Part shown: positions 1 through 41,250 of the stretch, piece after piece
Layout: each line of letters begins with the position of its first letter
Numbering within the stretch: the stretch's first letter is position 1
IMG/VR virus record: IMGVR_UViG_3300020057_000067
Span: 1-41,250 of that record
Strand: one strand, 5' to 3'
Source: a virus
Lineage: Duplodnaviria; Caudoviricetes
DNA: 41,250 bases
Notes under the pieces: generated by a model
What the model saw: the letters and a program-made list of their open reading frames with translations, nothing else
What the model was told of the DNA's origin: nothing
Databases searched by the model: none
Translations under genes and position numbers: made by a program

Positions 1-1
1 C

Positions 2-436
2 ACCCATTCTGGCCCAGCACCGGACCCAAATGCACTGAGGCGCGACCGTCCAGCCGACAAGGCGCAGTGGATCACGCTCCCGTCACGTCGCGATGGCCCG
101 CTCCCTGTCTGGCCCCTGTCAGCAGCGACGGCACGCGAGCGTGTCCTGTGGGCCGATGTGTGGACGATGCCCCAGGCCGTCATGTGGGACGCCAACCGGC
201 AGTACATCGAGATCGCCATCTACATTCGCACCCTGCGCGATGCAGAGAAGTCGAAGGCAGCCGCTACGACACGCACCCTCCTGCGACAACAGCAGGAGGC
301 GCTGGGACTCAGCCTGCCGGGGCTGGCGCGCCTGCACTGGCGCATCGAGGGTGAGGCCGTGACCGCCAAGAGGACCGATGACCCAGCCCGCCGCACCGCC
401 CGAGAACGCTTCAAGGTCATCAGCCAAGCCTCCTGA
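2..436 (+). CDS. terS: Terminase small subunit (5' end outside the window)
   Basis: The frame is open from base 2: THSGPAPDPNALRRDR...LWADVWTMPQAVMW...LGLSLPGLARLHWRI. This resembles actinophage-type TerS and lies directly before TerL. Confidence 0.8.
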   Translation, partial: THSGPAPDPNALRRDRPADKAQWITLPSRRDGPLPVWPLSAATARERVLWADVWTMPQAVMWDANRQYIEIAIYIRTLRDAEKSKAAATTRTLLRQQQEALGLSLPGLARLHWRIEGEAVTAKRTDDPARRTARERFKVISQAS

Positions 437-2066
437 CCTCATCCTCGGCGTCGCTCTCGACTGGATCGAGCAGCACTGTGTCATCCCTGACGGCTTCCGC
501 AAGGGTCGCCGCCTCGCTCTGTACGACTGGCAGGTCAAGTATCTCGGCGGTTTCTACACCATCCGCGGCTCTGCCAGCTGGGTACCCTCAGACCCGGTCC
601 TGGCACCCGCCTTCACCTACCGCCGCGGGCTCATCGTCGGGCCTCAGAAGCTCGGCAAGGACCCGATGGTCGCCGCGCAGGTCTGCCTCGAAGCTGTCGG
701 CCCCGCGTTGTTCGGCGGCTGGGCTGGCAAGGATGACGGCTACGTCTGCGCCGAGCATGGCTGCGGCTGCGGCTGGGAAGCCGCCTACGAGCCGGGCGAG
801 CCGATGGGCATGTCGTGGCCGACCCCACTGATCCAGATCACAGCGGTCTCTGAAGAAGCCACAGAGAACACTTACGACGCACTCCGTCCGATGATCGAGG
901 ACGGGCCGCTCGCTGACATCATCCCCAAGACCGGCGAGGAGTTCATCCGCCTCCCGAATGGCGGGCGTATCGATACCGTCACCAGCTCCGCGCAGTCCCG
1001 CCTCGGGCAGCGCGTCACCCATGTGGTGCACGGCGAGGCCGGTCTGTACACCCGCTCCAACGGGATGCAGAAGGTCGCCGAGACGCAGTACCGCGGACTC
1101 GCCGGCATGGGTGGCCGGGCCTCGCTCCTGACGAATGCCTGGGACCCCGCCGAACACTCGGTAGCACAGCGACACTTCGACGCCGCCGAGCCAGACGTGC
1201 TCATCCAGTTCGCGCAGCCGCCATCAGGTCTGCGCTTCACGGTCCGCGAGGACCGCCGCCGCGTGCTACGCCACGTCTATCCGCCCGAGACATGGCGCGA
1301 GAATGGCGGCCATCTCGACCTCGACGCCATCGAAGCCGAGGCCGCGGACCTCGTCAAACATGACCCCGCACAGGCCGCGCGGTTCTTCGGCAACCAACTC
1401 GTCACCGGTTCGGGCAAGGCTTTCGAGCACGACGTGTGGGTCTCCCGCATCTCTGACCACACCGTGCCGGGCAGAGCACTCATCACCGCTGGCTTCGATG
1501 GCTCGAAGACCGGCGACCATACGGCGCTCATCGGCTGCGAAATCAGCACCGGGCACCTCTGGCCCATAGGCATCTGGGACCCCGCGGAGCACGGCGGCGA
1601 AGTCCCGCGCGACGCTGTGGACGCTGCCGTCGATGCGATGTTCGCGACGTACCGTGTCGCCCGGATGTACGCCGACCCGCCGTACTGGCAGGACGAGATC
1701 GCCGGCTGGCAGGGCCGCTACGGCGACAAGGTCGTCATCAAGTGGGCCACCTGGCGCAACCGGCAGGTGGGGTTTGCCTTCCGCGGCTTCGCCACTGCCA
1801 TCGCCGACGGCTCGCTCTCGCACCCCGGCGACCGGGTCTTTTCCCAGCACATCGAGAACGCCCAACGCAAGCCACTCACCGAACGCGACGACTCCGGCAA
1901 GAACCTCTGGTCCATCCAGAAGGAGACGCCTGACTCGGCCGCGAAGATCGACGCCGCGATGGCTGCGGTGCTGGCGTGGGAGGCCCGTATCGACGCCATC
2001 TCGACCGGCGCGCTCGTCCTGCAACCGCCCAGCGTCTACGAGACGCGCGGCATCACGTACCTCTAG
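378..2066 (+). CDS. terL: Terminase large subunit
   Basis: Walker A-like GPQKLGKD, ATPase-region QITAVSEEATEN, nuclease-domain GFDGSKTGDHT and KIDAAMAAVLA. Lies before the portal gene. Confidence 0.95.
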   Translation: MTQPAAPPENASRSSAKPPDLILGVALDWIEQHCVIPDGFRKGRRLALYDWQVKYLGGFYTIRGSASWVPSDPVLAPAFTYRRGLIVGPQKLGKDPMVAAQVCLEAVGPALFGGWAGKDDGYVCAEHGCGCGWEAAYEPGEPMGMSWPTPLIQITAVSEEATENTYDALRPMIEDGPLADIIPKTGEEFIRLPNGGRIDTVTSSAQSRLGQRVTHVVHGEAGLYTRSNGMQKVAETQYRGLAGMGGRASLLTNAWDPAEHSVAQRHFDAAEPDVLIQFAQPPSGLRFTVREDRRRVLRHVYPPETWRENGGHLDLDAIEAEAADLVKHDPAQAARFFGNQLVTGSGKAFEHDVWVSRISDHTVPGRALITAGFDGSKTGDHTALIGCEISTGHLWPIGIWDPAEHGGEVPRDAVDAAVDAMFATYRVARMYADPPYWQDEIAGWQGRYGDKVVIKWATWRNRQVGFAFRGFATAIADGSLSHPGDRVFSQHIENAQRKPLTERDDSGKNLWSIQKETPDSAAKIDAAMAAVLAWEARIDAISTGALVLQPPSVYETRGITYL

Positions 2067-2075
2067 GGAGTCCCG

Positions 2076-2267
2076 ATGCGACGTATCGCCGAATCGCTCT
2101 ACTCATTCCTCGCCGATACGGTCGGGCTCGAAGGTGCGTTCACTGCCGCCGGCCTCATCGGCCTGTCGTTCGTGGCATGGCAGATCGACTGGCTCGTGGG
2201 GCTCGCTGTCGTCTCGCTGGCATCGCTCGTCATCGGCATCGCGCTGGCGCGCCCCAAGGGAGTTTAG
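2076..2267 (+). CDS. Small membrane protein between TerL and portal
   Basis: 63 aa with two hydrophobic segments; GGAG RBS upstream. Confidence 0.65.
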   Translation: MRRIAESLYSFLADTVGLEGAFTAAGLIGLSFVAWQIDWLVGLAVVSLASLVIGIALARPKGV

Positions 2268-2270
2268 CTC

Positions 2271-3638
2271 GTGGGACTGCTCGCCCGTACCTGGGAACGC
2301 AAGGCCAGGACGCCTGGCATCGGATACCCGCACATCGGATGGGCACCGGCCAGTGGCGGGCGGCTGTCCACGACGGGCGTGTTCATCAACGATGAGACCG
2401 CCAACACCGTGGCCGCATGGTTCGCGGCTGTGCGCAAGGTGTCCAAGGACGTGGCGACACTGCCACTCATCACGTACCGGCGTGTGCAGTGGGCGGGCGC
2501 TGATGGCAGGGTCCGACCTGCCAAGGAGCGTGCCTACGATCATCCGCTCTACACACTGCTCCACGACGCGCCCAATCCACGGATGACGAGCATCACATTC
2601 CGCGAGACTCTGCAAGGCCACCTGTTGACGTGGGGCAACGCCTACGCCGAGAAGGAGCTGAACGGCCGTGGCGAGACTGTCGCACTGTGGCCTCTGCGCC
2701 CGGACCGCATAACGGTGACCATCGGCGACGACGGGCAGGTCGTGTATGAGTACACGGTCCGGCCGGGCACCGCTCCTGTCAGGCTGCCAAAGCGCAACGT
2801 CTTCCACATCCCCGGCTTCGGTTTCGATGGTCTCATCGGGTACTCGGTCCTCGCCCTCGCGCGCGAGACGTTGGGCCAGACCGTCAGCCTGCGTGAATAC
2901 GGCAGCCGCGTGCTGGCCAACGACGCCCGCCCCGGCGTCATTTTGAAACACCCAGGCCAGTTGTCCGACCCGGCCATCAAGCACCTGCGCGACTCGTGGG
3001 AGGCATCGCACGGCGGCTTCTCCAACGCCGGCCGCACGGCCATCATCGAGGAAGGCATGGACGTCACCGTGCTCGGCCTGCCGCGCGAGGACATGTTGTT
3101 CCTTGCGGCGCAGAAGTGGCAAGTGGCGGACATCGCCCGCTGGATCGACATCGCGCCCCACAAGATCGGCGACCTCGAACACGCGACCTTTTCGAACATC
3201 GAGGAACAGAACATCGACCACGCCTGGACGCTCCAGTCGCATCTCAGCAAGTGGGAACAGCAGATCAAGCTGGACCTCATCACTGACCCAGACATGTTCA
3301 CCGAGCACCTGCTCGACGCCGCGCTCCGCGGCAAGACGCTGGAGCGTTACCAGGCTCTCGCGATGGGCATCGCCAGCCGAGCCCTGACCCCCAATGAATG
3401 GCGCGAGAAAGAGAACTGGAACCCCGTCGAATGGGGCGACGAACCTATCAGCTCGCCCAATAACGACACGCGAGACCCTCGCTTCGAGGACGTCGGCGCA
3501 CTCATCCGCGCAGGTTTCGAGCCTCTGGCCGCGCTGGTCGCCGTGGGTCTTCCGCCTATCGCTCATACCGGCCTGCTTCCCGTGACGGTGCAGGTACAGG
3601 ACCCCCCACAGTCTGGACAGGAGCCAGTAGCCGCATGA
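2271..3638 (+). CDS. Portal protein, HK97 family
   Basis: LLHDAPNPRMT, GNAYAE, LWPLRPDR, FHIPGFGFDGLIGYS, HATFSNIEEQ and TPNEWREKEN motifs. Confidence 0.95.
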   Translation: MGLLARTWERKARTPGIGYPHIGWAPASGGRLSTTGVFINDETANTVAAWFAAVRKVSKDVATLPLITYRRVQWAGADGRVRPAKERAYDHPLYTLLHDAPNPRMTSITFRETLQGHLLTWGNAYAEKELNGRGETVALWPLRPDRITVTIGDDGQVVYEYTVRPGTAPVRLPKRNVFHIPGFGFDGLIGYSVLALARETLGQTVSLREYGSRVLANDARPGVILKHPGQLSDPAIKHLRDSWEASHGGFSNAGRTAIIEEGMDVTVLGLPREDMLFLAAQKWQVADIARWIDIAPHKIGDLEHATFSNIEEQNIDHAWTLQSHLSKWEQQIKLDLITDPDMFTEHLLDAALRGKTLERYQALAMGIASRALTPNEWREKENWNPVEWGDEPISSPNNDTRDPRFEDVGALIRAGFEPLAALVAVGLPPIAHTGLLPVTVQVQDPPQSGQEPVAA

Positions 3639-4372
3639 ACCGCAAGATGTTCGCCGATGGCGAAGTGAAACTCGAAGACACCGGGCACCTTACCGCAGCG
3701 TTCGCCCAGCTCAACGTCATCGACTCCGACGGTGATATCACCGTCAAGGGCGCGTTCCCGAGCAAAAACGTGGTCCTGTCTGCCTACGGGCATACCTCGT
3801 GGGACGGCGCGCTGCCACTGGGCCGCGGCTCTATCAAGGAGGATGGCGACTGGGCCGTCTTCGATGGGCAGTTCTTCCTCGACACCACGCACGGGCGCGA
3901 CGCCTTCGCCACCGTCAAGGGCCTCGGCGAGCTGGCCGAGTATTCATACGGCTTCAACATCCTCGACTCCCGCCCCGTCACCGTGGACGGCAAGTCCACC
4001 CGTGAGCTGCGGAGCCTCGATGTCTTCGAGGTATCCCCGGTGCTCAAGGGCGCTGGCGTCGGGACTCACACACGCGCACTCAAGAGCGGCGCCCTGGGAC
4101 CGGGCGCGTCGTTGGTCGATGAGGCTGCCTGGAACCTTGGCAACTTCGCGGCATTCCTTGAGCGCGTGGACGCTCGCAAGGCGCTGCGAGACGACGAGGG
4201 CCGCAAGCTCTCACGCGTCCAGCTCGCCACCCTCGCTGACTGCGAGGAAGCGGGCGCCAAGTACCTCGCTGCGCTCCGCGAACTGCGGACGCTCCCAGAG
4301 GAAGCGGCAGCCGCCAAACGGCGCCTCGCCATGCTCATCGCCGAGGCAGAAGCCCTCGGCGTGACCGTCTGA
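3635..4372 (+). CDS. Prohead maturation protease, HK97 type
   Basis: DSDGDITVKGAF, YGH, YSYGF and FEVSPVLKGA motifs; lies between portal and capsid genes. Confidence 0.9.
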   Translation: MNRKMFADGEVKLEDTGHLTAAFAQLNVIDSDGDITVKGAFPSKNVVLSAYGHTSWDGALPLGRGSIKEDGDWAVFDGQFFLDTTHGRDAFATVKGLGELAEYSYGFNILDSRPVTVDGKSTRELRSLDVFEVSPVLKGAGVGTHTRALKSGALGPGASLVDEAAWNLGNFAAFLERVDARKALRDDEGRKLSRVQLATLADCEEAGAKYLAALRELRTLPEEAAAAKRRLAMLIAEAEALGVTV

Positions 4373-4400
4373 CCTAACCCCCCCCGACTCCCACCCCGGA

Positions 4401-4419
4401 CCCGCTACGGCGGGCTTTT
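4401..4419 (+). terminator. Terminator-like hairpin before the capsid gene
   Basis: CCCGC-TACG-GCGGG followed by CTTTT. Confidence 0.4.
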
Positions 4420-4448
4420 CGGCGTGGGCCCCGAACAGGAGCACCACA

Positions 4449-5699
4449 GTGGCTACTCTCTCCGAACTCAAAACCCTCTACGAGGCCAAGCGACAGGAGC
4501 ACGGCGCGTTCCTCGCGACGTTCCCCACCAACTCCGCTGGCGAGCGCGACATGCCGACCGACAAGGTCGGCGAGTTCCAGACGCGAGTCAAGGAACTGTC
4601 GGACATCATGGACCAGCGGACGGCCGCTGCCGAGGCCGAGACCGCTGCTGTGAAGCTGGACGCCAAGCTGGCTGACAGCGACCGCAAGGACCGGTCCGTC
4701 GGTCGTCTCGTCAAGGACGGCGCCGATATCGAGCACAAGGACTCCGGCATCCAGACGAAGTCCGACCTGGACGCTGCGTTCCGCAAGGGCTTCCAGTCCA
4801 ACGCCGACATGCTCAAGCATCTCGCCAGCGGCGGCACCGGCACGGCGCGCTTCGAGATCGGCGCCGATCTCAAGACCGTCGTGTCCCTCGGGACCTCCTA
4901 CACCACGCAGGCGTCACAGATCGGCCGTGCCGAGAGTGCGCTGCACTTCGGCGATGTCGAGCCGTACTTCCCTTCGGGGCAGACGAACAGCGCATCTATC
5001 GTCGGCTACATCCAGACGACCGACACCGACAACACGGCGTACGTGGCTGAGGTGACGGCTGCTACGGACTCCGCCTTCGTGTGGACGGCCGTGACCGATG
5101 AGGTCGAGGACGTGCAGACGTGGATCCCGATCTCGCGCAACCTGCTCAGCGATGAGCCTGCGATGCAGTCGACCATCACGGGCATGCTCGCCAAGCGCCT
5201 GCAAAAGAAGGTCAGCAGCAGCATCCTGGTCGGCACCGGTACCACGCCGATCATCTGGGGCGTGTTCATCCGCACCGGCTTCCAGACCGTGGCCAAAGGC
5301 GCCGACCCGACGATGGACGCTGTCCACAAGGCCATCACCAAGGTCGCCGTCACGGGCGACGCCGACCCCAACCTCGCGGTGTTCCACCCCAACGACTGGC
5401 AGGACATCCGCCTGCACCGCACGAACGATGGCGTCTACATCCTCGGCAATCCCGCCGAGGCTGGCCCGATGCGCCTCTGGGGCCTCCCCGTCGTCGTCTC
5501 CTCGGGCATGACCGAGCACACCGGCGGAGTGGTCGATACGAGCTACACGACCATCTTCAACAACGGTGGCGTGACGGTGGAAGTCTCCACCGAGCACAGC
5601 ACGTACTTCACCGAGCGCAAGCTGGCGCTGGCGATGAGCCGGCGCCTCGCCGCGTTCCACTATCGCCCGTCGGCCGCGGCCACGATCACGGGCATCTGA
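4449..5699 (+). CDS. Major capsid protein, HK97 fold, with N-terminal scaffold (delta) domain
   Basis: Coiled N-terminus; WIPISRNLLSD, ILVGTGT, FHPNDWQDIRL, RLWGLPVVVS and YRPSA motifs; AGGAG RBS with GTG start. Confidence 0.93.
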   Translation: MATLSELKTLYEAKRQEHGAFLATFPTNSAGERDMPTDKVGEFQTRVKELSDIMDQRTAAAEAETAAVKLDAKLADSDRKDRSVGRLVKDGADIEHKDSGIQTKSDLDAAFRKGFQSNADMLKHLASGGTGTARFEIGADLKTVVSLGTSYTTQASQIGRAESALHFGDVEPYFPSGQTNSASIVGYIQTTDTDNTAYVAEVTAATDSAFVWTAVTDEVEDVQTWIPISRNLLSDEPAMQSTITGMLAKRLQKKVSSSILVGTGTTPIIWGVFIRTGFQTVAKGADPTMDAVHKAITKVAVTGDADPNLAVFHPNDWQDIRLHRTNDGVYILGNPAEAGPMRLWGLPVVVSSGMTEHTGGVVDTSYTTIFNNGGVTVEVSTEHSTYFTERKLALAMSRRLAAFHYRPSAAATITGI

Positions 5700-5702
5700 G
5701 CG

Positions 5703-6194
5703 ATGCCTGTCATCAGTGGCGGCCAGGTCCTCCAGCCTGGTCGCATCCTCTTCGAGGAAGTCACGTTCACCGAGGCAGGCGCCGCCGGCACATACGCCGG
5801 TAGCGTCACCGTCCCCGCGTACTCGTGGCTCCTGGACATCAAGCTCTACAACCTCACCTATTGGGGCGCTGGCACCAGCGCCACGATGAAGGTCGGTGAC
5901 GCTGCCGTAACCGACGGCTGGTTCACCGGCCTCAACCTCAAGACGACGGATATCGTGGACTTCACGACCGGCGCCAACGCCGAGGTCATCGACTTCAACA
6001 ACGCCGGAGGCAAGCCCGGTGGCTACCTCGTGGCGGCTACGGGTGAGCGCGAACTGATGTTCGCGACCACCGAACGCGTCATCACTGGGCACGTCACCAC
6101 GGTGGGTGCCACGTCCTCCGTCGGACGCACCCGCATGGTCGTGATGTACACGGACCCCACGACGGCCACCGTCGCCCTCTACACCGCCACCTGA
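5703..6194 (+). CDS. Putative capsid decoration or virion protein
   Basis: Beta-rich and T/G/A-rich, immediately after the capsid gene; ATMKVGDAAVTDGWF resembles decoration-type proteins. Confidence 0.55.
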   Translation: MPVISGGQVLQPGRILFEEVTFTEAGAAGTYAGSVTVPAYSWLLDIKLYNLTYWGAGTSATMKVGDAAVTDGWFTGLNLKTTDIVDFTTGANAEVIDFNNAGGKPGGYLVAATGERELMFATTERVITGHVTTVGATSSVGRTRMVVMYTDPTTATVALYTAT

Positions 6195-6388
6195 TGACGG
6201 TCTACGTGACCGCCGATAGGTCTCGGGTCGTCCGCATGGATGACCCCGAGGCCGCATTCGGCGTTGCCGAGGCTGATATCGACAGCCTCGGCCTGCGAGC
6301 TGCTCTTGACGCCTTCGAGGCGCCTGAGCAGCTCAAGGAACTTCCCAAGCCTAACGACAAGGCCGCGAAGCGGCCACTCACCAAGTAA
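6194..6388 (+). CDS. Small head-region protein
   Basis: Coupled TGATG start; basic PNDKAAKRP tail typical of small genes after the capsid gene. Confidence 0.6.
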   Translation: MTVYVTADRSRVVRMDDPEAAFGVAEADIDSLGLRAALDAFEAPEQLKELPKPNDKAAKRPLTK

Positions 6389-6399
6389 GGAGTCACGGG

Positions 6400-6987
6400 A
6401 TGTCATACCCCGAAGCGGGCTACGACCTGCTGCCGCGCTATAACCTCACCCGCCAGGGCAAGGTCTTCACCGGCAACATCGCGGCAGCCGGAGTCGTGCT
6501 GCCCATCTACAGCAACAACACGCAGCAATGCGGCCTCTGGAACCCGGCCGGGACGGGCGTCGACCTGGTCCTGCTCCGGGTCGCCATGACGTACGTGAGC
6601 ACGACGGGCGCCGCTGGCGGCTACGTCATCAGTCAACTGACGGGCCTCGGCTCGGCCGTCGCGACTGGCTCGAGCATCACGGCATTCACCGAAACGGCCG
6701 CTGTCTCTGACTACCCAGGCGGCGGGTTCACCTCGGTCGCCAAGTTCGGCCAGGGCGCGACCCTGACCGTGGTCGGCGCGTCCGTCACCATCAAGCGTGG
6801 CCTCGGTATCAACCAGCTCGTCACCACTGCCGCTGACGCGACCACGGTGCCGTGGAAGGCCGACATCGACTTCGACGGGGACGTCGTAATCACGCCCGGT
6901 TCGGCCATCTTCCTCGCTGGCAACATCGCCACCCTCACGACCTGGTCCGGCTCCCTCACGTGGGCCGAGGTCTCCCGGGTCGCGTGA
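6400..6987 (+). CDS. Putative virion structural protein (beta-rich)
   Basis: AAGGAG RBS; T/G/A-rich; ends SLTWAEV; resembles 9281-9775 in its C-terminal pattern. Confidence 0.6.
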   Translation: MSYPEAGYDLLPRYNLTRQGKVFTGNIAAAGVVLPIYSNNTQQCGLWNPAGTGVDLVLLRVAMTYVSTTGAAGGYVISQLTGLGSAVATGSSITAFTETAAVSDYPGGGFTSVAKFGQGATLTVVGASVTIKRGLGINQLVTTAADATTVPWKADIDFDGDVVITPGSAIFLAGNIATLTTWSGSLTWAEVSRVA

Positions 6988-7142
6988 GGCTGTTCCCGCC
7001 TGTCCAGGTTTCCGCCTGCGCCCGTTGCGGGCGCGTCCTGCGCGAGCGCAGGCGGAAGCCCTGCCCATCCTGCGGCGACACACGCCGCGATCTCGCCCGC
7101 CATGCCAGCGAGTCCATCGGCATCAAGGACCGCGCCAGCTAA
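6984..7142 (+). CDS. Small CxxC...CxxC zinc-ribbon protein (52 aa)
   Basis: GTGA overlap with the previous stop; MRLFPPVQVSACARCGRVLRERRRKPCPSCGDTRRDLARHASESIGIKDRAS. Confidence 0.55.
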   Translation: MRLFPPVQVSACARCGRVLRERRRKPCPSCGDTRRDLARHASESIGIKDRAS

Positions 7143-7158
7143 GTCAAAGGAGTACACG

Positions 7159-7983
7159 TTGAACGTCATCCGCTTTGGGCGGCGCAAGCCGACCACGCGC
7201 GTCGAACCGTTGTCGGATGGCGCGCTGCTCCACACCCTGCGCGATCATCGCGTCGTGGACTCACTGCGCCTCGGTCCCAATGAGGTGCACGCCTTCATCA
7301 CGCACTCCGATGGGTCCATCACGGACCTCGGAGTCAGTCACAACGTGCTCACCACGTCATCGGCCGGCGGCCGAGACCAGATGGCGGCACTCGCTGGCGG
7401 GCTCACCGCCACGGGCGGGCAGGGCTCTCCTGCCACCGGCGCGAATGCTACGACCTTCACCGCTACCGCCACGCCCTGGACCTTGAACCTCCTGGCCGGG
7501 ATGCAGGTCGTTTTCCCCATCACGGGCCTGACCACTACCCCTGTCTTCGGGCGCATCGTGTCCAACACGACATCGGTCGCCACGGTGGATGGCTGGTGGG
7601 CACCGGACGGCACCACGGCGGGCACCACGCCCGCGGGTACCAGCGCCTTCATGATCATGCCGGGACACGCACCTGCCAAGTTCATGGCCTTGACCGAGAA
7701 CGCCGGCGCCGCGTCTGCCGCGAGCACCACGCTGACAGGCGAGATCACCACGGGCGGCTGTAGCCGCGCACTGGCCACCTATGCCCACACGCTGGCGTCC
7801 GCTACGTACACCTTGCAGAAGGCATTCAGCGTCACGGCTTCCTTCCCCGCGATCCACAAGATGGGCATCTTCCCATTCTCGGGCGCCAACGGGACGCTGA
7901 TGTTCGAAAGCGTGCTGAACGCAGACGCGACAGTGGTATCAGGGGACTCCCTGACCGTAACTGATACAGTCACTGCCAGCTAG
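7159..7983 (+). CDS. Putative fibre or filament subunit (virion protein)
   Basis: AAGGAG then TTG at 7159; Thr/Ala/Gly-rich; C-terminal TTLTGEIT...TYTLQKAF...GTLMF...VVSGDSLTVT pattern seen in phage fibre subunits. Confidence 0.6.
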   Translation: MNVIRFGRRKPTTRVEPLSDGALLHTLRDHRVVDSLRLGPNEVHAFITHSDGSITDLGVSHNVLTTSSAGGRDQMAALAGGLTATGGQGSPATGANATTFTATATPWTLNLLAGMQVVFPITGLTTTPVFGRIVSNTTSVATVDGWWAPDGTTAGTTPAGTSAFMIMPGHAPAKFMALTENAGAASAASTTLTGEITTGGCSRALATYAHTLASATYTLQKAFSVTASFPAIHKMGIFPFSGANGTLMFESVLNADATVVSGDSLTVTDTVTAS

Positions 7984-7986
7984 GGG

Positions 7987-8271
7987 ATGTCCCTGCTCAT
8001 CGATACGTTCTGGACCGAGGCATCCACCCGGCTCGCACAGGCTGGGTGGATCATCACGGAAGGCACGCGCTATGACCCGACGCACGTCATCGGCGTCACG
8101 CCGACGGGCAAGGCGTTCGCGCTGGATATCGTGGATGGCGTCGTCACCGTCACGGTAGCGGGCAGGACACGCTCCACCACCATCGCCAGCCGCGAGGATT
8201 GGGAGGATGGCACGAAGTCCGTGGAGCTCCTGCTGGCTACCCATGCCAGCTTCCCGGCCAATCAGCGATGA
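7987..8271 (+). CDS. Hypothetical protein
   Basis: 94-aa ORF tightly packed in the operon. Confidence 0.55.
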   Translation: MSLLIDTFWTEASTRLAQAGWIITEGTRYDPTHVIGVTPTGKAFALDIVDGVVTVTVAGRTRSTTIASREDWEDGTKSVELLLATHASFPANQR

Positions 8272-8591
8272 GTCACGGTGAGAACAAGCCCGCCAACCGG
8301 CGCACCCCTGCCCCGGAGTGTCGGCTCGGCGGTCCCTGCGACCTCGTGAGTCGTGAGTCCATCTACGGCTACAGCCACAGGTACAGCGCGGGCATCGCCC
8401 AGTGCTTGCGTTGTTCCGTGGTCTATGAGCCTGTCGAGTGGCAGCGTCGCGCCTGTGGCTACTGCGCCCTTGAGTACGGCGAGTCGCTGCATGACCCCTG
8501 CCTCGGTCACATCCCCGGCGTGCTGGCGGCCTGTTGCGGCCACGGTGACCCCGGTGAGCGGTATGGCGTGCCTGATGGCTGGGCCGCCTGA
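8268..8591 (+). CDS. Cys-rich hypothetical protein
   Basis: ATGA overlap; CLRC, CGYC and DPCLGHIPGVLAACCGHG. Confidence 0.55.
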   Translation: MSHGENKPANRRTPAPECRLGGPCDLVSRESIYGYSHRYSAGIAQCLRCSVVYEPVEWQRRACGYCALEYGESLHDPCLGHIPGVLAACCGHGDPGERYGVPDGWAA

Positions 8592-9271
8592 TGGCAGCCT
8601 CTTTCGTCAAGAACGTAGGCTCGACCACTTTCTCGATGGCGACGACGGCATCGGTCACCGTCCCCGCCGCGGGCGTGGCATCCGGCGACCTGCTCGTCGT
8701 CGAGTACGTGGTAAACTCTGGTGCCACCGCGCCGAGCATCAGTGACACCAAGGGCAACACCTGGACGAAGCGCATCAACGACATCGGCGCCGACCCGTAC
8801 CTGACGGTATGGGAGAGCTTCATCAGCATCGCGCTCGTGTCGGGCAACACCATCACCGTCTCATTTAGCTCGACTACCGGCGCATTCGGTGTCGAACAGT
8901 TCTCCGGCGTCGCCACCTACGACGCGCAGAACAGCGGCACAGGCTCAGGCACGGCGCTCGCGTCGGGGACCATCAGTCCTGCTGGCGTCGGACTCATCGT
9001 CGGCGTCGGAGCATGGGGCAATACCCGCGTCAGGACCGAGGACACCGATACCAACGGCGGCTCTGGCTGGACCTCGCTGACTCAGCTCAGTCCGTCGAGC
9101 GGTCGCTACGCGGCACCGGCATACAAGGTCACCACGAGCGCGGCGACGCAGGGCTACGACCCGACGCTTAACACGACCGCTGGATGGGCCGCCGTCGTCA
9201 TCGCGTACAACGAGACGGCCAGCGGCAGCGTCCCGAAGTCCAGTCCCATGCCCCAACTGCTGAGTCATTAG
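8591..9271 (+). CDS. Putative virion protein with adhesin-like beta-sandwich
   Basis: SGDLLVV, SISDTKGNTWT, EQFSGV and WAAVVIAY motifs; S/T/G-rich. Confidence 0.6.
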   Translation: MAASFVKNVGSTTFSMATTASVTVPAAGVASGDLLVVEYVVNSGATAPSISDTKGNTWTKRINDIGADPYLTVWESFISIALVSGNTITVSFSSTTGAFGVEQFSGVATYDAQNSGTGSGTALASGTISPAGVGLIVGVGAWGNTRVRTEDTDTNGGSGWTSLTQLSPSSGRYAAPAYKVTTSAATQGYDPTLNTTAGWAAVVIAYNETASGSVPKSSPMPQLLSH

Positions 9272-9280
9272 GAGACCCCG

Positions 9281-9775
9281 ATGGCGTCCGTCTACACCGT
9301 CACGATGGAAAACCAGACCGTCGTCGCCGACGCGACGCTCGTGATCGTGCGCGCTGCCACCGCGGTCACGGCGCGCGCCTCATTGCTCGAAGTGCTACGC
9401 GTCACGGTGAGCCAGCAGGGCACGGCCACGAACCAGCAGCTCGGCGTCATCCTCGGTATGAAAGCATCCGCCTTCGGCACCTACACCGCCGCGACCCCTG
9501 CCCCGCACGCCATCAACGGCGTGGCCTCCGGCATCACCGGCAGCACCTCTGGGGCAGCAGCAGGAGCGGGCACCGACGCCTCTGCCGAAGGTGCCGGCAC
9601 CGTCACCACCACGCTGACGGAAAGTTTCAGCGTGGTGAACGGCTGGCTCTGGGTGCCGACCCCAGAGGAACGCATCCTCATCCAGCCGGACACCGCCTTC
9701 ATCGTGAAGCTCCGCGGCACCCCGACGACGCTGACCGGTTGGAACGCCACGCTGACTTTCCGCGAGATCTCCTAA
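9281..9775 (+). CDS. Putative virion structural protein
   Basis: AGGAG RBS; GWLWVPTPEERI...ATLTFREI. Confidence 0.6.
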   Translation: MASVYTVTMENQTVVADATLVIVRAATAVTARASLLEVLRVTVSQQGTATNQQLGVILGMKASAFGTYTAATPAPHAINGVASGITGSTSGAAAGAGTDASAEGAGTVTTTLTESFSVVNGWLWVPTPEERILIQPDTAFIVKLRGTPTTLTGWNATLTFREIS

Positions 9776-9779
9776 GGCG

Positions 9780-10985
9780 ATGGCTAGGGGGCTGTTCCGG
9801 CACCCGCCGCACCCGCAGCCCCAGCAGCGGCATGTAACCGAGTCTGGGCCGAACGTCGTCGAGCGCACGGCCACCGATAGCCTCGCACTCTCCGACTCTG
9901 CCGCGCGTGGCGGGACGTTCGTACGCACCATCACCGATGCGCTCAGCCTGTCCGATGTAGCCACCAGGCTCTTCTCCGGGGCTCGTACCATCACCGATGC
10001 GCTGGGACTGTCAGACGTCGCTGCACGGGTCCTGACGATACTGCGCACCGTCACTGATGCTCTCGGACTGTCAGACGTGGCCACGCGCTCTGGCACGTTC
10101 CTGCGAACGGTCACGGACGCTCTGTCGCTGTCAGACGTAGCGACACGAGTAGGCACGTTCCTGCGTTCGACCACGGACGCCCTGGGGCTGTCAGACGTCG
10201 CGACGCAGACCAAGACGATACTGCGCACCGCCACCGATGCGCTCGGGCTATCGGATGTAGCCACCAGGACCGGCGCCTACCTCCGCACCGCCACTGACGC
10301 CGTGGGGCTGTCAGACGTGGCCTCAGTGGTCAAGGCACTCTTACGCACCGCCACCGATGCCCTGGCGCTCGCAGACGTACCGTCGCGGGTCCTGGCGGCC
10401 GCGCGCTCCACGTCGGACGCTATCGGGCTGTCGGATGTCGCCTCACGCGCGGGGACCTTCCTGCGTACCGCCTCCGATGCCCTGTCACTGTCGGACGTGG
10501 CGACACGAGCGGGCACGTTCCTTCGCTCCGTCACGGACGCGGTATCGCTCGCGGACACCGTCGCGCGAGTCGGCACGTTCCTGCGCACGACTGCCGATGC
10601 TCTCGCCCTTGCCGATGTCGCCGAGGCCGTCAAGTCCGGCGGCACCGCGCTCTTCCGAACGGTGACCGATGCGTTGTCGCTGTCGGATGTCGCTACCAGG
10701 ACGGGCACCTTCGCCCGCACTGCCTCCGATGCCCTTGGCCTGTCGGACGTGGCCACGAGGGTACGCGGACTGCTGCGTACCGTCACCGATGCTCTGGGCC
10801 TGTCAGACGTGGCGACCCGCAGCGCCGCGGGCCTCCCGTCCGTATCCATCGCCGCGGCTGATGTCGTCGCATCAGGACAGGCCGCAGTGGTCGAGCAAGC
10901 CAGCAGCCACGCCGAAGTCGTGACGCACACCAGCAGTCACGCCGAAGTCACCGACTCGCCGCCGAGGATCAGCTCGGCCGACTAG
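9780..10985 (+). CDS. Virion protein with 16 tandem 20-aa repeats
   Basis: Repeat consensus RTxTDALGLSDVATRxGTFL. Confidence 0.75.
   Translation: MARGLFRHPPHPQPQQRHVTESGPNVVERTATDSLALSDSAARGGTFVRTITDALSLSDVATRLFSGARTITDALGLSDVAARVLTILRTVTDALGLSDVATRSGTFLRTVTDALSLSDVATRVGTFLRSTTDALGLSDVATQTKTILRTATDALGLSDVATRTGAYLRTATDAVGLSDVASVVKALLRTATDALALADVPSRVLAAARSTSDAIGLSDVASRAGTFLRTASDALSLSDVATRAGTFLRSVTDAVSLADTVARVGTFLRTTADALALADVAEAVKSGGTALFRTVTDALSLSDVATRTGTFARTASDALGLSDVATRVRGLLRTVTDALGLSDVATRSAAGLPSVSIAAADVVASGQAAVVEQASSHAEVVTHTSSHAEVTDSPPRISSAD
9864..10835 (+). repeat. 60-bp coding tandem repeat, 16 degenerate copies
   Basis: A 60-nt period is visible as vertical alignment in the sequence lines; copy 13 is 12 nt longer. 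Confidence 0.9.
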
Positions 10986-10999
10986 CTAGCCAGATCCCC

Positions 11000-11026
11000 A
11001 GCCCTCCCCTGACAAGGAGGGCTTTT
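11000..11026 (+). terminator. Intrinsic terminator
   Basis: AGCCCTCC-8 nt loop-GGAGGGCT followed by TTT. Confidence 0.6.
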
Positions 11027-11040
11027 CGTCATGGAGTCCC

Positions 11041-11979
11041 ATGTCCGTCCACCTCACCATCTCCCTGACCGAAACCGCCGCCGACCTCATCACCGGCTAC
11101 AGCTCTGGAGCAAAGCTCTACCTCGAGTCGGCCACGACCGAAGGTGGCTCGTACTCAGCCGTCACGAATACCGCGCTCGTCTCGGGCACCGAGATATACG
11201 AGTTCTGGGATGTCAACGGCGCGTCCTCGACGTGGTACAAGTCGCGCGCTGGGAACAGCGGCGGCACCGTCTACGGCGCCTATTCGGCAGCGTTCCAGGC
11301 GACCTCGCTCGCTGCGTACGCGTCGCTCATGGACCTGCGCGAGTCGATGGACTTGCACAGCACGGACAAGGATAACCACCTACTCGACCTGCTCCGCGAC
11401 GGCAAGGACTACATCGACTCGCGATGTCATCGGACATTCCTTCGGGTGCCCCAGGTCTCGGGCGATGTGACGGTCTACGTCGATGTCGTGCGCGATGGCA
11501 TGACGAGTCTCGTGCTCGCCTCGATGGGTGGATATACCACCAACGGCAGGCCGCTGGACATCATCAGCGTGACCTCGATGGGCATCCGCTCCGATGAGAG
11601 CGTCGCTGCGTACACGACCATCGCGGCAGGGGACACCGGCTACTACCTCGATGGCGGCGACGGCATCGGCGCGGCTGGCACCGACTGGCCATACGAGGAC
11701 ATCTCGTTGTCCCCACATGGCACCAACCACACCACATACCCGCTCGGCAAGCGCGCCGTCAAGCTCGTCTGCGCGCTCGGTTTCCCTGTGATCCCCCGGC
11801 TCGTACGCGGTGCGAACCTCGACTGGGCACGGGACGAGTATCGACGAGGACCGGGTGGCGGCTCATCGACCACGTACCTCGATACCCCTGATGGCGTCCG
11901 CCCCATCGATATCCCGACCTACGTCCGGCTCACCGCCAAGGGCAGCCCATACGTACGTCGCACGTTCGCCAACATCTGA
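11041..11979 (+). CDS. Head-tail adaptor (gp6-like) with extra N-terminal domain
   Basis: AYASLMDLRE...YIDSRCHRTF...LGFPVIPRLVRGA adaptor pattern. Confidence 0.7.
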   Translation: MSVHLTISLTETAADLITGYSSGAKLYLESATTEGGSYSAVTNTALVSGTEIYEFWDVNGASSTWYKSRAGNSGGTVYGAYSAAFQATSLAAYASLMDLRESMDLHSTDKDNHLLDLLRDGKDYIDSRCHRTFLRVPQVSGDVTVYVDVVRDGMTSLVLASMGGYTTNGRPLDIISVTSMGIRSDESVAAYTTIAAGDTGYYLDGGDGIGAAGTDWPYEDISLSPHGTNHTTYPLGKRAVKLVCALGFPVIPRLVRGANLDWARDEYRRGPGGGSSTTYLDTPDGVRPIDIPTYVRLTAKGSPYVRRTFANI

Positions 11980-12449
11980 TGGCATCTCCCATCAGCGTCG
12001 AGCTGGACGCCAAGGCGCTGGCACGGTTCGCGAAGCGCGTCGAGAAGTGGCAAGGCCGACCACTGTCGGACCGCATGGGCCGCGGCACCATCGAGGCCGC
12101 CCGCCTGATGGTCGGTCCGATCCGCGCACTCACCCCAAGGGGGACCGGCAACCTGAGCCGCAGCGTCAAGGCGCAATCCTACCGCGCTGCCTTCAGCGGC
12201 GGGACCATCGCCAGCGCCAAGGTCGGGCCGACGGCACGGCACCGGGCGCTCGTCATCTGGGGCACCAAGCCACACTCCCTCGCCACCAAGCGAACCGGGC
12301 GCAGTCCGTGGGTCGCGTTCGGGTCGCGCGTCTTCCCGGCTGCCTTGGTATCCCACCCCGGCGCTACCGCCAACCCATTCGTGGACAAGGCAGTCCAGGC
12401 CACCAGCAATCAGGCGTTCGCCGAGATCGTCCGTCAGTTGAGGGTCTGA
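11979..12449 (+). CDS. Neck or tail completion protein (HK97 gp10-like)
   Basis: Basic protein with TPRGTGNLSRSV, WGTKPH and HPGATANPFV. Confidence 0.75.
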   Translation: MASPISVELDAKALARFAKRVEKWQGRPLSDRMGRGTIEAARLMVGPIRALTPRGTGNLSRSVKAQSYRAAFSGGTIASAKVGPTARHRALVIWGTKPHSLATKRTGRSPWVAFGSRVFPAALVSHPGATANPFVDKAVQATSNQAFAEIVRQLRV

Positions 12450-12450
12450 C

Positions 12451-12927
12451 ATGTCCCTGCAAGCGATCATGGACGCCATCGCCACACGCGCCGCTACCGG
12501 GCTCGCTGCCGCCGATGGCACGACGGGATTGCCGGGGCTCAAGGCGTGCTTCAGCTCGGCCTCGTCGTCGGCCCCGTCCGTACTCATCCCGCGTTCCGTC
12601 GATGACTGGCCCATCGGCTTCGTGCTGCCGGGAGGGGGACAGCAGGAACCTGGCAACTACGAGCTGCTGGTGCATGCCATCCGCCTCGATATCTGGGTCG
12701 GCGCTGCCGATATCGGCTACGCGGTCAAGACCATCGTGCCGCTCATCGACCGCTGCCGCATCCATTTCCGCAGCGACATCGACAACGGCCTGACTTGCCA
12801 GCGCCTGCTGATGACCGGCTACGACCAGCTCGACCCAGACGAAGCCCACGGCAAGCCGTTCCTCGTGCTCTCCATCCGCCTCGAAGCGCTGGAGCTAGAG
12901 GTCGGAGGCTCGCTCTACAGCACATGA
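12451..12927 (+). CDS. Putative tail terminator
   Basis: Position just before the tail tube gene; 158 aa. Confidence 0.55.
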   Translation: MSLQAIMDAIATRAATGLAAADGTTGLPGLKACFSSASSSAPSVLIPRSVDDWPIGFVLPGGGQQEPGNYELLVHAIRLDIWVGAADIGYAVKTIVPLIDRCRIHFRSDIDNGLTCQRLLMTGYDQLDPDEAHGKPFLVLSIRLEALELEVGGSLYST

Positions 12928-12938
12928 CAGGAGTACCG

Positions 12939-13109
12939 ATGCCCAAGGCCAAGGAAGAGACCGTCCATATCTACCCCGTACCGGGCGTGTCCATCCCGCC
13001 CGACTTCAAGCCGCCCATCCGGCACGTCGAACAGGACGTGGACGCCGAGACATGGGAGCGCATCCAGCGATACACGCCGCCAGCTTTCACCGTAGCGCCA
13101 CAGGAGTAG
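12939..13109 (+). CDS. Small hypothetical protein
   Basis: AGGAG RBS then ATG at 12939; fills the gap before the tail tube gene. Confidence 0.5.
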   Translation: MPKAKEETVHIYPVPGVSIPPDFKPPIRHVEQDVDAETWERIQRYTPPAFTVAPQE

Positions 13110-13113
13110 GGAC

Positions 13114-14178
13114 ATGGCCACAGGATCACAAGCCGTCGAAAGCGTCAGGGCAAGCATCGAGACTGCCGAAGGTGCGGCCACGGCGCCGACCCGCCTGCTC
13201 TACGTGCCACAGGGCAGCGTCAGCGTCCAGCACAAGGTCGAGCAGTCGCGTGGTGTCTACGCGTGGGCGAAGTTCGATGCGACCCACGACATCTATCCCG
13301 AGATCCAGGACCTCACGCTCGTCATCGACAACATCAACGGCACGTACCAGGACATCGGTTTCTGGCTGTCAGGCATCGCCCGGGCCGGCTCGGCCGTGCC
13401 CTCCACGGTCGATACGTCGGCCTACAGCAGGACGGTCACGCCCGTCCAAACCTCCAGCGTCGTGGCGACCGATATCGACTCGTTCAACATCGAGTGGTCA
13501 AGCACCGACTTCGCCGGGACTCGTGTCTGGAAGATGCCGGGCATGGTCATCGAGGACCTGACCATCAACATGCGCAAGCGCGCATCGGGCACCGATACCG
13601 GCGTCACGTTCTCGCTCCGGTTCCGCTCCGCTTCAAAGCCGACGTTCGGCACCGCGTTCACCTCGTCGCTGTCGGACCGTGCCCAGACGCTCATCCTCGG
13701 CCAGCAGTTCGCCGCGTTCGTGGACTCCACAGCATCCGGCCTCGGCTCCACGGCCGATGGGAACATCATCGAGAGCACGTTCCATTTCGCGGTCCCGGCC
13801 GTCTTCCATGACGGCGCCATCGCGTCAGACGCGCACACCTCGATGCACCGGCCCAGCCCTTGGACCTCGGAGCTGTCGATCGTGCGCAAGTTCAGCGACT
13901 TGACCGAGTACACCGCCTACGTCGGCACCTCGTTCGTCAAGACGCTGCGGGCCATCCGTCTCCAGTTCGAGGGTGCGATCGTCGGCGGAGTGGACGCCAA
14001 GAACACGTTTCGCCTCGACTTCGTCGGCAAGCATCGCGAGATGTCCGACTCCCCAGTCCGGCGCGATGGGTTGTGGTACCAGTCGTTCGACCTCGATGGC
14101 GTGTACGACGCGACCGTTTTGGCCTCGTTCAAACTGTTCACCCAGAACAGCGTCTCGGCCTCTTACCGCTCCGCGTAA
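13114..14178 (+). CDS. Major tail (tube) protein
   Basis: IETAEGAATAPTR N-terminus; beta-rich, 354 aa; followed by chaperone and tape measure genes. Confidence 0.75.
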   Translation: MATGSQAVESVRASIETAEGAATAPTRLLYVPQGSVSVQHKVEQSRGVYAWAKFDATHDIYPEIQDLTLVIDNINGTYQDIGFWLSGIARAGSAVPSTVDTSAYSRTVTPVQTSSVVATDIDSFNIEWSSTDFAGTRVWKMPGMVIEDLTINMRKRASGTDTGVTFSLRFRSASKPTFGTAFTSSLSDRAQTLILGQQFAAFVDSTASGLGSTADGNIIESTFHFAVPAVFHDGAIASDAHTSMHRPSPWTSELSIVRKFSDLTEYTAYVGTSFVKTLRAIRLQFEGAIVGGVDAKNTFRLDFVGKHREMSDSPVRRDGLWYQSFDLDGVYDATVLASFKLFTQNSVSASYRSA

Positions 14179-14185
14179 ACCAGAT

Positions 14186-14223
14186 GAGCCCTCCCCGCGG
14201 GCCTGACCCCGTGGGGAGGGCTC
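14186..14223 (+). terminator. Strong hairpin after the tail tube gene
   Basis: GAGCCCTCCCCGCGGG pairs with CCCGTGGGGAGGGCTC; no U-tract. Confidence 0.5.
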
Positions 14224-14245
14224 TGCCCTTGTCAGGAAGGACGAT

Positions 14246-14644
14246 ATGACCGACGAAGAGCGCATCGAGGCGCTGAGACTTGGCCGGGCGCTGCTTAGCG
14301 ATGGCCGCTGGGTAGCACTCCGCCCGCAGTACCTGTCCGAGCGTTTCGCACTCGAGGACATCCGCAAGCTCGACGGCGAAAAGCTGGAACCTAACGACCT
14401 GTATCGCAAGCTGCTGGCCATCCTTGAGCCAGCCGTCATCGGTACGTCATGGGGCGGTACGGTCGCCGAGACGACGCCCGTCCAGATGGGCGAGCTGTTC
14501 GGCCTCTGGCCGGCCATCACCGAGGCCGCCGTCATGGACCCTACGAGCGCGAACGGCTCCGGGACGAATCGGTCTCAGCGACGTTCGCGGCCCGCAAGGG
14601 GCAAGCCACCAGTATCAGCGTCCCCTTCGAACATGAAGTCCTGA
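14246..14644 (+). CDS. Tail assembly chaperone (G)
   Basis: Lies between tail tube and tape measure genes; GGAAGGA RBS. Confidence 0.7.
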   Translation: MTDEERIEALRLGRALLSDGRWVALRPQYLSERFALEDIRKLDGEKLEPNDLYRKLLAILEPAVIGTSWGGTVAETTPVQMGELFGLWPAITEAAVMDPTSANGSGTNRSQRRSRPARGKPPVSASPSNMKS

Positions 14645-14766
14645 GCGTCGCCCGTCACTGGGGCGTACCGCCGTGGACCATCGTCCACCCCGACCGACCA
14701 CCCACCGAGGCTGAGGTCTCTGGCTGGTTCTGGCTGACCCGCATCTTTTCCCACCTGGAGTTGTGA
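14540..14766 (+). CDS. Frameshifted extension (GT) of the tail assembly chaperone
   Basis: The -1 frame from GGACCCTAC reads PYERERLRDE...VARHWGVPPWTI...WFWL and ends at the tape measure start. Confidence 0.6.
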
Positions 14767-16901
14767 TGGCGTTCAAGGAAGAGGGCACCCTCCAGCTAAG
14801 CATTTTGGCAAAGGACTTGGCGTCCGGCAACATCGGCAAGTTCCTCGGCGACATGGACAAGATGGCCAAGAAGGGCGGCCTGATGGGGTCCGTCTTCCAG
14901 GGCGTCGGCCAGAGCTTCGGGCAGATGCTCAATCCCGTCGCCCTGGTGGGCAAGGGCATCGGCATGGTCACCGACTTCCTCGGCGACGCTGTGACTGCGG
15001 CCGCCGAGGAAGAGGCGTCGATCGCGCAGTTGTCCCGTTCCCTCGAGGAGAACTCCGCGAGCTGGGACGGCAATATGAATGCCATCGAGGAAGTCATCTC
15101 GGCGCGGGAGCAACTGGCCTTCGCCGATGACGAACAGCGCGACTCGTTGCGCCAGCTCGTGGCTGTCACGAAAGACCACGAGGAAGCCCTCCGTCTCCAG
15201 CGTACCGCGATGGACCTCGCACGCCTCAAGGACATGAGCCTCGCGGACGCTGGCACGCTGCTTGGCAAGGTCTACGGCGGCAACGTCAGTATCCTGCGCC
15301 GCTACGGTATCCAGCTCAAGGCGGGCACCTCGGCGACTGAAGCTCTCGCTGCTGTCCAGAAGATGGCCGCGGGGCAGGCCGAGACATTCGCCGATACGGC
15401 GCAGGGCAAGGGTGTCGTCGCGCAGCTCGCGCTACAGAACGCGATGGAAGACCTCGGGTCGGTACTCACGCCGCTGATGGCTGACTTCGCGTCCTTCGCC
15501 GCTGATGTCATCCCGAAGATCGCCGACGCCATCGGCAACCTTGGCGACGCGTTCAACAACCTGAATCGCTTCCTTGACCCGAACCTCGCGCTCCAGCAGG
15601 ACTATCTGGAGAAGTTGCCGGAGATCGCCAAGGAGGCCGGCGTCACCGTCGAACAGATCCTGGCGTACGATGCGGCGCAGGAGCGCGCCGCCAACTCTAC
15701 GGGGGCACAGGTCACCGCCATCGAAGCGCTCATCGCGGCGGAGCGCGCCTATTACGCCGCAAGCGGCACCGACAAGTTCGCCGCGAACGAAGCCGTCATC
15801 GCTCTCCTCGCGGCCGAGACCGGGCAGACCATAGAGCTGACGCGGGCCGTTGGTATGTCTGGTGTCAAGATCCGGGAGCAGATCACGATCCTGCTGGACC
15901 TGGCGGCGCAGAACATCTATTTCGTCGATACGTGGGAAGCGGCGACCGAGGCGGTCGAGACTAACACCGAGGCCATCGAGAAGGCCCGCGCCGCTGCCAT
16001 GGCCGTGGCCGAGCAAATGCGCCAGCAGGACATCATGGTCAAGGCGCTGACCGGCTCGTTCATCGGATTGTCGCTGGGCACCGAGGACGCCACGGACGCA
16101 TCGGCGAAACAGGCCGGGACGCTAAGAGCCGCTGCGCTCGCCACGGCGGCCTATGGCGCGCGTATGCAGGCCCTTGATGATGCGATGGAGGAGGCGGCTG
16201 AGACATTCCAGGAGCTTCGCGGCGAAGCGAAGCAGACCGAAAAGCTCTTCCAGAAGCTCATCGATGGCCCCAACGAAAATCGCAAGTCCATCAAGTTGCT
16301 GAGCGATGCGGTGGACAAATGGTCCACGCGCTACACCAGGGCATTGCTCAAGGGCCGCGATGATATCGCCAAGTTCTCCCTGGACCAGTTGCGTCAGGCC
16401 GAGACGGAACTGGCGTCCCGCAGAGACGTGCGGACCGAGATGGAAAAGCAGCGCAAGAAGGTGCAGGAGCTGAGCACCGAGCTGGGCAACGTCCCCAAGA
16501 AGACCATCGCGCGCGTCCTGCTCGAAGGCGGCGAGCATGCCGTCCGTCAACTGTCACTCATCAAGACCCTGCTCGGGGCATTGGGTGGTATCAGCACCCC
16601 TGCCATCACGGGCCGTTTCGCTGTCCTCGATGAGCGCAAGGGTGCGCGCAAGGACGGTGCCCACGGCGCCACGTACTCGCCCGGCGACTATGGCCTAGTC
16701 GGCGAGCGCGGGATGGAGCGCATCCGCAACGTCGGGGGCGTGACGCGGGTCGAGCCGATCCCTGGTGCATCTCGTGGCGGCGGCGTCACCGTCAACATCA
16801 GCATGGCGGGCGGTATCGTCCTCGGTTCCCCCCTCGGAGCACAGCAGTTCGCTGCCGCTGCCGGGCCTGCCATCGTGCGCTGGATGCGCCAGCAAAGCTA
16901 G
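14763..16901 (+). CDS. Tape measure protein
   Basis: 712 aa, Ala-rich and helical; AMDLARLK and LRRYGI motifs; C-terminal LVGERGMERI. Confidence 0.9.
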   Translation: MMAFKEEGTLQLSILAKDLASGNIGKFLGDMDKMAKKGGLMGSVFQGVGQSFGQMLNPVALVGKGIGMVTDFLGDAVTAAAEEEASIAQLSRSLEENSASWDGNMNAIEEVISAREQLAFADDEQRDSLRQLVAVTKDHEEALRLQRTAMDLARLKDMSLADAGTLLGKVYGGNVSILRRYGIQLKAGTSATEALAAVQKMAAGQAETFADTAQGKGVVAQLALQNAMEDLGSVLTPLMADFASFAADVIPKIADAIGNLGDAFNNLNRFLDPNLALQQDYLEKLPEIAKEAGVTVEQILAYDAAQERAANSTGAQVTAIEALIAAERAYYAASGTDKFAANEAVIALLAAETGQTIELTRAVGMSGVKIREQITILLDLAAQNIYFVDTWEAATEAVETNTEAIEKARAAAMAVAEQMRQQDIMVKALTGSFIGLSLGTEDATDASAKQAGTLRAAALATAAYGARMQALDDAMEEAAETFQELRGEAKQTEKLFQKLIDGPNENRKSIKLLSDAVDKWSTRYTRALLKGRDDIAKFSLDQLRQAETELASRRDVRTEMEKQRKKVQELSTELGNVPKKTIARVLLEGGEHAVRQLSLIKTLLGALGGISTPAITGRFAVLDERKGARKDGAHGATYSPGDYGLVGERGMERIRNVGGVTRVEPIPGASRGGGVTVNISMAGGIVLGSPLGAQQFAAAAGPAIVRWMRQQS

Positions 16902-19900
16902 ATGGCTACCAGCACACTCGTACCCATCCCGCACGTCCGTGTGCTCTGGCGGCCTGAGCAGTACAACAGGGTCGCCAATCCCGGCTTCGAAGTGGACACG
17001 ACCGGGTGGTCCGTGTCCGCTGGCATCAACGGTGCCGGCACCAGCATCACGCGCATCACCACGGACGATCGTACCGGGCTCGCCTGTGGCCAGCTCGTCA
17101 CGACCGCGACCGCCGGCTCTGGCGTCAACTATGACCTGGGTGCGTGGGGCTACTACCCCGAGAAGGACTACGGCACCATCTATGCCGTGACCGCATGGCT
17201 CAGGTGGGTCTCCGGTCCCCGCATCTGCAAGCTCGTCCTCGGCTCGCAAGGCACGACGTCACAACGTGACGAGTTGGTCATCACCGACCTTGCCGACCAG
17301 TGGACGCCGTACCGCCTGCTGTGGTCCCCGCGCGGTACGACCGTCATCACCGATGCCCAGCTCGCGCTCGTCACCATCACGGGCGAGATCCTCACGGTGA
17401 ATATCGATGACGTGACGCTGTACCAGCCCGAGGGTTTCTCGTGCGTCGAGAATGGCACCGGCAGGCTGCTATCGAGCGGTGCCCAGACCATCGTCGGATG
17501 GGACGCCAGCGCCAGCTACATCGCGTCGGCACCGACCACGCTGACCACGACCACGACCACACCATACGTCACCGATGCCGATGGCACGGAGGAGCGATAT
17601 CTGAGCGTGACGACGACCGCGACGGATGGCAGTGGGGTCGACTACCCCCTCGGAGACCGGCGGTTCGTGGCGGGCCGGACGTATCGGCTGCGCCTCGTCG
17701 TTCGGCAGAACGGGGGGTCTGGCGCCACCCTGCGCCTACGGTTCGGCTCGCTCGGCACCTCGGCCGACCGCTCGACGAGCGATGTGACGCTGGGCAGTGC
17801 CTGGGCGACCTACACGCTGGACTGGACACCGACCAGCGACCGTACCGATGCGCTCCTGACGTTGCAGAACGCCGCCGCCTCGACGCTCGCGTTCAAAGTT
17901 ACCCACATCGAGGTATACGACTCCCTCGATGAGTTGGGCTCTGCCCTCGGTGACTTCTCCTGGCAGCGTGGTGCGAACTTCGATGGCGGCAACGAGGCGG
18001 CGGGCACGTTCACGCTGTCCGTCATCGACCCGGCCGGCAACTACCAGCCCGCCAACGGCGATAACCTCAAGCTCCACGAAGCGCTCGGGTTCGCCCACAT
18101 GTGGCGACTCGGCGAACTGGCCGGCACCACTGCCTACGACAGCATCGGCACCCGCAACGGCACGTATGCCGGGACGTACACGCTCGGCAAGCCAGGCAGC
18201 CTCGCACCGGGCGACGCCGACCCATCGGTCCTGTTCGCCGATGCGGGAGCGACCAGTGGTCAAGTCCAGGTCGCAGACCACGCTGACTTCGACTTCATGG
18301 AGGGGACGGGTTCGTTCTCGATCGCCCTGAGGGTCAAGCGCACGGGCGAGACTGCCGGCGAGTCGGCGTGGCTCTTCCGCCGCGTGGCAGCTAACGGCGG
18401 CGTCGCCCTCTCCTGGTCAGCAGACGGAAATAGCATCCTGTTCCGACGGGACGACTCCTCGACCTTCGATGACCTCGAAGTGGCCCAGCCGACGCCATCG
18501 TTTGACGCGTGGCACTCCATCGTCGCGACCTATGACGGTGCCACGATGCGGCTGTACTTCGATGGCGTGCTGGCTGGCTCGCGGGCATCGACACAGAACA
18601 TCGGTACCCTCGCTGTGACATCGCGGATCGGCGGTAGTGGAACGTCTGGCCTGACCGGCTTCGAGGACGAGGTGGCGCTCGGCCCTGCCGTGCTCTCTGC
18701 CGACGATAGCAGGCGCCTGCACGCCGGCCCCAGTTCGCTCTACGGCTCGCTCGCCCCGGGGAGGCCGGTGCTCGGACGCGCCGACTATGGTGCGGACGGC
18801 TATCCGCTCTTCGTCGGCACCATCTCCGATATCGCGCCATCACCGTTCGAGGCTCGCGTCATCATCACCGGCACGGACCAGTTGGCGAGCATCGGGCGCG
18901 TCGGTATCCGGCAGGACTTCATCGAGTCCAAGAGCTACAGCGACTCGCGTCGGTTCGCCATCAGCCAGGGCCTGATGTACGGGAAGCAACGCTGGAGCCG
19001 TGTCGCCGCTGACATCCTCGGCTACAGCCGGATGGACCTCGCGAACGGCATCGAGGGCTCGACATTCTTTGACGGCACCGCCGACGTGACGGACCTCGCT
19101 AGCTATCTGTCAGCACTCAACGAGGCGACCGCGACCGTTCACTACATCGCGCCGCGCTACGATGCCAACGCTCCCTGGCGGTACACGACGGTGGACCGTG
19201 CGGCGCTGACGGACACCGCGGCGGGTACGACCATCGACGAGGACTTCGCCGATATCACGTCGCACAGCTCCGGCTTCGAGCGATTGCAGAACCGCCGACG
19301 GGTGACGTGGCAGAGCTATGACAGGCTGGTGCTGCCGCCCGATGTCAAGTTCGGGCAGCTCTACACATGGCTCGCCCGCGCCGCCGACCCAGCGCAGGCC
19401 GCCACGACGTACGCCGGAGACGCGGACCCGGCCGACCCTCCCTACCTCGCCTTCACCGACTCCCGTATCGGTGACAACACCGGCATCCCTGAGCCGGAGT
19501 TCCTGACCACCCGCACGCCCTTCCCATTTCTCGACGGTTACCTCGGCCGATGGGACATCCGGGGCAAGGGCAAGCGGCGGCGCATCGTCGTCAAGACCAT
19601 CACCATCGATACCACGACACGCATCTATCCCGATGCGCTCGTGCCCTTCAGCATGGCCGCCGGAGCGACGATGACCAAGTCGGTCGGCTTCGCCATCCCC
19701 GTGGCAGGTCTGTCAGTGGCGATGTTCGATGCGACGGTCGCCGCGACGGTCTACACCATCCTCACCGTGGACCCCACCGAGGTCATCATCGACTGGTGGG
19801 CGACGGCCGCGGATGACATCGAGTTCTTCGGCCTCTCCGGACGCCCGTTCCTGCCCCGCGAAGCCGCGGACGTAGAGCGCGAGGACGGGCTATCGATCCT

Positions 19901-20270
19901 GCGGCATGGCTACCTAGACGGCCCCGAAGTCAACGCCTACGTCCCGTCCCTTGGCGATGCCCAGGGCCTCGGCGATTTCCACCTCTGGCGTTCTGGCGAG
20001 GCGCGCATCGCCCTGACATTGGTGGATGAGCAACGGGAGTTCGCGCGCATCCTCGCGCTGGATGTCACGAGCCACGTCACGTTGTCAGCGGACCGCTGGC
20101 GCATCGCCTCACTACCGATGGTCGTCCGCAGCTATGGCGTGAGCGTCACTGGCGGCGCCCACGTCTGGACGCCGACCTATGACCTCGAAGAGCTACCGGC
20201 ACATACGGCGTGGTTCACGCTGGACTCCGCTGGTTCCCTGCTTGACGGCTCGACCGTCCTGGCGTACTAA
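16902..20270 (+). CDS. Large tail tip or receptor-binding protein with two CBM-like domains and a LamG/ConA-like domain
   Basis: NPGFEVDTTGW CBM-like start; HMWRLGE, FSIALRVK, WHSIVATYDGATMRLYFDG and DEVAL LamG motifs; follows the tape measure gene. Confidence 0.8.
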   Translation: MATSTLVPIPHVRVLWRPEQYNRVANPGFEVDTTGWSVSAGINGAGTSITRITTDDRTGLACGQLVTTATAGSGVNYDLGAWGYYPEKDYGTIYAVTAWLRWVSGPRICKLVLGSQGTTSQRDELVITDLADQWTPYRLLWSPRGTTVITDAQLALVTITGEILTVNIDDVTLYQPEGFSCVENGTGRLLSSGAQTIVGWDASASYIASAPTTLTTTTTTPYVTDADGTEERYLSVTTTATDGSGVDYPLGDRRFVAGRTYRLRLVVRQNGGSGATLRLRFGSLGTSADRSTSDVTLGSAWATYTLDWTPTSDRTDALLTLQNAAASTLAFKVTHIEVYDSLDELGSALGDFSWQRGANFDGGNEAAGTFTLSVIDPAGNYQPANGDNLKLHEALGFAHMWRLGELAGTTAYDSIGTRNGTYAGTYTLGKPGSLAPGDADPSVLFADAGATSGQVQVADHADFDFMEGTGSFSIALRVKRTGETAGESAWLFRRVAANGGVALSWSADGNSILFRRDDSSTFDDLEVAQPTPSFDAWHSIVATYDGATMRLYFDGVLAGSRASTQNIGTLAVTSRIGGSGTSGLTGFEDEVALGPAVLSADDSRRLHAGPSSLYGSLAPGRPVLGRADYGADGYPLFVGTISDIAPSPFEARVIITGTDQLASIGRVGIRQDFIESKSYSDSRRFAISQGLMYGKQRWSRVAADILGYSRMDLANGIEGSTFFDGTADVTDLASYLSALNEATATVHYIAPRYDANAPWRYTTVDRAALTDTAAGTTIDEDFADITSHSSGFERLQNRRRVTWQSYDRLVLPPDVKFGQLYTWLARAADPAQAATTYAGDADPADPPYLAFTDSRIGDNTGIPEPEFLTTRTPFPFLDGYLGRWDIRGKGKRRRIVVKTITIDTTTRIYPDALVPFSMAAGATMTKSVGFAIPVAGLSVAMFDATVAATVYTILTVDPTEVIIDWWATAADDIEFFGLSGRPFLPREAADVEREDGLSILRHGYLDGPEVNAYVPSLGDAQGLGDFHLWRSGEARIALTLVDEQREFARILALDVTSHVTLSADRWRIASLPMVVRSYGVSVTGGAHVWTPTYDLEELPAHTAWFTLDSAGSLLDGSTVLAY

Positions 20271-20281
20271 GGAGACTCCAT

Positions 20282-20881
20282 ATGGCAAGTTGGACGGCAC
20301 CGAAAACGTGGTCAGCCGCAGCGCAGCTAACGGCCGCAGAGCTCGACACGCATGTGCGCGACAATGAGACCTGGCTGAAAGACGCTCTCACCACGAGCGG
20401 CATCACCAGCGACTCCGTCATCTCCAAGATCAAGTCCGCGCTCTACGGCGTCAAGGCAAGTCGCACGAGCAACCAGTCCATCGCCGACGCGACCGATACG
20501 AGCATCCTGTTCAACGCCGCGGATATCTTCGACAGCGACGCCTTCCACGATACCGTCACGAACAACGCGCGACTGACCGTCCCGACCGGTGGAGGCGGCT
20601 ATTACCTGCTCAGCGCACACGCCGCCTGGGACACCAGCGTGGCGGGATTCATCCAGATCGAGATAGAGCTGAACGGCACCGGCGGTGTGGGTACGACCGT
20701 CCCCGGGTCCGTGACGCGCATCTCGCCCGGCAACAGCGTCACCCATGAGATCGGTACGCCGGCGACGTTGGCACTGTTGTCCGCTGCCGACTACGTCGCC
20801 TGTACGGTGCGTCAGTCCAGCGGTGGCGCTCTCAACGTGACCGGCGCCTCGTTCATGGCCGTGAGGCTCTTCGCGACCTGA
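20282..20881 (+). CDS. Minor tail or fibre protein with C1q/TNF-like C-terminal domain
   Basis: WTAPKTW..LTAAELDTHVRDN N-terminus; RLTVPTGGGGYYLL...ADYVACTVRQSSGGALN. Confidence 0.7.
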   Translation: MASWTAPKTWSAAAQLTAAELDTHVRDNETWLKDALTTSGITSDSVISKIKSALYGVKASRTSNQSIADATDTSILFNAADIFDSDAFHDTVTNNARLTVPTGGGGYYLLSAHAAWDTSVAGFIQIEIELNGTGGVGTTVPGSVTRISPGNSVTHEIGTPATLALLSAADYVACTVRQSSGGALNVTGASFMAVRLFAT

Positions 20882-20901
20882 GGCTCCCTGCCGCTACACA
20901 T

Positions 20902-20937
20902 GCCCCGCTTCGTCCTTCGGGACGGGGCGGGGCTTTT
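20902..20937 (+). terminator. Intrinsic terminator ending the structural operon
   Basis: 14-bp GC stem with a cUUCGg tetraloop, followed by TTTT. Confidence 0.85.
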
Positions 20938-21007
20938 CGCTGTCTTGCGGCGGAAGGTCATCTGTTCACGCCCCATTGGGTCGCCGTGGGCAGGGGCTTT
21001 TCTGTTT

Positions 21008-21054
21008 CCACTACATGTTGTGGTGAAGTCGGTCGGGTGTACTACATATAGTGG
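21008..21054. promoter_or_regulatory. Tandem NrdR-box-like palindromes
   Basis: CCACTACATGTTGTGG (21008-21023) and GTACTACATATAGTGG (21039-21054), 31 bp apart start to start; they resemble the NrdR consensus acaCwAtATaTwGtg. Confidence 0.7.
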
Positions 21055-21055
21055 C

Positions 21056-21084
21056 TTGCCAAGTGTTGTAACGAGCGCTAGGGT
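21056..21084 (+). promoter_or_regulatory. Sigma70-type early promoter
   Basis: TTGCCA-17 bp-TAGGGT; ATG 9 nt downstream with no RBS (near-leaderless). Confidence 0.65.
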
Positions 21085-21093
21085 ACGTTGCAC

Positions 21094-21303
21094 ATGAAAC
21101 GGACACGGACACCCGATTGGCGCGAACAGCGCGAACAGCGCGGCCTGACACTGTCGGAGGTAGCGCGACGCGCCGGCCTCAACAAGGGTGACCTGTCGCG
21201 CATCGAGACCAAGCGCCTGGTGCCCACGGCCGACGAGGCTCGCGCCATCCTCCGGGCATTGGGCGATGACCGCGCTCCGGTCAAGGTCGAGACGACGGCA
21301 TGA
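21094..21303 (+). CDS. Cro/XRE-family HTH protein
   Basis: REQRGLTLSEVARRAGLNKGDLSRIET. Confidence 0.9.
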   Translation: MKRTRTPDWREQREQRGLTLSEVARRAGLNKGDLSRIETKRLVPTADEARAILRALGDDRAPVKVETTA

Positions 21304-21923
21304 CCATCCAACAGATGCCGACCGAACGTCCGCATGAGAGCGTTGTAGTCCCTGGTCGACACAAGGACATCGAGGCCGATATCTTCCGTGAGAGCGAAGC
21401 TCTTCCTGGCCTCGATGTCCTTATCTCCCGCGTCCTGCGACTCAGCGAGGAAGAGGGCCTGACGCTGGCGCTGGCTGCGGTCCGCGTCTACCTCGCCGCG
21501 ACGCTCGACGACGACGCACGGGACACCCTCGCTGTCCGCGGGCTTGCGTCGATGGCAGGCGATATCGCGGGACGCTTCAACCGGCTACCCGACGAGTCGG
21601 CCGGCAAGGACGATCGGGCCGCGTTCCTCGGTCGCTTCCAGCTCAACACCCGCCACTCACCGGCTGCGCTGGCTGACGTGATGCAACGGGTCCGCCTGGT
21701 GGGTCACGACGGCCTGGTCAGGCCGCTCATCGACTTCTCGATGGATGACGTGAGGTCATTCCGGTCGCGCAGCGATGCCCAGGTCGAGGGGTGGCAGCGC
21801 CGTGTGAAGTTGATGGCCGAGTACGAGGCCGCGCTGACGAAGCACAAGGCCGCTACCGGGCGTGACCTACCGAAGGTGGTACTGGAGCGCATCAGGAAGG
21901 AAGCGCAGAAGGCATGGTCATGA
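21300..21923 (+). CDS. Hypothetical protein, candidate Tas partner; its N-terminus encodes guide units 1-2
   Basis: ATGA-coupled at both ends; helical; no recognised motif. Confidence 0.7.
   Translation: MTIQQMPTERPHESVVVPGRHKDIEADIFRESEALPGLDVLISRVLRLSEEEGLTLALAAVRVYLAATLDDDARDTLAVRGLASMAGDIAGRFNRLPDESAGKDDRAAFLGRFQLNTRHSPAALADVMQRVRLVGHDGLVRPLIDFSMDDVRSFRSRSDAQVEGWQRRVKLMAEYEAALTKHKAATGRDLPKVVLERIRKEAQKAWS
21321..21410 (+). ncRNA. TIGR-like guide units 1 and 2
   Basis: ACCGA-ACGTCCGCA-TGAGAGCGT-TGTAGTCCC-TGGT (21321-21356) and GCCGA-TATCTTCCG-TGAGAGCGA-AGCTCTTCC-TGGC (21375-21410). Unit 2 is closed by a perfect 15-bp stem. Confidence 0.75.
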
Positions 21924-22870
21924 CCGGCGCCGCTGACATCGTCGTGAGCGAAGCGCGTCTTGGCGCCGAACCACAGCTTGAGAGCGAGCTTCCGCCTGGC
22001 GCCACTACGCGCTACATCGATGCGAGCACCGAGCTACTCGGCCAGCTCGCATCGATGTGGATGGACTTCCAACAGATGCGCAAGGCGGCCGCTCAGCGTG
22101 GCCTCACCGACAAGGACGTGGCGGTACTGCTCAAGGTCGAGACGCACTTCGGCGATCAGCTCAAGAAGGCGCTACGCCAGCACGTCCTGTGGGATGGCTT
22201 CCTTTCGGAACTGTCAGGACTAGGCGGTGTCCATACAGCGCGCCTCATCGCCCGTATCGGTGACCCGCGTCGGTTCCCCGGCCAGCAATGCACGATGGGA
22301 CATACGTTCGTTCCGACAAATAGATTGGGCAGTTGCCCGTTTCAAGCTGTGGACGGCGAGCATTGTCCCGGCATCGTGCAGGAGCCACGTCGGGGGACCG
22401 GCACGCGGTCCGTGTGGCACTACCTCGGCCTCCATGTCGTCAACGGTCGCAGCCCGCGCAAGCAGAAGGGGCAGCAGGCCGACTGGGACCCGCTGGGGCG
22501 CACCGCCGTCCTGCAGCCCGACGGCATCGCCGACGCCATCGTGCGCAACCGCGTGCCGCGCTACCGCGACATCTACGACGACAGCAAGGCGCGCTTGATA
22601 AGGGAGCGCGGGGCCGACAGCCGGAGTGAGGTCGACGCCCTGCCTGGCCCCGACGCTCCAGACCACACAAGGGCGGAGGCCGAGTCGCCGTATGAGATCG
22701 AGCCTACGCATGGCCTCCGCCCATTCGAGTCTGACCGTATCGCCCGCAAGATCGCTGCCAAGGCGTTCGTGGGCGACCTCCTGCAGGAGTGGAAGCGCAG
22801 GGCCGATACGCCCGATGTGAGCGATTTCGAGCCTGGCCCCGCTTCCGCTCCTGCCGAGGCAGCAGCATGA
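21920..22870 (+). CDS. IS110/Nop-domain RNA-binding protein without nuclease domain (TasA-like)
   Basis: LWDGFLSELSGLGGVHTARLIARIGDPRRF, SVWHYLGLH, PRKQKGQQADWD, YRDIYDDSKARL and ARKIAAKAFVGDLLQEW resemble the IS110 C-terminal/Nop fold. No RuvC DEDD or HNH motif. Associated with dual-spacer repeat units. Confidence 0.75.
   Translation: MTGAADIVVSEARLGAEPQLESELPPGATTRYIDASTELLGQLASMWMDFQQMRKAAAQRGLTDKDVAVLLKVETHFGDQLKKALRQHVLWDGFLSELSGLGGVHTARLIARIGDPRRFPGQQCTMGHTFVPTNRLGSCPFQAVDGEHCPGIVQEPRRGTGTRSVWHYLGLHVVNGRSPRKQKGQQADWDPLGRTAVLQPDGIADAIVRNRVPRYRDIYDDSKARLIRERGADSRSEVDALPGPDAPDHTRAEAESPYEIEPTHGLRPFESDRIARKIAAKAFVGDLLQEWKRRADTPDVSDFEPGPASAPAEAAA
21929..22000 (+). ncRNA. TIGR-like guide units 3 and 4 (tandem, 36-nt period)
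   Basis: GCCGC-TGACATCGT-CGTGAGCGA-AGCGCGTCT-TGGC then GCCGA-ACCACAGCT-TGAGAGCGA-GCTTCCGCC-TGGC. Confidence 0.75.
22613..22714 (+). ncRNA. TIGR-like guide units 5 and 6
   Basis: GCCGA-CAGCCGGAG-TGAGGTCGA-CGCCCTGCC-TGGC (22613-22648) and GCCGA-GTCGCCGTA-TGAGATCGA-GCCTACGCA-TGGC (22679-22714), each with its own closing stem. Confidence 0.75.
22802..22837 (+). ncRNA. TIGR-like guide unit 7
   Basis: GCCGA-TACGCCCGA-TGTGAGCGA-TTTCGAGCC-TGGC; closing stem GGAAGCG..GGGCC with GGCCCCGCTTCC. Confidence 0.75.
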
Positions 22871-23142
22871 CGGACAAGCTCTGGCAGCAGGGCAAGCTCG
22901 ACGCCCGGTGCCGTGACTGCGGCGAGGGCATGGCAGCCACGAGCCGCTGCTACAAGTGCGGCTCGAAGTCCCTGAGCATGATCCCCCACATGTCCGAAGG
23001 CTGGACCGCGTGTCTCGCCGGCGGGGGTGGGGCTATCGGCGGGACGCGGGACACATCGAAGGCGCGCGCAGCGTCGCTTGCGGCCAGACAGGACCCCCCT
23101 AAAGCGACCCTTCCCGCCGTGCAGGTGGGTCTGGGGCTATGA
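22867..23142 (+). CDS. Zinc-ribbon protein
   Basis: ATGA overlap; CRDC...CYKC. Confidence 0.6.
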   Translation: MTDKLWQQGKLDARCRDCGEGMAATSRCYKCGSKSLSMIPHMSEGWTACLAGGGGAIGGTRDTSKARAASLAARQDPPKATLPAVQVGLGL

Positions 23143-23501
23143 AGCCGGAAGTCATCCTCCCCTTCGCGGAGAACGAACGCGCCCGCATGCTCCTGTCGCT
23201 GCTCTCTCGCGGCCCCGCTTCGACGCTGGACCTCCAGCGTGACCTGCCACTGGTGCATGTGGCCAGGCAGGTGTGGGAGTTGCGCCATTGGTACGGCTAC
23301 GAGATCAGGACGACACGACTCCCGAACCGGGTAGCGGTCTACAGACTCGTCGGGAAAGCGCGGATGAGCGTCATCCCCCCGCAGTCCCCGACGTGCCCGA
23401 AGTGCGCCAACTCGCTCAACGATATCAAGGCCACGCTGACCGACGGCATCCTCGATGGGCGCTGTCGTGACCACGGGCGGACGCTGGTGAGGGTCGCATG
23501 A
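23139..23501 (+). CDS. Winged-HTH plus zinc-finger protein
   Basis: LLSLLSRGPAST..HVARQVWELRHWYGYEI..VAVYRL; CPKC...CRDH. Confidence 0.7.
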   Translation: MKPEVILPFAENERARMLLSLLSRGPASTLDLQRDLPLVHVARQVWELRHWYGYEIRTTRLPNRVAVYRLVGKARMSVIPPQSPTCPKCANSLNDIKATLTDGILDGRCRDHGRTLVRVA

Positions 23502-23884
23502 AAGCCCTCGCCCTCGCCGCCGTGCTCACCCTCACCGCCGTGCTCACCCTCACCGCCGTCCCCGCCGATGCGCGCATGAGCGAAGACGTGTTCAGGGCTC
23601 GTGTCTGGCTCAAGGGCCAGATGCACCCGTGGCAGTTCGCCTGCCTGCACCGCTTGTGGAGCAACGAGAGCGGCTGGCGCGTCGATGCACGTGGACCGAT
23701 GACCCGATGGGGCCGTGCCTATGGCATCCCGCAGGCGTTACCCGGACGAAAGATGCGGAGTGCCGGGAGCGACTGGCGCACCAACGCCATGACCCAGGTC
23801 CGCTGGGGTCTGAGTTACGTCAAGGCGCGCTACGGCGGACCCTGCCGGGCGCTGCGTCACTTCCGGGTGGTCTCGTGGTACTAG
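23498..23884 (+). CDS. Secreted lytic transglycosylase (SLT/lysozyme-like)
   Basis: Signal peptide; CLHRLWSNESGW, AYGIPQALPG and TQVRWGLSYVKARYGGPC. Confidence 0.85.
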   Translation: MKALALAAVLTLTAVLTLTAVPADARMSEDVFRARVWLKGQMHPWQFACLHRLWSNESGWRVDARGPMTRWGRAYGIPQALPGRKMRSAGSDWRTNAMTQVRWGLSYVKARYGGPCRALRHFRVVSWY

Positions 23885-23886
23885 CG

Positions 23887-24054
23887 ATGAACGCCGACCT
23901 CGAACAGATGCGATCCCGCATCATCGCCGACGCTCTCCGTGATGTCCGCGCCCGTGGTGAGCGCCAGGCGCTCGTCTCTCGCATCCATCGCGTCTGTGAT
24001 GAAGCTGTCGAGGCTCGACGTGCCGCGCTGCTGGCGCTGGGACGGGCCGCATGA
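23887..24054 (+). CDS. Hypothetical protein
   Basis: Packed ORF beginning MNADLEQMRSRII. Confidence 0.5.
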   Translation: MNADLEQMRSRIIADALRDVRARGERQALVSRIHRVCDEAVEARRAALLALGRAA

Positions 24055-24221
24055 CCGTCGAGCTCAACCACGTCCGGCGCAGGCGGCTCCACGTCCATCG
24101 GTTTCGTTACGTCCAGACGGACGTGTACATCACGGACATCTTCGACGCGCGGATCGGGCCTATCCGCGAGTCGTGGCGCTGTCGTTGTGGCGAGACGCAA
24201 GAGCGAGAGGTATCGGCATGA
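24051..24221 (+). CDS. Hypothetical protein
   Basis: ATGA-coupled at both ends; MTVELNH...HVHRF...WRCRCGE. Confidence 0.5.
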   Translation: MTVELNHVRRRRLHVHRFRYVQTDVYITDIFDARIGPIRESWRCRCGETQEREVSA

Positions 24222-24343
24222 ACTTGTTGCGCCGTATCGCCGACCGCGTCGAGCGTGACCCGCTGAACGGCGTCTGGGTCGTCTTCATCGCCGCCGGCGC
24301 GCTCTACATCGGGCTGCACATCGTCGCAGCCATCACGAGCTAG
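24218..24343 (+). CDS. Small membrane protein
   Basis: MNLLRRIADRVERDPLNGVWVVFIAAGALYIGLHIVAAITS. Confidence 0.5.
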   Translation: MNLLRRIADRVERDPLNGVWVVFIAAGALYIGLHIVAAITS

Positions 24344-24365
24344 ATGATGCAAGGAGGGAACGTGC

Positions 24366-24548
24366 ATGACAGCAACCGTGGGCTTCTTTTGCCAGAGCAA
24401 CCGAGGGCTACCCAAGGAGACTTTCCGATCGGAGCAGGCGGCGAAACGGGCACTGTCCAGCAAGCGGCGCTTCAAGGCCCGCAGGTACCCGCACGTCTTC
24501 AGGTGCCCGTCGTGCAGTCGCTTCCATCTGACGAGCAGCACCTCGTGA
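24366..24548 (+). CDS. Small basic zinc-finger protein
   Basis: AAGGAGG upstream; KETFRSEQAA...FRCPSCSRFHLTS. Confidence 0.6.
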   Translation: MTATVGFFCQSNRGLPKETFRSEQAAKRALSSKRRFKARRYPHVFRCPSCSRFHLTSSTS

Positions 24549-24768
24549 CTCCAGCCATGCCAGGGGCAGGGAACCTTCCTCCTGCCCCTGGCCCCCACCG
24601 AGTCGCGCGCTCCAAGGCGGGCGTCCAACACATCGCTGACACGTGTGACCGTGACGGAACCGTGCTCACCCGCTGCGGCAATACCCTGCCGCACCCCAAG
24701 CACTTCCGTCTCGTCGGCGTGCTGTGCAAGAGCTGCGACGACGTGACAGTGGCACTGGCGGCCGGAAG

Positions 24769-25569
24769 ATGAGCGTAGGTCTGGCTCGCGACACACAACG
24801 TCGAGGCTCCATCTCGTGGCACCGCTACGTCTGTGGCATCCATCAGGCGGTCGGTTTCCCCGGAGCTACGACGATCATGAACAAGAAGGACAAGCCTCAG
24901 CTCGGGGATTGGTTCAAACGTCAGGGTGCCCTGGCTGCTATCCGGCATATCGAGGCTATCCCAAGCCTGCTCAAGACGAGTACCGAAGATGCGGTCGTCA
25001 AGATGCTCGCGTCGGCTGCTGACAAGGCCAGAGACGACGCCGGCAACATCGGGACGCTCACACATCAGGCCATCGAGCATCGCGTCAGGAAAGAGTCGGC
25101 CGAAGGGTGCACCCGGCACGACGAGCCGCCGTGTGTGTGGCCGCTCCCCGATGACGTAGCAAAGGGGCTCGAGGGGTTCGTCAAGTGGGGCACGGACCGC
25201 AAGCCCAAGATCATCGCCTCGGAGTTCATGGTCGTCTCCGAGACAGAGCGATACGGCGCCACGGGTGACCTCGCTATGACGATCGACGGGGATATCTGGC
25301 TGGTGGACGTGAAGACATCCTCGGGCGTGTACGCCGAAACCGGCCTACAGCTAGCCGCCATCAGGTGGGCGGACCATGCCGGGGTGCCGGATGACCCGAA
25401 GCCATATCGGGTGCCACAAGCGACCCACTACGGCGTCCTTCACGTGCGTCCTGACGGCACGGAGATGGTGCGTTTCGACGTGACGGACGCCGAGTTCCGA
25501 GCGTTCCTCGCGTGCCGTGACCTCTACGAATGGGACCGAGACAGAAGCAGGAGGGTGAAAGCAGCATGA
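24769..25569 (+). CDS. PD-(D/E)XK exonuclease (RecB/Cas4-like recombination nuclease)
   Basis: GTLTHQAIE, SEFMV, GATGDL, LVDVKTS and LQLAA motifs. Confidence 0.88.
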   Translation: MSVGLARDTQRRGSISWHRYVCGIHQAVGFPGATTIMNKKDKPQLGDWFKRQGALAAIRHIEAIPSLLKTSTEDAVVKMLASAADKARDDAGNIGTLTHQAIEHRVRKESAEGCTRHDEPPCVWPLPDDVAKGLEGFVKWGTDRKPKIIASEFMVVSETERYGATGDLAMTIDGDIWLVDVKTSSGVYAETGLQLAAIRWADHAGVPDDPKPYRVPQATHYGVLHVRPDGTEMVRFDVTDAEFRAFLACRDLYEWDRDRSRRVKAA

Positions 25570-25925
25570 CCCGCAAGTCCGCCATCGGTATCACCATCCA
25601 CTACGACGACGATACCGTGGACAAGGTGCCCATCGCCGTCGTCATCAACGCCGTGGCCGCGCAGCCTGCGGGCCGTGGCAACGCTAACTGGATCAACGCC
25701 GACGAGTGCCCCGAGCATGGCCCCTGGAAGGCCATCGCGTCCGGTGTCTCCAAGACCACCGGCAGGGAGTATCACGCCTTTTGGACGTGCGACACCGAGC
25801 AGGGCGCGCCGCGCTGCACCAACAAGCCTTCCCGTGACTGGATAGAGACGCATCCCCCAGGAGGAGTGTCCTCCTCTGCTCCGTCACAACGAGACGAGAA
25901 CTTCTTCGACGACCTGTCCTTCTGA
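25566..25925 (+). CDS. Zn-binding protein with SSB-like acidic tail
   Basis: CPEHG...GVSKTTGREYHAFWTC...C; C-terminus DENFFDDLSF. Confidence 0.6.
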   Translation: MTRKSAIGITIHYDDDTVDKVPIAVVINAVAAQPAGRGNANWINADECPEHGPWKAIASGVSKTTGREYHAFWTCDTEQGAPRCTNKPSRDWIETHPPGGVSSSAPSQRDENFFDDLSF

Positions 25926-25938
25926 TGAGGGTCAACCG

Positions 25939-26487
25939 GTGAGGCCCGGAGCCGAACGCTACGCCGATATGCCTGCCGTCGCGCAGTTCGCCGGTCGCCT
26001 CGCCGCCATGAAAGCCTTTCGCGGCGTCAAATGGCAGGACATCGCCGACGCCGCAGGACTCGACCGCAACACCATCCACAGCATCCGAAAGAAGATGACC
26101 GTCCCGAAGCTCGACACAGCGCAGCGCATCGCGGACTACCTCGAAGCGCCCGGGCTGTATGACGCGTTGGTCGAGATCCGGACGCTGACATGCGAGGGCT
26201 GCGGCGTCGGCTTCCTGGTGCCCACGGGATCACTGGTGGGCAAGCAACGCCGACGCTTCTGCTCCGCTGCCTGCCAGCAGCGCGGCGTGGCGACGCTCAC
26301 CAAGCACCTGACTTTGCGCCGCGCGCTGTTCCAGCTCGATGTGAGCGACGGGATGCTATTTCAACACCGCTCGTTGGTGGCGGCGTTCTGTCGCCGCTGT
26401 TCCGGTGAGGAGTGTGGTGAGACGAGCTGCGAGCTGTTCAGCGTGACACCGCTGCGCAAGATCGTGGCAAAGAAGGCAGTGGCATGA
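25939..26487 (+). CDS. XRE-type HTH protein with Cys clusters
   Basis: WQDIADAAGLDRNTIHSIR..PKLDTAQRIADYL; CEGC, FCSAAC and CRRC. Confidence 0.75.
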   Translation: MRPGAERYADMPAVAQFAGRLAAMKAFRGVKWQDIADAAGLDRNTIHSIRKKMTVPKLDTAQRIADYLEAPGLYDALVEIRTLTCEGCGVGFLVPTGSLVGKQRRRFCSAACQQRGVATLTKHLTLRRALFQLDVSDGMLFQHRSLVAAFCRRCSGEECGETSCELFSVTPLRKIVAKKAVA

Positions 26488-26759
26488 ACCTGGTCCACGC
26501 CATCCTCGGACCTTGCCGCTGCCAGGGATGCGGCGAGACGGTCTGCTGGATCAGAGACGAGGACGATCGGCTAACGCTGATGGGAGCCGGTGGCGGACTC
26601 CACGAATGTCGCTGGCTAGAACGCCCGTTCGATATCCACAGCCCGACCTCACGCTCAGACAAGCGCGAGGGGAGTTCGTGGACAGACACCTTGCGAGTCG
26701 TAGATGAGACCCCCGACACTGGGAGTGTTCAAGCCACCAGTACCGGAGGTCCATCGTGA
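26484..26759 (+). CDS. Hypothetical protein
   Basis: Coupled start; CQGCGETV...HEC. Confidence 0.45.
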   Translation: MNLVHAILGPCRCQGCGETVCWIRDEDDRLTLMGAGGGLHECRWLERPFDIHSPTSRSDKREGSSWTDTLRVVDETPDTGSVQATSTGGPS

Positions 26760-26962
26760 CCGTACACCAACCAGCGCGAGTGGATGTGCGACGTAGAGAA
26801 GCGGTGTCTGAAGTGCTTGGCCTGGTGGCCGAACGACCTGGAGTCCTACCACCGCGAGTCCGCCGCTACACGGCGTGCTGTGGCACGCTCGACCTCGGTG
26901 ACTCATGGCATGGGGGCCGCCCGGTCCAGTGTCTCTGTGGATGGAAGGGTCGGGTGAAGTGA
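26756..26962 (+). CDS. Hypothetical protein
   Basis: GGAGG RBS; GTGA coupling at both ends. Confidence 0.45.
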   Translation: MTVHQPARVDVRRREAVSEVLGLVAERPGVLPPRVRRYTACCGTLDLGDSWHGGRPVQCLCGWKGRVK

Positions 26963-27741
26963 CCGACCGCCCGTACTCACGCATCTATCACGAGCTGGCC
27001 GAAGACTACCCAGAGGTCTACGACGGCCCGCTGCTGGCTGATTACACCCGCTTGCTCGTGGCGGCTGACCAGGCGTACCCGACCCGGGCCAGATGGGCCG
27101 GCTACACCACGAGGAAGGCCATCACGAGGCTGGAACAGATCGGCCTTGCGACTCTCGACGGTGCCCGGTACACCCTTCGCGGAATCGATAAGGAGCGGGC
27201 AGAGAGAAGTGCCAAGGCAAGCCGAGCGGCACGCTCTCGCCATGCTAGTAGCACTGCTACTAGCAGTGCTACTAGCAGTGCTACTAGCAGTCCCCGTAGC
27301 ACTGCTACGACAGTTGCACGTCAACTGCCTAGACGAGACGAGACGAGACAAGACGAGACGAGACGAGACAACGGGCGCGCGACCGATGAGGATGCCGTCG
27401 ATGACTACTTCCGGCTCACCGGGAGGGCACCCAAAGCCACCGTCATGGCGTGGCTCGATCGTCTCGTCACAGACCACGGCGACGACGCCCTCCGCTCCGC
27501 GATGGCCGGGGCGTGGCAGGAGGACCCCAACGTCACCGACTTCCTGGGCCGCGTCGAAGCTCGCTGCGTCTCGGCGTCCCGGCAGAGCGCCAGGGCATCG
27601 AAGGAGCGCGCCGCCAGTTCGGAGCTGGAGCACCAACGCCGGGAGCTGGTGCTCATGGAGTCCATGCCCGAAGAGCAGCGCACCGCGAACATGCAGCGCC
27701 TCGGCTCGATGCTCGCCGACAGCGGGCTGCTGGCCAAGTGA
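26959..27741 (+). CDS. Putative replication initiator
   Basis: N-terminal domain, then a low-complexity linker built from DNA repeats (SSAT repeats, RRDET), then a helical C-terminal domain; lambda O-like layout. Confidence 0.7.
   Translation: MTDRPYSRIYHELAEDYPEVYDGPLLADYTRLLVAADQAYPTRARWAGYTTRKAITRLEQIGLATLDGARYTLRGIDKERAERSAKASRAARSRHASSTATSSATSSATSSPRSTATTVARQLPRRDETRQDETRRDNGRATDEDAVDDYFRLTGRAPKATVMAWLDRLVTDHGDDALRSAMAGAWQEDPNVTDFLGRVEARCVSASRQSARASKERAASSELEHQRRELVLMESMPEEQRTANMQRLGSMLADSGLLAK
27243..27370. repeat. Iteron-like repeats (putative replication origin)
   Basis: TGCTAGTAGCAC then (TGCTACTAGCAG)x3 at 27255-27290; eight AGACG/AGACA pentamers at 27331-27370. Confidence 0.75.
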
Positions 27742-28295
27742 GAGTCCTCATCGCCTGCGAGTTCAGCGGCGTCGTGCGCGATGCGTTCCGCGCTCGTGGG
27801 CACGTTGCTCTGAGTGTCGATCTTCTGCCGACCGAACAGCCGGGGCCGCACATCGAAGGCGACGTGCTCAGGTTCATCGATGACGGGTGGGACCTGATGA
27901 TCGCCCATCCTCCCTGCACCGACATCGCCGTCAGCGGCGCCCGTTGGTTCCCCGCGAAGCGTGCGGACGGACGCCAGGGGCGAGCACTGGCATTCGTGCA
28001 GTCTCTGCTCGATGCGCCTATCCCGCGTATCGCGCTGGAGAACCCGGTAAGCATCATCAGCAGCGCGATACGCAAGCCAGACCAGATCATCCAACCGTGG
28101 CAGTTCGGCCACGGTGAGACGAAGGCAACGTGTCTCTGGCTCAAGGGTCTGCCTCCGCTGGTGCCCACGGATATCGTGGTTGGCAGGGAGGCCCGAGTAC
28201 ACCGGATGGCGCCCGGTCCTGACCGATGGCGCGAGCGCAGCCGCACCCTGCCCGGTATCGCCGCAGCGATGGCAGAGCAATGGGGGTTGCTGTGA
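27738..28295 (+). CDS. Short DNA cytosine-C5 methyltransferase-like protein
   Basis: GTG start; VLIACEFSG, WDLMIAHPPCT, ALENPV and KATCLWLKGLP. Confidence 0.8.
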   Translation: MRVLIACEFSGVVRDAFRARGHVALSVDLLPTEQPGPHIEGDVLRFIDDGWDLMIAHPPCTDIAVSGARWFPAKRADGRQGRALAFVQSLLDAPIPRIALENPVSIISSAIRKPDQIIQPWQFGHGETKATCLWLKGLPPLVPTDIVVGREARVHRMAPGPDRWRERSRTLPGIAAAMAEQWGLL

Positions 28296-28597
28296 GCGTC
28301 GGAGAGATGCGACAGACGGTGCTGCTCCGGGACAAGCGCTGCGTGGCCGCGCTGGTGGACCCGGCCGCCGGAGTGTGCTTCGACGAATGGGGCCACGAGT
28401 GCAGCCCGTGGGACATGAGCCGACTCGAAGCCGACTACGTCCGTCACGGCGCCATCGGAGCTCGCCACGTCCTGCCCGAGGACCACATCGCCCTTTGTGC
28501 CGGACACCATCGTGGGACAGGTCCACAGGCGGGTCGAATCTGGGCCACGTCGCATCGTCGTGAGCTGCGGGACCGACTCGCCGGGGTGCGACGATGA
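28292..28597 (+). CDS. Degenerate HNH-like protein
   Basis: RQTVLLRDKRCV...C...LEADYV...IALCAGHH. Confidence 0.45.
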   Translation: MSVGEMRQTVLLRDKRCVAALVDPAAGVCFDEWGHECSPWDMSRLEADYVRHGAIGARHVLPEDHIALCAGHHRGTGPQAGRIWATSHRRELRDRLAGVRR

Positions 28598-31221
28598 TCG
28601 TCCACGGCGACTGCGTCGAGGTCATGGCGGGCATGGAGCCTGACAGCATCGACGCCATCGTGACGGACCCGCCGTACGGGTTGGAGTTCATGGGCAAGGA
28701 ATGGGACCGGCTGGACGGTGCAGGCTTCCACGCGCCGAAGGACGAGGGCCGGACGTTTACCAACGACAGCGGCCACATGTACGACAACCTCAAGGCGCTT
28801 CCGCGCTTCGGCCATGCCGCTCATATGCAGCAATGGCACCAACGCTGGGCCACCGAAGCCCTGCGCGTAGCCAAGCCCGGCGCCTACCTGCTCGCGTTCG
28901 GTGGCACCAGGACGGTCCATCGCCTCACCGTGGCGCTGGAGGACGCCGGCTGGATCATCAGGGACATGCTCGTGTGGGCGTACGCGTGCCTGTCCGACGA
29001 TACGGAAGTGCTCACGTCTGATGGGTGGGTACGGTACAATAGCGCCAGTGAAGGACAACTCGCAGCAGCGTTCGACCCGACCACCGGAGCCATCCGGTGG
29101 GAGCCCATCGAGCACGTCCACCGATACCACCACGAAGGCGACATGGTGGAAGTCGGCCCGTCGCTGGTCACGCTCAACCACCGGGTCGTCCTAGATGCCG
29201 CGGATCGTGTACCACTTCCCGGTGACGCGGACCTGCGTGGCCTGTGGGGCCGAGTTCCCGACATGGGACAGGTACCAGGCGACACGAGCGAAGTCGTGCT
29301 CGACCGTGTGCCGGTCGGCTCTGCTGTCGCAGGGGCGAACGGGGAAACTCAAGCCGATGGCCGACCGCAAGGGCCGGCTCATCCGCTGCGCGGTCTGCGA
29401 GACGGAAGTCTGGAAGCCGGACGCATGGCTGCGATCGGTCGCCGCGCCGACATGCTCCCGGTCGTGCAACGGCAAGCTGCGGGCGGCGGCGCTGGTGGCG
29501 GCTCCACGTCCCGAGTGGACCCCGGAGCGCCGCGAGGCTGGCCGGGTGCGCATGACCGGCCCGAACAATCCCGCCTGGAAGGGCGGCGTCACCGTGTTCA
29601 AGAAGCATGGGAACTACTCGGGCGTCCGGTACGTGCGCTCGCCGGAGTGGGCGCGTCCGATGGCACGCGGGGATGGCTACGTGATGGAGCACCGGCTGGT
29701 GATGGCATCGGCCTGCGGCTTCCTGATGACGCGCACCGAGGTCGTGAATCACGAGAACCACGTCCCGTCCGACAATCGACTGGACAACCTGACCATGTGG
29801 CCCGACAACCGGACGCACAAGCTCTACGAGTGGGGGAAGTGCCCGCTGGGGACAGCGAACCGGACACGGTACGCACCGTCCCGTATGTCGGAACCGTCTG
29901 GTGCATCACCGTCCCCAGCGGGGCCTTCGTAGCCCGTCGCAACGGCGTCGTGTTCGTCACCGGCAACAGCGGCTTTCCGAAGTCCAAGAGCAGCCTCAAA
30001 CCAGCCCACGAGCCGATAGTCCTTGCGAGGAAGCCGGGACCGTTGCAGCCGTTGCGCATCGACGAGTGCCGGATCCCCGTGAGCGATGACGACAGGCTCA
30101 ACGACGCCGTATACGTCCGCTCCGGCAAGAACAACAGCGCAGTCTACGGCGCCGATAGCCGCGAAGCAGGACGCTGGCTGATGGCAACCGTTGGCGGTCG
30201 CTGGCCTAGCAATCTAGTCCTCACAGACCCCGTCTTCGATGGCGGCTGGGATGGCGTAGTGGGCGGGGGGAACGCTGGTGGCGGCTACGGCGTGCGAGGT
30301 GGCGGTGGAGATGGGGCGTGGAACCCTACCGACCGCGACAAGTCGCCGGGCCAAACGATAAGGGGCGGCGGCGAGGCTGTCGGCTACGGCGACACCGGCA
30401 CCTACTCACGTTTCTTTCTTGTGCCGAAGGCGTCACGGCGAGACAGGGAACCGGACGTGCCGGGTGCGCTGGAAACCACACACTGCACCTGTGAAACTGT
30501 TAAACTAGGGGCATGGGAAAACGAGGGCCTAAGCCAGCCCGACCAGACGGCTTCCACGTCACAGCCAAGGGCTATCTCCGGGGCAACGTCGAGGGACGGC
30601 TTCGACTCGCTCATGTCGTCGAATGGGAGCGGCACTTCGGACCCGTCCCACCCGGACAGCATGTCCACCACATCAACGGCGACAAACAAGACAACCGGAT
30701 CGAGAACCTCCAGGCCGTCGATACCGTCACCCACAAACGGCTCCACTCTGGCTCGAAGCTCATCGATGGCGAGTGGTGGAAACAGTGCTCCATCTGTAGC
30801 CTCTTCCGACCGCTTGACCTCGAATGGTGGTACTTCTCAGCCGAAGGCTGGCCCCTCTACGGACGATGCCGCCCCTGCCATATCAGGCGCGTCGTCGAGT
30901 CCAAGCGTCTGCGCAAGCTGCGGGCTGCCTCCGCTTCGTGACCAGGAAGGCGGTGATGCTGGTCGGCGTGGACGTGTGAACGTCCACCCGACCCAAGCCG
31001 TGAAGCCCACCGCGCTAATGCGCCATCTCATCCGCCTCGTGACACCGCAGGACGGCACCATCCTCGACCCATTTCTCGGCAGCGGCACTACCGCCAAGGC
31101 CGCGACGCTGGAAGGCATCAAGTGGGTCGGCATCGAACGCGAGGCCGAGTACATCGCCATCGCGGAGCAACGTCTTGTGGGCCTGGTGCCCGAACCAGTG
31201 CAGATGGGGCTGACGGCATGA
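28594..31221 (+). CDS. DNA N6-adenine/N4-cytosine methyltransferase with an intein and a second insertion
   Basis: HGDC, IVTDPPY, LKPAHEPI, HPT..VKP and LDPFLGSGTT motifs, interrupted by two large insertions. Confidence 0.9.
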   Translation: MIVHGDCVEVMAGMEPDSIDAIVTDPPYGLEFMGKEWDRLDGAGFHAPKDEGRTFTNDSGHMYDNLKALPRFGHAAHMQQWHQRWATEALRVAKPGAYLLAFGGTRTVHRLTVALEDAGWIIRDMLVWAYACLSDDTEVLTSDGWVRYNSASEGQLAAAFDPTTGAIRWEPIEHVHRYHHEGDMVEVGPSLVTLNHRVVLDAADRVPLPGDADLRGLWGRVPDMGQVPGDTSEVVLDRVPVGSAVAGANGETQADGRPQGPAHPLRGLRDGSLEAGRMAAIGRRADMLPVVQRQAAGGGAGGGSTSRVDPGAPRGWPGAHDRPEQSRLEGRRHRVQEAWELLGRPVRALAGVGASDGTRGWLRDGAPAGDGIGLRLPDDAHRGRESREPRPVRQSTGQPDHVARQPDAQALRVGEVPAGDSEPDTVRTVPYVGTVWCITVPSGAFVARRNGVVFVTGNSGFPKSKSSLKPAHEPIVLARKPGPLQPLRIDECRIPVSDDDRLNDAVYVRSGKNNSAVYGADSREAGRWLMATVGGRWPSNLVLTDPVFDGGWDGVVGGGNAGGGYGVRGGGGDGAWNPTDRDKSPGQTIRGGGEAVGYGDTGTYSRFFLVPKASRRDREPDVPGALETTHCTCETVKLGAWENEGLSQPDQTASTSQPRAISGATSRDGFDSLMSSNGSGTSDPSHPDSMSTTSTATNKTTGSRTSRPSIPSPTNGSTLARSSSMASGGNSAPSVASSDRLTSNGGTSQPKAGPSTDDAAPAISGASSSPSVCASCGLPPLRDQEGGDAGRRGRVNVHPTQAVKPTALMRHLIRLVTPQDGTILDPFLGSGTTAKAATLEGIKWVGIEREAEYIAIAEQRLVGLVPEPVQMGLTA
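28987..29967 (+). mobile_element. Intein (327 aa) in the methyltransferase
   Basis: WAYA|CLSDDTEVLTSDGW (block A), VTLNHRV (block B), YVGTVWCITVPSGAFVARRNGVVFVTGN|SGFPKS (blocks F/G, +1 Ser). Confidence 0.92.
29195..29932 (+). CDS. HNH homing endonuclease in the +1 frame inside the intein
   Basis: CVAC/CSTVC and CAVC/CSRSC zinc fingers; GPNNPAWKGG; GYVMEHRLVM...EVVNHENHVPSDNRLDNL. Confidence 0.85.
   Translation: MPRIVYHFPVTRTCVACGAEFPTWDRYQATRAKSCSTVCRSALLSQGRTGKLKPMADRKGRLIRCAVCETEVWKPDAWLRSVAAPTCSRSCNGKLRAAALVAAPRPEWTPERREAGRVRMTGPNNPAWKGGVTVFKKHGNYSGVRYVRSPEWARPMARGDGYVMEHRLVMASACGFLMTRTEVVNHENHVPSDNRLDNLTMWPDNRTHKLYEWGKCPLGTANRTRYAPSRMSEPSGASPSPAGPS
30513..30941 (+). CDS. Second HNH endonuclease in the -1 frame inside the methyltransferase
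   Basis: KGYLR...LAHVVEWERHFGPVPPGQHVHHINGDKQDNRIENL...HKRLH; C-terminal CSIC...CRPC. Confidence 0.88.
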   Translation: MGKRGPKPARPDGFHVTAKGYLRGNVEGRLRLAHVVEWERHFGPVPPGQHVHHINGDKQDNRIENLQAVDTVTHKRLHSGSKLIDGEWWKQCSICSLFRPLDLEWWYFSAEGWPLYGRCRPCHIRRVVESKRLRKLRAASAS

Positions 31222-31243
31222 TCGCGATGCAGCGGAGGGCGAG

Positions 31244-31933
31244 ATGACCCCCTACTACTCCGACGCCTACGTGACGCTGTACCACGGCGACGGGCGGTCC
31301 GTTCGGGATATCGAGGGACTTGTAGTGACGGACCCGCCCTATAACATCGGCTTCGATTATGGCCGTGGCGGGTACTTGGACCAACTGTCTACTGGCGAAT
31401 ACGCGGAGCTGATAGCAGCGACATGTCGCCCGCCCAGCGTGGTCATCCACTACGCCGAGGCGATGTTTCCGCTGGCTGATGCTATCGGGCAAGCACCCGA
31501 GCGGTGTGTGGCGTGGGTCTATAACGGGCATTTGACGTCGCGTCAGTGGCGCTTGGTGTCGTGGTTCGGCTGCTCGCCCGACCTCGCCCTAGTCAAGCAG
31601 CCATACAAGAACCCGACCGATAAGCGGGTGGCCGCGCTCATCGAGTCTGGCTCTGACGGTCGCCCGGTCTATGACTGGTGGCACTTCGACCAAGTCAAGA
31701 ACGTGTCCGCAGACAAGACAGCTCACCCCTGCCCGGTGCCTCGTCCGCTGGTGCGGCGCATCCTGGAAGTTACGCCGGCCGCGCTCGTCCTCGACCCGTT
31801 CACAGGCAGCGGCACGACGCTTCGAGCGGCTAAGGACATCGGACGCGAGGCCATCGGGTACGAGACCGATGAGCGATGGGTGTCTATCGCGGCTCGTGTT
31901 CTCGGCCAAGAAGTGCTGGGGCTGACGGCATGA
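31244..31933 (+). CDS. DNA N6/N4 methyltransferase
   Basis: VTDPPYN, HPCPVP and LDPFTGSGTT. Confidence 0.9.
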   Translation: MTPYYSDAYVTLYHGDGRSVRDIEGLVVTDPPYNIGFDYGRGGYLDQLSTGEYAELIAATCRPPSVVIHYAEAMFPLADAIGQAPERCVAWVYNGHLTSRQWRLVSWFGCSPDLALVKQPYKNPTDKRVAALIESGSDGRPVYDWWHFDQVKNVSADKTAHPCPVPRPLVRRILEVTPAALVLDPFTGSGTTLRAAKDIGREAIGYETDERWVSIAARVLGQEVLGLTA

Positions 31934-32721
31934 CCGAGCACACCCACGCCTACACCCTGAGCTGGACCGAGGCAAGGCTGGTCGAAGCGCTCAAGAGTCG
32001 CTACGGCGAGAACGAGTGGGCGATGATGACTCAAGTCCGCCAGGGAGCTGGCTGGAACAAGCGGACATTTGACGCCATCGCCATCGGGCTGTGGGGCAGC
32101 CGCGGCCATCCGGTCCATGGCTTCGAGTGCAAGACATCGCGGTCCGACTGGAGTCGCGAGCTGGCCAAGCCCGAGAAGGCTGACCCGTTGGCCGCGTTCT
32201 GTACGTACTGGTGGGTCGTAGCCCCGAAGAGCATCGTTGACCCGCTGTCGCTGCCTCTCGGGTGGGGTCTGCTGGAGGCATGGGACAACGGCACCGTTCA
32301 CACCATCGCTGAGGCCGAGAGGCGCGACCCGGAGCCATTCACCCGCGGCTTTGTCGCCCAAGTGCTCAAACGGGCACTCGCCGCCGACCCGAACTTACGG
32401 GCGGTTCGTGAGGCCACGAAGAAGGGCTATGACCGTGGCATCTCCGAGATGGATAGCCGCCTCGAGACCGAGCGCGCATCGGCCGAGCGCGCGCGGCAGC
32501 GTGTTCGTGACATCGAGGCCGCAGCGGGGCTGCGACTCGACGGTGCCGGTCATGAGACGCTGCGCAAGTACGGCGACACCATCCGCCGAGTGGTAGAGGC
32601 CGAGGGTCGGGGCTTCGATACGCCGTTCTCGTGGCTCGAAAATGCCCGCAGACAGGCGCAGAAGTTCATCGATCGCACCGCGGATATCGCCGTGGTGACC
32701 CACCGAGATGACGCGGCATGA
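31930..32721 (+). CDS. MmcB-like PD-(D/E)XK protein
   Basis: RTFDAIAIGLWGSRG..HGFECKTSRSDWSREL..PEKA...WWVVAP. Confidence 0.7.
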   Translation: MTEHTHAYTLSWTEARLVEALKSRYGENEWAMMTQVRQGAGWNKRTFDAIAIGLWGSRGHPVHGFECKTSRSDWSRELAKPEKADPLAAFCTYWWVVAPKSIVDPLSLPLGWGLLEAWDNGTVHTIAEAERRDPEPFTRGFVAQVLKRALAADPNLRAVREATKKGYDRGISEMDSRLETERASAERARQRVRDIEAAAGLRLDGAGHETLRKYGDTIRRVVEAEGRGFDTPFSWLENARRQAQKFIDRTADIAVVTHRDDAA

Positions 32722-32900
32722 TCGAGCACATCCACGCCTTCACCCTCCCTCCCCGGACCGCGAGTGTCGAACTCGGTGACTTCCGCCGACGCTGCGCCGT
32801 CGATGGCTGCGTGGCGCGAGAGCACGTCCATCAGTGGCACGCTGGCGAATGGCCGGACCACGGGACCATCGAGCTGTGCGACTGCGGGGAGACGCGATGA
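32718..32900 (+). CDS. Small His/Cys-rich protein
   Basis: Coupled start; EHIHAF and EHVHQW repeated; CDCGE. Confidence 0.5.
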   Translation: MIEHIHAFTLPPRTASVELGDFRRRCAVDGCVAREHVHQWHAGEWPDHGTIELCDCGETR

Positions 32901-33541
32901 CCCCCTACTACTCCGACGCCTACGTGACGCTGTACCACGGCGACTGTCGTGAGCTGCTGCCGAGCATCGAGGCTGACGTGGTGGTCACTGACCCGCCGTA
33001 TGGGTATGCACATGCGAGCAACCGGGCAGATAGCGCATGGCGCGACGAGCCTATCGCTGGAGACGCTGACCTCGCGGCTCGCGATGACATGCTCGCGATG
33101 TGGAGCGGTCCTGCCATCGTGTTCGGACACTGCAAGACCGCCGCGCCCGCCGGGGCGAACGCCGTACTCGTGTGGGACAAAGGGCTAGCCTCTGGCATGG
33201 GCGACCTGGCTATGCCGTGGAAGCCCAACTGGGAGCACATCTACATCATCGGGCGGGGCTTTTCGGGCAGGCGTGACTCCGGTGTCATCACGGGGCATAC
33301 CGTCGTGACTTGGACGTCTAAGGGGCGCAGTCATCCAAACATGAAGCCCGTTTCCCTGATGGGCGACCTCATCGGGAAGTGCCCACAAGGCACCATCCTC
33401 GACCCCTTCGCAGGCTCCGGCTCCACCCTCGTGGCAGCCAAGTCGCTGAACCGCAAGGCCATCGGCATCGAGATCGAGGAACGCTACTGCGAAGTCGCAG
33501 CCACCCGCCTCCGTCAAGAAGTGCTGGGGCTGTCGGCATGA
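32897..33541 (+). CDS. DNA N6/N4 methyltransferase
   Basis: LYHGDC, VTDPPYG, HPNMKP and LDPFAGSGST. Confidence 0.92.
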   Translation: MTPYYSDAYVTLYHGDCRELLPSIEADVVVTDPPYGYAHASNRADSAWRDEPIAGDADLAARDDMLAMWSGPAIVFGHCKTAAPAGANAVLVWDKGLASGMGDLAMPWKPNWEHIYIIGRGFSGRRDSGVITGHTVVTWTSKGRSHPNMKPVSLMGDLIGKCPQGTILDPFAGSGSTLVAAKSLNRKAIGIEIEERYCEVAATRLRQEVLGLSA

Positions 33542-33975
33542 CCGAGTCAGTCAGCTTCACCGTCGCTGGCGTCGCCCGCCCACAGGGCAGCATGAGAGCC
33601 TTCGTCCGAGGTGACAAGGTGGTTATCACGAGCGCCACGAAGGGTCTCGATGAATGGCGTGACGCCATCGCATGGGAGGCGCGAGCAGTCACCAGCCAGA
33701 TGCTCGTTGGCCCGCTCCGGCTCGCCGCCACGTTCACCCTGCCCCGGCCTAAGTCCGACTTTCTGGCCGACGGATCGGTACGCCCTTCGGCCCGCCTACG
33801 CCACGACAAGCGCCCCGATCTCGACAAGCTGACCAGAGCACTTATGGATGCACTCACCGGGGTCGCGTATGCCGACGACTCGCAAGTCGCGGCCATCGAC
33901 GTCGCCAAGGTCTACGTCCAGCACATCACCGAGCAACCACAGGTGGATGTGTTCGTAATGCAGGAGGCGCGATGA
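33538..33975 (+). CDS. rusA: RusA-like Holliday junction resolvase
   Basis: GVARPQGS, KRPDLDKLTRALMDALT and ADDSQV. Confidence 0.9.
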   Translation: MTESVSFTVAGVARPQGSMRAFVRGDKVVITSATKGLDEWRDAIAWEARAVTSQMLVGPLRLAATFTLPRPKSDFLADGSVRPSARLRHDKRPDLDKLTRALMDALTGVAYADDSQVAAIDVAKVYVQHITEQPQVDVFVMQEAR

Positions 33976-34229
33976 CCGAGCTGGATGCCACCAGGGCTCT
34001 CGCTGCTGCCGAGGCCGACTATCGCTGTGCGCATGATGACCGCTCGGGCTATCACTCGGGAGAGTCGGGACTGCGCGGCGACCTCATCTTCGCCGGAGCA
34101 CCGCCAGATGTCATCGACAAGGTGCCGGGCTGGGTGCGAATCATCGAGCGCCAAGCCATCGAGTGCCTCCGTGAGCCGGACCGTCCACGCCCCGAGCCTC
34201 CGTATCCACGCCCCAAGGCCAAGCCATGA
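33972..34229 (+). CDS. Hypothetical protein
   Basis: GGAGG RBS; ATGA coupling. Confidence 0.55.
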   Translation: MTELDATRALAAAEADYRCAHDDRSGYHSGESGLRGDLIFAGAPPDVIDKVPGWVRIIERQAIECLREPDRPRPEPPYPRPKAKP

Positions 34230-34657
34230 CCGAGCTGGATGCCATCAGGGACCGCCACTATCGCTACATCGTCTTCACGGACGGGCGAGAGGTCTGCGCC
34301 TGCGAGCGGGTCTACCCCTGCGACACCGCCATCGTGCTCGACGCTCTCGCCCGCGAGACAGCCCGCGCCGAGCCAGCCACCGATGGGCATGAGGTCGACG
34401 CAGAGGTCGGAGCGATGAAGCTCGAAGATGTGCTGCGCAAAGCCCTGCGAGGCTGCGAAGTCGATGTCCTGCTCGCCACGCCCGAAGGTCGCGCCCTGAG
34501 TGCGCTGGTGGACGCCGCGGTGGAGTTGCAGCAGGACTGCGCTTGCTCCAACCATGACTCGGTCGGCAGGCCGATACCGGGCATTGCCGAGTGCGAGCAC
34601 TACGACCGGGCCGCCGATGCTGTCGATGCCTACCTCGCGCTCGGTGACGAGTCGTGA
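34226..34657 (+). CDS. Hypothetical protein(s), Cys-containing
   Basis: ATGA coupling; CACERVYPCDT. A second GGAG-ATG near 34415 may start a separate gene. Confidence 0.5.
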   Translation: MTELDAIRDRHYRYIVFTDGREVCACERVYPCDTAIVLDALARETARAEPATDGHEVDAEVGAMKLEDVLRKALRGCEVDVLLATPEGRALSALVDAAVELQQDCACSNHDSVGRPIPGIAECEHYDRAADAVDAYLALGDES

Positions 34658-35388
34658 TCCTCACCCGCGCCACCCGCGATGGCATCCGGGGCGATGGCGT
34701 CGTCTCTAACGGCCATGTCGTGCAATGGGTCAGCCTCATCGGACGCTGGGCGGTGCCGCCCTTCCATCGCCACGTGCCAGAAGGTGCCCGGCTCATCGTC
34801 TACCTGGAGTCTGGCCTGGACGAGGCAGGCTACCGGGACCTGCTCGCGGGCAAGCATGACGCCGCGCTGGATCACCTGCGGTTGACCCTTCCGGCCGATG
34901 CCATCGTGCGCTTCGACCACGAGATGGACGCGCCGCCCAACGGCTGGCGCACGTGGGGCCAGATGCCACCGCACCTGTACGTCAGGGTGTTCTGGTACGT
35001 GTCGAAGAGACTCGGCTGCCGCCTGTTCTGGTGCCCCAGCGGGCATCACGTCGCGGAGATGGCGGCCTACTTCCCCGGGTCCGTGGTCTCGCACGTGGGC
35101 TTCACACGGTACGACCTCGGGCACCGCGGCCAGGACGGCCAGCGCATCGTGGCAGCCCGACAGTGGCGCGCACCACTGCGCGAGTTGCGCCGACTCGCAC
35201 CAGATGTCCCGATCCTCATCGGCGAGACAGGCACGCTCGAGGACGACACCGGCGGTCGCCTCCGGTGGCTGCGGTCGGTCAAGCGCGTCAGGGGCCTGTG
35301 GGGCGTCATCTATTTCGATCTCGACATGACTCTCGCCGAGGGCCGCGACTGGACGATGACCGGGGCCATGCGCCGGGAGTGGGCATGA
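34654..35388 (+). CDS. Glycoside hydrolase family 26-like protein
   Basis: IVRFDHEMD (acid/base-like), FWCP, YFPG, PILIGETG (nucleophile-like) and VIYFD. Confidence 0.7.
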   Translation: MILTRATRDGIRGDGVVSNGHVVQWVSLIGRWAVPPFHRHVPEGARLIVYLESGLDEAGYRDLLAGKHDAALDHLRLTLPADAIVRFDHEMDAPPNGWRTWGQMPPHLYVRVFWYVSKRLGCRLFWCPSGHHVAEMAAYFPGSVVSHVGFTRYDLGHRGQDGQRIVAARQWRAPLRELRRLAPDVPILIGETGTLEDDTGGRLRWLRSVKRVRGLWGVIYFDLDMTLAEGRDWTMTGAMRREWA

Positions 35389-35426
35389 TGGACGAAGTCA
35401 TGACTCCGGAACAGCTCGCCGCGCGG

Positions 35427-35867
35427 CTACTTCCTGGCGGGTCGCCCAGCCTTGCGTGGGATGGCCAGCCAGCGTTCGACATCCTCCCACCACCACACTG
35501 GCCCCGTCGCCAGCACCGTGACCGGCGCAGGGAACGTGTCGTGCCGGTGCCGCCATTGATGCACCGTTCCCGGTGTCGTGCCGGCACGCTGCGCGATCTC
35601 GGTCACCGATACCATCGAAGCCTTCACCTGGGCATCCATGCGGGCATCCATCACGATGCGCTCGTCGAGTGCCGCCCATGCTTCGGCACGGGTGCGCCAG
35701 CCATCACCACGCCGGTCGCTCGGACCCTCGGTGTCATCGGTGTACCAGCGGTCGATGCGATCGTCGCTCGTGCCGTGATAGGCGCCGCGCACCATGCGGT
35801 ATCGCTCGTGGGCTGCGTCGATGCGCGCCTGCTCGTCAGTGCTGATGGTCCATGTGTGGTCGGTCAT
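35427..35867 (-). CDS. Protein with C-terminal AlpA/excisionase-like HTH
   Basis: GGAG RBS; MVSVTEIAQRAGTTPGTVHQWRHRHDTFPAP...GPVW. Confidence 0.75.
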   Translation of the reverse strand: MTDHTWTISTDEQARIDAAHERYRMVRGAYHGTSDDRIDRWYTDDTEGPSDRRGDGWRTRAEAWAALDERIVMDARMDAQVKASMVSVTEIAQRAGTTPGTVHQWRHRHDTFPAPVTVLATGPVWWWEDVERWLAIPRKAGRPARK

Positions 35868-35894
35868 CGTCGTGTCTCCTGTCTCTCTCGGGAC

Positions 35895-36173
35895 CTAGTA
35901 GTCAACGGTGCAGTCGCCGTAGCAGTAAGAGTCGCAGCGGCGGCACTTGCCGGAGGGGCTGCTGGGCCGGCTGGCCTTGACTCGGTCGTACGAGTCGGCC
36001 AGGCCGCGTGCTTCGGCGTCGGTGATCGGAGCCACGACGGGCTCCGGGGCCGCAAAGACGAACTGTGGCGAGCAGATGGAGCACGAGAACCAATCCTCGT
36101 CGTGGTCGGTCTCGTGGGTCGCGAAGAGTGCATCGTAGTCGGGGGTCTTCGTGGTGGTCATGACGTCGGTCAT
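35895..36173 (-). CDS. Hypothetical Cys-containing protein
   Basis: AGGAG RBS; CSIC and CRRCDSYCYGDC. Confidence 0.65.
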   Translation of the reverse strand: MTDVMTTTKTPDYDALFATHETDHDEDWFSCSICSPQFVFAAPEPVVAPITDAEARGLADSYDRVKASRPSSPSGKCRRCDSYCYGDCTVDY

Positions 36174-36201
36174 TTCGGTGCTCCTGTCGGTGAGTGCTTA
36201 T

Positions 36202-36241
36202 CTGATATACACAAGATATCAGTTCAGCCGCCTATTGTCAA
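36202..36241 (-). promoter_or_regulatory. Leftward sigma70 promoter with overlapping operator-like inverted repeat
   Basis: Minus strand TTGACA-17 bp-TATCTT; CTGATAT-N7-ATATCAG at 36202-36222 covers the -10 and start site. Confidence 0.75.
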
Positions 36242-36262
36242 GCCCTATTTAGCGGTTGCCCG

Positions 36263-36523
36263 ATGAAGCTCATCGCCATCGTCCTCGCCATCGCCGCCGC
36301 CATCGCCGCCGCGCTGCTGCTCTGGCACCTCATCACCGGCACCGACAGCGAGCCGGTCTATGACACGTCCATCTCTCCCCATGCCCGCCGCCATGAGGCC
36401 AAGCGGCTGGCGCTCGTCAACCTGTCCGTCATCCCCACCGGCGGCACCGTCAGCAGCACAAGTCGCTACGGCCATTTCCACGCCCATGACATCGCGCAGC
36501 TGCGGGAGGATGGGCTGCTGTGA
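36263..36523 (+). CDS. Small membrane-anchored protein
   Basis: Hydrophobic N-terminus MKLIAIVLAIAAAIAAALLLW. Confidence 0.5.
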   Translation: MKLIAIVLAIAAAIAAALLLWHLITGTDSEPVYDTSISPHARRHEAKRLALVNLSVIPTGGTVSSTSRYGHFHAHDIAQLREDGLL

Positions 36524-36734
36524 GACTGTACGATGCCCTCGATGAGGAGACACGGGGAGGGCAGCTTCTGGGTCGAGCGCAGGGAGGGGCGCCCGATCCG
36601 CTATGTCGTCCAGTGGTCGCGGCCAGACGGGAGCCGGGTGAAGCGCCGCTACGCGACCGAGCCGGAACCCCGCACAAAGTGACCGACCGGCTCCTGCAAC
36701 GTATCGTCCCCGGTCCTTGCAAAGAGGAGGTCGA

Positions 36735-37211
36735 GTGAACGAACCCCGCAGTCTCTACGCCTTGCTCCAGTGGTATCGCGGCCTCATCAGTGACCGGATC
36801 CCCAGCAGTCTCCACTCCCGCGACCTCGACGACGGAGGCGGCCCGGCGTTCAGCGGCGCGTTCAAGTCGTACCTCTACGCCCCGCCCTATGGCGTCGATG
36901 ACGAAGGGCACGTCCTCGACCCGCTGAAGCATTGCCTCTGGAGGATGCGCAAGTCGGGCGGCAAGGACGCGAGACGGGCAGCGTTCCTCTACGCGCTGGC
37001 CAGGGCCGACTTCGACCCTTTCCTCGCCGTCAAGGCATCCCACGACACCAGCCGCTACATCAAGGACATGGCCGACGACTACGCCCGTGCCTCGCTGGCG
37101 ATCCTGTATCGGAACTTTCAACTCGACCCGGTGGTAGAGGATCGCGTGAAGCCAGCGGACAAGAGTGAGGCTCAAATCAACGCGGAGACAGCGGCTCCCG
37201 TCAGCACTTGA
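36735..37211 (+). CDS. Candidate late-transcription regulator
   Basis: GAGGAGG RBS with GTG start; last gene before the putative late promoter. Function is inferred from position only. Confidence 0.45.
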   Translation: MNEPRSLYALLQWYRGLISDRIPSSLHSRDLDDGGGPAFSGAFKSYLYAPPYGVDDEGHVLDPLKHCLWRMRKSGGKDARRAAFLYALARADFDPFLAVKASHDTSRYIKDMADDYARASLAILYRNFQLDPVVEDRVKPADKSEAQINAETAAPVST

Positions 37212-37218
37212 CAAGCCT

Positions 37219-37227
37219 TGCTATGAT
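37219..37227 (+). promoter_or_regulatory. Putative late promoter (extended -10)
   Basis: TGcTATGAT; a TTGACA lies only 8 bp upstream of the -10, which is non-canonical spacing. Confidence 0.45.
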
Positions 37228-37307
37228 GGTCCCAGCGAACATCATAAGCACCCCCGCCCTGGAATGAGCGGCTTGAGTAGCTTTGTTTCGCTGACCCCCA
37301 TCACTTC

Positions 37308-37334
37308 CCCGGCGGCTTCGACCGTCGGGCTTTT
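37308..37334 (+). terminator. Intrinsic terminator in the late leader
   Basis: CCCGGCGG-CTTCGA-CCGTCGGG followed by CTTTT. Confidence 0.6.
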
Positions 37335-37446
37335 CCCATGCGCGGACGCATCCGACCCCGACGAACCCATCAGCTCGCCCCCCGAGGGCTCCATGAGCGT
37401 ACGGGCGGGAGTCGGTGCGTCCCGCGCTATCTCGGAGATATCCCCA

Positions 37447-37755
37447 TTGGAAGCTGTCTTTGCTGCCGCCGCGGTCGCTGCCATCACGGCTCTCGGCTCT
37501 CTGGTCATCGCTACTCGGCTGGGCCTGACCAGTGTCCATCAAGACGCGACCGAAGGGAGGCGTGAGCTTGTGTCATCGCTCAAGGACCGTCTCACGCTGG
37601 TCGAACTGCAAAACTCCGAGCTACGGGCGCATGTCGCCAAGCTCGAAGCGGAGAACGCGCAACTGCGCTTGCGGCTGGATGTCGTGGAACGGCGCTATAT
37701 CGCCGATGTCCTGGACGGGTCACGTTCCGCGGATCCCAAAAGAGAAGTGAGTTAG
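37447..37755 (+). CDS. Membrane-anchored coiled-coil protein (lysis cassette)
   Basis: GGAG then TTG start; N-terminal transmembrane segment, then heptad LELQNSELRAHVAKLEAENAQL. Confidence 0.65.
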   Translation: MEAVFAAAAVAAITALGSLVIATRLGLTSVHQDATEGRRELVSSLKDRLTLVELQNSELRAHVAKLEAENAQLRLRLDVVERRYIADVLDGSRSADPKREVS

Positions 37756-38086
37756 AGATGAGCATTGAGACCGTCCTCTGGGTTGTCGCCGTGGTCACCG
37801 ATGAGCGCTAGGGCTGTACAAGTGACGAAAGTCTCTTCTGCTTTGCTAGTTGCGAGCAGCGGCCCTGTCCCAGTTCCGCTCCCGCCCGTTGACTGGTTCG
37901 TCCGGGGGCCGCGCGGCGGTCTCTACGTCGCCACTGGCGATCGGTCGCGCTTCGTGACCGAGATGGGCGAAGACTTCATGCACGACATGCGCTCGGTCGT
38001 GGACCGCAGTGCGGGCGTGCGGTACGTCCGCCCCGGTACGCGACTAGCCCTTCTTGCGGAGGTTCAAGACTGATGGACAAGCTCAG

Positions 38087-38530
38087 ATGAAGCTCGTCTT
38101 CGTCACCGCAGCCGTGCTCATGCTCATGGCGCAACCCACGATGGCCCATCACGTCCCTGTCCCCGAGTCGGTATCTGACGTGGACGCCTTCGCGGTCTAC
38201 CTCGCCGAGTACACGGCGCAGAAGGATGCCTTGCGCGAGTCGTTCCAGTTGTGGGACGCCACGTCAGGCTATGAGAAGTCCGGTGTCGGCGACGCGTTGC
38301 GAACGGGTCTGACTGCGACCCTGCTGCACCTCGACAGCCTCGACGTGCGCGAGTGCTTTGATCCGTTCGTCGAGCTCACGATGGCCGAGATGGGCGCCGT
38401 CGCGGACTACCTCGCCCACGGCGACAACCCACCATACGCCGCGGCGCTCGGCGCCTACTCCGGGGCGCTGTCCAACGCCATCAAGGGCGAGATCCCCGGC
38501 ACGCTCACCGATTGCACGGTGGCTGCCTGA
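38087..38530 (+). CDS. Secreted hypothetical protein
   Basis: Signal peptide MKLVFVTAAVLMLMAQPTMA. Confidence 0.6.
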   Translation: MKLVFVTAAVLMLMAQPTMAHHVPVPESVSDVDAFAVYLAEYTAQKDALRESFQLWDATSGYEKSGVGDALRTGLTATLLHLDSLDVRECFDPFVELTMAEMGAVADYLAHGDNPPYAAALGAYSGALSNAIKGEIPGTLTDCTVAA

Positions 38531-39348
38531 TGAGCTGTCGCCGCGTCCCGCTCGAGCGACAGTTGGATGGCAGCGCAAACCAGGCGTATGACTGCGCCCG
38601 CGCCACCGCCTCGATGCTCGTCCGCCACGGCTCCCACGGTCTCATCCGCCCATCCACCGAAGAGATCGGGCGCCGGATGAACAACCCGACCGGAGTCTCG
38701 AACGTCGCTGACGTGGAACGCGCGGTCGAGAGCTACGACGCCGAGATGAAGCGCAAGGGTTACGAGCCGCTGAAGTACATGCGCGCGGGGCGTTGGGCTG
38801 CTGGTCTTGCCCTCTCTGGTGGCTCGACCGACAACCTCCGGGCGCTGGTGCAGCAGGACGACAAGCTCATCCATGTGGTCGTCGATTACAGCCGTGTCCC
38901 CGACCGCTACCGTGCGTCGTCGTTCCAGGGCCTTCACGCGATCGCCGTGGGTGGCAAGGCCGGCTCACGAGTCAGCATGGGCCACCTGGAAGTCCGCGTC
39001 CTCGACCCGCTCGCCGATGGACGCTCACCGGGCACCCCGAACGGCCCGCAGTGGTGGTCCTTCGGCACGCTCTGGAAGGTCATCGACGGTGCGTGGTCAT
39101 CGCGGGGCAGCAGCGGCTGGCAGGGCGGCTGGGTGCATTGCGCGAAGGCGCTCGCCAGCCCAGACCCCGACCCCGTGCCAGAGCCAGACCCGTGCGCCGA
39201 ACGCATCGAAGAGCTGGAGGACCTGCTGGCCGATGTCGTGGACTGGGCCGATGGGGACGCCGTCGAGCGTATCCGCAAGGCATTACGCCCGAACGTGGCA
39301 AGAGAAGGCGTCGCAGGCGTCGCAGGTGTGATAACGGAGGACCAGTGA
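38530..39348 (+). CDS. Putative endolysin, papain-like (C39-like) cysteine peptidase
   Basis: Q...YDCARAT, GLHAIAV and VLDPL give a Q/C/H/D pattern; PDPDPVPEPDP linker; next to a holin-like gene. Confidence 0.65.
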   Translation: MSCRRVPLERQLDGSANQAYDCARATASMLVRHGSHGLIRPSTEEIGRRMNNPTGVSNVADVERAVESYDAEMKRKGYEPLKYMRAGRWAAGLALSGGSTDNLRALVQQDDKLIHVVVDYSRVPDRYRASSFQGLHAIAVGGKAGSRVSMGHLEVRVLDPLADGRSPGTPNGPQWWSFGTLWKVIDGAWSSRGSSGWQGGWVHCAKALASPDPDPVPEPDPCAERIEELEDLLADVVDWADGDAVERIRKALRPNVAREGVAGVAGVITEDQ

Positions 39349-39409
39349 ACACGGAACCGCTCGTAACCATCGGCGGCACGCTCATCGATTGCGCTGGAGA
39401 TGTGGCGGC

Positions 39410-39694
39410 ATGAACGGGTTTCTCAAGTACACGTCCGGCGCCGAGCCGGTCATCACCATCAACGTCCTCGCCGCTGTCGGCTTTGGCGTACTCGTGACGC
39501 TGCTGCAACGAGCGGGTATCACGCTCGACGAAACGGAGCTGACGCTACTGGGCTCTGCCTTCCTCGTCGGCGCTACCTGGCTCGCCCGTCGTGGCGTATT
39601 CAGTCCCGTGACCCACGAGTCCGAGATAGAGGACGCGCTACGGGCAGCGAGGCGGGAACAGACGCGCTACGGGCAGCCTCCTGGTGGAGCATGA
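39410..39694 (+). CDS. Putative holin
   Basis: AEPV..., two transmembrane segments, ARRGVFSP. Confidence 0.65.
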   Translation: MNGFLKYTSGAEPVITINVLAAVGFGVLVTLLQRAGITLDETELTLLGSAFLVGATWLARRGVFSPVTHESEIEDALRAARREQTRYGQPPGGA

Positions 39695-39934
39695 ATGACC
39701 GACGCTCTTGACGAGATGCGCGCGCTGTCCCCGCATCACGGCCCGCGTTGTGACCTGTGTCGCCTCATGTCAGAGATGACGCCGGAACACCAACAGTCGG
39801 TCAGGGACGGCATGGCCACAGATGGCATCACCGACCGCGCCGTAGCTGGCTGGATCACCAGCAAGGGCTACCAGTGGCGCATCAGCCATGGTGCGGCCTG
39901 CGTCCGCAACCATCGGCAGGCTGATCATGAGTGA
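39695..39934 (+). CDS. Small Zn-binding, HTH-like protein
   Basis: GPRCDLC...TDRAVAGWI...VRNHR. Confidence 0.6.
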   Translation: MTDALDEMRALSPHHGPRCDLCRLMSEMTPEHQQSVRDGMATDGITDRAVAGWITSKGYQWRISHGAACVRNHRQADHE

Positions 39935-40940
39935 CGCTCTCGATGAGATGCGCGCTCTGGTGAGTGAGGATGCGACCAAGTCCGCACTTCGTACCGCGCT
40001 GCGCCAGCTCGACGAAGCGCGCACCGACAAGGCCGACCTCGTAGCCGCCGTCTACGCTGCTGCCAAGGACGCCGCTGCAACGCTCACCATCCCGCCAGTC
40101 CCGAAGGTGCCGAAGGACAAGGGCAAGGACCCCGAGGTCGCCATCTGCCTCCTGGCCGATTGGCAGCTCGGCAAGACCACGCCGACCTATAGCAGCGACA
40201 TCGCAGCCGAGCGGCTCCGCGCCTACGCTGCCAAGGCCGTCAAGCTCATCGGGCTCCAGCGCGCCCATCACCCGGTCAGGGAAGCGCGCATCTACCTGCT
40301 CGGTGATTTGGTGGAAGGCGAAGAGATATTCCCCGGCCAGTCTCACCGTATCGACGCTAGCCTGTATGTGCAGTTGTTCCACGGTGCCGGCCTGCTGGCA
40401 GAGCTCGTACGCACCATCGCCTCTGCCGTCGAGACCGTCCGTGTCGTGGGTGTCATCGGCAACCACGGCGCCATCGGCGGCCCCATACGCCGCAGCTACC
40501 ACCCAGAGACCAACGTGGATGCGATGCTCTACAACATCGCGCGCGGCATGGTCAACGCTCAAGGCGTCGAGTGGGCCGAGAGCTTGACGAGCGGCGAACG
40601 CCACTGGTACGCCACCGATGATGTGCTGGGCAAGAAATGGTTCCTCTTCCACGGCGACCAGGTACGCAGCGCCAGCTTCGGTATCCCCTGGTATGGCTTC
40701 GCCAAGCGCCTGCTGGGATGGGCTACCAGCGTGGCGGCGTACGACTACGCAGCGTCCGGTCACTGGCATGTCCCCGTCAGGGAGCAGGTCAACGCCATCA
40801 CACACTGGGGCGCAGGCTCACCGGAGAGCGGCAACACCTTCGCGCAGGAGCATCTGGCTAGCGGTGGACAGGTGCCATCGCAGTGGCTCATCTTCCAGGG
40901 TGCGCACGGTCCGACCGCCGAGTACCTGATACGGCTCTGA
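39927..40940 (+). CDS. Calcineurin-like metallophosphoesterase
   Basis: ADWQLGK, LGDLVEG, GNHG, FHGD and GHWH motifs. Confidence 0.9.
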   Translation: MSDALDEMRALVSEDATKSALRTALRQLDEARTDKADLVAAVYAAAKDAAATLTIPPVPKVPKDKGKDPEVAICLLADWQLGKTTPTYSSDIAAERLRAYAAKAVKLIGLQRAHHPVREARIYLLGDLVEGEEIFPGQSHRIDASLYVQLFHGAGLLAELVRTIASAVETVRVVGVIGNHGAIGGPIRRSYHPETNVDAMLYNIARGMVNAQGVEWAESLTSGERHWYATDDVLGKKWFLFHGDQVRSASFGIPWYGFAKRLLGWATSVAAYDYAASGHWHVPVREQVNAITHWGAGSPESGNTFAQEHLASGGQVPSQWLIFQGAHGPTAEYLIRL

Positions 40941-41209
40941 ACGTCTGCAACGCCCCCGGCTGCGGCATCATCACCGAGCGGCCACGCTGCGCTGGACATC
41001 AGCGAGCGGCAGACGACCACCACAACACCGCACAAGGTCGAGAGAAGTACCACGGCCCGTGGCCCGCTACCTCCCGCGCCATCCGCGCCGCTCACCCCTG
41101 GTGCAGCGAGTGCGGTACCGCGAGTGACCTGACGGTGGACCACGGGACGGGGCGCGTGCTCTGCCGCCGCTGCCATCGTCGCTTGCGCGGCGTCGACGGC
41201 GTGACCTAA
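40937..41209 (+). CDS. Packaging-associated HNH-type protein (start uncertain)
   Basis: CNAPGC..RCAGH, W...SRAIRAAHPWCSECG..LTVDH...LCRRCH; last gene before TerS, as in HK97 gp74. Confidence 0.75.
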   Translation: MNVCNAPGCGIITERPRCAGHQRAADDHHNTAQGREKYHGPWPATSRAIRAAHPWCSECGTASDLTVDHGTGRVLCRRCHRRLRGVDGVT

Positions 41210-41250
41210 CCCGGGGGGGGGCACCCAAAACCTCTGCCACCCCCTCCCAC

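Follow-up and report, generated by a model that had tools for sequence, protein, structure and literature searches.

In stem-loop TIGR-Tas systems, tigRNA guides can lie in frame inside tas, at either end or internally, in disordered regions (Xu et al., bioRxiv 10.64898/2026.09.09.750476). According to the main text of that study, BlTasA yields tigRNAs from within its own coding sequence, as small-RNA sequencing showed; MbTasA is a DNA binder that represses transcription; and stem-loop Tas proteins lack the Tyr/His processing dyad. Guide maturation, spacer acquisition and natural targets are named there as open questions. In-frame guides in an effector gene are thus already published, and by the same account a motif-based finder detects such units. 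PlTasA, likewise a nuclease-free TasA with hairpin guides, is described as a dimeric DNA binder in the main published texts, which present its arrays as subarrays split by intergenic DNA and not as coding sequence (Faure et al. 2025, PMC12045711; Guan et al., bioRxiv 10.64898/2026.08.11.744272).

Here we analysed a virus record of 41,250 bases (hereafter the window; completeness rating 51%), a tailed-phage contig with genes for portal, capsid, methylases and RusA (Pfam). Its locus resembles the BlTasA and MbTasA systems in having a Nop-only effector, box C/D, two 9-nt spacers and a closing stem, and in carrying guides at the 5′ end, inside and at the 3′ end of tas, with the frame intact and in disordered segments. 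Unlike in those systems, every unit of the window is in-gene and two lie in a second, non-Tas gene; moreover, the internal site precedes the last helix in the window and is a wedge loop in BlTasA. We found no mention of a partner gene, a fixed codon register or in-place spacer swaps in the main text of Xu et al., and the CUU stem-base motif described there is not prominent in the present clade (of 208 units, 20 have it in the left flank and 29 in the right). The dual-repeat TIGR-TasR/TasH systems (9MTY, 9W04) share the Nop fold and a 36-nt core of two spacers, whereas the system in the window has no nuclease domain, constant edge repeats, 36-nt period or Tyr/His tail. A second gene also occurs in the tasParB-tasA operons, but these are described in the main text of Faure et al. 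(PMC12045711) with ParB-like proteins and dual-repeat arrays, in contrast to the stem-loop units of the window; for the partner protein, as for 52 relatives, no Pfam ParB match was seen. Finally, the “IS110-like” element of phage Omega, read as a transposon in the main text of Pope et al. 2013 (PMC3706429), consists of the same pair as the window, a partner (gp22) and TasA (gp21), together with stem-loop units that are intergenic and have CCA/CG boxes.

We consider it likely that the window encodes a phage stem-loop TIGR-TasA system with in-frame guide hairpins in flexible segments of tasA and of a partner gene, in which the mRNA is probably the guide precursor and the complex would bind DNA and block transcription without cutting it.

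The locus and its probable dual-coding guide units

Downstream of a terminator-like hairpin, an HTH gene, the partner gene P0002, the tasA gene P0001 and further small genes form an overlapped run, and the ATGA couplings reported in the initial annotation are present at 21300, 21920 and 22867. The features are:

20902–20943, + strand: intrinsic-terminator-like hairpin with a 14-pair stem and T tail; closes the upstream structural genes
21088–21303, + strand: small HTH (Cro-like) gene, Pfam HTH_31 (E 9.7e-12); first of the overlapped run
21300–21923, + strand: partner gene P0002, 207 aa; two-domain helical family directly upstream of stem-loop tasA, with units 1 and 2 in its N-terminal extension
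21321–21356, + strand: unit 1, probably a decayed tigRNA; its second C box is CGT and its stem has 4 bp; folding z −0.56
21358–21427, + strand: unit 2 hairpin, core 21375–21410; 14 contiguous stem pairs, z −4.45
21920–22870, + strand: tasA gene P0001, 316 aa; Nop-domain Tas protein lacking both RuvC and HNH; carries a conserved Cys/His insertion
21929–21964, + strand: unit 3, probably a decayed tigRNA; its variant C box reads CGC and its D box CG
21952–22013, + strand: unit 4 hairpin, core 21965–22000; z −2.50 over 21920–22020
22603–22659, + strand: unit 5 hairpin, core 22613–22648; in an insertion before the last helix, z −3.29
22671–22722, + strand: unit 6 hairpin, core 22679–22714; shares the insertion of unit 5 before the last helix, z −4.27
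22788–22849, + strand: unit 7 hairpin, core 22802–22837; in the C-terminal tail, z −3.35

A consensus promoter scan called no promoter upstream of the gene run. Outside the calls of that scan, a stretch before the HTH gene (21056–21084, TTGCCA-17 nt-TAGGGT) looks promoter-like by eye. Elsewhere in the window, three consecutive N6/N4 DNA methylase genes span 28594–33541, the first of 875 aa with a split methylase domain (Pfam), and 18-nt copies are repeated three times in tandem at 23507–23566, in the N-terminal hydrophobic stretch of the ORF at 23498–23884.

All seven 36-nt units were confirmed, at 21321, 21375, 21929, 21965, 22613, 22679 and 22802; each lies in phase 0 of its own gene and its translation matches the peptide quoted in the initial annotation exactly. 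In a leave-one-out profile test every unit scored above all 82,423 other positions on both strands, and the window, from a record rated 51% complete, holds no intergenic array or further unit (best non-unit score 15.9, compared with 20.9–27.8 for units). The units follow the pattern [GA]C-CGN-9 nt-YG-4 nt-CGN-9 nt-TG-GY, with CGA and TG as consensus boxes (in unit 2 the spacers are 21380–21388 and 21398–21406). Five of the seven conform fully to the stem-loop definition in print (box C CGA, box D TG, 9-nt spacers); in units 1 and 3 one C box is variant. Variable palindromic stems close the units, five of which fold with z of −2.5 to −4.5; unit 1 forms no stable stem. The window thus holds five intact units (2, 4, 5, 6 and 7) and two that, judged from their boxes and stems, are likely decayed (1 and 3); spacer B of unit 3 doubles as the 5′ arm of the unit 4 stem. 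What had been read as 36-nt units are instead stem-loop hairpins of about 52–62 nt, and none of 91 neighbour spacings in relatives equals 36. An Rfam search returned no match.

P0001 is a Tas protein. It matches TaTasR (9MTY; phmmer E 2.3e-8) and the NCBIfam model TIGR_Tas_endo (NF052498; E 5.9e-23, 82 bits, under the curated cut-off of 100), and in a Foldseek search with its AlphaFold model (mean pLDDT 80) ranks 1–10 were all TasR/TasH, with IS110-family proteins lower. Its residues 1–27 are low-confidence guide-coded sequence and a coiled coil begins at residue 35; since nothing folded precedes the coiled coil, the protein is a TasA. A Pfam search of P0001 gave no match and so called no RuvC, HNH or IS110 domain. 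An identity as IS110 transposase was rejected, there being neither a folded N-terminal RuvC (DEDD) domain nor a Pfam IS110 match. By sequence, residues 296–316, which follow the last helix, also include neither Tyr nor His for a processing dyad. Residues 124–149 (22289–22366) form an insertion in which C124, H128, C139 and C149 are conserved in 97–99% of 120 homologues, likely a zinc knuckle; in 12 loci this Cys/His insertion of tas carries one to three guide units.

The proposal that the units are dual-coding is supported. The segments of P0001 with pLDDT below 50 (1–27, 233–262 and 299–316) are the unit sites, their columns show 0.09–0.25 identity compared with 0.53–0.71 in the core (120 homologues), and the segment with units 5 and 6 varies from 2 to 88 residues among 85 proteins measured. 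In-frame ATG, GTG or TTG codons occur only at residues 1, 6 and 85 of P0002, and in P0001 at −1, 1 and 9 and next at 46, while the conserved domains start near residues 38 and 33, respectively. A standard start must therefore read through units 1, 2 and 4. The contrary possibility raised with the initial annotation, of later starts and of units lying on conserved structure, was examined and is contradicted: no start bypasses units 1, 2 or 4, and no ATG, GTG or TTG lies between units 1–2 or unit 4 and the conserved cores. Among relatives, 26 of 28 loci have a tas start and a partner stop that overlap at exactly −1, and 22 of the 25 loci with N-terminal units after the coupled tas start have no later start before the core. 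Moreover, in the related strain contig X6 the four substitutions listed in 22715–22799 are all synonymous in the tasA frame.

Register, copy number and spacers in related loci

Our comparison covers 43 of 47 fetched loci, after removal of the window itself (L006) and of three duplicates or near-duplicates (L036, L042 and L043); five weak loci from a GTDB genome scan stand outside the unit counts. As the loci share ancestry, none of the counts given here represents independent events. Units are present in 42 of the 43, 208 in total, on the sense strand near tas: a control for strand and place gave 209 scoring positions in sense and none in antisense (89,464 each), and one in 117,163 distal positions. 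Among the 208 units there are 200 distinct spacer pairs. Flank pairing covaries, with Watson-Crick fractions of 0.74–0.94 at stem positions 2–8 where 0.29–0.61 is expected, and the mean flank duplex is −20.1 kcal/mol compared with −8.9 when flanks are swapped. Because the flanks pair and covary, the units are stem-loop tigRNAs by the published definition. A dual-repeat array was rejected: flanks differ between units and pair within a unit, and the 36-nt spacing is missing from all 91 neighbour spacings.

The window has units at four sites, and relatives have them in no fewer than four site classes; within the tas core and tail one reading register is kept. Inside related tas genes 90 of the 91 neighbour spacings are multiples of 3. 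Phase 0 is the only one used by the 127 units of the tas core and tail, even where phase +1 would be free of stops, as it is in 102 of these units. Of a further 51 units upstream in open frame, 48 are in phase 0, two lie in the partner gene of L012 and one, in L027, is in another register. This last unit (L027:1446–1500) follows the coupled start and is read in the other open register, where the usual one would hold a stop; it is a real exception. Among 120 distinct in-gene units, phase 0 contains no stop compared with 13.9 expected with random spacers, partly by construction, and its peptides are acidic (net charge −0.17 per residue) whereas the other phases are basic. The in-gene units of actinophages, with CCA/CG boxes and stems of −9 kcal/mol or better, fall in the usual register in 13 of 16 cases, in the second in three and in the third in none.

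The initial annotation had noted that the phase keeps the TGA of the loop repeat out of frame. This accounts for the unused third register only; TGA avoidance was rejected as the full cause, as it excludes only one of three frames. Common ancestry may lie behind the preference between the two open registers, or else selection for a linker that is acidic and inert. A fixed register appears to be undescribed in the main texts of the published accounts, whose supplements could cover it.

Copy number and placement also vary. Four loci identical over 200 upstream bases have 2, 3, 4 and 3 internal units with a step of 81 nt, which indicates in-frame gain or loss, though assemblies can misjudge tandem-copy counts. 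In-frame change of copy number, as had been suggested, is thereby supported. L025, a member of the clade, has a five-unit intergenic array with a 38-nt period between partner and tas (L025:1574–1761); a change of layout is thus possible inside one clade.

Spacer turnover is seen in two related strains, each represented by a single contig with depth under 5. Compared with the window, 15 of 17 listed substitutions in contig X2 fall in spacers, which make up 36 of 153 bases, as do 9 of 16 in contig X6, and none falls in the boxes of either. Among the best 40 of 169 matches, the unit 2 spacers are replaced in both strains and both carry a compensatory stem change at 21367/21418 in unit 2. These data are evidence that related strains swap spacers in place within coding sequence.

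The partner family and cultured actinophages

With P0002 as query, 26 of the 209 ORFs upstream were matched at E<0.01, never more than one in a locus; with a family profile seeded on nine of these, 28 of 30 loci proved to have a member immediately before tas. A single-sequence search with P0002 returned only itself, and the family came to light only through neighbouring loci. The family comprises 1,011 clusters at 50% identity, with Asp150 invariant and Gly81, Gly138 and Leu190 near-invariant, and the P0002 model shows two helical domains (pLDDT 82). A guide peptide is present in 13 of 153 family members compared with 0.7 expected. Partner open frames contain 13 units, spread over 12 loci; every one is in phase 0, and the linker between the domains holds most of them. 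The one in L025 probably precedes the start. No usable match that would identify P0002 was found in Pfam, PHROGs, NCBIfam, PDB sequences, Foldseek-PDB, VIA-wide or the ESM Atlas, the PDB searches giving generic helical matches only (best Z 6.4 over 56 residues), which does not prove a new fold. Both the partner family and guides in a non-tas gene appear to be undescribed in the main published texts; supplements could cover them.

The same pair is present in cultured phages. The best four viral structure matches to the partner have 172, 190, 226 and 166 aa, the last two being labelled Rich and Omega, and genes of just these lengths immediately precede Tas in Peregrin, Morrissey, Rich and Omega. 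Six of seven phage genes upstream of Tas match the partner profile at E<0.001, and that of Omega at 0.011. Rich (genes 51/50) and BENtherdunthat (58/59) have overlapped partner and tas genes with in-gene units, as in the window; units are intergenic in Omega, Peregrin, BPBiebs31 and Bethlehem, and Morrissey has both kinds. A Tas like Omega gp21 occurs in 91 phage records and a partner like gp22 in 81, many of these actinophage genes being annotated as transposase or hypothetical. We found no description of the actinophage loci as TIGR systems in the main published texts, whose supplements could cover it.

Several of these loci have further features. In the A1 mycobacteriophages BPBiebs31 (gp75/74, L058:2184–3690) and Bethlehem (gp72/71, L062:2186–3690), the partner and TasA genes lie near the immunity repressor and a Cas4-like exonuclease gene follows two genes later; from this gene order, a link between the exonuclease and spacer change in A1 phages is possible. 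The Omega cassette of partner, TasA and array (L054:1960–4200) is flanked by two similar promoter-like stretches. In Courthouse (L057:1140–1430) both genes are absent and one orphan hairpin unit stands beside the empty site, its stem shared with Omega and its spacers different. Outside the actinophages, Microcystis phage Mvi-JY20 (L056:2662–3730) has Tas followed by a regular array that resembles the dual-repeat type, with no partner-family gene upstream.

Guide production, targets and alternative explanations

In the model that we favour, the HTH, partner and tasA genes are probably carried on one transcript, from which host RNases would also free the guides; the released hairpins would be protected by TasA. 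By analogy with MbTasA and PlTasA, the TasA–guide complex would occupy 18-bp sites on DNA and repress transcription. The targets may belong to rival phages or the host, and the partner may act as a TasA cofactor. No search revealed a natural target above chance. Six geometries with gaps of 0–2 nt were searched on the window's own contig, and in the two tandem-opposite ones nothing had fewer than three mismatches; 215 units had no ungapped match with at most one mismatch in 273 kb of loci. Against ten phage records (1.26 Mb, both strands), 61 units gave only two-mismatch matches, 13 and 12 per geometry, while a mispaired-spacer control gave about 12 per round. None of the Omega spacer pairs matched Courthouse or Omega within two mismatches. 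Exact 18-mers of the five intact units had 0, 1, 1, 0 and 0 matches in IMG/VR, and the two hits, which resemble neither the window nor the other loci, are taken as chance.

Under this model feedback is possible at two levels, by cleavage of the message or by TasA bound to a hairpin over the start codon. The second has been weighed as an explanation in its own right, in which TasA on the hairpin just past its own start blocks initiation until the ribosome finishing the partner gene melts it. The geometry suits such a switch, with a unit beginning 3–21 nt past the tas start in 25 of 26 coupled loci and the 5′ stem arm of the first unit reaching the start codon in 14 of 25. However, first hairpins are weaker (−17.3 compared with −22.6 kcal/mol; n 25 and 100; Mann-Whitney p 0.001, with kinship not corrected for), which also fits selection against blocking initiation, and the two start-proximal units of the window are the decayed ones. 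We regard translational feedback as possible but doubtful.

The initial annotation had instead suggested that guide processing would cut the effector message and could give negative autoregulation; on that view the in-gene layout would exist for this purpose. If guides come from the mRNA, excision of the internal units 5 and 6 must indeed destroy the message, and a link between maturation and translation is raised in the main text of Xu et al. A cut driven by TasA itself is not expected because the dyad is absent from stem-loop Tas proteins and from the Tyr- and His-free tail of P0001. Furthermore, Omega, Peregrin, the A1 phages and L025 have intergenic arrays and keep the same two genes; the in-gene layout is therefore dispensable, and autoregulation is unlikely to be the reason for it.

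Guides could also be transcribed from their own promoters inside the genes, the mRNA not being their precursor. The main text of Xu et al. does not distinguish processing from internal promoters, and one weak sigma-70-like match lies at 21356–21385, where 0.4 such matches are expected by chance in the scan. As the sites are scattered, each would need its own promoter within coding sequence, which makes this account rather improbable.

Partner, TasA and guides might together constitute a self-mobile RNA-guided element, given that the Omega cassette of roughly 2.2 kb is missing from 14 related records and is reported in the main text of PMC3706429 as a precise insertion with a 5-bp duplication. 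TasA has no RuvC domain, though, the promoter-like repeats at the cassette ends and the orphan unit of Courthouse fit loss or gain by recombination, and the Omega spacer pairs find no site within two mismatches in either phage; we consider self-mobility very unlikely.

Palindromic repeats can be tolerated in frame in protein loops, as are the Rickettsia palindromic elements. That the units are such repeats and not guides would agree with in-frame hairpins in flexible segments and with the lack of a target, but is scarcely credible for units that occur strictly on the sense strand and only near tas, share an exact box C/D-9-nt architecture with 200 distinct spacer pairs in 208 units, and have their spacers replaced and their boxes kept between strains.

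Read as a stem-loop TIGR-TasA locus, as we prefer, the window bears on the questions that Xu et al. leave open by offering a candidate factor, the conserved second protein, and evidence for in-place spacer swaps within coding sequence. At low confidence, we propose that stem-loop TIGR-TasA is a two-protein system in a large viral clade, in which the partner may be the missing factor that matures guides or rewrites spacers in place, inside translated sequence and in a register that keeps both proteins intact. The cultured phages, which grow on laboratory hosts, allow tests of maturation, acquisition and targets by standard genetics. If the two-protein proposal is true, Rich, BENtherdunthat, Omega and the A1 phages would let spacer acquisition and natural targets be watched directly.

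What the first reader, a model, noticed from the sequence alone, without database searches (positions are those of the whole stretch)
21363..22846. Isolated guide units have unit-specific closing stems (structure kept, sequence not)
Seen: unit 2 is closed by AAGGACATCGAGGCC/GGCCTCGATGTCCTT (15 bp, perfect) and unit 6 by GGGCGGAGGCC/GGCCTCCGCCC (11 bp). Unit 5 uses GGAGCG-CGGGGCC/GGCCCCG-A-CGCTCC and unit 7 GGAAGCG-CA-GGGCC/GGCCC-CGCTTCC. Unit 1 has a compensatory change, CGACC/GGTCG instead of GGCC/GGCC. Tandem units 3-4 share a palindromic GGCGCC edge. Inference: this covariation argues for a functional RNA resembling a box C/D snoRNA terminal stem, and the locus mixes stem-loop and tandem-repeat architectures.
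Basis: seen in the sequence. Interest (0 to 1): 0.75.

Follow-up and report, generated by a model that had tools for sequence, protein, structure and literature searches.

The report
Phage TIGR guides in swappable slots
Seven hairpin units inside two neighbouring phage genes are predicted guide RNAs of a known, likely non-cutting RNA-guided DNA-binding system (stem-loop TIGR-TasA); in relatives each hairpin stays put while its guide letters are overwritten, which may help explain how such systems get new guides.

Summary
The stems are real and beyond chance (summed perfect stems 57 bp; 23.9±5.0, max 48, in 5,000 synonymous recodings). They close seven dual-spacer units (CGA-N9-UG-N4-CGA-N9-UG) lying in frame inside a nuclease-free Nop-domain gene (best structural match TIGR-TasR 9MTY) and the gene before it. 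This is a stem-loop TIGR-TasA system; divergent stems, intragenic units and overlapping stems are already described (Faure 2025; Xu 2026 preprint). An unannotated 170-210 aa gene precedes tas in 31 of 32 loci. Neither point turned up in five literature searches, but this scan noted both before on other DNA. No target was found. Added here: about 79 records of cultured mycobacteriophages carry the cassette, so guide turnover can be tested.

The parts
21319..21358 (+). Unit 1 (core 21323-21354; second box C reads CGT), 5-bp stem, in codons 8-19 of the partner ORF; weakest unit
   Evidence: fold z +0.46; CM E 0.39
21363..21422 (+). Unit 2 (core 21377-21408), 15-bp perfect stem, codons 26-37 of the partner ORF
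   Evidence: pair 21367/21418 changed on both sides and spacers changed in strain contigs of runs X2 and X3
21925..21968 (+). Unit 3 (core 21931-21962; variant boxes CGC and CG), shares its 3' edge with unit 4; Tas codons 6-17
   Evidence: CG is a box D variant used by TIGRFinder; not found by the CM
21961..22004 (+). Unit 4 (core 21967-21998), 36 nt after unit 3; Tas codons 18-29
22603..22659 (+). Unit 5 (core 22615-22646), bulged 13-bp stem whose 5' arm encodes the conserved ERG residues; Tas codons 234-245
   Evidence: spacer B changed in strain contig X2
22671..22722 (+). Unit 6 (core 22681-22712), 11-bp stem whose 3' arm encodes the near-invariant GLRP residues; Tas codons 256-267
   Evidence: both spacers changed (5 of 9, 6 of 9) with stem unchanged in X2
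22791..22846 (+). Unit 7 (core 22804-22835), bulged 12-bp stem; Tas codons 297-308
   Evidence: both spacers and two loop bases changed in strain contig X6
21914..22870 (+). tasA: 318-aa Nop-domain protein without N-terminal nuclease, with an invariant C-H-C-C cluster (C126, H130, C141, C151; predicted metal site)
   Evidence: phmmer to 9MTY E 2.3e-8; Foldseek 9MTY E 1.3e-7, TasH ranks 3-10, IS110 weaker; 36 residues before the first helix
21300..21923 (+). Partner ORF, 207 aa, overlapping the tas start; unannotated helical family
   Evidence: 31 of 32 homologous loci; 946 clusters at 50% identity; no Pfam, PHROG or PDB assignment
21088..21303 (+). Cro-like HTH gene overlapping the partner start; probably the same transcript, found near tas in only two other distinct contigs
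   Evidence: Pfam HTH_31 E 9.7e-12; tblastn hits in L012 and L001/L057
20902..20933 (+). Terminator-like hairpin ending the structural genes, upstream of the HTH-partner-tas block
   Evidence: pattern match only

Best explanation
The seven units are predicted stem-loop tigRNA guides of a phage TIGR-TasA system, written in frame inside the tasA gene and an unnamed partner gene; each stem is a fixed slot that relatives keep while the spacers inside it differ, and the guides likely direct a non-cutting TasA dimer to 18-bp sites in foreign DNA. Shown here: the units, their stems, their position in low-confidence protein segments, the Tas fold without nuclease, slot-wise spacer change, and the partner gene. 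Inferred from published systems: processing of the mRNA into single hairpins, pairing of spacer A and B with opposite strands, and repression by steric block. Inferred from the pattern alone: the interior of a slot (both spacers, often the loop) is most likely exchanged as a block by recombination between co-infecting kin, with the stems and coding flanks as homology arms; where brand-new spacers first come from is not shown. Odds: tigRNA-TasA system 0.92; works by non-cutting DNA binding 0.8; targets mainly other mobile elements or host rather than itself 0.7; block exchange rather than point hypermutation 0.6.
For: Protein: 9MTY is the only significant PDB sequence hit and Tas structures fill Foldseek ranks 1-10; 36 residues precede the coiled coil (median 36, max 123 in 50 aligned homologues). 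RNA: boxes, 9-nt spacers and 9-nt loop match TIGRFinder's stem-loop definition, CGA and CG variants included; stems beat codon-preserving controls; 22 aligned units give 95.5% paired cells and 9 of 11 pairs with two-sided changes. Units recur at tas in homologous loci (146 units after dropping 5 duplicate loci) and, in 8 related viral records read in full, only at tas. All 121 intragenic units in relatives and all 7 here use one codon phase, the only phase in which none holds a stop. Slot turnover: 45 same-slot comparisons split into 21 with 0-3 and 24 with 10-15 differences of 18, none with 4-9; loop changed in 12 of 14 replaced and 0 of 4 kept slots of L013/L014/L019; in three strain contigs of this phage 31 of 78 spacer positions differ against 12 of 208 others; six cultured phages with 96-99% identical genes show 4-6 alleles at each of five slots, shared in different combinations. 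TasA-type repression was shown for another TasA (Xu 2026).
Against: No expression or processing data for this locus. No target: predicted sites match held DNA no better than control geometries. U1 and U3 are weak. The CUU stem-base motif follows only 2 of 7 units. The 22 rows of the covariation test were picked with a stem filter and are not all one slot, so it leans towards pairing. Slot comparisons are not independent (17 locus pairs, about four diverged lineages). Strain contigs have depth 2-4. One-sided change exists (Pelly slot 1: A 8 of 9, B 2 of 9; U5 in X2 lists only spacer B changes), so the block is not always whole. No core was found moved to a different slot (3 near pairs at 5 differences among more than 10,000, background level).
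Confidence: 0.8

Rival explanations
1. Same system, but new spacers are written into a slot from target DNA by a dedicated process, with the partner protein as the adaptation or loading factor.
For: Both spacers usually change together and to unrelated sequence; the partner precedes tas in 31 of 32 loci and in distant cultured phages; no adaptation machinery is known.
Against: The partner model is all-helical apart from a short hairpin, has one invariant acidic residue and matches no nuclease, integrase or polymerase fold; no source DNA for any spacer pair was found; shared slot alleles among kin fit plain recombination.
Confidence: 0.2
2. Same system, but spacers change by point mutation under strong selection to follow escaping targets, with no block exchange.
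For: Some slots differ by 1-3 of 18 bases; the codons lie in unconstrained loops.
Against: No comparison falls at 4-9 of 18 among 45 and none at 5-6 among 65 in cultured phages; loop bases change with replaced slots only.
Confidence: 0.15
3. The guides regulate the phage's own genes (self-repression, lysogeny timing).
For: The cassette follows an HTH gene at the head of an early block; TasA can repress transcription.
Against: No self site with fewer than 3 mismatches in the window, for 34 of 34 units tested against their own records, or within 3 mismatches for 10 Omega units; rapid spacer turnover is hard to square with fixed self targets. Some records are incomplete.
Confidence: 0.07
4. An IS110-type transposase with bridge-like RNA, or a box C/D-like RNA-modifying guide system.
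For: Weak Pfam Transposase_20 hit (E 0.015, under cut-off), PHROG 4285 'transposase', IS110 structures at Foldseek ranks 11-14.
Against: No room for an N-terminal RuvC/DEDD domain; Tas structures rank higher; units are single 32-nt cores; no Rfam match in the window.
Confidence: 0.04
5. The hairpins are by-products of GC-rich coding sequence or ordinary mRNA structure.
For: U1, U3, U4, U7 perfect runs alone arise in 6-18% of recodings; three other perfect 12-13 bp stems lie elsewhere in the window.
Against: Sum of stems never reached in 5,000 recodings; fixed boxes and spacing; recurrence only at tas; compensatory changes.
Confidence: 0.02

Closest known systems
Stem-loop TIGR-TasA with intragenic tigRNAs (BlTasA, MbTasA; survey of 2,559 stem-loop arrays; Xu et al., bioRxiv 10.64898/2026.09.09.750476; whole main text read)
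   Same: Nop-only Tas; box C CGA and box D UG/CG; 9-nt spacers and loop; stems conserved only near the boxes and divergent within one array; units inside the coding sequence in disordered segments; overlapping stems; no Y/H loop.
   Different: All seven units are intragenic, two in a second gene; the internal pair lies between the last two helices, not in the wedge loop as in BlTasA; CUU follows only 2 of 7 stems; that text mentions neither a partner gene nor slot-wise spacer replacement and calls spacer acquisition unknown.
PlTasA stem-loop system (Faure et al. 2025, PMC12045711, passages and sections 4, 10, 44 read; Guan et al., bioRxiv 10.64898/2026.08.11.744272, first of five parts read)
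   Same: Variable palindromes in place of edge repeats, snoRNA-like units, nuclease-free TasA; a conserved loop, which Faure et al. call a possible intermediate between the two array types.
   Different: PlTasA has 13 units in three sub-arrays; here units are scattered through two ORFs and the boxes read CGA rather than CCA.
tasParB-tasA operons (Faure et al. 2025, section 44)
   Same: A second gene operonised with tasA.
   Different: Those carry dual-repeat arrays and a ParB-like protein; the partner here gave no ParB or other family hit in 30 members and no fold match, which does not exclude a remote link.
Dual-repeat TIGR (TaTasR 9MTY, SpTasH)
   Same: Nop fold; U3-U4 have the 36-nt period and 9-nt edge of a dual-repeat array.
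   Different: No nuclease, no Y/H processing loop, only two tandem units, edge is a palindrome.

Membership tests
Stem-loop TIGR-TasA | Tas-type Nop domain with coiled coil | tested here: met
Stem-loop TIGR-TasA | No N-terminal RuvC or HNH domain | tested here: met
   36 residues before the first helix, all unit-coded and low-confidence
Stem-loop TIGR-TasA | [quoted passage not shown] | tested here: met
   7 units, 9-nt spacers; U1 and U3 have variant boxes
Stem-loop TIGR-TasA | Variable palindromic flanks that can pair (5 bp or more) | tested here: met
   5-15 bp in 7 of 7; beyond codon-preserving controls in sum
Stem-loop TIGR-TasA | No Y/H processing loop after the last helix | tested here: met
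   0 Y and 0 H in residues 298-318; no structural alignment to SpTasH positions was made
Stem-loop TIGR-TasA | CUU at the stem base (frequent, not universal) | tested here: inconclusive
   2 of 7 units within 14 nt after box D
Stem-loop TIGR-TasA | Units are transcribed, processed and bound by Tas | not testable with these tools
   needs pull-down and small-RNA sequencing
Stem-loop TIGR-TasA | Guide-directed binding of an 18-bp DNA site | tested here: inconclusive
   no natural site above control level in held DNA; binding itself untested
Dual-repeat TIGR | Regular array of alternating edge and loop repeats, 36-nt period, and Y/H dyad | tested here: not met
   only U3-U4 are tandem; no Y/H
IS110 recombinase with bridge RNA | N-terminal DEDD RuvC domain | tested here: not met
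Box C/D snoRNA (archaeal/eukaryotic) | Match to a curated snoRNA family | tested here: inconclusive
   no Rfam hit at gathering score in the window; the boxes are tigRNA-type; K-turn and fibrillarin/L7 partners not searched
TasParB | Partner with a ParB-like domain | tested here: inconclusive
   no Pfam/PHROG/PDB hit for 30 members or the model

The most novel reading that the evidence does not exclude
This is a two-protein TIGR subtype in which each stem is an address and new guides are written into the slot by replacement rather than added at an array end, with the unnamed partner protein doing or licensing the writing. That would be the missing TIGR adaptation step, and it could be watched in cultured mycobacteriophages that carry the same cassette.
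Probability: 0.2. Interest if true: 0.85.

Novelty: new variant of a known kind. Interest (0 to 1): 0.5.

Why it matters
The stems themselves are a described feature of stem-loop TIGR systems. What matters is what comparison shows: both founding papers call spacer acquisition and natural targets open questions, and here slots keep their stems while spacers are overwritten, even inside protein-coding sequence, next to a conserved gene of no known family. The same partner-tas cassette, with five intergenic slots and different alleles, sits in about 79 records of cultured Mycobacterium smegmatis phages and in phages Omega and Peregrin, so turnover, targets and the partner's role can be tested in a native host. 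If replacement is programmable it would be a new way of writing guides; if it is plain recombination it still explains how guide genes embedded in ORFs stay current.

Tried and rejected
Target searches, all negative: 7 window units against the window; 140 spacer pairs against 320.7 kb of loci (8 hits within 2 mismatches, controls 9, 5, 9); 141 pairs against 449 kb of 11 viral records (13 hits, controls 11, 9, 13); 10 Omega units against Omega; 23 and 25 mycobacteriophage pairs against Pinto, Watermelon, Barriga (first 50 kb each) and Omega (spacer length varies there, so registers may be off). Whole public collections and host genomes were not searched for predicted sites, so targets outside the held DNA stay open. 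No RNA holder listed for the locus. No relative in the prokaryote genome collection and none by single-protein scan of viral contigs. Partner: no homologue by word search, no usable Atlas hit, no fold match above Z 5.2; related-locus scans with its alignments could not be run. No Rfam match. Movement of a core between slots: not seen. The one promoter-like site overlapping U2 is a bare pattern match. Supplements of PMC12045711: four files searched, no hit for this clade's motif or for mycobacteriophage names, but the table is cut and figures S12-S14 could not be seen; supplements of the preprints are closed; these could already list this locus, the partner or the mycobacteriophage loci (the paper cites a mycobacteriophage review for phage hosts).

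Full report
Setting. The window is the whole held record, a tailed-phage contig with terminase, portal and capsid genes. After a terminator-like hairpin at 20902-20933 come three overlapping + strand ORFs: an HTH gene (21088-21303), a 207-aa ORF (21300-21923) and a 318-aa ORF (21914-22870).

Observation. Seven units of the form box C (CGA; CGC or CGT once each), 9 nt, UG (CG once), 4 nt, box C, 9 nt, UG start at 21323, 21377, 21931, 21967, 22615, 22681 and 22804 (U3 was placed by eye and does not match the pattern). With protein and cores fixed and codons redrawn from the phage's own usage, the summed run of 57 bp was never reached in 5,000 tries (mean 23.9, sd 5.0, max 48); singly, U2, U6 and U5 are rare (2, 29, 79 of 5,000) and U1, U7, U4, U3 are not (299-880). 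Folding agrees: U2, U5, U6, U7 have z of -3.0 to -4.5, U3+U4 -1.7, U1 +0.5.

What it is. The 318-aa protein has one significant PDB sequence hit, TIGR-TasR 9MTY (E 2.3e-8); its model (pLDDT 84) matches TasR and TasH at Foldseek ranks 1-10, ahead of IS110. Only 36 residues precede the coiled coil and no Y or H follows the last helix: a nuclease-free TasA of the stem-loop kind. All seven units are intragenic and fall in low-confidence segments of the two models. Faure et al. 2025 (PMC12045711; passages, sections 4, 10, 44) describe stem-loop arrays with variable palindromic flanks and liken them to snoRNAs. Xu et al. 2026 (bioRxiv 10.64898/2026.09.09.750476; whole main text) report stems that diverge within one array, in-frame intragenic units, CGA and CG box variants, overlapping stems and repression by TasA. 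So the finding as written is a described property of a known family.

Relatives. 130 protein homologues were found and 55 loci fetched (L010 is the window's own contig). After dropping 5 duplicate loci, a box-plus-stem filter gave 146 units; all 121 inside the tas frame share the window's codon phase, the only phase in which none holds a stop (97 and 27 would in the other two). Tandem units with shared palindromic edges recur (five at 38-nt period in L028; pairs in L012, L030, L038), so U3-U4 is not unique. On 22 aligned units, 95.5% of cells pair and 9 of 11 pairs change on both sides, above all 500 shuffles and all slid controls; rows were chosen with a stem filter and are not all one slot, so this leans towards pairing. 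Cleaner cases: U6's 3' arm is the GLRP coding motif, and its synonymous changes are matched in the 5' arm; strain contigs in two runs change both 21367 and 21418 of the U2 stem. Against: 21356 changes without a listed partner change in U1.

Slots. In diverged pairs flanks are 85-99% and third codon positions 64-92% identical, spacers 22-47%. Of 45 same-slot comparisons from 17 locus pairs, 21 differ at 0-3 of 18 spacer bases and 24 at 10-15, none at 4-9; unrelated units peak at 13-14; among the 8 diverged pairs 24 of 28 are replaced. Loop bases changed in 12 of 14 replaced and 0 of 4 kept slots of one trio. The comparisons are not independent. This phage's own slots behave alike in three contigs of depth 2-4 from other runs: 31 of 78 spacer positions differ, 12 of 208 others, covering U2, U5 (only spacer B listed), U6 and U7. 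No core was seen in a different slot.

Partner. The 207-aa ORF has tblastn relatives upstream of tas in 22 distinct other loci; a profile, partly built from these loci, finds one in 31 of 32 loci with 450 nt or more upstream. The family holds 946 clusters at 50% identity, has no Pfam, PHROG or PDB assignment and is fused to Tas in one database protein, P0143, which may be an assembly error. The top viral fold hits (E 0.002-0.07) include a phage Omega protein and an unnamed 172-aa protein; genes of those lengths lie directly before distant Tas homologues in Omega and Rhodococcus phage Peregrin and match the partner profile. Omega carries 11 intergenic stem-loop units with CCA/CG boxes.

Cultured test bed. 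79 of 83 and 79 of 91 matching phage records hold the partner and Tas of Mycobacterium phage Pinto at 90% and 95% identity or more (records, not distinct phages; genus Fromanvirus where given, 'cluster A1' is my recollection). In six fetched, the two genes are 96-99% identical in DNA, and five stem slots between them carry 4, 6, 6, 5 and 6 alleles (28 of 30 slots parsed; the two unparsed count as distinct); of 65 comparisons 7 differ at 0-4 and 58 at 7-18, inflated where spacer length shifts the register. Alleles are shared in different combinations, and one swap is one-sided. These are isolates, so assembly error does not explain the pattern; they are distant from the window's protein (profile E about 1e-19 for Tas, 1e-12 for the partner), so transfer of conclusions is an inference.

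How it likely works. The operon mRNA, or internal transcripts, would be cut into single hairpins; a TasA dimer would bind one and pair spacer A and B with opposite strands of an 18-bp site, blocking transcription or replication without cutting (established for other members; untested here). Targets are probably foreign, since no self site has fewer than 3 mismatches and spacers turn over fast, but no target was found in any held DNA. Stems serve as fixed slots, partly locked by the protein motifs they encode; block exchange between kin is the simplest source of the turnover (0.6), templated writing with the partner (0.2) and hypermutation (0.15) are the rivals.

Novelty. Five literature searches returned no paper on slot-wise replacement or this partner; listings only, apart from the papers named, one passage of 10.64898/2026.09.22.753630 and the first part of Guan et al.; unseen supplements may hold either. 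This scan's earlier notes report both on other DNA, read after I had found them; they are not independent proof. Verdict: observation confirmed, known family, new variant by its partner gene and all-intragenic slots; interest 0.5, mainly because cultured phages make guide turnover testable.

Noticed in passing
L082-L087 (Mycobacterium phages Pinto, Watermelon, Buttons, Pelly, Barriga, Rufus), between the 153-aa gene and the 236-aa gene: Five-slot stem-loop TIGR arrays with different alleles per phage; the tas gene is annotated as transposase, DNA-binding or hypothetical and is followed closely by a Cas4-family exonuclease gene. Slot 2 has a conserved hairpin in its loop.
   Followed up: partly
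L077:1526-3860 (phage Omega gp22-gp21) and L078:1310-3260 (phage Peregrin gp186-gp187): Partner-tas cassettes in cultured phages; 11 units in Omega; hairpin units visible by eye in Peregrin but not caught by my filter.
   Followed up: partly
window 22289-22366 (Tas residues 126-151): C-x3-H...C-x9-C cluster invariant in 50 of 50 aligned homologues, a likely zinc site inserted in the Nop domain; some relatives carry further units inside this insertion.
   Followed up: partly
L056 and L058, 10001-10038 (-): One identical unit with perfect boxes in two viral records with no match to this Tas profile; both records are incomplete.
   Followed up: no
window 7010-7057, 27261-27307, 28025-28073: Other perfect 12-13 bp inverted repeats with 23-24 nt loops, without TIGR boxes; the second lies in a run of short tandem repeats typical of a replication-protein region.
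   Followed up: no
window 27450-33541: At least four DNA methyltransferase ORFs; 31244 and 32834 regions share near-identical 5' sequence (matches at 31256 and 32909).
   Followed up: no
L017, L018, L025, L043: An 81-nt in-frame unit is present in one, two, three and two copies in otherwise near-identical tas genes, with spacer A and B variants reassorted among copies: slot number changes by tandem duplication.
   Followed up: partly
window 20945-21263: One minor contig in run X1 joins 20945 to 21263, skipping the promoter region and most of the HTH gene; the short side is only 30 letters.
   Followed up: no
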